Source: a virus
Lineage: Duplodnaviria > Caudoviricetes
DNA length: 54,161 nucleotides
Virus record (IMG/VR): IMGVR_UViG_3300043446_003900
Coordinates: 1-54,161 of that record
Reading direction: 5' to 3' (one strand)
Shown here piece after piece: positions 1-54,161 of the stretch. Position numbers and translations under genes: made by a program. Position 1 is the first letter of the stretch. Every line of letters begins with the position of its first letter. The notes under the pieces are model-generated. The model worked only from the letters and a program-made list of their open reading frames with translations. It made no database searches and was not told where the DNA came from.

Positions 1-945
1 GTAATCCTTGATTACCTTGTAATCCTTGAGTACCTTGATGTCCTTGAAGACCTTGATTACCTTGAGTACCTTGAGTACCTTGTAATCCTTGAGTACCTTG
101 ATGTCCTTGAAGACCTTGAGTACCTTGAAGACCTTGAGTACCTTGATTACCTTGCAATCCTTGAAGACCTTGAGTGCCTTGTAATCCTTGAGTTCCTTGA
201 TTACTTAAACCTTGAGTACCTTGTAATCCTTGAGTACCTTGATGTCCTTGAAGACCTTGATTACCTTGAGTACCTTGAGTACCTTGTAATCCTTGAGTAC
301 CTTGAAGACCTTGATTACCTTGAAGTCCTTGAGTACCTTGAGTACCTTGAAGTCCTTGATTACCTTGAAGTCCTTGAGTGCCTTGTAATCCTTGAGTGCC
401 TTGTAATCCTTGAGTTCCTTGATTACTTAAACCTTGAGTACCTTGATGTCCTTGAAGACCTTGATTACCTTGAGTACCTTGAGTACCTTGTAATCCTTGA
501 GTACCTTGTAATCCTTGAGTACCTTGTAATCCTTGATTACCTTGAGTACCTTGAGTACCTTGTAATCCTTGAAGACCTTGAGTGCCTTGAAGACCTTGAG
601 TTCCTTGATTACTTAAACCTTGAGTACCTTGTAATCCTTGATTACCTTGTAATCCTTGAGTACCTTGAAGACCTTGATTACCTTGAAGTCCTTGAGTACC
701 TTGAGTACCTTGAAGTCCTTGATTACCTTGAAGTCCTTGATTTCCTTGAACGCCTTGATTACTTAAACCTTGTAATCCTTGATTACCTTGAGTACCTTGA
801 GTACCTTGTAATCCTTGAAGACCTTGAACGCCTTGATTACTTAAACCTTGTAATCCTTGATTACCTTGAGTACCTTGAGTACCTTGTAATCCTTGAAGAC
901 CTTGAGTGCCTTGAAGACCTTGAAGACCTTGAGTACCTTGACTAC
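1..945 (-). repeat. 9-bp-periodic collagen-coding repeat (Gly-X-Gln)n
   Basis: Plus-strand units such as ccttgagta / ccttgtaat / ccttgaaga encode QGT, QGL and QGN triplets, with recurring GLSNQG interruptions. Confidence 0.95.
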
Positions 946-1795
946 CCAAAGAAGAAAATACCTGCCAAGTACCAGTTCCACCTTCATCTTCATAAATTAT
1001 ATCTAAAATAGTATTTGAAATATCAATAACTAAATCTTCAGAATAACCCTCAATAGTGCTTCCATTTCTATCTAATGTTAGATTATTTACAAACCAATTT
1101 CCACCATCAGCTATTCTTACTATTGCTCCAGGTGGAGGACTAAGTGGTAACTTTAAGGTAAAAGATCCAGAAGTTGTATCCGCTATTACTTGACTACCAT
1201 CTACTAATAAATCATTATTATTTAAAATAGTTTTTCTTACCCAAGAAGATGGTTGTCCACCTATTCCCTGTGTTCCTTGAACACCTTGAAGACCTTGAAG
1301 ACCTTGAGCACCTTGATTACTTAAACCTTGAAGACCTTGAGCACCCTGATCTCCCTCAGTTCCAGTTCCTCCTACAAATCCTTGAAGTCCTTGAGAACCT
1401 TGATTACCTTGAACACCTTGAAGACCTTGAGCACCTTGATTACTTAAACCTTGAAGACCTTGAGCACCCTGATCTCCCTCAGTTCCAGTTCCTCCTGCAA
1501 ATCCTTGAAGACCTTGGTTCCCCTGAAGTCCTTGTGATCCTTGGAGACCTTTTAAATCAATTCCAGAACCTTCTTCAGAAATGGGCAACCAATATCTTTT
1601 TCCAACATGCCCATCAACAGCAGCCAAGATAAAAGTTTGACCAACTGGTTTTGGATTTACAGTAGTAGATGCAATACCAACTTTAGGATCACCTAAATCT
1701 GGTTCTGCTTGTTCTAATGATAAAAACTCATATCTATCAGAAGTTATTCCAGTTTGATCAAATCTTCTTACTCTACCAGAATTATATTTTACCAT
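1..1795 (-). CDS. Collagen-like tail fibre/virion protein (3'-truncated by the window edge; absent from the ORF track)
   Basis: ATG at 1795 reads MVKYNSGRVRRFDQTGITSDRYEFLSLEQAEPDLGDP, an N-terminus typical of cyanophage fibre proteins. It is followed by GXQ triplets, a DTTSGSFTLKLP...DRNGSTIEG...TWQV fibre domain (~950-1240) and GXQ repeats that stay open to base 1. Confidence 0.85.
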   Translation of the reverse strand, partial: MVKYNSGRVRRFDQTGITSDRYEFLSLEQAEPDLGDPKVGIASTTVNPKPVGQTFILAAVDGHVGKRYWLPISEEGSGIDLKGLQGSQGLQGNQGLQGFAGGTGTEGDQGAQGLQGLSNQGAQGLQGVQGNQGSQGLQGFVGGTGTEGDQGAQGLQGLSNQGAQGLQGLQGVQGTQGIGGQPSSWVRKTILNNNDLLVDGSQVIADTTSGSFTLKLPLSPPPGAIVRIADGGNWFVNNLTLDRNGSTIEGYSEDLVIDISNTILDIIYEDEGGTGTWQVFSSLGSQGTQGLQGLQGTQGLQGLQGTQGTQGNQGLQGLSNQGVQGLQGLQGTQGTQGNQGLQGLSNQGVQGNQGLQGNQGLQGTQGTQGLQGNQGLQGTQGLQGNQGLQGTQGLSNQGTQGLQGTQGLQGLQGTQGTQGNQGLQGTQGLQGTQGLQGTQGTQGNQGLQGHQGTQGLSNQGTQGLQGTQGLQGTQGLQGNQGLQGTQGTQGLQGNQGLQGTQGLQGTQGTQGNQGLQGHQGTQGLQGTQGLSNQGTQGLQGTQGLQGLQGNQGTQGLQGTQGLQGHQGTQGLQGTQGTQGNQGLQGHQGTQGLQGNQGL

Positions 1796-1805
1796 TTTAT
1801 CTTTA

Positions 1806-2153
1806 TCACTGTTTTGCAGTTTCTAAAACACTTAATACTAAAGTTAAGGCATTATTTTCACTTGCTTGAACTTTAAAAATATCATTAGTTTCTAAAACAA
1901 GTCTGCCGTCAGAAACTATATTATAACCGTCTTTTGGTGGTATTGGAACCTGAGCACTTAAACTAATATCACTTGGAGACTCTGAAGTTCTAGAATGATA
2001 TGCAGTTACTGATACAATACCCGAAGAAGTATTTGATACTTGAGATAAAATAATAATCGATGCTACTCCAGCAGGGCATGTATATATTCCAGTATTGGTG
2101 GTTGTTACATTATACCTTATTGTTCTAAATTTATTAAGTGCAACTACTGCCAT
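1806..2153 (-). CDS. Small virion structural protein, fibre-associated
   Basis: 115-aa beta-rich ORF (IYTCPAG...IIILSQVSN...GRLVLETND) between two fibre genes. It resembles the two C-terminal domains of the collagen protein ending at 51697. Confidence 0.7.
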   Translation of the reverse strand: MAVVALNKFRTIRYNVTTTNTGIYTCPAGVASIIILSQVSNTSSGIVSVTAYHSRTSESPSDISLSAQVPIPPKDGYNIVSDGRLVLETNDIFKVQASENNALTLVLSVLETAKQ

Positions 2154-2154
2154 T

Positions 2155-5100
2155 TTATATTCCTAATGCAATAATTAGAGGTGTTACTGTATTTAACAAA
2201 CTTTGATTGAACGCTCTTCCACTAATAGTACCAGTGATTTGATTTATTGTTACATCTGGACCTATTCTGAAATTTCCAGATTGATTAGTACCGGTAAATA
2301 CAATTTTACCACCATTTAGCATTACAAATTCGGAATTTAGATCAGTTACTCCACCTAAAGAAGGTTTTGCAGTATTAATATTAGTTCCACTACCAACCCA
2401 TTCTAAAGAAATTGTGGTTGCAAGTTGCAGACTTAATCTGGAAAAATAAACAGTCGTTCCTGCACTCACTGTATTATTTAGATTTTGTTGTAAAATTACT
2501 GTCGAAATACCAGAAACTGGTAATGTCGCACTTTCTATTCCATAATAAATTGGATACATAGTTGTCGTAAGTGCTAATCCAACTCCACCATTATGATTAA
2601 TAGTATATCCAGGATTTGTTAAATATTGGGATCCTGTACTGTTAACATCTATTGAGGTAATTGTTCCAGAATCTGAGACATTTACAGAAACTTCCGCAGT
2701 TACTCCGTTTTGTCCCGTTGGATCTGAAAGAGTAATTACGGGAGGATTTGTTTGGGAATATCCAGATCCACCGTTTGTTACTATAGCAGTTTGAACTTGA
2801 TAATATAATTTATCAAAGTATATTGCTTGCCCATCATAAGGACGATTTGTTCCTAATCCAGAAATTACAATTGTATCCGGATTATTTCCAGCAAAATCTA
2901 CTTCATTTACAACAGCACCAGTGTAGCGATAAATTGATCTTGATTCTGCATCACCAACTCCATTAGAAACTAATCCTCTGTTACCAAAAGAAGAATTAGA
3001 GTTTGTAATATCACACTGCCCACCACCAGAAGTCCAATGTCCGATATCATTACAAATTGTAAAAATTGAAACTAATTGAGCATATGCTCCATTGGTAATA
3101 GAAACTCCAATACCACCTTGATTGTATTGTGTATATGAATCTACTGACATTGTACCAGTTACACCAATATCATTTTGATCTCCAGGTTCTGCATGGAATC
3201 CATCAACTTTCATTCCAATACTCTTTGGAATAAAATTAGTACAATTCCTTACATAAGGACCTTGTGTGATCGGACCAACACCTGGAGAATATGTATTTCC
3301 TCCAATTTTTGTTGAAGACCAGTTATTATTAGATTGCCCATCATAATCATAAGGATATGATGTATTAATTCCAGATCCACTTAAACCATTTTTAATAATT
3401 GTAGTTACTACACCAACACAACTTGAAACGGCAGAAAGAACATTGGAACAATTTCCAATACTATAATTTGTTGCACCATCAGGTTGCATACTCAAATCTT
3501 TTACTTGTGTAAAGATATTTTGATAGGTGGAAGTTCCATTTTTTGTCCAAGATACGTTATTAATACAAGAATGTGCAATACCTATTGCATATTTTAAAGT
3601 ATCAATTGTTGCATCTTTTACGGAATAACCATTAGTGTCAGTTCCAGTAATATGAAGAAGAGTTGCACCATTATAATATGATTTTCCAGCACCAACACAT
3701 TTTGAGTTTCCTCCACGAGTAATATCAAAACATACTGCTTTTAAAATATCTTTAATATCATCTTTACAATCATTCGGATTTCCTGTTGGAATTACAAATG
3801 CTGGAGTTTTATAATCTGTACTTGTTAAATAACCAACTGCTTCTGATGCAATGAAATCAAGATTCATACGAATCATTCTTGCACCATCAAAAAATCTATC
3901 TGATGATACTCCCGCCAATGGTTGGAAAGCAACAACTGATGCACCATTTGTAGAATCTGGTCCAACAAAACTTAGGTCTGTAAGATGGCATCCATTATTT
4001 ACTTGGAATAAATCCAATCCAGAGTTTTGTGGAGTAATCATACAATTTCTGAGTTCTGTTCCTTCAACAGAAACTGTTTTTTGTAAAATTATTGGATTGT
4101 CTTCAACATATACTCCTGGAAAAACTTTAATGGTATCACCAGAACTTGCAATTCCTGCTGCATTTTTAATTGTCCTCTTTGGATAGTTTTCTGCTAGTCC
4201 AGTATTACTATCATTTCCATTTTGAGAAACATAAATTGTTTTTCCAACTGGTTTGTATGAAGTTATTGTGACTTTACCTTTACCATTTGTAGGATCAAGA
4301 TCAATACCAATTCCAGAAACTAATTGAGTTACAATTCCAACTAATGTAGATCCGTCACCCAAATAATTTGTTGCTGTTGTAGTTCCAACAACTGTTAATG
4401 ATGTATTTGTATATGGTTGAGAAGTTCCTATACCCAAACTTCCGGAAGAAGGTATAAAAGTTAATTTTTCAGAAGAAACTTTTATTGAAGAAATTCCTGA
4501 TGGAATATTTTTTGCAGTGCTAAGTCCAACAAATAAAATATTATTGTCTATATTATCATCACTTATTTTTATATCTGCACCTTCTCCCTTTAATCCTTGA
4601 AGACCTTGAGTACCTTGTAATCCTTGATTCCCTTGAGTACCTTGTAATCCTTGAAGACCTTGATTGCCTTGAAGACCTTGTGTTCCCTGAAGACCTTGTA
4701 ATCCTTGAGTTCCTTGATTACTTAAACCTTGAGTACCTTGTAATCCTTGATTACCTTGTAATCCTTGAGTACCTTGATGTCCTTGAAGACCTTGATTACC
4801 TTGAGTACCTTGAGTACCTTGTAATCCTTGAGTACCTTGATGTCCTTGAAGACCTTGAGTACCTTGTAATCCTTGATTCCCTTGAGTACCTTGTAATCCT
4901 TGAAGACCTTGAGTGCCTTGAAGACCTTGAGTGCCTTGAAGACCTTGATTACCTTGTAATCCTTGAGTACCTTGATGTCCTTGAAGACCTTGAGTGCCTT
5001 GAAGACCTTGAGTGCCTTGAAGACCTTGAGTTCCTTGAAGACCTTGAGTACCTTGATGTCCTTGAAGACCTTGATTACCTTGAAGACCTTGAGTGCCTTG

Positions 5101-6342
5101 AAGACCTTGAGTGCCTTGAAGACCTTGAGTGCCTTGAAGACCTTGAGTGCCTTGAAGACCTTGAAGACCTTGAGTGCCTTGAAGACCTTGAGTGCCTTGA
5201 AGACCTTGAAGACCTTGAGTGCCTTGAAGACCTTGATTACCTTGAGTACCTTGTAATCCTTGATTACCTTGTAATCCTTGATTACCTTGTAATCCTTGAT
5301 TACCTTGTAATCCTTGATTACCTTGTAATCCTTGATTACCTTGAGTACCTTGTAATCCTTGAGTACCTTGATGTCCTTGAAGACCTTGAGTACCTTGTAA
5401 TCCTTGATTACCTTGTAATCCTTGAGTACCTTGAAGACCTTGATTTCCCTGAAGACCTTGAAGACCTTGATTACCTTGAAGTCCTTGAGTACCTTGAGTG
5501 CCTTGAAGACCTTGATTACCTTGAGTACCTTGAGTACCTTGTAATCCTTGAAGACCTTGAGTACCTTGAAGTCCTTGAGTACCTTGAAAATTACTTAGAG
5601 TACCTTGTAATCCTTGATTACCTTGCAATCCTTGTGTTCCTTGTCGACCTTGATTACCTTGAAGACCTTGATTTCCTTGTAATCCTTGATTGCCTTGCAA
5701 TCCTTGTGTTCCTTGTCGACCTTGATTACCTTGTAATCCTTGAGTACCTTGAAGACCTTGATTACCTTGAAGTCCTTGAGTACCTTGAGTACCTTGTAAT
5801 CCTTGAGTACCTTGTAATCCTTGAGTACCTTGATGTCCTTGAAGACCTTGAGTTCCTTGAAGACCTTGAGTTCCTTGAGTACCTTGAAAATTACTTAGAG
5901 TACCTTGTAATCCTTGAAGTCCTTGAAGACCTTGCAATCCTTGTGTTCCTTGTCGACCTTGATTACCTTGAGTTCCTTGAAAATTACTTAAAGGTCCTTG
6001 AGTTCCTTGAAGACCTTGCAATCCTTGTGTTCCTTGTCGACCTTGATTACCTTGAGTTCCTTGAAAATTACTTAAAGGTCCTTGAGTTCCTTGAAAATTA
6101 CTTAAAGGTCCTTGAGTTCCTTGAAGTCCTTGAAGACCACCTCCACCTCCACCACCACCAGAAAAAAGAGCACCATTTTGATAGAGATCACCTGAAAAAT
6201 TAATATCTCCTACAACATCTAAATTATATCTAGGAAGTGTAGAACCAATACCAACAGATCCACCAACACTAATTGTATTGACTTCTAAGTCATTAATTTC
6301 CTCAGGTGGTCTATCTGTATAATAGATTCTAATTCTGGTCAT
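2155..6342 (-). CDS. Collagen-like fibre protein with a C-terminal pectin-lyase-like beta-helix domain
   Basis: About 500 aa of GXQ repeats, then [13 protein letters not shown]...PKRTIKNAA...[17 protein letters not shown] (beta-helix N-cap motif) and a cyanophage fibre-type C-terminus. Confidence 0.85.
4590..6138 (-). repeat. Collagen-coding (Gly-X-Gln)n tract
   Basis: Continuous 9-bp periodicity; X is mostly L, T, N or H; GPLSNFQG / GTLSNFQG interruptions near the N-terminal end. Confidence 0.95.
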
Positions 6343-7235
6343 TTATTGTTTCTCCTGTCGTAATTCCATCCTGCAAGAGAATATTCTCTATTATCTCCTG
6401 GGTAATCTGCTGGTGTTTTACCTTCATATTCAACAATTAATTTTTCACCAAGCCTATCTGCCCATACTTGATAATAGCAATTTACAGTAGTTCCATTTCC
6501 AGATTTAATTCTTATTCTTTTTCCCCATTCAATTGATTCTACAATTAAATCTTGACTATGCCCAATTTGTGTCAAATTAACGCTGATAGTTTCTGGATCA
6601 ATTAAACCATTCCAATAGTCTGGGAGTTCGATAATATTTTTTCCTTCTAATTTACCTCTAATATAAACAGCAGATTCTGGACCTTCTACACAAATATGCC
6701 TTAACCTATGATTTGGTTTGTTTGGATGTGAAATATCAAATCCTTTTTTACTATTAATTGCTGATGCCACATCTTGCCCAATTCCATCAATAAAAAGAGT
6801 TCCACTTATTGCACATATTGTACTATTAATAGCAGTCGTTGGAGCAGTAAATTCATTTGATCCTTTAGCAGTAATTGAATTATCTCCACCAGAAGAAACA
6901 CAAAAAGAAGCACCAAGAAAATCATTACTAGAACATATTGAAGTAAAGCTTGTACCATCACATAAAGTTTCTCCAGTAAAAACTGAAGATCCTACTACAT
7001 TTAATAATCCAAAAGTATCTGATATTCCATATACTGTCAAACTAACTGGAGCAGTAATCCCTGGTTTTATAGTTACTGAGGAAAAATCCATTGAATTGTG
7101 CCCCATTCCAAAATAAGCCTGATATATACTTGCTGTTCCAGGTTGTCTAAAAATTTGAGGTAGTTCAAGTGCGGTTCCAAAAATACCATGAATAATATCT
7201 AATAAACCTGCGCCTGCTCCATCTGAAGATGCCAT
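6339..7235 (-). CDS. gp5-associated spike/tail protein with a C-terminal intramolecular-chaperone-like domain
   Basis: KGFDISHP...HRLRHICVEGPESAVYIRG...IELPDYW motif, typical of phage tail chaperone (peptidase S74-related) domains; lies after the gp5 pieces. Confidence 0.65.
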   Translation of the reverse strand: MASSDGAGAGLLDIIHGIFGTALELPQIFRQPGTASIYQAYFGMGHNSMDFSSVTIKPGITAPVSLTVYGISDTFGLLNVVGSSVFTGETLCDGTSFTSICSSNDFLGASFCVSSGGDNSITAKGSNEFTAPTTAINSTICAISGTLFIDGIGQDVASAINSKKGFDISHPNKPNHRLRHICVEGPESAVYIRGKLEGKNIIELPDYWNGLIDPETISVNLTQIGHSQDLIVESIEWGKRIRIKSGNGTTVNCYYQVWADRLGEKLIVEYEGKTPADYPGDNREYSLAGWNYDRRNNK

Positions 7236-7246
7236 ATAATTTCTCC

Positions 7247-7846
7247 TTACTTACATGAATTAGATAGTCCTTGCAATATTGATCCCCAATTTCCAGCAAG
7301 GACACTAGAAATTAAACTTCCAGTAGAAGCAACTCCACCGTCAACCACTTTACCTGCATTTTTTATAAAAGCTGGTGACGATATTGTGACTCCACCTTCA
7401 CCATGAATGCAAACATTTTTACCTCCAGCTAATTTTATTTGATCACCAGTGGTAAGTATTATTTGACCATTTGCAGAAGCTAAAATATTACCAGATCCAG
7501 ACGGGCCGCTTGTCTCTATGTAAATATTTTTTGCTTTTAATCTAATGCTTCCGTTTTCGGCAATTAATGCAATATCTCCATTTTTTGCACAAATAGATCG
7601 TGCTATTCCACCATTTTCTTCAGGATCTGTTTGATGTCCACAAGTCTCATAATTACTACGCATTATATGTTCAACTTTATTTCCACTTTTACCATATACT
7701 ATTTGACAGTCAGTTGATGTGATAATACTTAAATCTCGTCCATCATCCCCAGATTCTGGAGCTATGGGTCCACAATGTATAAAACAATGCGAGTTATTTG
7801 CAATAGTATAGTCTGGGGCTGACTGTGGCATTATCTGGAAACGCAA
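7247..7846 (-). CDS. gp5 C-terminal-like beta-helix (spike) protein
   Basis: Repeating I.A.NG.I.L.A beta-strand pattern (ICAKNGDIALIAENGSIRLKAKNIYIE); directly downstream of the gp5 body. Confidence 0.6.
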   Translation of the reverse strand: MRFQIMPQSAPDYTIANNSHCFIHCGPIAPESGDDGRDLSIITSTDCQIVYGKSGNKVEHIMRSNYETCGHQTDPEENGGIARSICAKNGDIALIAENGSIRLKAKNIYIETSGPSGSGNILASANGQIILTTGDQIKLAGGKNVCIHGEGGVTISSPAFIKNAGKVVDGGVASTGSLISSVLAGNWGSILQGLSNSCK

Positions 7847-10800
7847 TCTATGATTCGTACAAGTTTAGCGGGGTCAATTGATTTTAAATTGTTTTCTTTC
7901 AAAAATTGATCCAATGGAATAAAATCCAAATTTACTCTAAATTTAGCGCCTAAACCTTCTCTGTTATTTATTTCTATTTCTGGAACTCTTGTAAATCCGT
8001 AACCAGGATTTATAACATTAACTGCAACTATTGACCCATTTGGACTAATCACTGGAGTTAATATGGATCCTCCACCAGCAGTTATTGTAGTATTTGGTGG
8101 ATAATTGTTTCCAGGATTTATTGGAGTAACGGTGTTAATAACAGCAACAGCAGGAGTTCCAATAGAAGTATCATTTATAGTTATTGATACACTACTAACC
8201 ACGTAGTCTGGTTTCAATAAATCTTTTTTTATTTTTACATAAAATTCTTCCTGTCTTTCAGTAGTTAAATCTGCTGAAATAATCTTACTGAATGTACCTA
8301 CATTATTACTAATAACAAAATTTCCTGTTAAAGAATTATCAGTAAAATCAGAAGCTGTTACAGATCCAAATAAACCAATTATTTCATAAAAATAACTTCC
8401 ATTATCTGCAGGATCACTAACTTTAACCTCAAAATCTATAATATCACCTTCACTAACAACTGTTTTGCTTGGAGTACAAATAAATTTTCCAGGAGATGGC
8501 AAAATTTGAACTGGTGGAAGTTGACTTAAAGAAGTATCAGTTATAGTTATTCCTCCACTAGTTGCAACAAGTGCAGGAACATTTGGAATTCTTTTTATTA
8601 AAACATTAAATTGTTCGGATACTTCTGTTAAGGCATCTTTAGATATAGTTTTACTAAATGTTCCACTATTGTTTCCCGGAGAAATATTATTGATAGTAAA
8701 AGATCCAGTTAAAGTATTATCAGTAAAATCAGAATCTGTTACAGATCCAAATAATGAGATTATTTCATAATAAAAAATTCCAACATCTGCAGGATCTGTA
8801 CTTGTTACTGTAAAGTTTACAGTATCACCTTCATTAGGAAAAAATGTACTTGGTACACAATTAAATGCACCTGCAATCGGTGCTGGTGGTGCTGGTGGTG
8901 CTGGTGCTGGTGGTGCTGGTGCTGGTGGTGCTGGTGGTGGTGCTGGTAAGGGACTTACACTTATACTAACTTTTTGATTAGTTGTTTTGGGTCCAGAAGA
9001 ATATGGATTATTTGCTGTTAATTCATATTCAATAGTAGCATTTCCTGAACTGGGGAATGGAATATCTACAGGCATTACAAAACTTAATGATCCATCTGCA
9101 GGAATACTTGTATATCCAGTGAGAGGATTTTTAAAACCAGTTGCAGATAAAGAACAATCAATTGCATCTGTAGTATCCCAATCAAGTTTAACAATTTGAC
9201 CAACCGTAACATTTGTTGGATTTGCAGTGAAATTATTAATAGTTGGGGTATTTGTATTAATAACTGGTGGTGATGTAGGTATGAGAGATCCTTTTACTGG
9301 ATCATTTACTGTAAGAATAAAATCTTTTGTAACTATTTGTGGAGCTGAATTTTGTTCATTTTTAACAGCGGTAATAGTATAAGTAACAGTTGTTTGTTTT
9401 TTTCCGCTAGGAAAGGTTGGATTAACAAGGACACTTGCCGATCCAATTAATGGAATATTATTAAATCCAGAAACATTTAAAGAGGCAGACGTAGCATTCA
9501 CAATTGACCAATTCAATGTAATTGTATTATTGGTATCTACTGGATTTGGAGATCCAGTAAAAATTTGGATTACTGGAGATCCTGAAGTTGCAGTTGCAGT
9601 TGCTGAACTGTAATTATTTCCCGGATTTATTACATTAATATTACAAATAGATTTTCCTTTTTTCTTAGGAGGTAGAGATTTTTTTGAATTTGGTGAAGTT
9701 GTAAATCTTTCAAAAAATCCATGACTGGTAGAAAGAATATAATCATTCCAATCATCACCACCATTTTCAACAACTATAGATGTGTTTGGTAAAGATCCAC
9801 TAGTTAATATTTTATTAACTTTTTCATTTCCAATATATAATGCTCCAGATCCAGAAGATACTGAAAGAGGTCCATAAATTTTTCCAGGAACTAAATTAAC
9901 TAATCGTTGTACTTTATTTCCTGAAAATCCTGGACCAGTCAAAGTTTCATTTTTTGTTTTTGAAACTGGTAAATTTACAGCATATCCAGTTTCACTTCCT
10001 GTTGTGGTGAATAGAACATTTATTGGAGCAGTACTTGTAGTAGTTGTCGGTGCTGTAGGTGGGGTAACATATGACGCAAAAAATCCTTCATTTGTTGAAA
10101 TAACATAATCATTCCAATCATCACCACCATTTTCAACAACTATAGATGTGTTTGGTAAAGATCCACTATTATTAACTCCAGAAACAACTTGATCCCCAAC
10201 ATACAATGTTCCTGGATCACCTGTTTTAACAATTGGACCATAAACTTCACCAGATTTTAAATTCATAGATATTTGTACTGGAACATTATTTGTTGAAGGA
10301 TATGGAAGAGGTGGAATTTTAGCTCCACTAATAGTAGTTCCAGGAATATTAACAGAGTATATGAATGCTGCTTCTTTAGTTAAAGTAAATGTTACGACAA
10401 CTGTTCCTGCAGAATCAATTGGAGTTGCAGAAGTTAAATCTAAATAAATTCCCGGACCATTCCATCCAGTAACTGCTGTTGAATTTGTAGAATTTATTAA
10501 ATTTAAGTAAACGCCAGGACCATTATACCCTACAATTTTCTTGGATTTTTTTGAAGATGAAGGTTTTGGACACAATACTGCTAATGCACTAGCATTAATT
10601 CCACAACCACCAGGATCAACTATAGAGACAAAAGGAGGAGAAGTATAATCAGATCCTCCATTTAATAAATTGACACCAATAACTTCGCCAATTTGATTAA
10701 CTACCGCATTTGCTGCTGCCCCAGAACCACCACCACCAAATATAACTACTTGAGGTATTCCACATTTAAATACTCCCGTATAACAATCTCCAGGGGACTG

Positions 10801-11739
10801 AGAAGTATTACTATTTGGACCAAAAAATTCTGCTAACCAATCTTCTGCTTTTGTCTGTTGAGCATCAACAAAACCAGAAGCAGAAGCAGTAAAATTTTGA
10901 AAATTAGCAATTGCACTTGGCTCTGGTCCACCCCAAATAGATGCTTTAAAATTTTTTACTTCCGGGCATTCTGGACGGGCACAGAAAAATGCTTCATAAC
11001 CAAGAATTTGATCAATAATTCCATTTACTTGCCCTACAATGTTGATTACTCCACCCAGAACATCTCCAAGTTGATTTAAAAATGGTTGAATAGACTCTTC
11101 TATTTCTAATGAAAGTCTATTCATCATAGCATTTAAATAATTTTGAACCGCACATAGTGGAGTTTGTATAATTTGACCAACTAAAGAATATAAAAAATCT
11201 CCGGCAAAATCAACTAACCCATCAATAATATCATCAAATGAACATGCGAGTTGCTCTATCAATGTTTGTAAAACACCTTCTTTGATTTGCTTGGTTCTGG
11301 GAGTTAAAAAAGATTCTAACGCTTTATCAATTAACTCCCTAATTTTATTTAATATCCAATTTCTAATTCTCTGAATTAAAGTTTTTAAAATAGATGCAAT
11401 TGCTTCAGATACTTTTGTTATTTCTCCTGCAATATTTTGAATCATATTAATTGATCCAACAATATAAACATTACTATATTGTTGTATACCTCTCAATAAA
11501 GTAAAAAAGTTATTTAATGTTACGCTAAGATCACCTAATATACCTTCACCACAAGGATCTCCTAGATTCCAAGAATAATTAGATAAAAGTTTAAAATTTT
11601 CATATGAAGATGTTGCAAAATAATGTTGGGTTTTGCCATAAAAAGTATCATTTATTTTCACATTATAATCAATTCCACTTAAATCTTTCCAATAATTCGG
11701 AAGATCAGAATTATACGCATTTGGAATTAACTCTGCCAT
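7831..11739 (-). CDS. Baseplate hub/gp5 middle-region protein with inserted duplicated Ig-like and Calx-beta-like modules
   Basis: Cyanophage gp5-like helical region and FGGGGSGAAANAVV...GSDYTSPPFVSIVDPGGCG motif; C-terminal VRIIDCV; internal duplicated domains and a PAPPA linker. Confidence 0.65.
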   Translation of the reverse strand: MAELIPNAYNSDLPNYWKDLSGIDYNVKINDTFYGKTQHYFATSSYENFKLLSNYSWNLGDPCGEGILGDLSVTLNNFFTLLRGIQQYSNVYIVGSINMIQNIAGEITKVSEAIASILKTLIQRIRNWILNKIRELIDKALESFLTPRTKQIKEGVLQTLIEQLACSFDDIIDGLVDFAGDFLYSLVGQIIQTPLCAVQNYLNAMMNRLSLEIEESIQPFLNQLGDVLGGVINIVGQVNGIIDQILGYEAFFCARPECPEVKNFKASIWGGPEPSAIANFQNFTASASGFVDAQQTKAEDWLAEFFGPNSNTSQSPGDCYTGVFKCGIPQVVIFGGGGSGAAANAVVNQIGEVIGVNLLNGGSDYTSPPFVSIVDPGGCGINASALAVLCPKPSSSKKSKKIVGYNGPGVYLNLINSTNSTAVTGWNGPGIYLDLTSATPIDSAGTVVVTFTLTKEAAFIYSVNIPGTTISGAKIPPLPYPSTNNVPVQISMNLKSGEVYGPIVKTGDPGTLYVGDQVVSGVNNSGSLPNTSIVVENGGDDWNDYVISTNEGFFASYVTPPTAPTTTTSTAPINVLFTTTGSETGYAVNLPVSKTKNETLTGPGFSGNKVQRLVNLVPGKIYGPLSVSSGSGALYIGNEKVNKILTSGSLPNTSIVVENGGDDWNDYILSTSHGFFERFTTSPNSKKSLPPKKKGKSICNINVINPGNNYSSATATATSGSPVIQIFTGSPNPVDTNNTITLNWSIVNATSASLNVSGFNNIPLIGSASVLVNPTFPSGKKQTTVTYTITAVKNEQNSAPQIVTKDFILTVNDPVKGSLIPTSPPVINTNTPTINNFTANPTNVTVGQIVKLDWDTTDAIDCSLSATGFKNPLTGYTSIPADGSLSFVMPVDIPFPSSGNATIEYELTANNPYSSGPKTTNQKVSISVSPLPAPPPAPPAPAPPAPAPPAPPAPIAGAFNCVPSTFFPNEGDTVNFTVTSTDPADVGIFYYEIISLFGSVTDSDFTDNTLTGSFTINNISPGNNSGTFSKTISKDALTEVSEQFNVLIKRIPNVPALVATSGGITITDTSLSQLPPVQILPSPGKFICTPSKTVVSEGDIIDFEVKVSDPADNGSYFYEIIGLFGSVTASDFTDNSLTGNFVISNNVGTFSKIISADLTTERQEEFYVKIKKDLLKPDYVVSSVSITINDTSIGTPAVAVINTVTPINPGNNYPPNTTITAGGGSILTPVISPNGSIVAVNVINPGYGFTRVPEIEINNREGLGAKFRVNLDFIPLDQFLKENNLKSIDPAKLVRIIDCVSR

Positions 11740-11744
11740 ATTTT

Positions 11745-12236
11745 TTAATCTCTACCAGGAAATAAGTTTTCGGAAGGAACTGTTGGTTTTTCGGAAGGTC
11801 CTTGTCCAGAAGATAATTGATATGGTTGTGCAGTTATTGTACCCCAATAATTTAAAGTTGTTTTAAATTCTGTACTTTTTTGAGATTTTTGATCTGATAA
11901 CGTGCATTCATACCCAGGATTAGATCTACCAATTACTCCAAGAATTAAAGGTCTTTCACAGTCATCATCTAAAAATATTCCCATTACCCATTCACCACCT
12001 ATAATAGCTGTTGATCCTTTATTTAGTGTTCCTTGAGAAGAAGGTTTTAAAATAATTGCCCAAGGCAAGTCCTCATCAGCAAGAATATTACCTTCTTTTG
12101 GATGATATCCAACTATCCTAACCTGAACCCTATCACCCCACATAATAGAATCTGTTTTATTATCCGTTTGTCCTAGTGGAACTTGTCCTACCCACCATTT
12201 TGGTGAATTTTTACCAAAAAACCCTGGTTTAAACAT
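11745..12236 (-). CDS. gp5: gp5 N-terminal OB-fold domain protein (stand-alone)
   Basis: WWVGQV...RVQVRIVGYH...DEDLPWA...GEWVMGIFLDDD.ERPLILG matches the T4 gp5 OB-fold signature. Confidence 0.85.
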   Translation of the reverse strand: MFKPGFFGKNSPKWWVGQVPLGQTDNKTDSIMWGDRVQVRIVGYHPKEGNILADEDLPWAIILKPSSQGTLNKGSTAIIGGEWVMGIFLDDDCERPLILGVIGRSNPGYECTLSDQKSQKSTEFKTTLNYWGTITAQPYQLSSGQGPSEKPTVPSENLFPGRD

Positions 12237-12241
12237 TATTT

Positions 12242-13549
12242 CTATATTTTTCCTCCACTTGTATATATTCCATAAGTATCACGAATCAAAGTAAGAGAAG
12301 TAAAAGATCTTTCAGAATTAAATTCATGGCACAAATGAAGAATTAAATATTTTCCACTTTGAGATTCATCTATTGATCCAGAATTTTTACTACTTGCTGT
12401 TATTTTTTCAAATTCGCAAGTAATCACATTCCCTGCTCTTAATTTTGGATTACATGGAATAATAATATTTAAAACTTGACTTATCAAAAGATTATATCTC
12501 ATTGAAGAAACCGCAAGATATTGGCGAGGATCATTATTAAGATTTAAACTTAATCCCTTTTCCATATTACCAGTATCTAAAATAAAATTATGTGTTCTGG
12601 TAAAAACACTTTTATCTGAGTTTGGATATAAATCAGATGAATATTCTTGATCTCCTCCAAGAACTTTTATTTTAGATCCTTTTATATTCGTAAAAATTTC
12701 TTCATACTTTCCAGTTGAAAGATCTAAGAATACATTTTTAGATCTTAAACCTCCAGATCTAAGTAAATCAAGAAGATTTTGATCCTTCACAAATTCTGGT
12801 GGAGTTAAAATTCTATAATCATTATTATCATTATCTATACTTGAATTTGCAACATTATAATATTGATAAGTTTCTACCGAAGGGGAAGATACTAAACTAT
12901 CTACTGATTTATAATTAAAACCATCCTGGGTCTCCCAAAAAAAATATCCTGCAGTTCCATTTACAGGTATAGATTTTGGACATAATGATAATATAAGATC
13001 AAATGGTCTTTTTCCATTTCCAGGAAATGCAGCAGAATTTTGTGTGGGTTCTACTTCCATTATTTTATTGGAAGGTATCTTTAAATCATTAGAAAGTATT
13101 TGAGATACTGATTTTGATATATTATTATAATACTTAGAGTAAATGTTTGCATTTTCATTATTAACAGCATATTTTGAAATTAAATTTAAAGCAACAACTT
13201 GTTTAGTAGATTCTTGAGATGGAGAAGGTTTAGAATTAACTATAAGAGGATATGAAGTAAAATCTAAATTTCCAAGTTTACTTTCAATTTTAAATGAAAC
13301 TTCTTCATCACCACTTCCTCTTATTGGCAGTGAAGATACTATGGTTCCATATCTTTCTTGAATGTCCTGTGCTTTTTCCGCTTGTATTGCATTTCCAGAA
13401 TCTACAAAAACTATTTTTGCTGTTATATGTGGAGAAAACAAACTTTCATAATAACTAAAATTAACAGTTCTGCCTTCTAAAGAAACTTCTTTTCCTTTCT
13501 TACGAACTGTAATCTCTGAATATTTGGAAGATTTTGCAGCGTTTAACAT
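12242..13549 (-). CDS. Baseplate hub protein (gp27-like)
   Basis: YYESLFSP, GYFFWETQDGFN, LRAGNVI and SGKYLI.HLCH motifs; upstream of gp5. Confidence 0.7.
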   Translation of the reverse strand: MLNAAKSSKYSEITVRKKGKEVSLEGRTVNFSYYESLFSPHITAKIVFVDSGNAIQAEKAQDIQERYGTIVSSLPIRGSGDEEVSFKIESKLGNLDFTSYPLIVNSKPSPSQESTKQVVALNLISKYAVNNENANIYSKYYNNISKSVSQILSNDLKIPSNKIMEVEPTQNSAAFPGNGKRPFDLILSLCPKSIPVNGTAGYFFWETQDGFNYKSVDSLVSSPSVETYQYYNVANSSIDNDNNDYRILTPPEFVKDQNLLDLLRSGGLRSKNVFLDLSTGKYEEIFTNIKGSKIKVLGGDQEYSSDLYPNSDKSVFTRTHNFILDTGNMEKGLSLNLNNDPRQYLAVSSMRYNLLISQVLNIIIPCNPKLRAGNVITCEFEKITASSKNSGSIDESQSGKYLILHLCHEFNSERSFTSLTLIRDTYGIYTSGGKI

Positions 13550-13550
13550 T

Positions 13551-16139
13551 TTATACTAAACCTCGTACTATTATAGATTGTTGATTATTTACTACTTCTT
13601 TTGAAGAATATGTAGATCTTTGTTTAACTGGGAATGGTATAGGAACTGGTGGTCCTGAAGTAATAATTGGTTGTTGTGCAATAATAATTGTTTGTTCAAA
13701 TTCCTCTTGATCAAATTGTAAATTATTTTTGACCAACTTATTAGGTTCAATTAAATTTGAAGCACTAGAAATTTGATTGCTTTGACTTTTTACCCTCTCA
13801 AGTCGTTTGTAAAATTCATCTTTTGTTATTCTATCTCCATTTTCATCATAATACTTATCTTCAGGCAATCCAATAACATTTCTACCTTTTTCATAAGTTC
13901 CAACTCCAGGTATTTTAACTTTTTCTCCACTTCCAGGTTTAGAATTAATTACTGTTTTTAATCTATCTAAATTTTCTTGTTTGATTACAGGATCAATTTT
14001 TGGTTTAACATCTGGTTTTTCAATTTGAGAAAGAGGTGTTGATTTTGATCCTTCAGTTAAATGTCCAACAAATCCTTTTGTTCCTAATAGTTGCGCCCTA
14101 TATCCAAATCCATCAGGATGATATTTAACTGGACCAACAGGAATGGGAATATCAGTAGCACCTAATGCAACAATGTCAATTCCACCCCAGGAACTTTCCA
14201 TTGATCTTGATATATGAGCATTTTGTTCTGCAAGAATAAGATTTTGTATTTGACTATCAGTTAATCTTTCTCTAGAAGGATCATAAATTCTGTTAACATC
14301 AAGATTACTCAACACAAATCTTGTTTTTCTGGCAATTAAAGCTTTTACAACTCTAAAAGCGGCTCTTCTAGAATCAACTAATCCTTGATTAGATTGTTTA
14401 CCAACATATGCTAGAGTTTTAGGATCTAATAATTCCATAGGTCCAATATGCATATGAGGTCCTGTAGATCTTCCTGTACTTCCTTGAAAAGCTGTATTTT
14501 TACCCTTTAATTCCGTTGGAGTATATGGAGTAATTACCTCACCTTCAATAATAGTAGGGACATTTGCTGGTTTTAATTTACCTTTTCTAAATTCTTCAAT
14601 TTGAGCACCTTTTGGTTCAAATCCAAAAATGTGACCATTCCTTGTTACTTCAGTATCATCTGCTAGTTGATTATATGATTTGTTTTCTGTTGAAGTTGAT
14701 CTAAAACTATCCCTTGGACCAATAAAAGTTTTTGCTGATGATTGCTTACTGGGGTCTAAAATTGCTGCCGCCGATACATCCAATTGTTGTGGAGTTTTTC
14801 CATTCTTTTTAACAAAAGCAACAGCACTTTCTCTGTCCACAATTTTTCCCCAAGCAGATGGTCCACCATATCTCATAACTGGAGTATATTGTGAAGGTGC
14901 CAATAATGCGGATCTTATGCTTCCACCAGTCTTCCAAGGATCTCCTGGAGCACCAACACGATTATAAGTTACTTGAGCAACATCAGCATATCCTTGTTGA
15001 TTTATACCTTCATATAGAGCAACAGTTGATAATAACCAAAAGTCAGAACTATCACTTTTTACTACTTCACCTTCAAGAGGTATTTCATTACCTTCTTTTC
15101 CACCACCACCCCCACCACCTTTTTTATTATCACCCATCAATGACTTCAAATTTTTAAAATTTTCAATTAATTTTTCAAAGAGATTATTATTATTTTCTTG
15201 AATTTTTATATCAGTAAATTTTGCCACAGTATTTGACTTATACTTATCAAAAGATTCTGCTGATTTTATTGCTTTTCTTCCACTTGGAGTTCCGCCGGGT
15301 TTAGCAAAAGTTCTTGTGTTAATAGATTTTTTATTGGATTCAGTATTAGGTACTTTTTGTACCGTTCCACCTTTTGCAAAAGATTGTATTGGAATTGATG
15401 GAGGAGCTAATGGTGAAGGTAACGCTGGTGCTGGGGTTGGAGATCTTGGTCCAGAATTATACCTATTAATATTTTCTTTTCCGCGCTTAATAACTTCCTT
15501 AACTGAACTGCCTTTTTTTAAAGCTGCCATTCCACCACCAGATTTAAAAGAAGAATAATCTGGATTATTTACTGTTGGTGGGGGAGGACCAATAATTACA
15601 TTTCCAATTACTCCTAATAAATTATTTTCTATACCAGTAAGAAGTGAATCAATATTATTAATTAAGTCTTCTATGTCCTTTCTTTGCTTCGGAGTATTTT
15701 CATAAACAGAATCACTTATCATTTTAACAACATCAATAAGAGACTTTAATCCATTTCCAACGTTTTTAATAGTTTCTTTTATACCGTTTATAATCCATGG
15801 ATTTTTACCAAAAAATTCTTGAAGACCTTTAATAATTTTAGGAAGTTGATTAATCAATAATCCCATCAAAACAAGAGCAAAAAATTCTTTAATTTTATCA
15901 AAAATGCTCATAGGTGTGCTAATAAGTCTAGATTTTACAAACTCAATTGCTCTACTTATTTTAGATGGAGGTTTTTCTATACTCTGCTCTTTATCTGATC
16001 TTTTTTGATTTATAAATTGATTTCTAACAAAAGAATTTTCATCTGACCTAATCTTCTTTAATCTTTTATTGTTAGAAACTAAAGCACTTTGTATATTAGT
16101 AGAATTTAACTTTAATCTTTTTATTTGTTTTAAATCCAT
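13551..16139 (-). CDS. Tape-measure/hub-like virion protein with SleB-like cell-wall hydrolase and M23-like peptidase motifs
   Basis: Coiled-coil N-terminus; VALYEG...DVAQVTYNRV...LAPSQY (Hydrolase_2-like); GSTGRSTGPHMH (M23 HxH motif). Confidence 0.65.
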   Translation of the reverse strand: MDLKQIKRLKLNSTNIQSALVSNNKRLKKIRSDENSFVRNQFINQKRSDKEQSIEKPPSKISRAIEFVKSRLISTPMSIFDKIKEFFALVLMGLLINQLPKIIKGLQEFFGKNPWIINGIKETIKNVGNGLKSLIDVVKMISDSVYENTPKQRKDIEDLINNIDSLLTGIENNLLGVIGNVIIGPPPPTVNNPDYSSFKSGGGMAALKKGSSVKEVIKRGKENINRYNSGPRSPTPAPALPSPLAPPSIPIQSFAKGGTVQKVPNTESNKKSINTRTFAKPGGTPSGRKAIKSAESFDKYKSNTVAKFTDIKIQENNNNLFEKLIENFKNLKSLMGDNKKGGGGGGGKEGNEIPLEGEVVKSDSSDFWLLSTVALYEGINQQGYADVAQVTYNRVGAPGDPWKTGGSIRSALLAPSQYTPVMRYGGPSAWGKIVDRESAVAFVKKNGKTPQQLDVSAAAILDPSKQSSAKTFIGPRDSFRSTSTENKSYNQLADDTEVTRNGHIFGFEPKGAQIEEFRKGKLKPANVPTIIEGEVITPYTPTELKGKNTAFQGSTGRSTGPHMHIGPMELLDPKTLAYVGKQSNQGLVDSRRAAFRVVKALIARKTRFVLSNLDVNRIYDPSRERLTDSQIQNLILAEQNAHISRSMESSWGGIDIVALGATDIPIPVGPVKYHPDGFGYRAQLLGTKGFVGHLTEGSKSTPLSQIEKPDVKPKIDPVIKQENLDRLKTVINSKPGSGEKVKIPGVGTYEKGRNVIGLPEDKYYDENGDRITKDEFYKRLERVKSQSNQISSASNLIEPNKLVKNNLQFDQEEFEQTIIIAQQPIITSGPPVPIPFPVKQRSTYSSKEVVNNQQSIIVRGLV

Positions 16140-16142
16140 ATT

Positions 16143-18371
16143 TTATACACCTATCATACCAAGATCGTATGGTGTTGAGAATATATAAGGATTACCAAGA
16201 TCAAAAGAAGGTATTGCAGGAACTTGTGTTAAAGATCCATTAGAAAATTCTGGAATTTTTACATTATTAGCATTTGATGCCAAATTAATCGGTGGAATTT
16301 GATAAGGTATAATATTTGTTCTTCTAGTTGGTTTAAAGTTTTTAACAGGTATTTCTTTTTGTTTTGGTACGACATATTGACTTATTGTTTTTTCTACATT
16401 AAAAATTGATTGAGATTGTGATTTCCAAGAATCTACTGGAAGTGTTAATGGATTCTGTGGTAATTTTATTTCTGGTTGAGTATTTGGGGTGGGTTGAGGA
16501 GAAAAGGGGCGTGAACCAGGAATAGTATCACCAGGTTTATAAGGTTGTCCTGTAGGTTGTCCTGTGGGTGGTGGTGTTGTTGTAGGTTGTCCTGTAGGTT
16601 GTCCTGTAGGTTGTGTTGTAGGTTGTCCTGTAGGTTGTGTTGTAGGTTGTGTTGTAGGTTGTGTTGTAGGTTGTCCTGTAGGTTGTGTTGTAGGTTGTCC
16701 TGTAGGTTGTGTTGTAGGTTGTGTTGTAGGTTGTGTTGTAGGTTGTTGTTGTTCTGGAGTAGAATATCTTCCATATCCACCAGTTTCTTGAAATGTTCCA
16801 AATGCACTTTTTGGAATATTTTTTAATTTCTCTTTTCTAATTAATCCATTCAATTCTTTATTAAATTGATCTAATAATCTTCCAAATCTTTCAGAAGTTG
16901 AAAGTTGTCTAAAATTATTCTTTTCTTGCAAATCAACTGATTCTTTAAATGTCATCCATAATTTTCCAGCATGATCATTAATATCTTTTAATAATGGTCT
17001 GAAAAGCATTGCTGCAGATGATCGTATAACTTCTTCATTAGGAGCAAGCATAGCGGGAACACTATCAACATTTCCAGATCCAGGTCCACCAACTGTTCCC
17101 CCAGAAGAAAAAGTAGGAAGAAGAGAGCAAGTATCACACTTTTTACTACTATTTTCTTTAAATTGAATTGGTGTCTTTGGAATTGTTCCACCTTCCGCAG
17201 CATGTTGAACTCCAGGTTTATAATTTGGAATATAATCATTAAATCCAGGTGATTTTTGAGATACACCAATAGGTTCAAAAGACTTTCGAATTTCAACAAG
17301 TGCCGAAAAAATTGCAAACCACACAGCAGGATCTTGCCACCAGGGTTTTTGTTGTTGTGTAGGTGTTGTTGGAAATAGTGGTTGTGGTTGTGGTTGTTGT
17401 GGTCGTTGTGGTTGTTGTGGTCGTTGTGTTTGTGGTGGATTTACTGGTTTTACTGGTGGTGCTGGTACTACTGGAGGTATTGTTACTGGAGGTGTTACTG
17501 TTGGTGGGATGCCAGGTTGCTCAGGAAGCATTGACCTGATTGTATTCGCAAGAATTCCAGTAGCGATCAATTTTTTAATAACTTCAATAGCAAATTCAGG
17601 CGCTGTTTTTAAACAATTTAATATAGCTTTACAGTCAATTCCCCCAGCACCAGAAGTTTTTGCTTTTCTGAGATTATCCCACCCACCTTTTAATAAATCA
17701 ACACCTTTCCGTAATCCATTTACAATCCTATAAACTTTATATAAAAATCCTAATAATTTACCAAGGACTAAAATACGAACAATCCATCTCCAATGTTCAG
17801 CAATAAAACTAAAAAACTTTCCTACTTTTTCACGATTTTCTGGAACTTCTAACCATTTCCATGCACTGTTTACAAGAATTCCAGTTAAAAGAATACTAAA
17901 AAATTGAAGTATTTTATCAAAAATAGATTTAGCAGGTTCAGTTACTTTACTAAAAGCTTGTCCAATTTTTTCATTAATTTTATTGGATGATTCAATAGAT
18001 TTTTCTTTTGCGGATATTTTTTGTTTTTGAACAGATAATTTTGAATTTGCTAAAGTTTGTTTTTTTTCTGTTATTCTATTAGCAAAGTCAAGAGAAAGTT
18101 GTTTTTGTATTTCAACTAAAATTCTATTAGTTTCTACAAGAGTAGAATTTATAATTTTATCATTTTTAGTTGACTGATTTACCTGTGTCTTCAGTAAATC
18201 AGTCTCTTGTGTAAGATTTTTTTGTTTTGGTTGGAAAAAATTAAAACTAGATGTTTTAAATTTTTGATTTATTATTTCCGGAATGCTAGAAAAAACAGAG
18301 GAAGAAAAAGATCTCTTCCCTATTTTAGGTACTGATGGCGATTTAAAAAATGGTTGTTCTCCTAATGCCAC
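16143..18371 (-). CDS. Tape-measure/baseplate hub-like (gp29-region) protein with PTTQ repeats
   Basis: GTG start; coiled-coil N-terminus; [25 protein letters not shown] motif; follows gp51. Confidence 0.6.
16541..16746 (-). repeat. 12-bp tandem repeat encoding PTTQ/PTGQ
   Basis: Plus-strand tgtaggttgt(gt/cc) units repeated about 16 times with one interruption. Confidence 0.9.
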
Positions 18372-18539
18372 TTACTGCCTCTGTTTTGCGTTTTCTTCCT
18401 CAATATATTGTTGTAAAAGAGATACATAAACTTCTCTTTCCCAGGGAATCATATTATCAAGTTCAGTCAAAGAATATTTATGATGCTGCATTAAAGAAAA
18501 ATTAATTTTGTAATATGCCTCAAGACTAGTATGAGACAT
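18372..18539 (-). CDS. gp51: Baseplate hub assembly catalyst gp51 (absent from the ORF track)
   Basis: Hand translation: MSHTSLEAYYKINFSLMQHHKYSLTELDNMIPWEREVYVSLLQQYIEEENAKQRQ; directly follows gp26. Confidence 0.85.
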   Translation of the reverse strand: MSHTSLEAYYKINFSLMQHHKYSLTELDNMIPWEREVYVSLLQQYIEEENAKQRQ

Positions 18540-18541
18540 TA

Positions 18542-19264
18542 CTAACTGAAAAAACTTGCTAGTCCCTCCAATACAATTTCATTATCCTTTTTAGTTTTTG
18601 GATTTTTAACAACTACAGTATGAGTTAGTTTTGGCATAGACGTAAAGAAAGACTCAATTTCTTTAAATTGTTTTGTATTCATTTGTTCAATAAATTCCAC
18701 TAATTCTTGTTTGGTGCAATCTGATGCAGACCAACAATCCTCTGGAGTATATACCATATCAATACATGAAACTATCATATTTAAAGATTTATCAACATCA
18801 ACATTAGTTTGCTGAAATTCAAAATTATTTTCAACAAATTGTTCCAATGAAGGATATTTCATTTTCATAGATAAATTATCATCAATTTTAATGATGTTAG
18901 AATGATTTTTTTCTTTATGAACTTTAATGGTATCTAAATTAATTTCAGTGGATACTTGAGTTTCCCCATCATCTGGGCAAGTTACATTAACTTCTATTTT
19001 TTCGCCAATAGATTTTGCCCTGATATTTAAAAATAGATATTCAATATCAAAAGTAGCAAGTTCTGATATATTTACACCTTTTGTTTGAATACATTCACTT
19101 AATATTTGAACAATAGAATCTGTGATTGATTTCATATCTTCAGACTCTAATGCCATAATTAATATTTTTTCTTCTCTCACTAAAAATGGACGATATTTAA
19201 TTTTTTTACCAGTAGACGGAATTTCTAATTCATAAGTTGGTGTAGTAATTTTCGGTAAAGGCAT
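18542..19264 (-). CDS. gp26: Baseplate hub subunit gp26
   Basis: MPLPKITTPTYEL...YRPFLVREEKIL...DIEYLFLNIRAKSIGE...LEGLASFF. Confidence 0.9.
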   Translation of the reverse strand: MPLPKITTPTYELEIPSTGKKIKYRPFLVREEKILIMALESEDMKSITDSIVQILSECIQTKGVNISELATFDIEYLFLNIRAKSIGEKIEVNVTCPDDGETQVSTEINLDTIKVHKEKNHSNIIKIDDNLSMKMKYPSLEQFVENNFEFQQTNVDVDKSLNMIVSCIDMVYTPEDCWSASDCTKQELVEFIEQMNTKQFKEIESFFTSMPKLTHTVVVKNPKTKKDNEIVLEGLASFFS

Positions 19265-19291
19265 AATTCCCTAATACAATTCAGTTATGAT

Positions 19292-19298
19292 TATTTAT
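19292..19298 (-). promoter_or_regulatory. T4-type late promoter ATAAATA upstream of gp26
   Basis: Plus-strand tatttat about 28 nt before the gp26 ATG. Confidence 0.6.
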
Positions 19299-20125
19299 GG
19301 GTTTTTATAATACTTATCATACGTTGCTTGGCTAACAGTCTTTCTAACTATTTCTCCATCTATTAAAATGTCGACTGTATAAGTACCATCAGAGTTCCAA
19401 ATAGCTCCTTTAACATCGGCTCTTTGGGAAAATTCTCTAAACAAACGATAACGATCATAATTCATAGTAACAGTAACTTTCATAACTTCTGCTTCTCCAT
19501 ATGAAATTGGAATAGAAGCAATAGATTTTGGAAAAGCATTAATTAATTGATATGTTATATTAGTTGTTCCCTCAATGTCCCAATTGTTTTCAAACTTTTT
19601 AATGTAAATTCCATCTTGATTTTTATAAAGTTTTGGATAATTAAATCTTCTATAATATGGTCCAATGTTATTATCATATAAACTTGGTTCATCGGGAACA
19701 GGATCTGATGGAATTAATTTTTTACTATTTCCACCAGAAATATAATCCATCCAGGATTCAAAAAAAGCTAAAATATGATAATTATCATCAACATAAAAAC
19801 TAAAATCAATGTCTGTATTAATTCTAGTATGGGCAAATTCTTGTGAAACTCCCATAAAATTATCCTTTACTTCCGCAGTTGCATAAGTAGATGCTGGAAG
19901 ATTTGCATCACAACACAATAAAGATAATTTTTTTCTAAAAACACTATCCCAATTAATACCATAATACAAAGTATTATTTTTAAGATGATCTAAAAATGGT
20001 GTTGTAGGTCCAGCAGTTCCCCAAGCAGATTCTATAAAAACTTGAAATTTATTAGATCTCGCAAGACTACCAAATTGTTCCCTAGCACTAAGCATTGAAA
20101 GAGAACTAATTGCCGGAATTGGCAT
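19295..20125 (-). CDS. gp54: Baseplate tail-tube initiator gp54
   Basis: LARSNKFQV...CDANLP...FFESWMDYI...LINAFPKSI...KVTVTMNYDRY (tail-tube fold); divergent from gp4. Confidence 0.8.
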   Translation of the reverse strand: MPIPAISSLSMLSAREQFGSLARSNKFQVFIESAWGTAGPTTPFLDHLKNNTLYYGINWDSVFRKKLSLLCCDANLPASTYATAEVKDNFMGVSQEFAHTRINTDIDFSFYVDDNYHILAFFESWMDYISGGNSKKLIPSDPVPDEPSLYDNNIGPYYRRFNYPKLYKNQDGIYIKKFENNWDIEGTTNITYQLINAFPKSIASIPISYGEAEVMKVTVTMNYDRYRLFREFSQRADVKGAIWNSDGTYTVDILIDGEIVRKTVSQATYDKYYKNP

Positions 20126-20127
20126 TT

Positions 20128-20163
20128 CTAAATACCTAATATTAGACTATTAATGTTATTTAG
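20128..20163. promoter_or_regulatory. Pair of overlapping late promoters (CTAAATA) for the divergent gp54 and gp4 genes
   Basis: CTAAATA on + at 20128-20134 and on - at 20163-20157, within the 38-bp gp54/gp4 intergenic gap. Confidence 0.7.
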
Positions 20164-20601
20164 ATGTCATATAAAGGAAAATATAAACCTTCATATCCCC
20201 AAAAATACAAAGGTGATTCAACAAATATCATATACAGATCTTTGTGGGAAAGAAAATTCATGGTTTATTGTGATTTAAATGAAAATGTCTTAGAATGGTC
20301 TAATGAAGAAATGTTTGTTTGGTATAGATCTCCTATAGACAATAAACCTCATAGATATTTTCCAGACTTTTTAATCAAAGTCAAAGAGGAAACTGGAGCA
20401 ACCAAAAAATATATGATTGAAATTAAACCAAAAAAACAAATGACACCTCCACCAAAACCAAAGAGACAAACAAAGTCTTATATGTATGAAGCATATGAAT
20501 ATGCCAAAAATCAAGCAAAATGGGAAGCAGCAAAAGAATGGTGTGCTGATCGTGGATATGAATTTAAAGTTTTCACAGAAAATGAACTAGGTATTAAATA
20601 A
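20164..20601 (+). CDS. gp4: Head completion protein gp4 (TnsA-like nuclease fold)
   Basis: YKGKYKP..PQKYKGD..NIIYRSLWE...HRYFPDF...IEIKP...NQAKWEAA. Confidence 0.9.
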   Translation: MSYKGKYKPSYPQKYKGDSTNIIYRSLWERKFMVYCDLNENVLEWSNEEMFVWYRSPIDNKPHRYFPDFLIKVKEETGATKKYMIEIKPKKQMTPPPKPKRQTKSYMYEAYEYAKNQAKWEAAKEWCADRGYEFKVFTENELGIK

Positions 20602-21011
20602 TGCCAAGAAAAACTTTAAAAGAAAGACAACAAAAACAAAGTGTCACAGACACTAATGATAATGTCAATAGAATTAGATCAGTAATTGATAGATTAGTTG
20701 GTAACGAAGATCCTGATGATATAATGTTAGAATTGATAGAAGTTTTAAAAGAATCTCCAAAAATTCCTTCAATTGGAAAATTTTACATTTTTGTTTATAA
20801 TCCGAAAACACCAAATATACAATATGACCAAAATCCTTTTGTTGCAATAACAGATGTTTTTTCTTGGGGATTTCGAGGTATTAATTTTCATTGGGGAAAA
20901 GTACGTCAATATACTTGGGATGAAATACCGGGAAGCATTTACGAAGTTTATTCTTCAGAAATAAAAGATCTTGAGGAATTACCATTTAAAAAAATAAGAC
21001 TAAATAATTAA
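20601..21011 (+). CDS. gp2: DNA end protector gp2-like protein
   Basis: GKFYIFVYNPKTP..YDQNP...GFRGINFHW; position between gp4 and gp48. Confidence 0.7.
   Translation: MPRKTLKERQQKQSVTDTNDNVNRIRSVIDRLVGNEDPDDIMLELIEVLKESPKIPSIGKFYIFVYNPKTPNIQYDQNPFVAITDVFSWGFRGINFHWGKVRQYTWDEIPGSIYEVYSSEIKDLEELPFKKIRLNN
21000..21006 (+). promoter_or_regulatory. Late promoter CTAAATA upstream of gp48
   Basis: CTAAATA ends 15 nt before the ATG at 21022. Confidence 0.6.
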
Positions 21012-21021
21012 AAAAAGGATA

Positions 21022-21975
21022 ATGGCTACTGTACTAAGATATCCTTACGAAGCGATAACAGAAACAACAGATTATTTACAAGTTACAATTAAAAAGTATA
21101 AAGCTGGAGGTCTACCAGTACCTACAACAACTTTACCAAGTAGAAGTATATCATCTGTTGCTAATGTTGGAACCACTGCTTCATCTGTAGCAGAATTGGG
21201 TGACGATGGTATTATTTTATTACCTATGCCTTCAAATATTAGCGATTCTAATTCCGTTGGGTATGGTGAAGATTCAATGAATTCTTATGCAGGAATGGCA
21301 ATTGGTAATGTAACAACAGCTATAAAAATCCAAACTCCAGAAGCTGCTCAAAATTATCTAACAAAAACCTTTGGGCAGGGTGGACTTTTGAACAAGATTA
21401 TTGATGATAATGACGCGAAATTAGCAATTAACAGATATTTTGCCTCTCAAGCGGTAAATGTTTTTAGTGCAAACGTAACTCCAGATCAACTTTTAGCGAG
21501 ATCAACAGGAAGAATGTTTAATCCAAATATGGAGTTACTTTTTAATAACGTAACTTTGAGGTCTTTTAGATTTTCTTTTAAAATGACTCCAAGAGATGAA
21601 AATGAATCTCTTCAAATAAAATCTATCGTAAGATCTTTTAAAAGAAATATGGCACCAAAAGTTTATCAAAATGCTGCATTTTTAGAAACTCCAAATATTT
21701 TTGAGCTTACTTATAGAAAAGGAAATCAAAACCACCCATTCTTAAATAAATTTAAACAGTGTGCCTTAACAGACATGATTGTAAATTATACTGGTGAAAA
21801 TGTTTATGCAACTTATGCAGATGGGACACCAATATCTTTAGTTATGGATCTAACATTTAAAGAACTTCAACCAATTTATGATAGTGATTATGATAAAGAT
21901 GATAAAGGAACTAAATTTTCTGGATCAGATTTAGAATACAAGAGAACTGGTGGAACAGAGGGAGTAGGATACTAA
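21022..21975 (+). CDS. gp48: Baseplate tail-tube cap gp48
   Basis: LRYP...LPMPSNISDSNSV...NPNMELLF...LRSFRFSFKMTPR...CALTDMIVNYT. Confidence 0.88.
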   Translation: MATVLRYPYEAITETTDYLQVTIKKYKAGGLPVPTTTLPSRSISSVANVGTTASSVAELGDDGIILLPMPSNISDSNSVGYGEDSMNSYAGMAIGNVTTAIKIQTPEAAQNYLTKTFGQGGLLNKIIDDNDAKLAINRYFASQAVNVFSANVTPDQLLARSTGRMFNPNMELLFNNVTLRSFRFSFKMTPRDENESLQIKSIVRSFKRNMAPKVYQNAAFLETPNIFELTYRKGNQNHPFLNKFKQCALTDMIVNYTGENVYATYADGTPISLVMDLTFKELQPIYDSDYDKDDKGTKFSGSDLEYKRTGGTEGVGY

Positions 21976-21976
21976 T

Positions 21977-22678
21977 ATGGGATACTTTAGAGAACTACCA
22001 GATCTAGAATATCTTTCTCCACTATCTGATAGAAATTCTTCTTCAGAATATATTACTGTTAAAAATATATTTAAAAGAGTTAAATTAAGAGAAGATATTC
22101 AGGGATATCTTACATTATTTAATAAGTATGTTATTAAAGATGGAGATCGTCCAGATAATGTTGCTGAAGAGTTATATGGAGATCCAACTTTAGATTGGGT
22201 AGTTTTAATTAGCTCGAGAATTATTAATGTTCGGAATCAATGGCCACTATCCGATAAAGATATTTTCTTATACTCGGAGAAAATATACGAAGATTCTTTA
22301 AATCAACCTAGATTTTATGAAACAAAAGAAGTAAAAGATTCTAAAGGAAGATTAATTTTACCTGAAGGATTAATAGTAGATAAAAATTTTAAATCTCCAC
22401 GTCCAGAAACAGATAATGAACCAAATACTTCTTATGTGAAATTTTATGATAGTGGATTAAAACTAACAATAACAAAATATAATATTGTTAATTCAGTTAC
22501 AAATTACGAATACGAAACTAGAAAGAACGACAAAAAAAGAACAATAAACGTTCTAAAAAGAGGATATTTACAACAATTCTTAAATGATAGTAGAAAAATA
22601 ATGCTATATTCTGAATCTACACAATATTTAAACGACAAATTAAAACGGGGAGATAATATTAGAGTTAAATCACCATAA
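21977..22678 (+). CDS. gp53: Baseplate wedge subunit gp53 (LysM-like)
   Basis: YFRELPDLEY...DGDRPDNVAEELYGDPTLDWVVL...QWPL...NYEYE..KNDKKR.I. Confidence 0.9.
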   Translation: MGYFRELPDLEYLSPLSDRNSSSEYITVKNIFKRVKLREDIQGYLTLFNKYVIKDGDRPDNVAEELYGDPTLDWVVLISSRIINVRNQWPLSDKDIFLYSEKIYEDSLNQPRFYETKEVKDSKGRLILPEGLIVDKNFKSPRPETDNEPNTSYVKFYDSGLKLTITKYNIVNSVTNYEYETRKNDKKRTINVLKRGYLQQFLNDSRKIMLYSESTQYLNDKLKRGDNIRVKSP

Positions 22679-23257
22679 GAGTTTTAAATTTTTATCAAAC
22701 ATCATTACATATCGGTGCTTTCGGGAGCGTTCTTTCCATTCTCCTGCAGCACCTTTAATTTTGCCTCTAGAGTGTTTAGTTCCGTCTGCATAGTAGAAAT
22801 CTTTCTTCGCATCTGTAAGTCCGCAATATTTAAAGTTACAAGCCCTATAGATTGTGCCAGAATGAAAATCACTATCAGCGTAAGAGATGATTGCTTTAAC
22901 TTCAGTATCCTTCCGTAACTGTCTAATCGTTCTTGAAACGAACCAAGAAGTGATATTATGTTCATCAGATTGTGTGTCTGGGTGGATGCAGAGACGTGAA
23001 AGTTCAAATAATCCTTGCTGTTCATTTCTTTCTAATCCAAAAGCACCTTTTGCGATTTCTGGAACTGGCAGACCTGTAAAAATACAAACTCCTAGAAGAC
23101 CACCAACATTTAAAGGACTGAAATCATTCTTTTTGAAAAGTCCGTAATTGTATCCAGACTTAAATCCTTTTGAAATGTCTTTTAAATAGTGATATTCTAG
23201 GAGTACTTCTTCTGCCTGTTTTTTAGAAATCCTCTCAATATAATAGTCGGACTTCAT
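22670..23257 (-). CDS. mom: Mom-like GNAT-fold DNA (adenine) modification protein
   Basis: YHYL...LGVCIF...FELSRL...SWFVSRTIRQL...IISYAD...HSGTIYRACNF.YCG...KHRY, matching the motif pattern of the phage Mu Mom family. Confidence 0.7.
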   Translation of the reverse strand: MKSDYYIERISKKQAEEVLLEYHYLKDISKGFKSGYNYGLFKKNDFSPLNVGGLLGVCIFTGLPVPEIAKGAFGLERNEQQGLFELSRLCIHPDTQSDEHNITSWFVSRTIRQLRKDTEVKAIISYADSDFHSGTIYRACNFKYCGLTDAKKDFYYADGTKHSRGKIKGAAGEWKERSRKHRYVMMFDKNLKLLW

Positions 23258-23260
23258 AAA

Positions 23261-23914
23261 TTAATTTAATTTCCATAAAGATTCACCATCGATAGTTAAA
23301 AATTGTTCATAATCAAAGGATCTTAAAAAACTAGAAATCTTTTGAAAACAAGGTATGTTATCATCTAATTCAGATAACCCATGCTCAAACTGAATAAAAC
23401 AAATTTTTTTCTCTTTGAGAAGTTTTTCTGCACCACAGAGTATTTTAAATTCTGATCCTTCAGTATCAATTTTCAAATAATCAATTTTTTCTAATTTTAA
23501 ATCATCAAATATAGTATCTAATTTTTTACATTGAATCTGTTTAATTTTAATATTTTCATCGTTCTTAAAATCATTTCTAAAATAGATACTAGACAAAACG
23601 TGCCTATCTCCTGGACAAAAGAAAGTTTCAACACAATCTTTATCTGATACACCTATTTTTAATAATTCTACTCTAGAATCATCTTTCCATTTAGTTTCAT
23701 ATGCTTGCCAGTGTAATGGTTCTATGCCGATACATTTTCCATCAGGATATTCTTCTAAAAAAAGAGCAGTAAAGTCATCATTCCAACCATAAACTAATGG
23801 TGCATAATTCATTTCAATAATTGGATTAATATTGCAACCTATATCTATTACTGTGGGATTTTTGCCCAAGTATGATGTAGAAGAACGTATAAGATTTTTA
23901 TGAATTGAACTCAT
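23261..23914 (-). CDS. FkbM-family methyltransferase
   Basis: VIDIGCN...IEP...IDYLKIDTEGSE..IL.GA...IQFE. Confidence 0.85.
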   Translation of the reverse strand: MSSIHKNLIRSSTSYLGKNPTVIDIGCNINPIIEMNYAPLVYGWNDDFTALFLEEYPDGKCIGIEPLHWQAYETKWKDDSRVELLKIGVSDKDCVETFFCPGDRHVLSSIYFRNDFKNDENIKIKQIQCKKLDTIFDDLKLEKIDYLKIDTEGSEFKILCGAEKLLKEKKICFIQFEHGLSELDDNIPCFQKISSFLRSFDYEQFLTIDGESLWKLN

Positions 23915-23931
23915 AAGTTTAAAAATTAATT

Positions 23932-23952
23932 AAAAAGGGAGGAATTCCTCCC
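23932..23952 (-). terminator. Rho-independent terminator after gp32
   Basis: Minus strand GGGAGG-AATT-CCTCCC-TTTTT. Confidence 0.8.
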
Positions 23953-23967
23953 AGTATTATAAATTTA

Positions 23968-24888
23968 TCAATCGTCAGATGCTAATTTTGCAAAGTAGGA
24001 CAAGGCATCATCATCTTCATCTTCTTCAACCGTAGCACGACGGGTGGGTTTGAGGGAAGACAGTTCTTCACGAAGATCCTCAGTTAGTTCACGAGTTGAA
24101 CCACGAGTGTACTCTTCTTCATTTTCAACTTCTTCATCCATACGCTTAGATGCTTTTCCAAGAACAGAATCAAGACGCTTCTTCAGTTCTTCATAAGTCT
24201 TGAACTCACTAGGAGACATGAATTCTGCAAGAGAATACTGCTTTTTCCAGATTGCTTCCAGAGCATCATCATCATTCAGAAGAGCACCAGCAGCAGCAAA
24301 CTCACTAGAATCATAGTTACGATAACCAGCGACGTTCTTTGCTTTCAGTTTGAAATTAGCACCAGTCCAGAAATCAAAAGGATCAATTGCTTGCTCATCT
24401 TCAAATTCAGGTTGCATTGCTTCGGTAAGTTTATCAAAAATTTTCTTACCATACTTGAAGAGAAAGACTTTACCTTCGTTCTCGGGATTGGCAGGATCTT
24501 TTACCACATAAATGTTGGAAACATAAGTCAGTTTGCGCTTCTGCTTACGTGCGACTTCTTTACCAGCATCTGTGCCGTTGTTCCAGAGACCAGAGTTGTG
24601 CTCACACACAGGACACTTCTGATTAATTGATGTAAGACAGTTATCAATCAACCAACCACCAGGACCTTGGAAAGCATGAGAATATACTTTCACAAAAGGA
24701 AGATCTTCTCCTTCGGGGGCGGGAAGAAAACGAATAACAGCATAACCATTACCAGATTTGTCGCAGTCAAGTTTCCATACGCGGTCATCGGTGGAACCAC
24801 TGGAAGTATTCATTTTTTCTACTTCTTTCACCAGTTTTTCGGTGAGAGAACCAAGTTTGGATTGTTTTTTAAGATCGGCAAATGCCAT
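23968..24888 (-). CDS. gp32: Single-stranded DNA-binding protein gp32
   Basis: DKSGNGYAVIRFLPAP...HAFQGPGGW...CPVCE...YGKKIFDK...GANFKLK and acidic tail DDDALSYFAKLA. Confidence 0.97.
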   Translation of the reverse strand: MAFADLKKQSKLGSLTEKLVKEVEKMNTSSGSTDDRVWKLDCDKSGNGYAVIRFLPAPEGEDLPFVKVYSHAFQGPGGWLIDNCLTSINQKCPVCEHNSGLWNNGTDAGKEVARKQKRKLTYVSNIYVVKDPANPENEGKVFLFKYGKKIFDKLTEAMQPEFEDEQAIDPFDFWTGANFKLKAKNVAGYRNYDSSEFAAAGALLNDDDALEAIWKKQYSLAEFMSPSEFKTYEELKKRLDSVLGKASKRMDEEVENEEEYTRGSTRELTEDLREELSSLKPTRRATVEEDEDDDALSYFAKLASDD

Positions 24889-24930
24889 TTGGATACCTCG
24901 GATAAATTGGATTTGGGGGATTACTCGGAT
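24886..24930 (-). repeat. Five 9-nt ATCC-initiated units forming the gp32 leader
   Basis: ATCCGAGTA ATCCCCCAA ATCCAATTT ATCCGAGGT ATCCAAATG; the last unit ends in the start codon. Confidence 0.85.
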
Positions 24931-24959
24931 AGTATAACAGGATTCGGAGGATCAGTCAA
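24931..24959 (-). promoter_or_regulatory. Sigma70-type early promoter of gp32
   Basis: TTGACT-N17-TATACT with TG in the extended -10 position. Confidence 0.8.
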
Positions 24960-25281
24960 GATATTTTTTGAGAGATTCAATCGTTTTTGTCATACTAGTG
25001 AATAAAATTTGCATATCAGTTTCTGGGGAAAAACCCATAAGTGCAACTGATTTGCGAAGGTTCTCTTTCATTTCAACCGCTTGTGGGTCGTCTGAGAGAG
25101 ATAACCTAGTATACATTACTCTTTGCTTTTCTAGCAAGAGTTCTAGTTTTTCAATGTGTTCCAGTTTTTCTTCACGGGACATTATGCCGAAAGTAAGAAT
25201 ACTTCCGTATATTTGTTCTTGGAGTTCATTAATTTCTTTTAGTTCATCTTGAATAATATCAGAATCAAAAAAACTACTCAT
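24952..25281 (-). CDS. DUF1825-like conserved cyanophage protein
   Basis: Probable start MSSFFDSDIIQDEL; LLEKQRVMYTRLSLSDDP motif; usual position between gp59 and gp32. Confidence 0.7.
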   Translation of the reverse strand: MSSFFDSDIIQDELKEINELQEQIYGSILTFGIMSREEKLEHIEKLELLLEKQRVMYTRLSLSDDPQAVEMKENLRKSVALMGFSPETDMQILFTSMTKTIESLKKYLD

Positions 25282-25870
25282 TGATAATGTCCCGTAAAAT
25301 TCTTTTATACTGGAATACGTCAATATTTATGAACGGCATATATTTTTTGATTTTTAAACTTACTGTTTCCCATACAGGATCGACAAGTTTTTTATCAAAA
25401 TCTTTTGAAAAATGGAATATTTTTTCGTATATTGTTAAAGTTTCTAGCGATAGTTGCCCGCTTAGAAACTTTTTGAGAACTAGTGGATGTCCTTTGGAAC
25501 AGTTCAAGACATCCTCTAATTTGATCTCTGAGAACAATTCGTTGCTTTGTTCTTTGAACAAGTAAGTCAAACTCTGTTGGCGTTTTTTCCACTCTAAATA
25601 AACTTGCTCTCCGCCATTTATTAAAGAACCGATCCATAAATTGCCAGGTGTGTCTGCTGCTACAAAGTTTGATACTAGAAAATCAACGACTTCTTTATCA
25701 TTATACTTTCTCGATGTTTTCTCGAAGAAATATTTATCCCGGCGACGATTAAAGGATGTGATACTGGCACGAGTCTTCGCACCATATTTAAAGAAGTCGT
25801 ATTTTGGATTTGTGAAATGATTTTTAAGTGACAAATAATGTTGATAAGTTTCAAAAGGAGTCACAATCAT
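25274..25870 (-). CDS. gp59: Helicase loader gp59
   Basis: YLSLKNHFT..KYDFFKY...RDKYFFEK...GHP...LETL...KKY.PF. Confidence 0.9.
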   Translation of the reverse strand: MIVTPFETYQHYLSLKNHFTNPKYDFFKYGAKTRASITSFNRRRDKYFFEKTSRKYNDKEVVDFLVSNFVAADTPGNLWIGSLINGGEQVYLEWKKRQQSLTYLFKEQSNELFSEIKLEDVLNCSKGHPLVLKKFLSGQLSLETLTIYEKIFHFSKDFDKKLVDPVWETVSLKIKKYMPFINIDVFQYKRILRDIINE

Positions 25871-26127
25871 AAAGGCAATTTAGCACGCGATGTTTTTTTC
25901 ATAAAATTGAGACGTGTTGCGTCCCACTTTAACCTTTCTTTCAAAGGTTTTGAAATAAGTTTAGTTACCGATTCTACCTCAAGTGCATTAATTTCACAAT
26001 AGTGGCAAATTGCATCAATGTAATTTAAATTTTCAGTTGCTACAATGTGCTCTATTTCTAAAGCAAATTTAGATGGTGTAAGAAATTTATTTTCTATAAC
26101 TTGTTCTAATTCTTTATTTGGTTCCAT
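25867..26127 (-). CDS. gp33: Late transcription coactivator gp33
   Basis: Probable start MEPNKELE; KFALEIE...YIDAICHYCE...KLISKPLKERLK.DA..LNF.KK.SRAKLPL. Confidence 0.88.
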   Translation of the reverse strand: MEPNKELEQVIENKFLTPSKFALEIEHIVATENLNYIDAICHYCEINALEVESVTKLISKPLKERLKWDATRLNFMKKTSRAKLPL

Positions 26128-26794
26128 AGAGTTCCAGTTTATCTCTAACAAACTTTCTAATATATTGGGTAAGAAGTTTGATGTATTTTGATTTGTCTCT
26201 TTCTTCATAAACGACGCATTCTCCATTTTCGCAGGCCATAATAATTACAAGCTTTTTGACTGAAATACCAGTCAATTCGTACAACATACAACCATATGCC
26301 ATACATTGAACAAAATAGTGTTCAATCCACTCTCGTGGTTTTGGTTTTTTAGAAGTCTTAAAGTCAATTATTGCTAACTCGCCGTTATATTCAGCGATAC
26401 AATCAACTGTTCCAGCAATACCTAGTTGCTTACTATATAGGGACCCTTCAAGGGCGTAAATATTATTTATACGATTCAGGTCTGTTTTCGCAATTTTAAA
26501 GAGAAAATCTGAGATTGGTTGAACTTCTGGAAGACTCTCATTTTTGAGATGATGTTCAACGAGTGTGTGCATATCCGTTCCACGACTTGTTGCCGCTTTT
26601 GTGATGCGATCTGCTTCACCATCTCCAACTTTTTTACGCCATTTAACAAAAATTTCTTTATTAAAATGACTGGTCACAGAAGTAATTGAGACCAGTCGAA
26701 GGAGTTCTTCTTCGTCTGGAACTGAATAATAACGAACACCATCTATAGTCTCCCTTTCTAGTTTAGGAAGATTCAATTCAACGTGATCAAACAT
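26114..26794 (-). CDS. PD-(D/E)XK exonuclease (RecB/Cas4-like)
   Basis: SITSV...RGTDMH...AGTVDCIAEYNG...IIDFKTS...QC.AY. Confidence 0.88.
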   Translation of the reverse strand: MFDHVELNLPKLERETIDGVRYYSVPDEEELLRLVSITSVTSHFNKEIFVKWRKKVGDGEADRITKAATSRGTDMHTLVEHHLKNESLPEVQPISDFLFKIAKTDLNRINNIYALEGSLYSKQLGIAGTVDCIAEYNGELAIIDFKTSKKPKPREWIEHYFVQCMAYGCMLYELTGISVKKLVIIMACENGECVVYEERDKSKYIKLLTQYIRKFVRDKLELYGTK

Positions 26795-27552
26795 TAAAAA
26801 CCTGCTTCCATTTTTGCAATAATGTACTCCTTAACAAGTCCAGAACGAACAATATCGTCTACACCAAACTCAATTATATCAAATGATGGCATTTTACGCA
26901 ATATATTCATAAAATCTACAATTCCATTTCTTTCATTTGTTTTTTGCAAATCTGACTGTGAAGCATCTCCACAAAAACAAATTCTAGAATTTTCACCAAC
27001 ACGAGTGATAATAGAATCCAACTCATGAAAATTAAGATTTTGAAATTCGTCAACAATTACAATTGCATTGTCAAGGGTTGTACCACGAAGAAATGATGTA
27101 CTCCAAAATCTAATGCTTTCTTGAGATTTAAGATTACCATAAAGCATTTCAAAATCAGCATCACTAGGCATCTGAAACATATACTTTACCATATTCTTAT
27201 ACGGAATTTGGTAAATATCTGCTTTATCATCATGAGTTCCTGGAAGAAAACCAATTTCTCTTGTAGCAACTAGTGAACGAACAATATAAACCTTTTCATA
27301 TGGAGTTCTTTCATCAAGAACATCGCATAAAGCATTGTAAAGAGTTATAAAAGTTTTTCCTGTTCCTGCACAACCATAAGCAACTAAATGTTTTCCACTA
27401 TCATAAGATTGAAAAAGTTTTTTTTGATTGTCCGTAAGAGGATCAATATCAACCAAAAAGTCTGCACTAATTGGTTTCCTTCTCTTCATTTGTTTTGCAG
27501 TCAAACCAACTCCAATAGGTTGGTCGTTGTTGCCTCTTTTTCTTCTTGCCAT
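26794..27552 (-). CDS. phoH: PhoH-family ATPase
   Basis: GCAGTGKT Walker A, REIGFLPG, FLRGTT, VDEFQN, CGDASQSDL and DIVRSGLV motifs. Confidence 0.95.
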   Translation of the reverse strand: MARRKRGNNDQPIGVGLTAKQMKRRKPISADFLVDIDPLTDNQKKLFQSYDSGKHLVAYGCAGTGKTFITLYNALCDVLDERTPYEKVYIVRSLVATREIGFLPGTHDDKADIYQIPYKNMVKYMFQMPSDADFEMLYGNLKSQESIRFWSTSFLRGTTLDNAIVIVDEFQNLNFHELDSIITRVGENSRICFCGDASQSDLQKTNERNGIVDFMNILRKMPSFDIIEFGVDDIVRSGLVKEYIIAKMEAGF

Positions 27553-27553
27553 A

Positions 27554-27802
27554 CTAGATCTTCTTTACTTTTGAACCAGGCATTTTGGCGGCACGACCTA
27601 ATACGTCGTTCCAACCAGGATTTTTTGAAATCAGTTTATTTTGCCAATCACCAACTTCTCCCGGAGAGGGACAAGTTGATGGATCAGACCAATCACGTAT
27701 CCATTCAGGATTATCTGTTTTCCACTGGTCCCAGTCGTGGATACTCATTTCCACTTCTTTCTGTTCACCAGTTTGAGTATTGACTACAGGATATACAGGC
27801 AT
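27554..27802 (-). CDS. Conserved cyanophage hypothetical protein
   Basis: MPVYPVVN.QTGE...GWNDVL..AAKMPGS; upstream of phoH; ATAAATA at 27832-27826. Confidence 0.75.
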   Translation of the reverse strand: MPVYPVVNTQTGEQKEVEMSIHDWDQWKTDNPEWIRDWSDPSTCPSPGEVGDWQNKLISKNPGWNDVLGRAAKMPGSKVKKI

Positions 27803-27831
27803 AAAGTTATGAATTCAAGATAATTTATTTA

Positions 27832-28593
27832 TTATGGACTTAAACGTGCTCTATGAAGGCGTTTTTCTTCATAATATTTCCAAACATTTGGAGACCATTT
27901 TTGGAGATGAGGAACAAACTGCTCACATAGTGCTTGAATTTCTAGTTGAGCATCCATTTTTGCTCGCAAGTCCATAATATGAAGAACAGAACGAAGGTTA
28001 AAAGAAACCACAAAGTTCTGACGAATTGCTTGTGCAAGATAATCCCTAATGTGCTCTTCACACATTCCTTTTTCGTATTTTGCTGCATAACGCTTACAAC
28101 CCTCTACGATCCAGTTTAACTCATCTTGATAATCTTCTTCTGTCCAATCATATTTTTTACCATAACGATTGGTGTAAAATCCGGCAGGACGAACATAGAA
28201 CACATCTTCTGGTTTTAATTCTCCACTAGCGACTTTAATTACTCTCTTACCAGTATAACGCTGCGATTGCACATCAAAACTTACACCCACTCTGTGGGTT
28301 CTTGCTTGCATTGCAACATTATGCACATACCCTGACACCGAAAAAGTAATTGAGGGGTGTTCTAGAGGACCCCAGTGCCCTTTCTCATTACTCAAAAGAC
28401 GTTCTACAACCCACTCACCACATTCACTTGGTTTAGGAATTTGTTGGTTATGAATAGGAGTTTCTGAGTAATCACATTTTCCTGCCTGATAAATGACTTG
28501 TTCTGGAAGAGCATAACATTGAAGCATTACTACTTCAAGATTTTTATCTAGTTCCAGAAGGTCTTTTGCTTTAATAGGTTTCATTTTTTCCAA
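27832..28593 (-). CDS. thyX: FAD-dependent thymidylate synthase
   Basis: GHWGPLEH...QARTHRVGVSFDVQSQRY...NLRS..H..DLR...AQLEI. Confidence 0.93.
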   Translation of the reverse strand: MEKMKPIKAKDLLELDKNLEVVMLQCYALPEQVIYQAGKCDYSETPIHNQQIPKPSECGEWVVERLLSNEKGHWGPLEHPSITFSVSGYVHNVAMQARTHRVGVSFDVQSQRYTGKRVIKVASGELKPEDVFYVRPAGFYTNRYGKKYDWTEEDYQDELNWIVEGCKRYAAKYEKGMCEEHIRDYLAQAIRQNFVVSFNLRSVLHIMDLRAKMDAQLEIQALCEQFVPHLQKWSPNVWKYYEEKRLHRARLSP

Positions 28594-28753
28594 ATCCTTT
28601 TGATGTTTGTGCTTCTAGTTCGTTTATTTGCTCTTTTACTGCACGGAGTTGTGCCTTCATTTCTTGAATTTTATCAGCATTATAAAGATGATCTTGTTTA
28701 ATTAATCTTTCAAGAAGTTTTACAAGTTGTTTTGCTCTTGATGTATCAGTCAT
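28571..28753 (-). CDS. Small coiled-coil hypothetical protein
   Basis: 60-aa ORF, LERLIKQDHLY...KGFG, overlapping both neighbours. Confidence 0.7.
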   Translation of the reverse strand: MTDTSRAKQLVKLLERLIKQDHLYNADKIQEMKAQLRAVKEQINELEAQTSKGFGKNETY

Positions 28754-28913
28754 CTAAATCAGAATCCTCAAAGATTTCGTCGTAATCTAAAATTGGTCTT
28801 TTTCTTACCTCTGGATTAGTATAAGCAGGAATATCAGAATAAACTTCTGCTTTTAGTGAGTCTACAAGCAACTCCAAATTACGAACAATAAGTTTTAATT
28901 TGTCTTTATCCAT
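28746..28913 (-). CDS. Small conserved cyanophage hypothetical protein (absent from the ORF track)
   Basis: Hand translation: MDKDKLKLIVRNLELLVDSLKAEVYSDIPAYTNPEVRKRPILDYDEIFEDSDLDD; overlaps the start of the next ORF. Confidence 0.75.
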   Translation of the reverse strand: MDKDKLKLIVRNLELLVDSLKAEVYSDIPAYTNPEVRKRPILDYDEIFEDSDLDD

Positions 28914-28934
28914 AAGATATTATTCTCTCTGATC

Positions 28935-28963
28935 ATTTTACACAAAAAAAGGGGGGAAGTCAA
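28935..28963 (-). promoter_or_regulatory. Sigma70-type promoter overlapping a terminator
   Basis: TTGACT(28963-28958)-N17-TAAAAT(28940-28935), upstream of the thyX/phoH gene string. Confidence 0.6.
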
Positions 28964-28972
28964 TCCCCCCTT
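28944..28972 (-). terminator. Rho-independent terminator
   Basis: AAGGGGGGA-TTGACT-TCCCCCCTT followed by a T run. Confidence 0.85.
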
Positions 28973-28976
28973 CACA

Positions 28977-29153
28977 TTACAAATGAGTTAACATATCCCT
29001 ACAGATTCTTTTGCAATTTTGTTGATCATCATCACACTCTATTAAACAATTGAGATAATCATTCATTAATTCATGTTGGTCTATAAAATCATCCACCTTA
29101 TTTTCAAGATTTTTCCAAGCAGCCAATTGATTGTAAGAAATTAAGTTGTGCAT
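28977..29153 (-). CDS. Small Cys-containing hypothetical protein
   Basis: GGAGG RBS before MHNLISYNQL; C-terminal DYLNCLIECDDDQQNCKRICR. Confidence 0.75.
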   Translation of the reverse strand: MHNLISYNQLAAWKNLENKVDDFIDQHELMNDYLNCLIECDDDQQNCKRICRDMLTHL

Positions 29154-29342
29154 AATAACCTCCATGCACAAAGAACATCATAATAAAGGAGTTTTCGTTC
29201 ATTTGTATCACCTCATATATTCTACTACTATCTAGTAATTTTTATGAGAAAATTCACACTTTTGCAACAAAAATTTATGCCTATGAGGTTATACCTATAA
29301 AAATAGTGTCAAGACCGCTCCATCTTACACTGTTATTATTTT

Positions 29343-30116
29343 TTAAGGTCTTGGAGTTCCGTATACATTAGGACCCAATCTGACTACTGGTTTAACACCG
29401 CTGGCTCTATCAGGTGTAAGTCTTTCATTTTTAAATTGAGTTTCAAGACCTCTCATTGTTTTATAGTCTTGCGCTGCTTGTGCTCTGACTGCTGGATTAG
29501 GAGAATTTTGTGCAAGTTCACTCGCTTTCTGTACAGATCCAGGATATGGATTATTTCTGTCGTCAGTATATCCTCTGGCAATCAAACTAGGAGTTGTTGG
29601 TTGAGGAGTTGCTCTTCCAGGAGTTCCAGAAAGAGAACTTTCTGGTTTTATTTTAACAACTGTTGGTTGTGTTCTTTCTGGTGGATTTGGTTTAGTGGGT
29701 TCTGGTTTAGTGGGTTCTGGTTTAGTGGGTTCTGGTTTAGATGCTGGTTTTGCAGCACCACCACCACTTACATTAGCACTTAAGGATCCAACAGCACCTT
29801 GTCTAATAGATGAGGTGCTTGTGTCGGCATTTGGAATTCTATAAGGAACTCCTTTCCATTCTTTATCTCCACCACCACTTTGTGTATTAGAAATAGAAGC
29901 ACTGATTCCTTTATTGATTTTATCACCTTGCCCAGAAACAGTTCCTCCACCAAGAGAACCTGATACAGAAGACTGAGTTCCTTGAGCACTTTTTCCTTGT
30001 ATAGATCCAGTTACAGCAGTAGAACTACCAATAGGAGCGCCAAAAGTTTTTCTAAAACCAAGAGTTGCTCCAGTTACTTGTTCCAATACAGATATAAATT
30101 CGTTATAAGTTCTCAT
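29343..30116 (-). CDS. Late low-complexity protein, possibly an internal head protein
   Basis: Probable start MRTYNEFISVLE downstream of CTAAATA; Gly/Ser/Pro-rich with PEPTK x3. Confidence 0.65.
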   Translation of the reverse strand: MRTYNEFISVLEQVTGATLGFRKTFGAPIGSSTAVTGSIQGKSAQGTQSSVSGSLGGGTVSGQGDKINKGISASISNTQSGGGDKEWKGVPYRIPNADTSTSSIRQGAVGSLSANVSGGGAAKPASKPEPTKPEPTKPEPTKPNPPERTQPTVVKIKPESSLSGTPGRATPQPTTPSLIARGYTDDRNNPYPGSVQKASELAQNSPNPAVRAQAAQDYKTMRGLETQFKNERLTPDRASGVKPVVRLGPNVYGTPRP

Positions 30117-30135
30117 TCTTCTTGACCTTTTTATA

Positions 30136-30142
30136 TATTTAG
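30136..30142 (-). promoter_or_regulatory. Late promoter CTAAATA
   Basis: Directly after the terminator, about 20 nt before the ATG at 30116. Confidence 0.65.
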
Positions 30143-30143
30143 T

Positions 30144-30170
30144 AAAAAAGGAGGGAATCAACCCTCCTTT
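30144..30170 (-). terminator. Rho-independent terminator closing the riboswitch cassette
   Basis: AAAGGAGGG-TTGATT-CCCTCCTTT followed by TTT. Confidence 0.85.
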
Positions 30171-30173
30171 ATA

Positions 30174-30275
30174 TCAAGCAACTTGAGGTTGCTTCGCCAT
30201 ATTCAATTGTGCAATATAAAGAAGTTTTTCCTTCTTATCTTTTTTCTTAAGATAACGAACGAAGTAAGTATTCAT
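30174..30275 (-). CDS. 33-aa basic peptide (absent from the ORF track)
   Basis: MNTYFVRYLKKKDKKEKLLYIAQLNMAKQPQVA; AAGGAGG RBS and ATGA overlap with the upstream gene. Confidence 0.65.
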   Translation of the reverse strand: MNTYFVRYLKKKDKKEKLLYIAQLNMAKQPQVA

Positions 30276-30409
30276 TTGTGCCCCTCCTTTACAAACTTAA
30301 CACCACGATAGGTTTCGTTGTATTGTTGAGGTTGTTGCATCATTTGCTGTTGATATGCGATACGCTTTTCCGTATCATATTCAACGCCACGATATACGAC
30401 TTTAGACAT
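30272..30409 (-). CDS. DUF4278-like YRG-motif small protein (absent from the ORF track)
   Basis: MSKVVYRGVEYDTEKRIAYQQQMMQQPQQYNETYRGVKFVKEGHK with two YRGV motifs; AAGGAG RBS at 30423-30418. Confidence 0.8.
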   Translation of the reverse strand: MSKVVYRGVEYDTEKRIAYQQQMMQQPQQYNETYRGVKFVKEGHK

Positions 30410-30442
30410 TAGGTTTTCTCCTTAGTTTTTGAGGTTAAAGAG

Positions 30443-30495
30443 CGTTCCTTCAGTCGGCTTTTGCGTTCGCTATTTGCGAATAGCGAATGAACGAT
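30443..30495 (-). ncRNA. glnA-motif glutamine riboswitch aptamer (downstream copy)
   Basis: AUCGUUCA-UUCGCUAUU-CGCA-AAUAGCGAA-CGCAAAAGCCGACUGAAGGAACG: P1 CGUUC/GAACG, a perfect 9-bp P2 and a short P3; recognised as the glnA RNA motif. Confidence 0.85.
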
Positions 30496-30496
30496 C

Positions 30497-30748
30497 CGTT
30501 CCGAGTCGGCTTACTTCCGTCCTATTCAGTTTTAGCACTTGATTTTCATAACATCCTTTCGGAGTTCTAATAGCAATCGGTCTTCTCTTCTTTGATCTAC
30601 TACATCGTCGTTTTTAACGATGTCCATTAGTTCCCACGCTGCGTCACAACTTATTGTCACTTGATTGGATTTGGAAAATTGTGGCGTAGAAATAGAAAGA
30701 AGTGGAACCCATGCCAAGAGCAAAAGTGCCTTAGTCATAGGATGAACG
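30497..30748 (-). ncRNA. glnA-motif glutamine riboswitch aptamer (upstream copy) with a ~210-nt P2 loop
   Basis: 5' half CGUUCA-UCCUAU (30748-30737); 3' half AUAGGA-CGGAAGUAAGCCGACUCGGAACG (30525-30497). P1 and P2 pair perfectly. Confidence 0.7.
30532..30738 (-). CDS. 68-aa protein with a hydrophobic, signal-like N-terminus, nested inside riboswitch P2
   Basis: Intact ORF that nearly fills the loop; ATG overlaps the 5' strand of P2; no Shine-Dalgarno. Confidence 0.65.
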   Translation of the reverse strand: MTKALLLLAWVPLLSISTPQFSKSNQVTISCDAAWELMDIVKNDDVVDQRREDRLLLELRKDVMKIKC

Positions 30749-30758
30749 TTAGAGGATT

Positions 30759-30788
30759 ATTATACCTCTAGTTACAATATATAGTCAA
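30759..30788 (-). promoter_or_regulatory. Sigma70-type promoter of the riboswitch transcript
   Basis: TTGACT-N18-TATAAT; predicted start about 30752-30750, immediately before aptamer 1. Confidence 0.75.
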
Positions 30789-30791
30789 GTT

Positions 30792-30807
30792 TGTATATTT
30801 AGATACA
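30792..30807. promoter_or_regulatory. Putative NtcA box (TGTA-N8-TACA) enclosing a late promoter CTAAATA
   Basis: Minus strand TGTATCTAAATATACA; a second one-mismatch site TGTAACTAGAGGTATA at 30776-30761 overlaps the -10. Confidence 0.6.
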
Positions 30808-30919
30808 TTTTAGTATCATTATTATACTAAAGAGCGAAAAAAATTTTAAAATCTTCACGAGGAAAAATTTACCGGAAAATTTTTTACCCTATCTGGGAAA
30901 ATAAAATCCAATTTTGGTT

Positions 30920-31246
30920 TTAACGTTCAATATAACTTAAGGTATGATTGGATGCATAAAGTTGATTAATAATCATATCACATCCAATTTTTGGATTACA
31001 GTCGCCACAAGTATAAACATCCACAGCTGCCTTACCTTCCTCAGGCCATGTATGAATACTAATATGACTCTCTGATAACAAACAGATTACAGTAACTCCT
31101 TGTGGTTCAAACTTCTTTGAAATAGTCTGAATTACATTGGCCCCGCTTGCAACTGCTGCGTTTTCTAATAAGTCTATAAGACATCTCTCGTCGTCCAAAA
31201 GAACAAACGAGCATCCATACAAGTTAAGTAGATAATGCTTTCCCAT
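30920..31246 (-). CDS. speD: S-adenosylmethionine decarboxylase proenzyme
   Basis: MGKHYLLNLYGC...FEPQGVT...LSESHISIHTWPE...VDVYTCG, including the pyruvoyl self-cleavage ESH site. Confidence 0.93.
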   Translation of the reverse strand: MGKHYLLNLYGCSFVLLDDERCLIDLLENAAVASGANVIQTISKKFEPQGVTVICLLSESHISIHTWPEEGKAAVDVYTCGDCNPKIGCDMIINQLYASNHTLSYIER

Positions 31247-31267
31247 TTATATCAATAAAAAAATAAT

Positions 31268-31642
31268 TTATTTTCTTTTTTTTCTATCTGGTATTTTATA
31301 TCCCCAGAGTTTTGGATTAGTTCTTCCATATCCAAAATCAATTTTTTGAATTGTTCCAGGACCAAATTTATCATAATAAAGATCAAAAATTCTAGATCTA
31401 GTTCCTCTACACAAGTCCATATGAACTTCTTCACCTACCTGATACCAAATTAGATATGCATCGTTAGGCCAAGAAGAATCTTTTACTTGATCAAGAGATC
31501 CATTTTCAACTAAAATTTGGCAACCATATCTAGGAGGAAGAACTTCCTTTTCTTCTTTTGTCCATTCAGTCATGTCCTCCTCCTTTTCCTGAGACCTTTG
31601 AGTTGCATTACGAAGTTTACTACTCATACACGATTTCCCCAC
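31268..31642 (-). CDS. Conserved cyanophage hypothetical protein
   Basis: DLCRG...IFDLYYDKF...IDFGYGRTNPKLWGY; exact start uncertain. Confidence 0.7.
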   Translation of the reverse strand: MGKSCMSSKLRNATQRSQEKEEDMTEWTKEEKEVLPPRYGCQILVENGSLDQVKDSSWPNDAYLIWYQVGEEVHMDLCRGTRSRIFDLYYDKFGPGTIQKIDFGYGRTNPKLWGYKIPDRKKRK

Positions 31643-32220
31643 TTAATATCAGGATAAGCCTGAGAAACAATTTCTTTTGTAATTTTATATTTTGTTTCCA
31701 ATTTTTTATCTTTAATTAGACAAACAATTTCCGCTTCGAGTGGATGAAGTCCTTCAAGAATATTAATAAACATAGTTTCTCTACGAATGGAACTTAATCC
31801 ATCATTACCACCTTTAATAAAATTATAGAACATTTTATATTCTTTTCTGATTGAAGATCTACCCTGATCCTGAGATCCAAGGGAGTTAGTTCCAATCTCG
31901 CCCATTTTTCCAACAGCATCACTAATTTTTCCAGACAAAGTTCCACTAAATGAATTTTGTTCTTTTGTACTTGCATAAGGAACTTCACCTTCTGGGAGAA
32001 GTGAAATTATAGATTCATCAAAATTCCAAATAAAAATAGCCTTTAAAGAAGGATCTTCATATTTTTTTAGAAATTCTATCTTTTTTGCATTTGATCTCTG
32101 TTTAGAAACAAGAGATAAAACTTCAAATGCAAAAGGATTAGATGGTAAATTCTCCGATTCTTGAGTTGTTGTCTTTGTTGTTTTGGAAGATGTAGTTATA
32201 GTATTACTCTTCTTCGCCAT
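31624..32220 (-). CDS. Conserved T4-like phage hypothetical protein
   Basis: Probable start MAKKSNT; IWNFDES...LPEGEVPY...RRETMFINILEGLHP.EAE. Confidence 0.75.
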   Translation of the reverse strand: MAKKSNTITTSSKTTKTTTQESENLPSNPFAFEVLSLVSKQRSNAKKIEFLKKYEDPSLKAIFIWNFDESIISLLPEGEVPYASTKEQNSFSGTLSGKISDAVGKMGEIGTNSLGSQDQGRSSIRKEYKMFYNFIKGGNDGLSSIRRETMFINILEGLHPLEAEIVCLIKDKKLETKYKITKEIVSQAYPDIKWGNRV

Positions 32221-32434
32221 TGAATTCTTCGTCATTGTCATAATAGTTCTCAAAATTAAATGCAATTACCTCATCTGGAATTAAATTTCCTTGATTATCA
32301 AACATTTCGGGGTGAGGTCTTGGAATTTCCCGATAGTTCATCATATATTCTCTAGCAACCCATCCACCTATAAGTCCCACTATAAAAAATAAAACGGTTA
32401 AAAATGAACCGAATACTAGACTAACTGCTAACAT
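32204..32434 (-). CDS. Small membrane protein (DUF2973-like)
   Basis: N-terminal hydrophobic helix and HPEMFDNQG motif. Confidence 0.65.
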   Translation of the reverse strand: MLAVSLVFGSFLTVLFFIVGLIGGWVAREYMMNYREIPRPHPEMFDNQGNLIPDEVIAFNFENYYDNDEEFNGEEE

Positions 32435-32672
32435 TTTTTTTACCTCGGGAAACTACTTTTCTTTTCCTGGATTTGAAGGAAAATTCAAAATAAATGGTTA
32501 CTTCCCGATTTAGAAAGCAAACCATCTTTTCAAAGATGATATGAAACGGTTGAGTTTGCTTTCTTTTACCTCCATTAAGAATAAATTCAACACCACGATT
32601 TCTGTGGTTTTCTTTTTTATTTAGGTCATGATTAAATGATTTGCTGTTCCTTGAGGAATTTGATTGTGTCAA
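32421..32672 (-). CDS. Hypothetical basic protein
   Basis: ORF filling the gap between glutaredoxin and the membrane protein; NRGVEFIL.GG motif. Confidence 0.55.
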   Translation of the reverse strand: MTQSNSSRNSKSFNHDLNKKENHRNRGVEFILNGGKRKQTQPFHIIFEKMVCFLNREVTIYFEFSFKSRKRKVVSRGKKNVSS

Positions 32673-32868
32673 CTGATCCTCCTATTTTTATATCATTACA
32701 AATAACTTGTGGAAATGTAGATCCTTCTCCAAATTCTGCATAAAATTGTTCTTTATTAAACTCCTTATCAAGAGTATAAGTAACGTATTTTTGATTTGTC
32801 AATTCTAACACGTTTTTGACTTTATCGCAATATGGACATCCTGGTTTTGAGTAAACTGTAAAATTCAT
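32632..32868 (-). CDS. nrdC: Glutaredoxin
   Basis: CPYC active site, TFPQV, IGG. Confidence 0.92.
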   Translation of the reverse strand: MNFTVYSKPGCPYCDKVKNVLELTNQKYVTYTLDKEFNKEQFYAEFGEGSTFPQVICNDIKIGGSVDTIKFLKEQQII

Positions 32869-32894
32869 AATTGAAATGTGTAATTTTTATATAG

Positions 32895-33653
32895 TTAAAA
32901 TCCCAAATACTTTCTACGAACAAAGTTTAAATCATATGAATTATTAGAAATTGAAATGTTTGGATTATTAAATGGAAATTTATATGGTTGACTAATCAAC
33001 CAAGGAGAGTCATCAACATTTGGATTATAACCCCATTTATCACAAATATAATATTGATTACTTTCATTGGAGTAAAAAAGTCTTTTTTCTAAAGTTAACT
33101 CAGTTCTCCAAGTATGACTTCCCATTTTATTAAATTTTTCATGTTTTTTTTCAGTATAATTAATATCAATTTTTTTATTTAAAAGTTTATAGTAGTAATC
33201 AACATCTTCACAATAGGCTGGATAATAATTTTCATCAAACAACCCACACTCTTGAATAACATTGTCTTTAATTGTAAATAATTCCCAATTTTTTTCAGCA
33301 GACTGTAAAAATTTATTGTTGGGATCTATCATTTTCTCATAAATTTCCATAAGAAGTCCATTAGGAAAAGTAATATCATGATTACATATAATCCAGTATG
33401 GACACATTAAGTAGCATTTAATAATTAAGTTCCATGATGCTGCACAACCAATATTTGAAGGTAAATGACTGACTCTTACCCTGTTTATATATTTGTAACT
33501 TTTTTTACAAATTATATCAAGACTTTCATTTATTTGATTTCTACCATTGTTATTAACAATAAAAACTTCATTTACTGGATAATCAATACTTTGTATTAAA
33601 TTTTCTAATAAATCAACACCATTAACAATTGGTATTCCAATAACTGGTATCAT
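32895..33653 (-). CDS. GT2-like glycosyltransferase
   Basis: IVNN...NIGCAASWN...NHDI...GLFDENYYPAYCEDVDY. Confidence 0.82.
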   Translation of the reverse strand: MIPVIGIPIVNGVDLLENLIQSIDYPVNEVFIVNNNGRNQINESLDIICKKSYKYINRVRVSHLPSNIGCAASWNLIIKCYLMCPYWIICNHDITFPNGLLMEIYEKMIDPNNKFLQSAEKNWELFTIKDNVIQECGLFDENYYPAYCEDVDYYYKLLNKKIDINYTEKKHEKFNKMGSHTWRTELTLEKRLFYSNESNQYYICDKWGYNPNVDDSPWLISQPYKFPFNNPNISISNNSYDLNFVRRKYLGF

Positions 33654-35791
33654 ATCTCAACACCCATCTTAGCAAGATTATTGATCAAAATATCCTTATC
33701 TTTTTCAGAAACTGTATATTCTTTTAAAATATTTAAAAGTAAAGATCTAGATTCTTCAACTTTACCCCACCACCATCCAGAAACACCCTTTGCAAATAAA
33801 ATTCCCTGTTTACCAGGATATTCAACATCGGTTTTTAATGGTGGAAGATTAAAATCACAATGAATTAATGCAAGTTCGGCAGTTGAATAACAATCTTGCC
33901 ACCACTCACGCTTTTGAGCAAATCTTGCCAGTAAGAAATATGCTTCTGGGCGACTTGGTAAAAACATTTGTGCTTGCCATAATAATGATCTTGCACTACC
34001 GTCTCTTGTACCTTGTTTATCATAACAATAAGATGCACGAATTAATGCCTCATATGCAAGAGTAGGATCAGAGTTTGTTGCTCTTTCAGCGCACCTTAGA
34101 AAATATGAGAGAGCTGGGGCAGTGTGTCCTTGATTTTCATACCAAACTCCAAGATTAAAATTATGATCTGGATTTTCTGTATCTAAAGAATATGCTTCTA
34201 AAAGATTTTCAAGTTCTGTTTTTTCAGTAAAAGAACTAATTTTGTTTTTAGATTTCCAATATTCTAATACAGATTTACTTGCATGATAATGATTTCTTTT
34301 TTGTCCGACATTAACGTCATTATCTTGTTCTTTTGTAAATGTAGATTCTAATTCAACTTCTTCTACAAAAAGAGGAACAGTATAACATTTACCCAAAGTA
34401 GTAAATAATATATTTTCAATTAAAGGCATCACATTAGAATTAGGTATCTCTAAAAAGTAAACATCACCTTTAATATAAGTGTCTATTATTTTTTTAGCAT
34501 AATCCCTTGTTATGATATAGGCGGTAGCACTCCAATCGTCCCAATATCTTTCTCTTACTTTAAAGTTCCCAAAGTCTTCCCGAATAGTAACCAACTGAAC
34601 AACATCCCAATCATTAGGGAGATTTTTTATAAATTCTTCCCAAGTAAAGTCCCAGTATTGAACTGTCTCTAAACTAAGATCATCCTCACAAAAAAATGCA
34701 TATTCGTCTTCAGTTTCATCATACCATTTTTTAATTGCTTTCAAATGAGAAACACAACAACCTGCAGTGCCAGAATTTAATTGGAAAAGATATTTTCCGA
34801 CAACAGTATCATTAGATTCTGAAAATCTTTTTGAAACAATTGGTTCAATTTTTATTCCATAATTTAAAAACTGATCATTAATATTTTTTTGCCTATCCTT
34901 ACTTTCCTCAAGTGTCATAAAATATGCTTTTGGAAACCCTTTTAAATTATTAAATTTATCATTCTCTTCGTTTGATGCAATATAAAATTGATTATTAATT
35001 TTATTAACGGTCCATTCAATATCAGATTTAAAATAATAATGTTTAATCTCAGATAAAGATTTTTGTCGGTTTATTTCAATATGCTGTTGAGCCATAACAT
35101 ATTCGGTCTGCCAATCAAGTTCTTCTCCATTATAATAAGAAGCCAACATATTACGAACATTCATTTCCAAATTTTTATCGGTATGATAAGCTTCAAAATT
35201 TTCTAATCTTTTTTTATCGGAATGAGGAATATGAATAATTTTATGATTATTTTCAATTTTTTGTTTTCTCAATCCCAAAAGTTCTAAACGATGAGTTAAT
35301 TCATCATCTTCATAAGCATAGTATTTAATATGTACATCATTATAACCACCAACTTTTATGTAATTTTCTCTTGTGACATATAAAAGTCCTCTTAAATATT
35401 TAAAGTATGGACTTGAATTAATTTCAATTTGCTCATAATCATTTTGACCACACAAAAATGATTGATCATCAATTTTATAATGTTCAAAAAAATTATAATA
35501 AGGATTCAAAATATAATCAGTATCAACTTTAAGAATATATTTTCCAGTTGCAATATTTGCAGCAAGGTTTAAAGGTTGAGGTTGATTAAAATATTCTTTA
35601 TTTGGGACACTTATAATTTTAATTCTTTGATCCCATTCCGTTAATTCTTCAAGAGATTCATCAGAACTCCAATCAACAATAATAATCTCTGTTATTTCTT
35701 TAAATAACAACCAAGAAGAAAGAGAAATTTTGAGAGGTGCATTTCTATTTTTACATGCACAAATTAATGAAACAGTCATATTAAAATCCAT
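33650..35791 (-). CDS. Multidomain glycosyltransferase: GT2/GT7-like + GT25-like + TPR
   Basis: IIIVDWSS...KVDTD...GGY...YEDDEL; then GCCVSHLKA...CEDD...WSATAY; C-terminal TPR-like helices (PSRPEAYF.LA). Confidence 0.8.
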   Translation of the reverse strand: MDFNMTVSLICACKNRNAPLKISLSSWLLFKEITEIIIVDWSSDESLEELTEWDQRIKIISVPNKEYFNQPQPLNLAANIATGKYILKVDTDYILNPYYNFFEHYKIDDQSFLCGQNDYEQIEINSSPYFKYLRGLLYVTRENYIKVGGYNDVHIKYYAYEDDELTHRLELLGLRKQKIENNHKIIHIPHSDKKRLENFEAYHTDKNLEMNVRNMLASYYNGEELDWQTEYVMAQQHIEINRQKSLSEIKHYYFKSDIEWTVNKINNQFYIASNEENDKFNNLKGFPKAYFMTLEESKDRQKNINDQFLNYGIKIEPIVSKRFSESNDTVVGKYLFQLNSGTAGCCVSHLKAIKKWYDETEDEYAFFCEDDLSLETVQYWDFTWEEFIKNLPNDWDVVQLVTIREDFGNFKVRERYWDDWSATAYIITRDYAKKIIDTYIKGDVYFLEIPNSNVMPLIENILFTTLGKCYTVPLFVEEVELESTFTKEQDNDVNVGQKRNHYHASKSVLEYWKSKNKISSFTEKTELENLLEAYSLDTENPDHNFNLGVWYENQGHTAPALSYFLRCAERATNSDPTLAYEALIRASYCYDKQGTRDGSARSLLWQAQMFLPSRPEAYFLLARFAQKREWWQDCYSTAELALIHCDFNLPPLKTDVEYPGKQGILFAKGVSGWWWGKVEESRSLLLNILKEYTVSEKDKDILINNLAKMGVEI

Positions 35792-36627
35792 TCGTCAGGA
35801 CAAACATCTTTAGATTCCCAAATAGTACCATCTTTATATGGGTTCCAAGTAAGTTGAGATATTTCATGCCACTCTTTTGTATCATGAATATAATTATTAT
35901 ACCACTTTTTTGGTGCTATAACTTTATTACTATCTGCTAACCAGGCACCCCACCAAGCAAAAGTACTATTTGAAACTATATGATATTTACACATGCTCAT
36001 CAAACACAAATCTACAAATTGATTTGGAGCACTCGAAAAAGAAAATCTAGATCCAAAAAAAATATTTTGTTTTTTACAGTATTCTATATCATCAGAAACA
36101 ATCAAAACTGGTATTCTTTTATCAAAACAAGACAAAGATTTTTTATAATATTCCAAATCAATTGGTTTCATAATACTATGATCTTTGTTATCAGATACTC
36201 TGATATGTAAAGACATAACTTCATTATTACAAAATAAACTATCAAATAACTCTCTAGACTTTTCAAAAATATCTTTTTTGAAAGTATAATGCTTTTTAAT
36301 TTCTTCTTTTATATGTAAAAAATATTTTTCAGATTGAAAAAATCCAAGAATATCCTTATTAGGTGGACACTCATTAAAAAATTTTTGATCAAAAATATGC
36401 AAATCGGGAGATATTCTTTCAAAAGGTGACCATTCTGTTATTTTTTCTTGAAAATTATCAAGTTCAAAACAATCATAAAGATGAATATGATTTATAGTGT
36501 TTGGAGGAAGGACATAATCATAACCATGATGCTTTGATATTCCTAAAAATGCAGCATATTGAAACATCTGGTTTCCAAGTCTACCTAAATGCCCAAGATA
36601 ATTATAACTTAAAATTTTCTGTTCCAT
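35776..36627 (-). CDS. GT11 alpha-1,2-fucosyltransferase-like protein
   Basis: GRLGNQMFQYA, GFFQSEKYF, HIR, SDD and DL.LMS.C...I.SNSTF.WWGAWL motifs. Confidence 0.88.
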   Translation of the reverse strand: MEQKILSYNYLGHLGRLGNQMFQYAAFLGISKHHGYDYVLPPNTINHIHLYDCFELDNFQEKITEWSPFERISPDLHIFDQKFFNECPPNKDILGFFQSEKYFLHIKEEIKKHYTFKKDIFEKSRELFDSLFCNNEVMSLHIRVSDNKDHSIMKPIDLEYYKKSLSCFDKRIPVLIVSDDIEYCKKQNIFFGSRFSFSSAPNQFVDLCLMSMCKYHIVSNSTFAWWGAWLADSNKVIAPKKWYNNYIHDTKEWHEISQLTWNPYKDGTIWESKDVCPDEWILI

Positions 36628-37504
36628 TTAATTGCCCCAATTCATTAAATTGAAATATATTATTTGAATTTCCTCGGTATAAAATAGAAAATAAAGCACC
36701 ATTACCAGTATGTAACACTAAGTATTTTGATTGAGAAATAATACGAATTGCTGCTTCAAGATTTTGTGACAGTGCAATTGGATCAATTACTGTTGTACTA
36801 TCTTCAAAAAAATTCATCCAACGATTAGGAATTGATTCCATTTTTACGGTATCATTACCTGTTTTAGTTGTAGTCGGTATTTCTTTAAAATAAAATGCTT
36901 TATCTCCAAATTCATTCAAAAAATAATCTAATACTTGTTTCTGATCTGTTTGAATTAATATTCTATAATCTGGATTTTTAGACAAAATATTTTTAGCAAC
37001 TTCTGCATATTTTTTTGGTTCTGCAATTGAAACCTCAGTAAATTTATCAGTTCCCCTATAAAAAATAGAAATTGTTTTTTCTAGATCTATATGATAATTA
37101 TATTTTAAATTATCAATTATGCTAAGAATTCTTTCACTAGGTAAAAAATATTTGTTAATAATTTGATTATATTCAAAAAATGGTAAAGTATTAATTACAT
37201 TATTAGATGTTTCATTTGCACTGACTCTATAAAGATTTTTCCAAATAGGAAGTTCTTGATCAGGATTTAACTTATAAAAAAATGGATAAATGTCTTGTTT
37301 TGGATTCAATTTATAGTTTTTAAATCCATGCTCAAAACTAATATTATCCGGAGAAATACCATGAGATAATAAAGTCAATATTGCAGAAAATGTTTGATGA
37401 ACATTTGAATAAAATCCAGAATTCCACAAGCATTCCAATTTATTTTCATAAATTCCTAGCATTTCAACATAGCAATTAATATATCTACAATTATACAATA
37501 ACAT
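36602..37504 (-). CDS. NodZ/O-fucosyltransferase-like protein
   Basis: SGFYS...YRGTDK...LIQTD motifs of GT-B fucosyltransferases. Confidence 0.6.
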   Translation of the reverse strand: MLLYNCRYINCYVEMLGIYENKLECLWNSGFYSNVHQTFSAILTLLSHGISPDNISFEHGFKNYKLNPKQDIYPFFYKLNPDQELPIWKNLYRVSANETSNNVINTLPFFEYNQIINKYFLPSERILSIIDNLKYNYHIDLEKTISIFYRGTDKFTEVSIAEPKKYAEVAKNILSKNPDYRILIQTDQKQVLDYFLNEFGDKAFYFKEIPTTTKTGNDTVKMESIPNRWMNFFEDSTTVIDPIALSQNLEAAIRIISQSKYLVLHTGNGALFSILYRGNSNNIFQFNELGQLNGTENFKL

Positions 37505-37505
37505 A

Positions 37506-38246
37506 TTATTCTTGTAAATATTTTTTCATCCAAACATCAGTTATATGCATACTTTCATATAAGTTTTCAATATAAACACTATCATCTCGTTTTCTATGAT
37601 AATACTCAAAATCATCAACAACTTTATAATTATTACCACCCTTTAACCAATAATAAGAAAAAGCAATCACGTCAGCAGCAAATACTTCCGAATAATCAGA
37701 AAAAAATTCTTTTTGAGTACGAATATATTCATGTTTGTTGACAATAAAATTTCCCCCATTTAGTATCATACAAATAGGATCAGTAATATTTACACCAGTT
37801 TTAACTAAATTTTTAACAAAATCAAAATTTATTTTATCAAACATATTATATTTGACATCTGTTCCAAAAGGAAATACTTTTGAAATTTTTGGAAAATATA
37901 AATTTTTTGGATCATAATCTAGTTTTTTTATTACATTTAATGTAGATATTTCAAAATAATTATCACTGTCTAAAAGATAAATCCAATCATTTTTACAGTT
38001 TTCAATTGTTCTATACTTATTTCTATACGGTCCAAAATTATTTTTATTATGAATTACTTTAATCTTATTTGAATTATTAAGACTAGAAATTATTTTATAA
38101 ACATTTAAAATATGAGTTTGTTTCGAATTATCATCGCAAATAATTATTTCGTCAATGAAATCACTATGTAAAGCAATTTTTACAGCATCAAATATGTATT
38201 GAGAGGAATTAAAAAAAGGTATTCCTAAAGAAATTTTATCAATCAT
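37506..38246 (-). CDS. GT2 glycosyltransferase
   Basis: IPFFN...IIICDDNS...NFG...WIYLLDSDN. Confidence 0.85.
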   Translation of the reverse strand: MIDKISLGIPFFNSSQYIFDAVKIALHSDFIDEIIICDDNSKQTHILNVYKIISSLNNSNKIKVIHNKNNFGPYRNKYRTIENCKNDWIYLLDSDNYFEISTLNVIKKLDYDPKNLYFPKISKVFPFGTDVKYNMFDKINFDFVKNLVKTGVNITDPICMILNGGNFIVNKHEYIRTQKEFFSDYSEVFAADVIAFSYYWLKGGNNYKVVDDFEYYHRKRDDSVYIENLYESMHITDVWMKKYLQE

Positions 38247-39226
38247 TCTTCAAAAATATAACGGTTAACAAAGTCCTTATTAACTCTTAAAACATAAGCA
38301 GCATTGTCTTGAAATCCAAAAGTGATCAAATAATCATTACCATATTCACACATACCAACAGCAAATTCAATCTCCGCTTCCAAGAAAGAAAATCTCCTCG
38401 AAACTTTTACAATATTCCAATCTTTATCCCAAACAATAAAACGATGTCGGTATGTTCCATCTTTTCTACCTGCAGGACTTTTAAACAAAAATGTTTCATG
38501 ATTAAGTGCCAACCTATACTCACCAAATGGAATTACTTGAGATCCACCCCGAAGATCAATACACCCCAAATCTTTCCAATCTTTTACCTTAATCTGAGTT
38601 GTTTGTCCATTGTGAATATCATATTTAACAACTTCAGTACCATTTGTCCACTTTACAAAGTGGTACGGCAAATCGAGAATTGGCATCCAATTCTTTTCAC
38701 AATAAGAATTATTATCACCTGGTGTTGGAATGCGATGTTGATTCAATTCCTTGACTTGCCCATCAATAATTTCAATTTCGCATAATTCCATTCTTCCAGT
38801 ACCAATGGTGTCAAGATCTCTTCTTACACCACAAGTATAAAGTTTTCCTTCCCACCTAAAAATACGAGCGTCTTCAAGACCAACAAACTCCCAAAGTTCT
38901 TTATCAGGATGTTTAGAAGTATCAATATGAGTATGCCATTTGAGTCTCATATTTTCATCAAGTTCACCAATTACATTCCAAGTACGAAGACGTAAATCAT
39001 TTTCGGGATGAATATAAACTAATGGACCCCAGTGATGCTCAAATATTTTTTTCTCAGAATGATAAAGAGTATAATTGATGTTTCTAAGATTTACAATAAG
39101 TCTACCATTATCATTGTAAATGGAAGGATTTGTAATTGCAGGTCCCTTTAAATCTGTTGAAGGAATAATTAAAGGATGAATAGATCCTCCATTTTCCAAT
39201 GCAAGTTTTACAAAATTTTCACTCAT
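38243..39226 (-). CDS. GH130-like five-bladed propeller glycosidase/phosphorylase
   Basis: NPSI, GLEDARIF, EKNWMP, RGGSQ, IEFAVG and FGFQD motifs. Confidence 0.65.
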   Translation of the reverse strand: MSENFVKLALENGGSIHPLIIPSTDLKGPAITNPSIYNDNGRLIVNLRNINYTLYHSEKKIFEHHWGPLVYIHPENDLRLRTWNVIGELDENMRLKWHTHIDTSKHPDKELWEFVGLEDARIFRWEGKLYTCGVRRDLDTIGTGRMELCEIEIIDGQVKELNQHRIPTPGDNNSYCEKNWMPILDLPYHFVKWTNGTEVVKYDIHNGQTTQIKVKDWKDLGCIDLRGGSQVIPFGEYRLALNHETFLFKSPAGRKDGTYRHRFIVWDKDWNIVKVSRRFSFLEAEIEFAVGMCEYGNDYLITFGFQDNAAYVLRVNKDFVNRYIFEE

Positions 39227-39259
39227 AAATAATTTTTAACCACAAGAATAAGTTCAAAA

Positions 39260-39282
39260 TATTTAGTTTTAATATTATAGCA
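39260..39282 (-). promoter_or_regulatory. Tandem extended -10 (TGCTATAAT) and late (CTAAATA) promoters for the glycosyltransferase gene string
   Basis: Minus strand TGCTATAATATTAAAACTAAATA. Confidence 0.65.
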
Positions 39283-39345
39283 CAAAAAATTCACTATCCG
39301 AAATATTGAGAAATAATTTTAAATGTATTCTTTGTCTGCCTCACA

Positions 39346-39744
39346 TTATAAACTATGAAGTGCCTGAGTTGCTTCCTGAAGTTTTAATTGTCCTTCAGAC
39401 TTTTTTTGTGCTGCTAAAGTTTCATCACCCTCCTGTCTTATAATTTGTGATTCACCAAATAATGATTGTGCTTCAAAATAAGGAACGGCAACACTATTAT
39501 ACTCTGCTTCGGTTAAAACCTGAACACTATTTTTTCCACAAGGACTTGCAATAGTTGATACTGATGTGCTATCAGGAAGTTCTGCAAGGCAAACTTCAAC
39601 TCCATCAACATCAGTTAACCAAACTTTTACATCCAGTCCTAGATACTCTTTCCAAGGATGTCTTTTATATTTTACAGAACAAGGTTCTTCACAACAAAAT
39701 GTATTGCGTTCATCGTCAACATAATAGTGTTTAATATATTGCAT
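39346..39744 (-). CDS. Hypothetical protein
   Basis: 132-aa ORF co-oriented with the cluster; no family recognised. Confidence 0.7.
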   Translation of the reverse strand: MQYIKHYYVDDERNTFCCEEPCSVKYKRHPWKEYLGLDVKVWLTDVDGVEVCLAELPDSTSVSTIASPCGKNSVQVLTEAEYNSVAVPYFEAQSLFGESQIIRQEGDETLAAQKKSEGQLKLQEATQALHSL

Positions 39745-39760
39745 GTTTAATTCTACAGTT

Positions 39761-40426
39761 TCAATTATTTATGGGAATCCCATATTTTTGTGATAGTTCA
39801 AGATTTTGTTCTTCCATTGTTTGGAATCCTTTTACTTGTGCCCAACAAACGATACTGTATCGTTTTCCTTTTGTAACTGGTTCAACGCCGTGTTTATAAT
39901 GACGATTTGATGGAAAACAAATTAACATTCCTGGTTCTGGACGAATACGAATTTTAAGATCAGGAAATATAAAATCACCACCCTCAAAATCATCATTCAA
40001 ATAAAACACCATTGAAAGATCACGATCAGTAGATTTCTTCCAAATCAATTCTCCCTTTGGTGTTTGCCATAAGGATTCTCCGTCAAGATGAGGACAATAA
40101 TGACCTCCAACACTATAAGAAAGTATTTGTGGAACTTCACTTTGACTGATTTGAACACCATAAAATGGATTAATAATTTCTCTTACAGTATCTTTAAATA
40201 AATCTACAATTTTGGGAAACAATGGACCCATTTCAACATGTTGAGTATCTCTCACATTCTTATCTACTCTCCATTGTTTTGTTCCAGTCTCATTTGACTT
40301 TTGTGGATCAAATACAGATAAATCAGTTTTTTGAGATGTTTCAATATGATGACGGATTTCTCTTAATCCAGTTTCATTAATAATATTTGGTCTTATCAGA
40401 ATATAAGATAAAGGATTATCAATCAT
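39761..40426 (-). CDS. 2OG-Fe(II) oxygenase (prolyl-4-hydroxylase-like)
   Basis: HLD...RDLSMVFYLNDDFEGG...FPS...HGVEPVTKGKRYSIV. Confidence 0.9.
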   Translation of the reverse strand: MIDNPLSYILIRPNIINETGLREIRHHIETSQKTDLSVFDPQKSNETGTKQWRVDKNVRDTQHVEMGPLFPKIVDLFKDTVREIINPFYGVQISQSEVPQILSYSVGGHYCPHLDGESLWQTPKGELIWKKSTDRDLSMVFYLNDDFEGGDFIFPDLKIRIRPEPGMLICFPSNRHYKHGVEPVTKGKRYSIVCWAQVKGFQTMEEQNLELSQKYGIPINN

Positions 40427-40438
40427 AAAGTTTTAATT

Positions 40439-40447
40439 ATTATAACA
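40439..40447 (-). promoter_or_regulatory. Extended -10 promoter TGTTATAAT (copy 3)
   Basis: TGTTATAATAATTAAAACTTTATG just after the propeller stop codon. Confidence 0.65.
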
Positions 40448-40451
40448 TATA

Positions 40452-42461
40452 TTATACTATATTTGTAACAATTTTCTTCACTGGAAATGCGCCACTTGAT
40501 GCGGCAAGGTTATCACGAGCAGTACTTAAAACAGCACTGGGATTGATAGTCGTAATATCTGTTGAATAAGTTAATTTATCCACAGTTGATAATCGTGTAG
40601 GACCAGGAGTAGCACCACCACCAAAATATCCTGCCGTTGAGGATCCTGTTGCGGCATTACCAAAACGAGCAGCACTTAAAATAGCACCGGGAATAGCAGC
40701 AGTTGTATCAGTTGAATAAGTTAACTTATCCATTTTTGATGTTAATGGAAGACCACCACCAAAGTATCCTGCTGTTAAAGATCCTGTTGCACCACAACGA
40801 TAAGTACTAGCAGTTAAATTAGCACCAGGAGTGAATGCAGTTGTATCGGTTGAATAAGTTAATTTATCCATTCTGCTTTGTACCCCAGGAACTCTACCAC
40901 CACCAAAGTACCCCACTAGTCCGTTTCCTGTTGCCGCAAGATAAAAAGAACCAATACTTAAATTAGCACCAGGAGTATAAGCAGTTGTATCAGACGCATA
41001 AGTTAATTTATCCATTCTTGAATGGAATGTTGCTGCTGGTTGAAGACCAGCACCAAAATATCCTGCTGTTGAGGATCCTGTTGCAGCAGAACCATAACGA
41101 ATAGTACTTAAATTAGCGCCAGGAGTATATGCAGTTGTATCGGATGAATAAGTTAACTTATCCATTGTTGATACTACACTGCCAGTAGTACCACCACCAA
41201 AATATCCTGCTGTTGAGTTTCCTGTTGCGGCAATAGAGTCACGAGCAGAACTTAAAATAGCACCGGGAATAGCAGCAGTTGTATCGGTTGAATAAGTTAA
41301 CTTATCCATTGTTGATACTACACTACCAGTAGTGCCACCACCAAAATATCCTACATTTGAAGTGACACTATCAAGAACTTGTGAAGTTGTTGAAGTTGAT
41401 GTTGGGTTTGGTTGTGCTCCCAAACTTCCAGTACCAAAATTAACTGACAGTGTTGCTGCAGCAGGTACTCCATTTGCTCTGGCACTTGATGCAGCAAAAC
41501 TATTACGAACAGCACTTAAATTGGCACCAGGAGTATATGCAGTTGTATCGGTTGAATAAGTTAACTTATCCATTCTTGATACAGCTGCAGGAACATTATC
41601 AGTACCACCACCAAAGTATCCTGCCGTTGAAGATCCTGTTGCGGTAAGATATCGACGACCAGCAGTTAAGTTAGCACTAGAAGGAAGATTGGAAGTAATT
41701 TCCGTTGAATAAACTAATTTTGCAACTTCACTTGCTACAGTTCCACCACCAACAAAACCACCACCAAAATATCCTGCTGTTGTATTTCCTGTTGCACCAG
41801 CAACCTGACGACTACTAGGTAAATTAGCACTAGGGATGGCAGAAGTTGTATCGGATGAATAAGTCAACTTATCTACTCTTGTATAATAAGTACCAGAAAA
41901 ATCACCACCGCCAACAAAGTATCCTGCTGTTGAGGATCCTGTTGCCATCAACCTTTGACGAGCAATACTTAAATTAGCACCAGGAGTATATGCTGTAGTA
42001 TCAGTTGAATAAGTTAATTTATCCATTATTGTTGTATTAGTAGCACCGCCACCAAAATATCCTACTGCTACAGATCCTGTTGCACCCATAAAAGTACGAG
42101 CAGAACTTAAATTAGCACCAGGAGCAGCAGCAGTTGTATCGGTTGAATAAGTTAACTTATCCGTTGTTGATCCAGCAGAACCACCACTAAAGTATCCTGC
42201 TGTCGGAGATCCTGTTGCACCATGAGAATCACGATTAGAACTTAAATTAGCACCAGGAGTATAAGCAGTTGTATCAGTTGAATAAGTGACCTTATCCATT
42301 CGTGAATATGCTGCAATACCACCACCAAAATAACCTGTGTTTGGTGAAGTTCCCACAGGTGAAGGTAAAACCCAAACATCATTAAGATTTACCCACTCAT
42401 CAGATAATGATATATCTACGATGTCTATTAATGCAAATACACCCCGAGTGTCAGTGGCCAT
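40452..42461 (-). CDS. Kelch-like double beta-propeller protein (12 repeats), paralog 3
   Basis: 12 repeats of GYFGGG...MDKLTYSTDTT...PGANLS..R...ATG arranged 6+6 around a Thr/Ser-rich linker. Confidence 0.85.
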   Translation of the reverse strand: MATDTRGVFALIDIVDISLSDEWVNLNDVWVLPSPVGTSPNTGYFGGGIAAYSRMDKVTYSTDTTAYTPGANLSSNRDSHGATGSPTAGYFSGGSAGSTTDKLTYSTDTTAAAPGANLSSARTFMGATGSVAVGYFGGGATNTTIMDKLTYSTDTTAYTPGANLSIARQRLMATGSSTAGYFVGGGDFSGTYYTRVDKLTYSSDTTSAIPSANLPSSRQVAGATGNTTAGYFGGGFVGGGTVASEVAKLVYSTEITSNLPSSANLTAGRRYLTATGSSTAGYFGGGTDNVPAAVSRMDKLTYSTDTTAYTPGANLSAVRNSFAASSARANGVPAAATLSVNFGTGSLGAQPNPTSTSTTSQVLDSVTSNVGYFGGGTTGSVVSTMDKLTYSTDTTAAIPGAILSSARDSIAATGNSTAGYFGGGTTGSVVSTMDKLTYSSDTTAYTPGANLSTIRYGSAATGSSTAGYFGAGLQPAATFHSRMDKLTYASDTTAYTPGANLSIGSFYLAATGNGLVGYFGGGRVPGVQSRMDKLTYSTDTTAFTPGANLTASTYRCGATGSLTAGYFGGGLPLTSKMDKLTYSTDTTAAIPGAILSAARFGNAATGSSTAGYFGGGATPGPTRLSTVDKLTYSTDITTINPSAVLSTARDNLAASSGAFPVKKIVTNIV

Positions 42462-42981
42462 TCTTTAATATTATTTTTTGATACAGCATAGAAGTATTTA
42501 GATCTTGCCCAAATCCTTTACCATAAGAATGCCAACGATTTGCACGAAATAAAATCATACGATTATACTTTGCGGAAATACTTCCATACTCCTTCCATAA
42601 GTCGGGATTGTTTGCAAAAATATTCAACAAATTATTTTCTTGAAGATTATATTTAACCTTTTCTTCTTCTGTTGGAAATGTTTCAAGTCCAGTGACACGA
42701 TGGGAATAAAACTTCATTCCAAATTCACCAAAGGAAACCAATGGTAAAGATAGATAAATTACAACAATCCAATCAGCAAGTAAGTGAGCACACACAGAAG
42801 TATTTTGGTTCTCACTCAACACTTCATTCGTTGCACTGATAATTTCTATTTTATTACCAACAATGTTACTCAACTTATCATAAGTCTCATTGGTAATGAC
42901 ACACTGGTTTTCAAAAAAACCTTTATGATATTGGTGTGGAATATCATAAAGGTTATCTACAATGACAATAGACTGGTTCAT
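42451..42981 (-). CDS. DUF6445-like 2OG-Fe(II) oxygenase-fold protein (divergent)
   Basis: IVIVDNLY...IYL...KYNRMILF...WHS...FG; paralog of 49058-49672 but lacking the HxD Asp. Confidence 0.65.
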   Translation of the reverse strand: MNQSIVIVDNLYDIPHQYHKGFFENQCVITNETYDKLSNIVGNKIEIISATNEVLSENQNTSVCAHLLADWIVVIYLSLPLVSFGEFGMKFYSHRVTGLETFPTEEEKVKYNLQENNLLNIFANNPDLWKEYGSISAKYNRMILFRANRWHSYGKGFGQDLNTSMLYQKIILKNGH

Positions 42982-43835
42982 TGTGCTATATTATTACCTT
43001 CAATTTGTTTGTTTTCTACACCAGGTGAAATTGCTGCACCATAACCAAGATCCTTCCCAGAAACTTTTTCATATCCCTTCATTACCTTGCTTTGAAGATC
43101 TGCAATAAACTCTTGTCTTCCTTGTGGATCAAGAAGTTTATTCATAGGTAGATAACCTTCGCTGAATTGATTTTTCTCATCCACAATAGGAGGTGCAGAT
43201 GCTTGACGCATTGCAGTAATATTTGCACCAGAAATACCAGTTTGTGCTGAAAGAAGATCATCAAGTGCCTGCTGGGCAAGACGAGTATCCCAATAGTTTT
43301 CATTCTCTTTCAGGAACTGTTCTCTGGAAGGAGGAGTACCACCATTTCTTTCAACCAGTTTATTCAACATCTTATCCAGATGTTCCATTTGATGCATACG
43401 ATCACGAATTTCTAATTCTGAATTTTTCAGATAATGCATCAGTTCAAGTTCTTCAAGATCATACCAACAGAGTTTCTTATGACCACCACCAGGTCCACCA
43501 ATTTCCCACATAATTGGTTGAGTTTTATCTTTATCATGCCACTTATATTCAAATTCACGAACTCGTTCTTTCATTTCAATGAGTTTGAACATATAACCAG
43601 ATGCCATTCCACGTCGCTCTTTGAGAATATGTTCAAAGGTCACTGAAATGTTATGAGTGTTCATACCAATGAACTTCTCAATCTGGAAGTTAGTTCTTCC
43701 TTGTGCTAGTTCCTTGTCACTTTCTTCCCAAGTAAATACATTTTGGGATGCTAATTTTAAAAAAGTGTCGTCATTAACTGCTTGCTCAGCATTAATTGGA
43801 TTATAAGAAAGCGCAGAAGAGTTGTCAGTAGTCAT
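42978..43835 (-). CDS. Hypothetical helical protein
   Basis: 285-aa ORF (FQIEKFI...YWDTRLAQQA) downstream of a TATAAATA promoter. Confidence 0.75.
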   Translation of the reverse strand: MTTDNSSALSYNPINAEQAVNDDTFLKLASQNVFTWEESDKELAQGRTNFQIEKFIGMNTHNISVTFEHILKERRGMASGYMFKLIEMKERVREFEYKWHDKDKTQPIMWEIGGPGGGHKKLCWYDLEELELMHYLKNSELEIRDRMHQMEHLDKMLNKLVERNGGTPPSREQFLKENENYWDTRLAQQALDDLLSAQTGISGANITAMRQASAPPIVDEKNQFSEGYLPMNKLLDPQGRQEFIADLQSKVMKGYEKVSGKDLGYGAAISPGVENKQIEGNNIAQ

Positions 43836-43907
43836 ACTATCCTCATTAATTTTGTAAGTCGTTTGGTCTAATTATATGTTCAAAAACATAATTAGAAATT
43901 ATAAAAG

Positions 43908-43915
43908 TATTTATA
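43908..43915 (-). promoter_or_regulatory. Consensus T4 late promoter TATAAATA
   Basis: Plus-strand tatttata right after the stop of the GT4-FkbM gene. Confidence 0.65.
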
Positions 43916-45514
43916 TTATACTCCAAAACCTTTATTGCGATTTTGATTAATTGCAAAGAAAGTTCCAGAAGATAATCCTTGTTCTTCTGATCCTGAATTT
44001 TGTGTTACCTTTTCAATTTTAAATCCATTAAATTTCAAATATTTAAAAAGCATTTCTTCATTATAGGATGTCATACCAATATGATATTCACCGACAATTT
44101 TTTCAACCTTATGAAGTAACTTTGAATTCATTAGAATTTCATATTCAGATCCTTCTACATCTAGTTTGAGTAACTTAACTTTTTGAAACTTGAACAGAAT
44201 ATCATCCAAAGAAATTGTTTCCACTTGAATAGGAACAAATTGTCCTTCTTCAAAATGAGTTTTATAGAATGAATTTAGACCAGTGTTTGGTTTATTTGGT
44301 AGGGTATAAAACTCCAAATACTCATTAGAAGTTTTCCATACAGCAAGATTATATGCAGCAAAGTGCTTATAGTTTGAGAGATTAGATCTCATCAATGAAT
44401 AATTATTTGGTTCTGCTTCATATGCAAATACATTTTTACAACCTTTGTCCATACAAAGTTTGCTGAAATATCCTGCGTGTCCACCAATATCAATCACTAC
44501 ATCGTGCTCATTAAAGGTATCAACTTCATAGGAATTTTCAACATAAACTTCATTAAAGATCCAATCGTCCATTGTTTGAGGACGGAAAGAAACTGAATGA
44601 GTTGTAGAACCAGTTAAAGTTTCAATTGTATTTTTCCACATTTCAGAAACTCGTTTCCAGTTATATCGTTCTGAAACATAATCTGAAATGAGTTTAGAAA
44701 CTTCGTGATAATATTTTTGTTCCTTATCATAATATTCCAATGCCATACAACAAGCATTGACAAAATTAATCAAAAAGTTATCTGTAACTTTCCAACCTTT
44801 GGATGTATTCTCACCTTCAATCGGAACAACAGTAGCATTCTTTTCACCAGCAACTTCTGCAAGTGCTCCAATGTTGGTAATGATTGGATATGCACCACAC
44901 TTCATTGCTTCTGTCATTGCAACACAAAATGTTTCTTCCCAGATATTTGGATGAATAAAGAATGCAGATTCCTGATAGTGTTTGACTAATTCTTCACGAT
45001 CAACAGCAGGAGAATACTCAACATTTTTCATTGTTTTTAAATGATCATAAAGTTGAAGATATGGATCATTTGAAGGCCCATACAAAGACATTGAAGAAAA
45101 GATTTTAAACTTTGTATCTGGATGAACCTGATGAATCATAGGAATAATTCTTGCCAGAACTTCAAGACCCTTATAAGGAATTGAAGTGAAAATCATCGTC
45201 TTTGTTTTCTGATTTGAATAGGTAAACATTTCAGCAATTCCTGTTGGAATCACTGTGATCTTATGTTCTGGAACATTATGATACTTCATAAATTGTTCCT
45301 TGTTCCATTGAGAAGGAGAAACAATATGATGGAGAATATGATGATCAAAGTTTAAAAAGAATTGCTGATCATATGCATGTTGTGCCCAGAGAATTTTATA
45401 CTCGTGATTAGACTTTTTAATTTCTTCTGGTAAATGATGAACAAAAACATTATCTGGAATTTTATAATGTTCTTCCAGATAAAAATAAGAAGATTCCGTT
45501 GCTCCAGATTTCAT
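43916..45514 (-). CDS. GT4 glycosyltransferase fused to an FkbM methyltransferase
   Basis: KGLE...EETFCVAMTEAMKCG...GALAE; then VIDIGGHAG...YEAEP...LKLDVEGSEY. Confidence 0.88.
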   Translation of the reverse strand: MKSGATESSYFYLEEHYKIPDNVFVHHLPEEIKKSNHEYKILWAQHAYDQQFFLNFDHHILHHIVSPSQWNKEQFMKYHNVPEHKITVIPTGIAEMFTYSNQKTKTMIFTSIPYKGLEVLARIIPMIHQVHPDTKFKIFSSMSLYGPSNDPYLQLYDHLKTMKNVEYSPAVDREELVKHYQESAFFIHPNIWEETFCVAMTEAMKCGAYPIITNIGALAEVAGEKNATVVPIEGENTSKGWKVTDNFLINFVNACCMALEYYDKEQKYYHEVSKLISDYVSERYNWKRVSEMWKNTIETLTGSTTHSVSFRPQTMDDWIFNEVYVENSYEVDTFNEHDVVIDIGGHAGYFSKLCMDKGCKNVFAYEAEPNNYSLMRSNLSNYKHFAAYNLAVWKTSNEYLEFYTLPNKPNTGLNSFYKTHFEEGQFVPIQVETISLDDILFKFQKVKLLKLDVEGSEYEILMNSKLLHKVEKIVGEYHIGMTSYNEEMLFKYLKFNGFKIEKVTQNSGSEEQGLSSGTFFAINQNRNKGFGV

Positions 45515-45518
45515 AATA

Positions 45519-46172
45519 CTATCCTTGATAAATGTGATAACCAGTATGATTTAAACGAATTGTTGTGTCTAACCAAATATCATAACCGACTTGTTGTGCT
45601 CTATGAAAAAAACTTTTGTCTTCTGACATAAATGAATTTTGAGTTTTATGTTCCGCAAAGTAATGATAAGAATTATTCATTTCAGCATCTGTATGAGGAG
45701 TATCTGAATGATAATCGGATGGAATATATTTTAGACCTGGATATTGTTTTGTAATGTCAAGAAAAACTTGACGATGAATAAGAACAAATCCCATTCCGTT
45801 ACCATTAATTTTTACAAGATCTCCTTGTCGTTGCTCTGGTTGAATAACTTCTACACAATATCGTTCTGGGATTATCTTCATCGGATAAGCACCAGAAACG
45901 ATTGGAAGTTGATATGATAGTAATTTTATCACATCTTGTGGATTAAATCCAATATCACTGTCCAAAAAGAAAAGATAGTCGTGCTCCGTATTATTGATGA
46001 AAAAACTTGCGATCTTTGATCTTGCCTGACTGATCAAAGAAGAATTTGTCAGCGTTAAAAGTCCGTGATCTATATTTGCACGAACTAATGCTTTTCCTAA
46101 ATTGAAAAGTCCAAGTGTTGTTTTCTCACTCACTATTCCCCCACTACACGGGAGACCAATCATTATACTCAT
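45519..46172 (-). CDS. GT-A fold glycosyltransferase-like protein
   Basis: SLISQARS...YLFFLDSDIGF...GAYP...GMGFVLIHR...SED..F...LNHTG. Confidence 0.75.
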   Translation of the reverse strand: MSIMIGLPCSGGIVSEKTTLGLFNLGKALVRANIDHGLLTLTNSSLISQARSKIASFFINNTEHDYLFFLDSDIGFNPQDVIKLLSYQLPIVSGAYPMKIIPERYCVEVIQPEQRQGDLVKINGNGMGFVLIHRQVFLDITKQYPGLKYIPSDYHSDTPHTDAEMNNSYHYFAEHKTQNSFMSEDKSFFHRAQQVGYDIWLDTTIRLNHTGYHIYQG

Positions 46173-46187
46173 ATAAAGTTTTTAATT

Positions 46188-46196
46188 ATTATAACA
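46188..46196 (-). promoter_or_regulatory. Extended -10 promoter TGTTATAAT (copy 2)
   Basis: TGTTATAATAATTAAAAACTTTATATG. Confidence 0.65.
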
Positions 46197-46200
46197 CAAA

Positions 46201-48231
46201 TCATACGTTATTTGGAGCTGGAGTTGAATAAGTTGGTTGTGGAAGTGCATTTGCTCTAGCACTTGATGCGGCAGGACGACTGCGATTAGAACTTAAATTA
46301 GCACCTGGAGTGTAAACAGTTGTATCAGTTGAATAAGTTAATTTATCCATTCTTGATACTGGACCGGGACCACCGCCACCAAAATATCCTGCTGTTGAAG
46401 AACCTGTTGCAGCAAGAGAAGAACGATTAGAACTTAAATTGGCACTAGGAGCGTAGGCGGTTGTATCAGTTGAATAAGTCAATTTATCCATTCTTGAATA
46501 AAAAGTAAGCGGAGAAGGAAAAATACCACCTCCAAAGTATCCATGAGTTGAGTTCCCTGTTGCACCAGGATCGTAACGAGCAGCACTTAAATTAGCACCA
46601 GGAGTATATACGGTTGTATCAGTTGAATAAGTTAATTTATCCATTGTTGATACCACGCTAGGACCAGGGGAACCACCACCAAAGTACCCTGAAGTAGAAT
46701 TACCTGTTGATGCAGAAGAAGCACGAGAAGAACTTAAATTAGCACCAGGAGTATATACGGTTGTATCGGTTGAATAAGTTAACTTATCCATTGTTGAAAA
46801 GAAAATACCTCCTCCGAAATATCCCGCAGTGGAATTTCCTGTTGCTGTAACATTACGGGCAGAGCTTAAATTAGCACCAGGAGTAGCAGCAGTTGTATCA
46901 GACGCATAAGTCAATTTATCCATTGTTGAATATGAGTTAACACCTCCACCAAATCCGCCACCAAAATACCCTGCTGTTGAGGATCCTGTTGCACCAAGAC
47001 CATTGCGGGAAATACTTAATGCAGCGGCAGGAATTACTGTTGTCGTATCGGTTGAATAAGTTAACTTATCCATTGTTGAAGAATAACTAGGAATCTCACC
47101 ACCACCAAAGTATCCTGTGTTTGGTGTTGGTACTGATGCAAGTGAAGTTACTGATGTTGGTGTTGCTGCTGGTGGTGTCCCTGGTGTTCCGTCACTAAAT
47201 CTTACTGCTGGTGATGCTGGTGCTGGAAATAATTCAGGTAGTGCATTTGCTCTTGCGCTTGATGCTGCAAGACTATAACGAGAAGCACTTAAGTTAGCAC
47301 CAGGAGTATAAACAATTGTATCAGTTGCATAAGTCAATTTATCCATTCTTGATGCTGGAGCTGGACCGATACCACCACCAAAGTATCCATTAGTAGAAGA
47401 ACCTGTTGCAGCAAGAGCACGACGAGCAAGACTTAAATTAGTACCAGGAACTGATACTGTCGTATCAGTTGAATAAGTTAATTTACTGATTAAAGATAAA
47501 TTAGCGGCAGGAGAAAAACCACCACCAAAATATCCATTAGTTGAGTTTCCTGTTGCAGCAAGATTACTACGAGAAGGACTTAAATTAGCACCAGGAGTAT
47601 ATGCAGTTGTATCGGTTGAATAAGTTAACTTATCCATTGTTGATTTGTAGGCAGGACCAGGAATACCACCACCACCAAAGTATCCTGCTGTTGAATTACC
47701 TGTTGCAGCAAGATAAGCACGAGCATCACTTAAATTAGCACCAGGAGTATAAACGGTTGTATCGGTTGAATAAGTTAACTTATCCATTGTGGTTACAGTT
47801 ATACCACCACCAAAATATCCTGCATTTGAGTTTCCTGTTGCAGTAAGAACCAGGCGAGCAGCACTTAAGTTAGCACCAGGAGTTGCTGCTGTTGTATCAG
47901 ATGAATAAGTGACCTTATCCATTGTAGATGTTGATGAAGGAGTACCTCCACCACCAAAGTATCCTGCTGTTGAATTACCTGTTGCAGCATGAGCATAACG
48001 AACAATACTTAAATTAGCACCAGGAGTGAATACTGTTGTATCAGTTGAATAAGTTAATTTATCCATTCTTGATACTACAGGAGTAGTGCCACCACCAAAG
48101 TATCCAGTATTTGGTGTATATCCAGCAGGGGATGGAGAAATCCAAACATCATTGAGGTTTACCCATTCATCAAATATTTCTTTTTCTGTGATTTTTTCTA
48201 GACTAAAAACTCCCCGTGTATTAACTGCCAT
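46201..48231 (-). CDS. Kelch-like double beta-propeller protein (12 repeats), paralog 2
   Basis: Same 6+6 repeat architecture; N-terminal TRGVF.L...WVNLNDVW. Confidence 0.85.
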   Translation of the reverse strand: MAVNTRGVFSLEKITEKEIFDEWVNLNDVWISPSPAGYTPNTGYFGGGTTPVVSRMDKLTYSTDTTVFTPGANLSIVRYAHAATGNSTAGYFGGGGTPSSTSTMDKVTYSSDTTAATPGANLSAARLVLTATGNSNAGYFGGGITVTTMDKLTYSTDTTVYTPGANLSDARAYLAATGNSTAGYFGGGGIPGPAYKSTMDKLTYSTDTTAYTPGANLSPSRSNLAATGNSTNGYFGGGFSPAANLSLISKLTYSTDTTVSVPGTNLSLARRALAATGSSTNGYFGGGIGPAPASRMDKLTYATDTIVYTPGANLSASRYSLAASSARANALPELFPAPASPAVRFSDGTPGTPPAATPTSVTSLASVPTPNTGYFGGGEIPSYSSTMDKLTYSTDTTTVIPAAALSISRNGLGATGSSTAGYFGGGFGGGVNSYSTMDKLTYASDTTAATPGANLSSARNVTATGNSTAGYFGGGIFFSTMDKLTYSTDTTVYTPGANLSSSRASSASTGNSTSGYFGGGSPGPSVVSTMDKLTYSTDTTVYTPGANLSAARYDPGATGNSTHGYFGGGIFPSPLTFYSRMDKLTYSTDTTAYAPSANLSSNRSSLAATGSSTAGYFGGGGPGPVSRMDKLTYSTDTTVYTPGANLSSNRSRPAASSARANALPQPTYSTPAPNNV

Positions 48232-48234
48232 CTT

Positions 48235-49056
48235 TTAAAAGTACTTATGATTAGAATACTTCCAGTATTCAAGGTTCGTATACCTATTTAGAATATAGGA
48301 ACTCAATATATCCTCTGGGTTCTTTGATTTCTTTTCAATTTTCTTCCGAACATGATGCATATCTTTAAGATACCATTGATCATCAATTTCTCTATGGGTG
48401 TTCTCAATTCTATCAAAGTTATGAGAATAAGAATCAATCTCTAAAAAGTCATAAATCTTCTTTAAGGTCTCATTTGGATTTGAGATTAGATCATCATACT
48501 CAACCATATGTAAGTATTTCTTATCATCACCACGAATAAATGCTTGTGATTGTGCCCAAAGTGCTTGCTCTACAATTCCATCTTTACTCATTAAATAGTC
48601 ACATCGGTTATCATCAGTAATTGATAAACCATTTTCAATCAAATACTGATCCACAAAAGACACTTGATCATTATTGCGTCTTATCATTGTAATAAAGGAT
48701 GTTAGTATCTCTGTTATATTTCTTACTGGGCAAATAATTTTTGGAATTGGAGTAATAAAAGTCTTAATCATTTCAATATTATTACTCCAAGCACGACAAT
48801 GATCAATAATGATTGGTTTTTCTACATCAAAATAATAGTCATCAATGATACTTGAGATCACTTTATGTGCCGACTTTGGTTTTGGATATCCAAGGTATTG
48901 TTCACTATCAACAAAATATTGATTATTATAATGTGTCAATTCTAAAACAGGGCTGACTGGTTCGGTATGAAGTTGTGGATTTTGATTGAGAATACTTTTC
49001 AATAATGTGCTACCAGATCGTGGAAGACCTGCCATAAAATAATAAGTCTTATTCAT
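48235..49056 (-). CDS. Sulfotransferase
   Basis: GLPRSGSTLL PAPS-binding loop; KIICPVRN; YDDL...P..TLKKIYDFL. Confidence 0.88.
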   Translation of the reverse strand: MNKTYYFMAGLPRSGSTLLKSILNQNPQLHTEPVSPVLELTHYNNQYFVDSEQYLGYPKPKSAHKVISSIIDDYYFDVEKPIIIDHCRAWSNNIEMIKTFITPIPKIICPVRNITEILTSFITMIRRNNDQVSFVDQYLIENGLSITDDNRCDYLMSKDGIVEQALWAQSQAFIRGDDKKYLHMVEYDDLISNPNETLKKIYDFLEIDSYSHNFDRIENTHREIDDQWYLKDMHHVRKKIEKKSKNPEDILSSYILNRYTNLEYWKYSNHKYF

Positions 49057-49057
49057 A

Positions 49058-49672
49058 TCACCACTCTATTGGATTAAAAAAGAATAATTGAACCAATCTA
49101 CCATTTTCTAATGTAGTTCCAAAATTATAATTATGAGAATGCCAAAGTCTAGCATTAAAAATCACTAGACGATTATACTTCATTGGTGAGAGAAAGTATC
49201 GTGTCCATTTTGAACGATCCAATCCTTCACCATAAACTGTAGTCCACCACGCTTCTTTGGGAACAGAATATCCAAAATGATTTGCCTCAGGTTGATTTGA
49301 AGGGCAAAACTCCATTTGGGTTTTATTATGTATCCAGAACGATGTACCACCCTCATCAATTACTTGTTCTGGTGTATTTAAATAACAAACTGCTCCCCAT
49401 TCCCAACAAGGATCTACATGAACATCTTGACGGAATGTGTCTGTTTCTAACGATAATCTAAAATATCCATTGGGTTGTGATGGTGTTAACTTAGATTGTA
49501 AAATATTTTCAAACTTTTGATGTAGTTCTTCAGGGTAATATCCAACTTCTGTGTTCTTTCCCGGATAAGTATATTCATCATAAGGTTCTGGATATTCTTG
49601 TTGAAGTGCAAATTGACGAACTTCATCTGGATTTGAATGGAAATCGTCAATGACAATAATATTGCGATTCAT
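49058..49672 (-). CDS. DUF6445-like 2OG-Fe(II) oxygenase
   Basis: IIVIDDF..NPD.VR...YPG...HVD...YLN...GGTSF...KYNRLVIF...HS...RLVQLFF. Confidence 0.8.
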   Translation of the reverse strand: MNRNIIVIDDFHSNPDEVRQFALQQEYPEPYDEYTYPGKNTEVGYYPEELHQKFENILQSKLTPSQPNGYFRLSLETDTFRQDVHVDPCWEWGAVCYLNTPEQVIDEGGTSFWIHNKTQMEFCPSNQPEANHFGYSVPKEAWWTTVYGEGLDRSKWTRYFLSPMKYNRLVIFNARLWHSHNYNFGTTLENGRLVQLFFFNPIEW

Positions 49673-49687
49673 ATAAGGTTTTTAATT

Positions 49688-49696
49688 ATTATAACA
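49688..49696 (-). promoter_or_regulatory. Extended -10 promoter TGTTATAAT (copy 1)
   Basis: TGTTATAATAATTAAAAACCTTATATG. Confidence 0.65.
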
Positions 49697-49700
49697 CTAA

Positions 49701-51695
49701 TTATACGATATTTGGTATTTGTCCTGAATAAGTTGGTTGTGGAAGTGCATTTGCTCTGGCACTTGATGCAGCAAGATTACTACGAGTAGCACTTAAATTA
49801 GCACCAGGAGTATATGCTGTTGTATCAGATGAATAAGTGACCTTATCCATTCTCCAGTCTGGTCCAGGATCACCACCACCAAAGTACCCTGCTGTTGAAT
49901 TACCTGTTGCACCAAGACGAAGACGAGCAACACTCAAACTTGCGCTAGAAGGAAGAGCAGAAGTTGTATCAGTTGAATAAGTCAACTTATCCATTGTTGA
50001 TATTGCTCCTGGAGCCCAACCACCACCAAAATATCCTGCTGTTGAAGAACCTGTTGCAGCAAGTTGATTGCGAGCAAGACTTAAATTAGCACCAGGAGTT
50101 GTCGCTGTTGTATCGGTTGAATAAGTGACCTTATTCATTGTTGATACTGAAGATCCTGTACCAGGATAACCACCACCAAAATATCCTGCTGTTGAAGATC
50201 CTGTTGCAGCAAGAATATAACGAACGGCACTTAAATTAGCACCAGGAGTGAATGCTGTTGTATCTGTTGAATATGTTAACTTATCCATTGTTGATACCGG
50301 TGCAGGACTACCACCACCAAAGTATCCTGCTGTTGAAGAACCTGTTGCAGCAAGATAACCACGAGCAGCACTTAAATTAGCACCAGGAGTTGCTGCTGTT
50401 GTATCAGATGAATAAGTGACCTTATCCATTGTTGAGACATAACCAGGATTCTTATTACCACCACCAAAGTACCCCGCTGTTGAAGAACCTGTTGCACCAG
50501 GACCGTTACGACCAGCACTTAAATTAGCACCAGGAGTTGCTGATGTTGTATCGGTTGAATAAGTTAACTTATCCATTGTTGATGTATTACCCCCACCACC
50601 AAAGTATCCTGTGTTTGGAGATGGCAATGTTCCTGGTGATGTTGTTGGAGTTGGTGTTGCTGCTGGTGGTGTCCCTGGCATTCCGTTACTAAATCTAGTA
50701 TTGTAAGTTGGTTGTGGAAATGCATTTCCTCTTGCACTTGATGCGGCAGGACGACTGCGATTAGAACTTAAATTAGCACCTGGAGTGTAAACAGTTGTAT
50801 CAGTTGAATAAGTCAACTTATCCATTGTTGATACCGGTCCAGGAATACCACCACCAAAGTATCCTGCCGTTGAGGATCCTGTTGCGGCAAGAAAATAACG
50901 AGCAGAAGTTAAATTAGCACCAGGAGTATATGCAGTTGTATCAGACGCATAAGTTAATTTATCCATTCTTGTTGTAGTACTCCAGCCACCACCAAAGTAT
51001 CCAAAGTTAGAATTTCCTGTTGCACCACAACCATAACGGGCAGAACTTAAATTAGCACCAGGAGTATATGCAGTTGTATCAGTTGAATAAGTCAACTTAT
51101 CCATTCTTGATACCGGTCCAGGAGCACCGCCACCAAAATACCCTGAAGTAGAATTACCTGTTGCAGCAAAAGAAGAACGATTAGAACTTAAATTGGCACT
51201 AGGAGTTGCTGCTGTTGTATCAGATGAATAAGTGACCTTATCCATTGTTGAGACATAAGAAGGAGAAGGAGTATTTCCACCACCAAAATATCCTGCTGTT
51301 AAGGATCCTGTTGCTCCAAGACGATAACGACTAGCACTTAAATTAGCACCAGGAGTGAATGCTGTTGTATCTGTCGAATAAGTAACCTTATCCATTCTTG
51401 ATGCTGCACTACCAGTAGTGCCACCACCAAAGTATCCTGCTGTTGAGTTTCCTGTTGCAGTAATAGAAGAACGAGCAGCACTTAAGTTAGCACCAGGAGT
51501 AAATGCTGTCGTATCTGATGAATAAGTCAACTTATCCATTGTTGATACTACACTACCAGTAGTGCCACCACCAAAGTATCCAGTATTTGGGGTTGGATTA
51601 TTACCAATCCACACATCATTCAAATCTACCCATCCACCTCTTGCATTTATTTTATTAACTAACCGTATAGAAAAAACACCTCTTGTATCTGCCAT
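49701..51695 (-). CDS. Kelch-like double beta-propeller protein (12 repeats), paralog 1
   Basis: Probable start MADTRGVFS at 51695, matching the paralog N-termini and lying 1 nt after the collagen stop; 6+6 repeats. Confidence 0.85.
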   Translation of the reverse strand: MADTRGVFSIRLVNKINARGGWVDLNDVWIGNNPTPNTGYFGGGTTGSVVSTMDKLTYSSDTTAFTPGANLSAARSSITATGNSTAGYFGGGTTGSAASRMDKVTYSTDTTAFTPGANLSASRYRLGATGSLTAGYFGGGNTPSPSYVSTMDKVTYSSDTTAATPSANLSSNRSSFAATGNSTSGYFGGGAPGPVSRMDKLTYSTDTTAYTPGANLSSARYGCGATGNSNFGYFGGGWSTTTRMDKLTYASDTTAYTPGANLTSARYFLAATGSSTAGYFGGGIPGPVSTMDKLTYSTDTTVYTPGANLSSNRSRPAASSARGNAFPQPTYNTRFSNGMPGTPPAATPTPTTSPGTLPSPNTGYFGGGGNTSTMDKLTYSTDTTSATPGANLSAGRNGPGATGSSTAGYFGGGNKNPGYVSTMDKVTYSSDTTAATPGANLSAARGYLAATGSSTAGYFGGGSPAPVSTMDKLTYSTDTTAFTPGANLSAVRYILAATGSSTAGYFGGGYPGTGSSVSTMNKVTYSTDTTATTPGANLSLARNQLAATGSSTAGYFGGGWAPGAISTMDKLTYSTDTTSALPSSASLSVARLRLGATGNSTAGYFGGGDPGPDWRMDKVTYSSDTTAYTPGANLSATRSNLAASSARANALPQPTYSGQIPNIV

Positions 51696-51696
51696 A

Positions 51697-54159
51697 TTAT
51701 GTTGAAAGTTTAATTCCTGATATTTGAACATCAATTGTTGATGTTTGATCCAAAGTTACTTGTATTGAATTATTTGCATAAATTGATTTTGGATTATCTA
51801 ATATCTCAACACTTCCATATTTTGGAACAATCAAATCATCTATAAGATATGTGGTACTTAATCCGGTAGTTACAGCTATAGATACTGGATATCCTCCACT
51901 ATCAGTACGATTTACTAAACGAATAGATTGAATAACTGATCCCGTAGTTGTTGTTGTATAAATTGTAGTTGGACTTGTTGATGCAATTGAAACTGAACCT
52001 ACTCCAACTCCAAAATAGTTTGTATTCGTTGATTGTTCATAAGAAATGTATACTTGTACTCCAGTATCAGTTCCATCTCTATTATAATCAGTTGCTCTCA
52101 TTGCAATTCTATCAGATGGATTTAAAACCATCGGTTGTTTCAACAATTCAACCGAAGCACCAGTCGGAATTGGAATATTATATGCAAAATAACTTCTTTC
52201 GCCAGTACTATTAATATCAAAAGCACCGATGACATTTACTTCGGTATTTCCAATCGCTATATTTGAAGCATTAATAGAATGAATAATATATCTCTTGTCA
52301 GCAGTTGAAGGAAGTGTAAGAACGGTTGATCCAATAGCAATCAATGTTGCAGAAACACTACTTGTAATTCCAATATTAAATCCTCCTCCTCCTCCGCCGC
52401 TGCCGCCAGATCCTGATGCTCCCTGCAATCCTTGCAGACTACCTCCTTGTAGACCTTGAAGACCTTGAACACCCTGATTACTTAAACCTTGAAGTCCTTG
52501 AGCACCTTGAATACCTTGAGAACCTTGATTACTTAAACCTTGTAATCCCTGCAATCCTTGATTACCTTGAGTTCCTTGATTACCTTGTAATCCTTGAGTA
52601 CCTTGTAATCCTTGAGTACCTTGTAATCCTTGAGTACCTTGATGTCCTTGAAGACCTTGAGTACCTTGAGTACCTTGATTACCTTGTAATCCTTGAGTAC
52701 CTTGTAATCCTTGAGTACCTTGAGTACCTTGATCTCCCTGAAGTCCTTGAGTACCTTGAGTACCTTGAATTCCTTGAGTTCCCTGTAAACCTTGAGTACC
52801 TTGTAATCCCTGTAAACCTTGATTACCTTGAGTACCTTGAGTTCCCTGTAATCCTTGTAATCCTGCTGCATAAGGATCCGTCCAACTTACGCCAGCACCA
52901 GTGGAAATAAGAATAGATCCAGAAGATCCTAAGCTGTCATAACGATCATAAAGACCGCCATCAAGTGCCATATTTCCACCAACTGCCAGAACTGTTCCAG
53001 CAGACATATGAGTAGAACCAATTCCAACACCATAATTAAACATCCAAGCATCAGTACCAAGTCCACCCCAAGTTCCTTGCTTAACCCACATAATTTGCTT
53101 GTAGGTTTCTGGAAGTGGATCAGAAGATGATTTTATAGAAACTAATGGAGAACCTTCTGTAGATGCAATAGCAATACCACCGTGATTTGCAGTATCATCA
53201 TTTGGGTTAGTAGTTGTTGAATATCCAAGAATTATGTCTCTATCTTCAACTCTAAGTTCAGTAGCGTTAATATAGACTGATGTACCACCAATTGTTAGAT
53301 TGTTTGTAACATTTAAATCATAAACATTTAATAAAGTTCCATCAAATGTGAAATTATCAGATCCAGTTGGATTATTAGATCCATCCTTATAAACAACTTG
53401 ATAAGCAGAACCTGCTACAGGACCTGTTTGACCTTGGATTCCTTGTAAACCTTGAGTACCTTGTGTTCCTTGTGTTCCTTGAAGACCTTGAATTCCCTGA
53501 AGTCCCTGATGACCTTGTAAACCTTGAGTACCTTGCACCCCTTGGGTTCCCTGAAGACCTTGTGCTCCTTGAACACCTTGATCACCTTGAAGACCTTGAA
53601 GACCTTGAAGACCTTGAAGACCTTGAGTTCCTTGAGTACCCTGAGCACCTTGAAGTCCTTGAGTACCTTGTAAACCTTGAGTACCTTGAATTCCCTGAGT
53701 ACCTTGAGTACCCTGATCGCCTTGAGCGCCTTGAAGACCCTGAGTACCTTGATTACTTAAACCTTGAAGTCCTTGAAGTCCTTGAGAACCTTGATTACTT
53801 AAACCTTGAAGTCCTTGAAGTCCTTGAGATCCTTGATTACCTTGAAGACCCTGAGTACCTTGAGTACCCTGATCGCCTTGAGCGCCTTGAGTACCTTGAT
53901 TACTTAAACCTTGAAGTCCTTGAAGTCCTTGAGATCCTTGATTACCTTGAAGACCCTGAGTACCTTGATTACTTAAACCTTGAAGTCCTTGAAGTCCTTG
54001 AGATCCTTGATTACCTTGAAGACCCTGAGTACCTTGAGTACCCTGATCGCCTTGAGCGCCTTGAGTACCTTGATTACTTAAACCTTGAAGTCCTTGAGTA
54101 CCTTGAGAACCTTGTAATCCTTGAGTTCCTTGAACACCTTGATTACCTTGAAGTCCTTG
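51697..54159 (-). CDS. Collagen-like fibre protein (5'-truncated by the window edge)
   Basis: Frame stays open with GXQ repeats to the window end; fibre domain (EDRDIILG...ANHGGIAIAS), a second GXQ tract and two tandem small beta domains at the C-terminus. Confidence 0.85.
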   Translation of the reverse strand, partial: QGLQGNQGVQGTQGLQGSQGTQGLQGLSNQGTQGAQGDQGTQGTQGLQGNQGSQGLQGLQGLSNQGTQGLQGNQGSQGLQGLQGLSNQGTQGAQGDQGTQGTQGLQGNQGSQGLQGLQGLSNQGSQGLQGLQGLSNQGTQGLQGAQGDQGTQGTQGIQGTQGLQGTQGLQGAQGTQGTQGLQGLQGLQGLQGDQGVQGAQGLQGTQGVQGTQGLQGHQGLQGIQGLQGTQGTQGTQGLQGIQGQTGPVAGSAYQVVYKDGSNNPTGSDNFTFDGTLLNVYDLNVTNNLTIGGTSVYINATELRVEDRDIILGYSTTTNPNDDTANHGGIAIASTEGSPLVSIKSSSDPLPETYKQIMWVKQGTWGGLGTDAWMFNYGVGIGSTHMSAGTVLAVGGNMALDGGLYDRYDSLGSSGSILISTGAGVSWTDPYAAGLQGLQGTQGTQGNQGLQGLQGTQGLQGTQGIQGTQGTQGLQGDQGTQGTQGLQGTQGLQGNQGTQGTQGLQGHQGTQGLQGTQGLQGTQGLQGNQGTQGNQGLQGLQGLSNQGSQGIQGAQGLQGLSNQGVQGLQGLQGGSLQGLQGASGSGGSGGGGGGFNIGITSSVSATLIAIGSTVLTLPSTADKRYIIHSINASNIAIGNTEVNVIGAFDINSTGERSYFAYNIPIPTGASVELLKQPMVLNPSDRIAMRATDYNRDGTDTGVQVYISYEQSTNTNYFGVGVGSVSIASTSPTTIYTTTTTGSVIQSIRLVNRTDSGGYPVSIAVTTGLSTTYLIDDLIVPKYGSVEILDNPKSIYANNSIQVTLDQTSTIDVQISGIKLST

Positions 54160-54161
54160 AG

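Follow-up and report, generated by a model that had tools for sequence, protein, structure and literature searches.

A complete small gene lies inside the P2 loop of a glutamine riboswitch aptamer on the minus strand of the window, which is the whole 54,161-nt stretch of viral DNA analysed here. On covariance-model and comparative grounds, the segment 30748–30497 is a true glutamine aptamer of type 1 (glnA), followed by a second one in tandem. The nested layout is a conserved and recurrent class in cyanomyoviruses, seen in hundreds of related phage sequences, and either or both aptamers of a pair can carry it. We regard the ORF-in-aptamer architecture as almost certainly real and conserved; RNA sensors seem here to accommodate a gene in a manner that has so far escaped notice. 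The window locus belongs to a T4-like cyanophage, and its features are listed in Table 1.

Table 1. Features of the aptamer locus in the window, with positions counted from the first letter of the window.
Feature	Position	Strand	Remarks
Sigma-70-like promoter	30759..30788	(-)	TTGACT 30788-30783, 18-nt spacer, TATAAT 30764-30759; 11/12 matches
Expected transcription start	~30752	(-)	A few bases 5ʹ of P1; inferred from promoter position
Aptamer 1, 5ʹ half	30737..30748	(-)	P1 CGUUC 30748-30744, junction A 30743, P2 UCCUAU 30742-30737
Nested ORF, 68 aa	30532..30738	(-)	ATG 30738-30736, TAA 30534-30532; occupies the P2 loop
P2 extension, 5ʹ strand GGCACUU	30724..30730	(-)	Partner 30540-30534; single-sequence fold
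P2 extension, 3ʹ strand AAGUGCU	30534..30540	(-)	Spans the last Cys codon and the first stop base
36-nt invariant stretch within the nested ORF	30599..30634	(-)	Contains an 8-bp hairpin; identical in 12 relatives
Aptamer 1, 3ʹ half	30497..30525	(-)	P2 AUAGGA 30525-30520, CGGAAGUAAGCCGACUC 30519-30503, P1 GAACG 30501-30497
Aptamer 2, canonical, 22-nt P2 hairpin	30439..30495	(-)	RF01739 35.4 bits; model R1 54.2 bits
Likely expression platform	30418..30442	(-)	CUCUUUA 30442-30436 can pair with UAAGGAG 30424-30418; inferred from sequence
IF17-like (DUF4278-like) regulated gene, 45 aa, two YRGV motifs	30272..30409	(-)	
speD (S-adenosylmethionine decarboxylase), upstream neighbour	30920..31246	(-)	Context only

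Read on the minus strand, P1 pairs 30748–30744 with 30501–30497, and the two strands of P2 enclose 211 nt. The nested start codon takes its A and U from the last two bases of the P2 5ʹ strand UCCUAU, and six bases (AACUGA) separate the nested TAA from the P2 3ʹ strand AUAGGA. That strand (30525–30520) is non-coding in the window and is therefore mutable without altering the protein. CGGAAGUAAGCCGACUC forms the junction and P3 mini-hairpin of aptamer 1. From the promoter prediction, the nested ATG lies about 13–15 nt from the expected transcription start, and no SD-like tetramer was found upstream of the nested ORF. The sequence thus bore out what a first-pass annotation had claimed for this locus, namely the pairing of P1 (CGUUC/GAACG) and P2 (UCCUAU/AUAGGA) across about 210 nt, an AUG overlapping the P2 5ʹ strand, a stop codon 6 nt before the 3ʹ strand, and an ORF without SD about 13 nt from the predicted start.

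Aptamer 2 (30495–30439) matched the Rfam model RF01739 with 35.4 bits, where the gathering score is 35. A search of 30497–30748 with the same model and the loop in place, a check that the first-pass annotation had proposed, gave no match to aptamer 1 even at E values up to 10, as expected because of the 211-nt insert. When permissive thresholds were applied to 30380–30800, only aptamer 2 and two chance matches were returned, and the split aptamer of P-SSM4 was likewise without an Rfam match. We used a covariance model that tolerates long P2 inserts (R1), trained on aptamers from other loci (28 with a short P2 and 20 with an ORF); the window and its 11 close relatives were excluded. The default filters missed the split aptamer; with filters off, R1 aligned end to end with 30750–30496 (35.8 bits; E 2.4e-9 in a search of 601 bases), and the next match, a chance one, reached 5.4 bits. 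A chance resemblance of the split aptamer was rejected on this E value, and the earlier recognition of glnA junctions next to a short-P2 neighbour held. On isolate phages, R1 scored ORF-bearing aptamers at 36–60 bits and short ones at 32–59 bits.

Direct comparison with short-P2 aptamers pointed to the same identity. Outside P2, the halves of window aptamer 1 were identical to a 35.6-bit Rfam match. The short-P2 aptamers of DSL-LC02 (35.6 bits) and DSL-LC03 (34.2 bits) are matched by Rfam, and their 3ʹ halves and flanks were letter-identical to those of window aptamer 1. The window 3ʹ half was found in 16 short and 5 long aptamers, and the two kinds of aptamer carried the same 3ʹ core sequence variants. 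P1 was invariant in 48/48 aligned aptamers and present in the minimum free energy (MFE) structure of 90/97 ORF-bearing aptamers. P2 begins one base after P1 and ends directly before a CGGAAG or CGCAAG junction, as glnA RNA requires. The window junction and P3 read CGGAAGUA-AG-CCGA-CU, and their alignment with the Rfam consensus is the same as that of the accepted match L002:588-633. Between P3 and P1, aptamer 1 has only C (CU-C-GGAACG) where GAAG belongs; the same shortened junction occurs in short-P2 first aptamers that score 35.6 and 34.2 bits in Rfam, and it therefore probably marks a first-aptamer subtype and not a defect of the split aptamer. The tandem pair ends 33 nt 5ʹ of the ATG of the 45-aa YRGV gene, which is the leader position expected of glnA RNA. 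We consider it probable that the split aptamer binds glutamine.

Recurrence was assessed in 128 sources (the window and 127 other phage loci) selected by the inter-aptamer linker pattern alone; the main sequence set required at least three P2 pairs, a bias that the linker-only set removes. The sampled sequences come from related phages and are not independent events. For second aptamers, the 5ʹ half of which is fixed by the pattern, a 3ʹ core was found within 340 nt in 124/128, the four misses being contig ends, and P2 was long in 72/124. For first aptamers, the 3ʹ half of which is fixed, CGTTCA lay upstream in 126/128, with a long P2 in 32/126. The structural reading made in the first-pass annotation for the window stood and proved much more general than was known there. 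Long P2s measured 138–224 nt and held ORFs of 49–69 codons. The nested ATG was located at +3 to +6 of the P2 5ʹ strand in 100/100 parsed cases, the stop fell between −16 and +13 of the aptamer core in 98/100, and the last codons and stop were the aptamer core itself in 68/100. When arrays were written as short (S) and long (L) P2s, the combinations were SL (51), SS (37), LL (14), LS (13) and SLS (1). In the phages P-SSM4 and P-HM2, an ORF is present in each of the two aptamers.

A reverse test, in which 80 loci were gathered by protein similarity to the window ORF, recovered the 5ʹ half in 80/80 and the 3ʹ core in 77/80, with two contig ends and one truncated ORF accounting for the misses; all 77 evaluable relatives of the window ORF were nested in the same way. 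In these 80 loci, 54 second aptamers had a long P2 and 20 a short one. Relatives of the window ORF are encoded on at least 244 viral contigs. A scan of 185,579 species genomes with one exact, strict long-P2 pattern gave a single match, a 3.8-kb contig in a MAG labelled Acetobacteraceae, and since the pattern was strict, this result does not show absence from cells. The contig carries a block like the 36-nt invariant stretch of the window and is probably a phage contig.

Sequence comparison indicates that the nested ORFs are under purifying selection. The dN/dS ratio was 0.30 in the window ORF's own group (66/66 pairs below 1), and a value of 0.24 was also obtained (58/58 pairs below 1). The ATG frame was open in 97/97 distinct inserts, compared to 71/1940 interior shuffles (3.7%); another frame was at least 85% open in 29/97 inserts. 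Variable columns numbered 24, 17 and 35 at the three codon positions, with third positions the most variable, and alignment gaps in the coding part were multiples of three. SD-like sites preceded 1/97 nested ORFs and 113/114 downstream genes. The window nested protein has a hydrophobic N-terminus and two cysteines (C31 and C68), which were invariant in 50 aligned proteins from three groups kept apart by BLASTP clustering (E below 1e-8). The window ORF had no Pfam or PHROG family match and no tblastn match among 50,697 isolate phage records, and a protein atlas gave nothing beyond two leads below 0.9 and the viral cluster of 122 members to which the ORF itself belongs. We judge that the nested ORF is very probably translated, and one idea is that its product is a disulfide-stapled helical hairpin. 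Within the 36-nt stretch (30599..30634), third codon positions varied in 1/13 cases, compared to 40/55 outside it (Fisher p 2e-5), and no invariant run of the aptamer core is as long as this stretch. This stretch without synonymous change may be a further RNA-level control element.

P2 positions 1–5 were paired in 70, 70, 70, 69 and 69 of 70 distinct long second aptamers, and in the shuffled control positions 4 and 5 were paired in 33–35/70. The pairs were of the types C-G, A-U, U-A and U-G. With positions 4 and 5 in register, 189/194 cells were paired, compared to 53–108 when the partner was slid. A pair-counting tool found P2 98.9% paired, and in 4/4 pairs both partners had changed. The score was 0.215, compared to 0.070 for shuffled alignments, none of 500 shuffles scoring as high. 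P2 never varies in the window's own family, and the covariation therefore comes only from comparison between families. The two comparative checks named in the first-pass annotation, P2 covariation in homologues and dN/dS of the ORF, were both positive.

In the predicted MFE structure of the 254-nt window RNA, P1 and P2 were formed together with a 7-bp extension of P2 (z = −2.05; 4/200 shuffles fold as well). The extension was kept in the consensus fold of 12 relatives, in which the changes were G-U compatible only. All five P2 pairs were present in the MFE structure of 80/97 ORF-bearing aptamers, and the mean P2 probability was 0.73 with the native interior and 0.18 with a shuffled one, the native value being higher in 92/97. 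According to these fold predictions, the native insert favours P2 closure. The AUG bases had a mean pairing probability of 0.72; the uninterrupted P2 helix contained no AUG base in 10/97 and only one in 28/97. P2 may also form without ligand, in which case the AUG would be hidden whatever the glutamine level and initiation would be confined to a co-transcriptional window.

A strict TTGAC-N17-20-TAnnnT promoter pattern lay 7–12 nt before the first CGTTCA in 53/128 arrays, and the region 29900–31300 held no terminator-like sites. The putative masking strand CUCUUUA sits directly 3ʹ of the aptamer 2 P1, and its potential partner UAAGGAG contains the SD of the downstream gene. In Klahn 2018, a helix of this type, joined to P1 and masking the RBS, is described together with ON logic of the platform, and glutamine aptamers are associated with DUF4278/IF17-like genes. 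The 45-aa gene matched Pfam DUF4278 (PF14105) with an E value of 9.7e-4 and 19.9 bits, below the curated cut-off of 25.3, and is therefore called IF17-like or DUF4278-like and not a proven member; it matched phrog_5049 with an E value of 1.3e-11. A Y[RK]G motif and an SD-like site were found in 113/114 downstream genes. The gene order of S-PM2 is the same as that of the window, with speD as upstream neighbour.

The explanation towards which we lean, with modest confidence, is that of a real aptamer with a small gene nested in P2, in which translation and aptamer closure are mutually exclusive. On this view, P2 has grown into a folded rod of about 210 nt that doubles as the message for a small two-cysteine protein, and a single RNA could not have its nested ORF occupied by ribosomes and its aptamer closed at the same time. 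At low glutamine, the AUG would be accessible and ribosome traffic would hold the aptamer open. Glutamine would stabilise P1 and P2, bury the nested AUG and turn the nested gene off; the helix masking the downstream SD would then melt, and the IF17-like gene would be turned on. Such control by glutamine, with opposite effects on the nested and the downstream gene, is plausible, and we put it forward more tentatively. The position of the ATG, the absence of an SD and the end of the ORF at or near the core favour this mechanism, which the first-pass annotation had proposed.

The small genes could instead be passive cargo that shares the early promoter in the distal part of P2, with P2 closure kept for downstream control, the aptamer halves acting as homology arms for cassette swapping, and no useful glutamine regulation of the nested gene. 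The distal end of P2 would lie remote from the ligand pocket and accept inserts of any kind; the ligand contacts described in Huang 2019 for the glutamine-I structure are made by P1 and the junction and not by the P2 loop. Short and ORF-bearing P2s interchange freely among close relatives: all four short/long combinations exist, loci with a window-like ORF have second aptamers of either kind, the 3ʹ core variants are identical between short and long aptamers, and RNA-library contigs (described below) exchange the P2 interior precisely. Cargo would, however, be expected to carry its own SD, as nearly all downstream genes do, and to start at any position, whereas nested ORFs almost always lack an SD and begin at +3 to +6 of P2 in every parsed case. 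Their ends are equally constrained, lying close to the core in 98/100, and in 68/100 the core itself encodes the last codons and the stop. We consider passive cargo less likely, though still an appreciable possibility. A positive coupling or second sensor is less probable again: a ribosome terminating in or near the core might melt P1 and the SD-masking helix and thereby tie the IF17-like gene to the nested ORF, with the opposite sign, or ribosome speed might report translational capacity as in leader-peptide attenuation. In 68/100, the nested ORF ends on the UGA or UAA of the junction that immediately precedes the 3ʹ strand of P1, and in 12/100 on the UAA of the AAGUAAG junction; the masking strand follows P1 immediately, and all of this would suit such coupling. 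In the window, however, the nested ORF stops 15 nt 5ʹ of the aptamer 1 core, the whole second aptamer lies between it and the platform, and 29900–31300 contains no terminator-like sites; moreover, the ORFs encode conserved proteins of 49–69 aa, not short sensor peptides.

That aptamer 1 is a relic inactivated by gene insertion, with aptamer 2 alone at work, would accord with its lack of an Rfam match. Both halves, however, were kept in 124/124 and 126/126 aptamers with sequence available, and in 77/77 of the reverse test; P2 covaries, the cores do not differ in sequence from short aptamers, and the insert is shaped to close P2. The relic was rejected as very improbable on these grounds. Hardly credible, finally, is a non-coding structured extension of P2 with a spurious ORF. 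The insert does fold as a long rod, a second frame is often open, the SD is absent, and the 36-nt stretch is nearly without synonymous change. This reading is contradicted by the ATG frame that is open in every insert, by the low dN/dS, by third positions that vary most, by coding gaps in multiples of three, and by two cysteines invariant across three diverged protein groups, and was rejected.

Group I and II introns carry a complete ORF (homing endonuclease or maturase) in a peripheral loop, their core closes over a long distance, and translation and folding can interfere. The present RNA resembles them in that a peripheral hairpin loop of a structured RNA contains a full ORF, but here the ORF does not encode a mobility protein and its start codon lies inside the closing helix. 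An intron with a loop ORF was rejected, as an Rfam gathering scan of the whole window found the glutamine aptamer only and no ribozyme core. In SAM-II and preQ1-II riboswitches, a translation signal lies within a ligand-stabilised helix and is hidden directly by folding. That signal serves the downstream gene, whereas here it belongs to a gene enclosed by the aptamer, and control of a further gene downstream would be expected to run in the opposite direction. tmRNA and dual-function sRNAs that encode peptides are both structured functional RNA and message; they differ in that they do not sense a ligand and their ORF does not form the loop of a helix that binds one. Leader-peptide attenuators and riboswitch-uORF systems, such as the interplay of a B12 riboswitch and a uORF in mycobacteria (PMC11260477), likewise have a small ORF in a regulatory leader, and ribosome occupancy can set the RNA fold, but the ORFs found here encode conserved 49–69 aa proteins under purifying selection and are enclosed by the aptamer itself. 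A leader-peptide transcription attenuator was rejected on the 0 terminator-like sites in 29900–31300 and on the nature of these proteins.

The closest known RNA is the type-1 glutamine riboswitch (glnA RNA, RF01739), with which the locus shares P1 CGUUC/GAACG, the junction A, P2, the CGGAAGUA junction and the P3 mini-hairpin, as well as a tandem pair in the 5ʹ leader of a DUF4278/IF17-like gene. It differs in a P2 of 138–224 nt that is protein-coding, with the start codon as part of the helix, and in that the Rfam model is blind to these aptamers. Weinberg 2010 reports tandem glnA RNAs, Sherlock 2022 counts 157 doublets and 4 triplets, and McCown 2017 lists only two glutamine aptamers in cyanophage genomes. 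The main texts that could be searched made no mention of an ORF inside a glutamine aptamer, so that the earlier statement that no description of this architecture was known holds within that range.

The prevailing view of riboswitch aptamers is that of compact domains without coding content; in these RNAs, one helix of the ligand sensor is the container, and by our proposal the gatekeeper, of a conserved protein gene. The scale is considerable, with one ORF family carried by at least 244 viral contigs and an ORF carried by over half of the sampled second aptamers. Since standard models miss ORF-bearing aptamers, riboswitch use in phages is under-counted. The small-gene families phrog_504, phrog_6471 and T4-GC 429/430/541 gain a regulatory context tied to host nitrogen status, and the system suits direct study of translation against ligand-dependent folding and of reciprocal control of two genes by one sensor. 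As a broader and still more speculative proposal, riboswitches with an ORF in the aptamer might constitute a distinct regulatory class, common among cyanomyoviruses of both marine and fresh waters and missed by present riboswitch models, in which ligand and ribosome would compete for one helix, the nested gene would be turned off and the IF17-like gene on, ribosome traffic would act as a second input, and arrays of one, two or three units would give graded logic.

Small shares of matching words were present in 24 RNA runs, four of which were compared with the locus; the resulting contigs give neither starts nor strand, nor do they establish RNA free of DNA. Depth was zero at 30800–30900 in all four runs and near zero below 30272, but an uncovered part does not count as a result, and one X4 contig reaches 30791; neither a transcript boundary nor a habitat was derived from these data. 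In contigs from relatives in the RNA libraries, exactly 20 interior bases of the aptamer 2 P2 were replaced by 138 other letters (joint 30466 to 30487); three such contigs came from X1, one from X2 and one from X3. One 518-nt contig (X3, record 17) maps to 30271–30634 and 30704–30759 of a relative.

Read on its minus strand, the window contains every element that the first-pass annotation had listed for a gene nested in the P2 loop of a glutamine riboswitch, and the coordinates agree. The compact aptamer 2 scored 35.4 bits against an RF01739 gathering score of 35 and was the sole Rfam match above gathering in the window.

Features of the tandem glutamine aptamer locus and its neighbours
Feature	Position	Strand	Remarks
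Sigma-70-like promoter, TTGACT, 18-nt spacer, TATAAT	3' end 30759	minus	11/12 matches
P1 5' strand CGUUC	30748-30744	minus	few bases past promoter; followed by junction A
P2 5' strand UCCUAU	30742-30737	minus	final two bases open the nested ATG
Nested ATG	30738-30736	minus	
Nested ORF, 68 codons	from 30738; TAA at 30534-30532	minus	
P2 3' strand AUAGGA	30525-30520	minus	six bases past nested TAA
CGGAAGUAAGCCGACUC	between P2 3' strand and P1 3' strand of aptamer 1	minus	
P1 3' strand GAACG	30501-30497	minus	closes aptamer 1
Aptamer 2, compact	30495-30439	minus	starts one base past aptamer 1; RF01739
SD-masking candidate strand, then AAGGAG	between aptamer 2 and downstream gene	minus	
Downstream gene, 45 aa, two YRGV motifs	30409-30272	minus	weakly DUF4278-like; phrog_5049 match
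speD			upstream neighbour of riboswitch region

The split aptamer 1 had no Rfam match even at E values up to 10. The first aptamers of phages DSL-LC02 and DSL-LC03 have a short P2, are identical to that of the window everywhere outside P2, flanks included, and gave 35.6 and 34.2 bits with Rfam, respectively. A covariance model tolerating long P2 inserts (R1) was trained on 28 short-P2 and 20 ORF-bearing aptamers from other loci, with the window and 11 close relatives excluded. With filters off, R1 aligned the full length of the element (30750-30496) with a score of 35.8 bits (E 2.4e-9 for 601 bases searched), placing the entire ORF as a single insertion in the P2 loop, and the next-best chance match reached 5.4 bits; with default filters, aptamer 1 was not detected. 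Among isolate-phage aptamers, the R1 scores of ORF-bearing (36-60 bits) and short (32-59 bits) versions covered similar ranges. Long and short aptamers share the same sequence variants in their 3' cores. Folded as a single sequence, the 254-nt RNA contained P1, P2 and a 7-bp P2 extension (z = -2.05). Rfam cannot detect ORF-bearing aptamers, and the two in P-SSM4 also gave no glutamine match with it.

P2 is a real helix spanning the ORF. Among 70 distinct long second aptamers, P2 positions 1-5 were paired in 70, 70, 70, 69, and 69, with C-G, A-U, U-A, and U-G all seen at positions 4 and 5, while shuffling partners within the same 70 left these two positions paired in only 33-35. The corresponding counts for 31 distinct long first aptamers were 31, 31, 31, 25, and 30. 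For positions 4 and 5 together, 189 of 194 were paired in register, compared to 53-108 of 194 when the partner was slid by 1-3 bases. Pair counting in a mixed alignment of 48 aptamers found P2 98.9% paired, with both sides changing in 4/4 pairs. The P2 covariation score was 0.215, compared to 0.070 for shuffled (0/500 shuffles as high) and 0.011-0.060 for slid partners; the shuffle figures are not probabilities, because the sequences come from related phages. P2 is invariant in the window's own family, and the pairing originally read from this one sequence is conserved and covaries between families.

The ORF-in-aptamer layout is a class, not a single case. In BLAST searches against isolate phages, homology started exactly at the P2 3' strand. 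Both aptamers are short in S-PM2, S-CREM1, and P-TIM68; the second holds a 50-55-codon ORF in S-SRM01, DSL-LC02, and DSL-LC03; and P-SSM4 and P-HM2 have an ORF in each of the two, annotated as hypothetical T4-GC 429, 430, and 541. A pattern specifying the inter-aptamer linker only drew at least 119 IMG/VR contigs, and 119 of these, the window and 8 isolate loci made up 128 sources. P2 spans in them were bimodal (10-28 nt or 138-224 nt), and the arrays were short-long in 51, short-short in 37, long-long in 14, long-short in 13, and short-long-short in 1, with a single parsed aptamer in 12. For an ascertainment-free count, the pairing criterion was not used; one half of the aptamer was fixed by the pattern and the other half was sought. 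When the 5' half of second aptamers was fixed, the 3' core lay at most 340 nt away in 124 of 128 (the 4 misses were contig ends), and 72 of the 124 were long. When the 3' half of first aptamers was fixed, CGTTCA was found upstream in 126 of 128 (the 2 misses were again contig ends), 32 of the 126 being long. Relatives of the window ORF are encoded on 244 viral contigs, and a reverse test was run on the best 80 of these 244, chosen by ORF rather than by linker. The 5' half lay four bases before the ATG in all of the best 80, and the 3' core was present in 77; two of the three misses had no sequence past the stop and one had a truncated ORF.

A triple array (L084:6503-6824) consists of a short aptamer, an ORF-bearing one with a first-aptamer-type core, and a short one. 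The second aptamer of Synechococcus phage DSL-LC03 (L005:537-692) carries a 51-codon ORF that the GenBank record leaves unannotated, with no feature under the tblastn match. In Prochlorococcus phage P-SSM4, the ORF-bearing tandem glutamine aptamers are immediately preceded by a manA RNA (RF01745, 184 bits; L006:19-204), so that two cis-regulatory RNAs are adjacent.

Judged from their sequences, the nested ORFs are very probably genes. In all 97 distinct inserts, the frame set by the ATG stayed open for 85% or more of the P2 span; 71 of 1940 interior-shuffled inserts were equally open. For interior codons, the median dN/dS of the window's group was 0.30 (12 sequences, dS 0.38; below 1 in 66/66 pairs); it was 0.24 in the P-SSM4-like group (below 1 in 58/58 pairs) and 0.47, saturated, in the large second-aptamer group (below 1 in 1687/1800 pairs). 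Such ratios point to purifying selection, and third codon positions were the most variable. BLASTP clustering (E below 1e-8) held the proteins apart in three groups, all of which begin with a hydrophobic segment and have two invariant cysteines spaced by about 36 residues. The P-SSM4-like group corresponds to phrog_6471 and the second-aptamer group to phrog_504, both listed as function unknown; no PHROGs family matched the window ORF, the representative of the third group.

Inside the window ORF, a 36-nt stretch (30634-30599, minus strand) is invariant in 12 relatives and exceeds every invariant run of the aptamer core in length. Variable third positions among the 12 numbered 1/13 within it versus 40/55 elsewhere (p 2e-5), and it forms a hairpin of 8 bp whose loop reads AAAAAC. 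This pattern suggests that the stretch is under RNA-level constraint. Its GGAAC and AUCGUU segments resemble aptamer P1 strands. A 3.8-kb contig from a MAG labelled Acetobacteraceae (L128) carries a window-like ORF-bearing array including this block; most likely, it is cyanophage DNA that ended up in the bin of a bacterial genome.

In 100/100 cases, the nested ATG starts 3-6 nt inside the P2 5' strand, and an SD-like tetramer 4-11 nt upstream was found for 1/97 nested ORFs versus 113/114 downstream genes; the AUG overlap with P2 and the absent SD, both claimed earlier for the window, hold there as well. The stop lies -16 to +13 from the first core base in 98/100. In 68/100 the junction that precedes the P1 3' strand supplies it as UGA or UAA, so that the final codons of the ORF coincide with the aptamer core. 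In 12/100 the stop is the UAA within AAGUAAG. G/A variation at the core junction preserves a stop, and S-SRM01 reads GGA, making its ORF five codons longer.

Two or three AUG bases lay in the uninterrupted P2 helix in 59/97, one in 28/97, and none in 10/97, with a mean predicted pairing probability of 0.72 for the AUG bases. The MFE structure contained all five P2 pairs in 80/97, and the mean P2 pair probability was 0.73 for native versus 0.18 for shuffled interiors (native higher in 92/97). In these predictions, the inserts appear shaped to close P2. The consensus fold of the window family is a long rod. In its interior, 30724-30700 pairs with 30590-30560, bringing U-rich hydrophobic N-terminal codons against A/G-rich charged codons of the C-terminal half, and therefore RNA structure and protein composition may constrain each other. 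U and A make up 0.35 and 0.27 of the N-terminal third, and 0.27 and 0.37 of the C-terminal third.

According to Klahn et al. 2018, type-1 aptamers before DUF4278/IF17 genes turn translation on upon glutamine binding, which was proposed there to melt a P1-attached helix masking the ribosome binding site. A candidate helix of this kind is present in the window. As Huang et al. 2019 describe, the glutamine-I structure contacts its ligand through P1 and the junction, at a distance from the P2 loop, which makes an insert in that loop sterically plausible. We infer only that glutamine might control the nested and downstream genes reciprocally, as first proposed. A ribosome-occupied nested ORF and closed P1 and P2 would be mutually exclusive. 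When glutamine is high, the AUG of the nested ORF would be buried and the SD of the downstream gene exposed; when it is low, that AUG would be accessible and that SD masked, and ribosome traffic would keep the aptamer open.

The main rival sees the ORF as cargo carried passively by a tolerant loop, and the aptamer halves as arms for recombination. Short and long P2 versions do mix freely, and RNA-library contigs of relatives swap exactly the 20 interior bases of the aptamer 2 P2 for 138 letters, both of which support this rival, but the nested ORFs are without an SD and their ATG position is fixed, which argues against mere cargo. In a third reading, the downstream SD would be unmasked by ribosomes as they terminate, giving control of the opposite sign to the reciprocal scheme. 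The layout is widespread and offers a direct way of testing whether translation and ligand-dependent folding compete.

Relatives of the region occurred among contigs of four metatranscriptome runs, and one 518-nt RNA-library contig aligns to 30271-30634 and 30704-30759; such contigs are a weak hint of expression, because they prove neither transcription nor a single transcript. In the full text and the passages covered by the literature search, no mention of a gene inside a glutamine aptamer was found. Cyanophage glutamine aptamers appear in McCown 2017, where only two are described as found, and in the S-CREM1 paper, and tandem glutamine aptamers are already described in Weinberg 2010 and Sherlock 2022. 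At 30489-30501 in the window, and in every tandem linker, the P1 3' strand of aptamer 1, GAACG, is complementary to the P1 5' strand of aptamer 2, CGUUC, only 2-6 nt away, and a local hairpin between them could form at the expense of both P1 helices and link the neighbouring aptamers.
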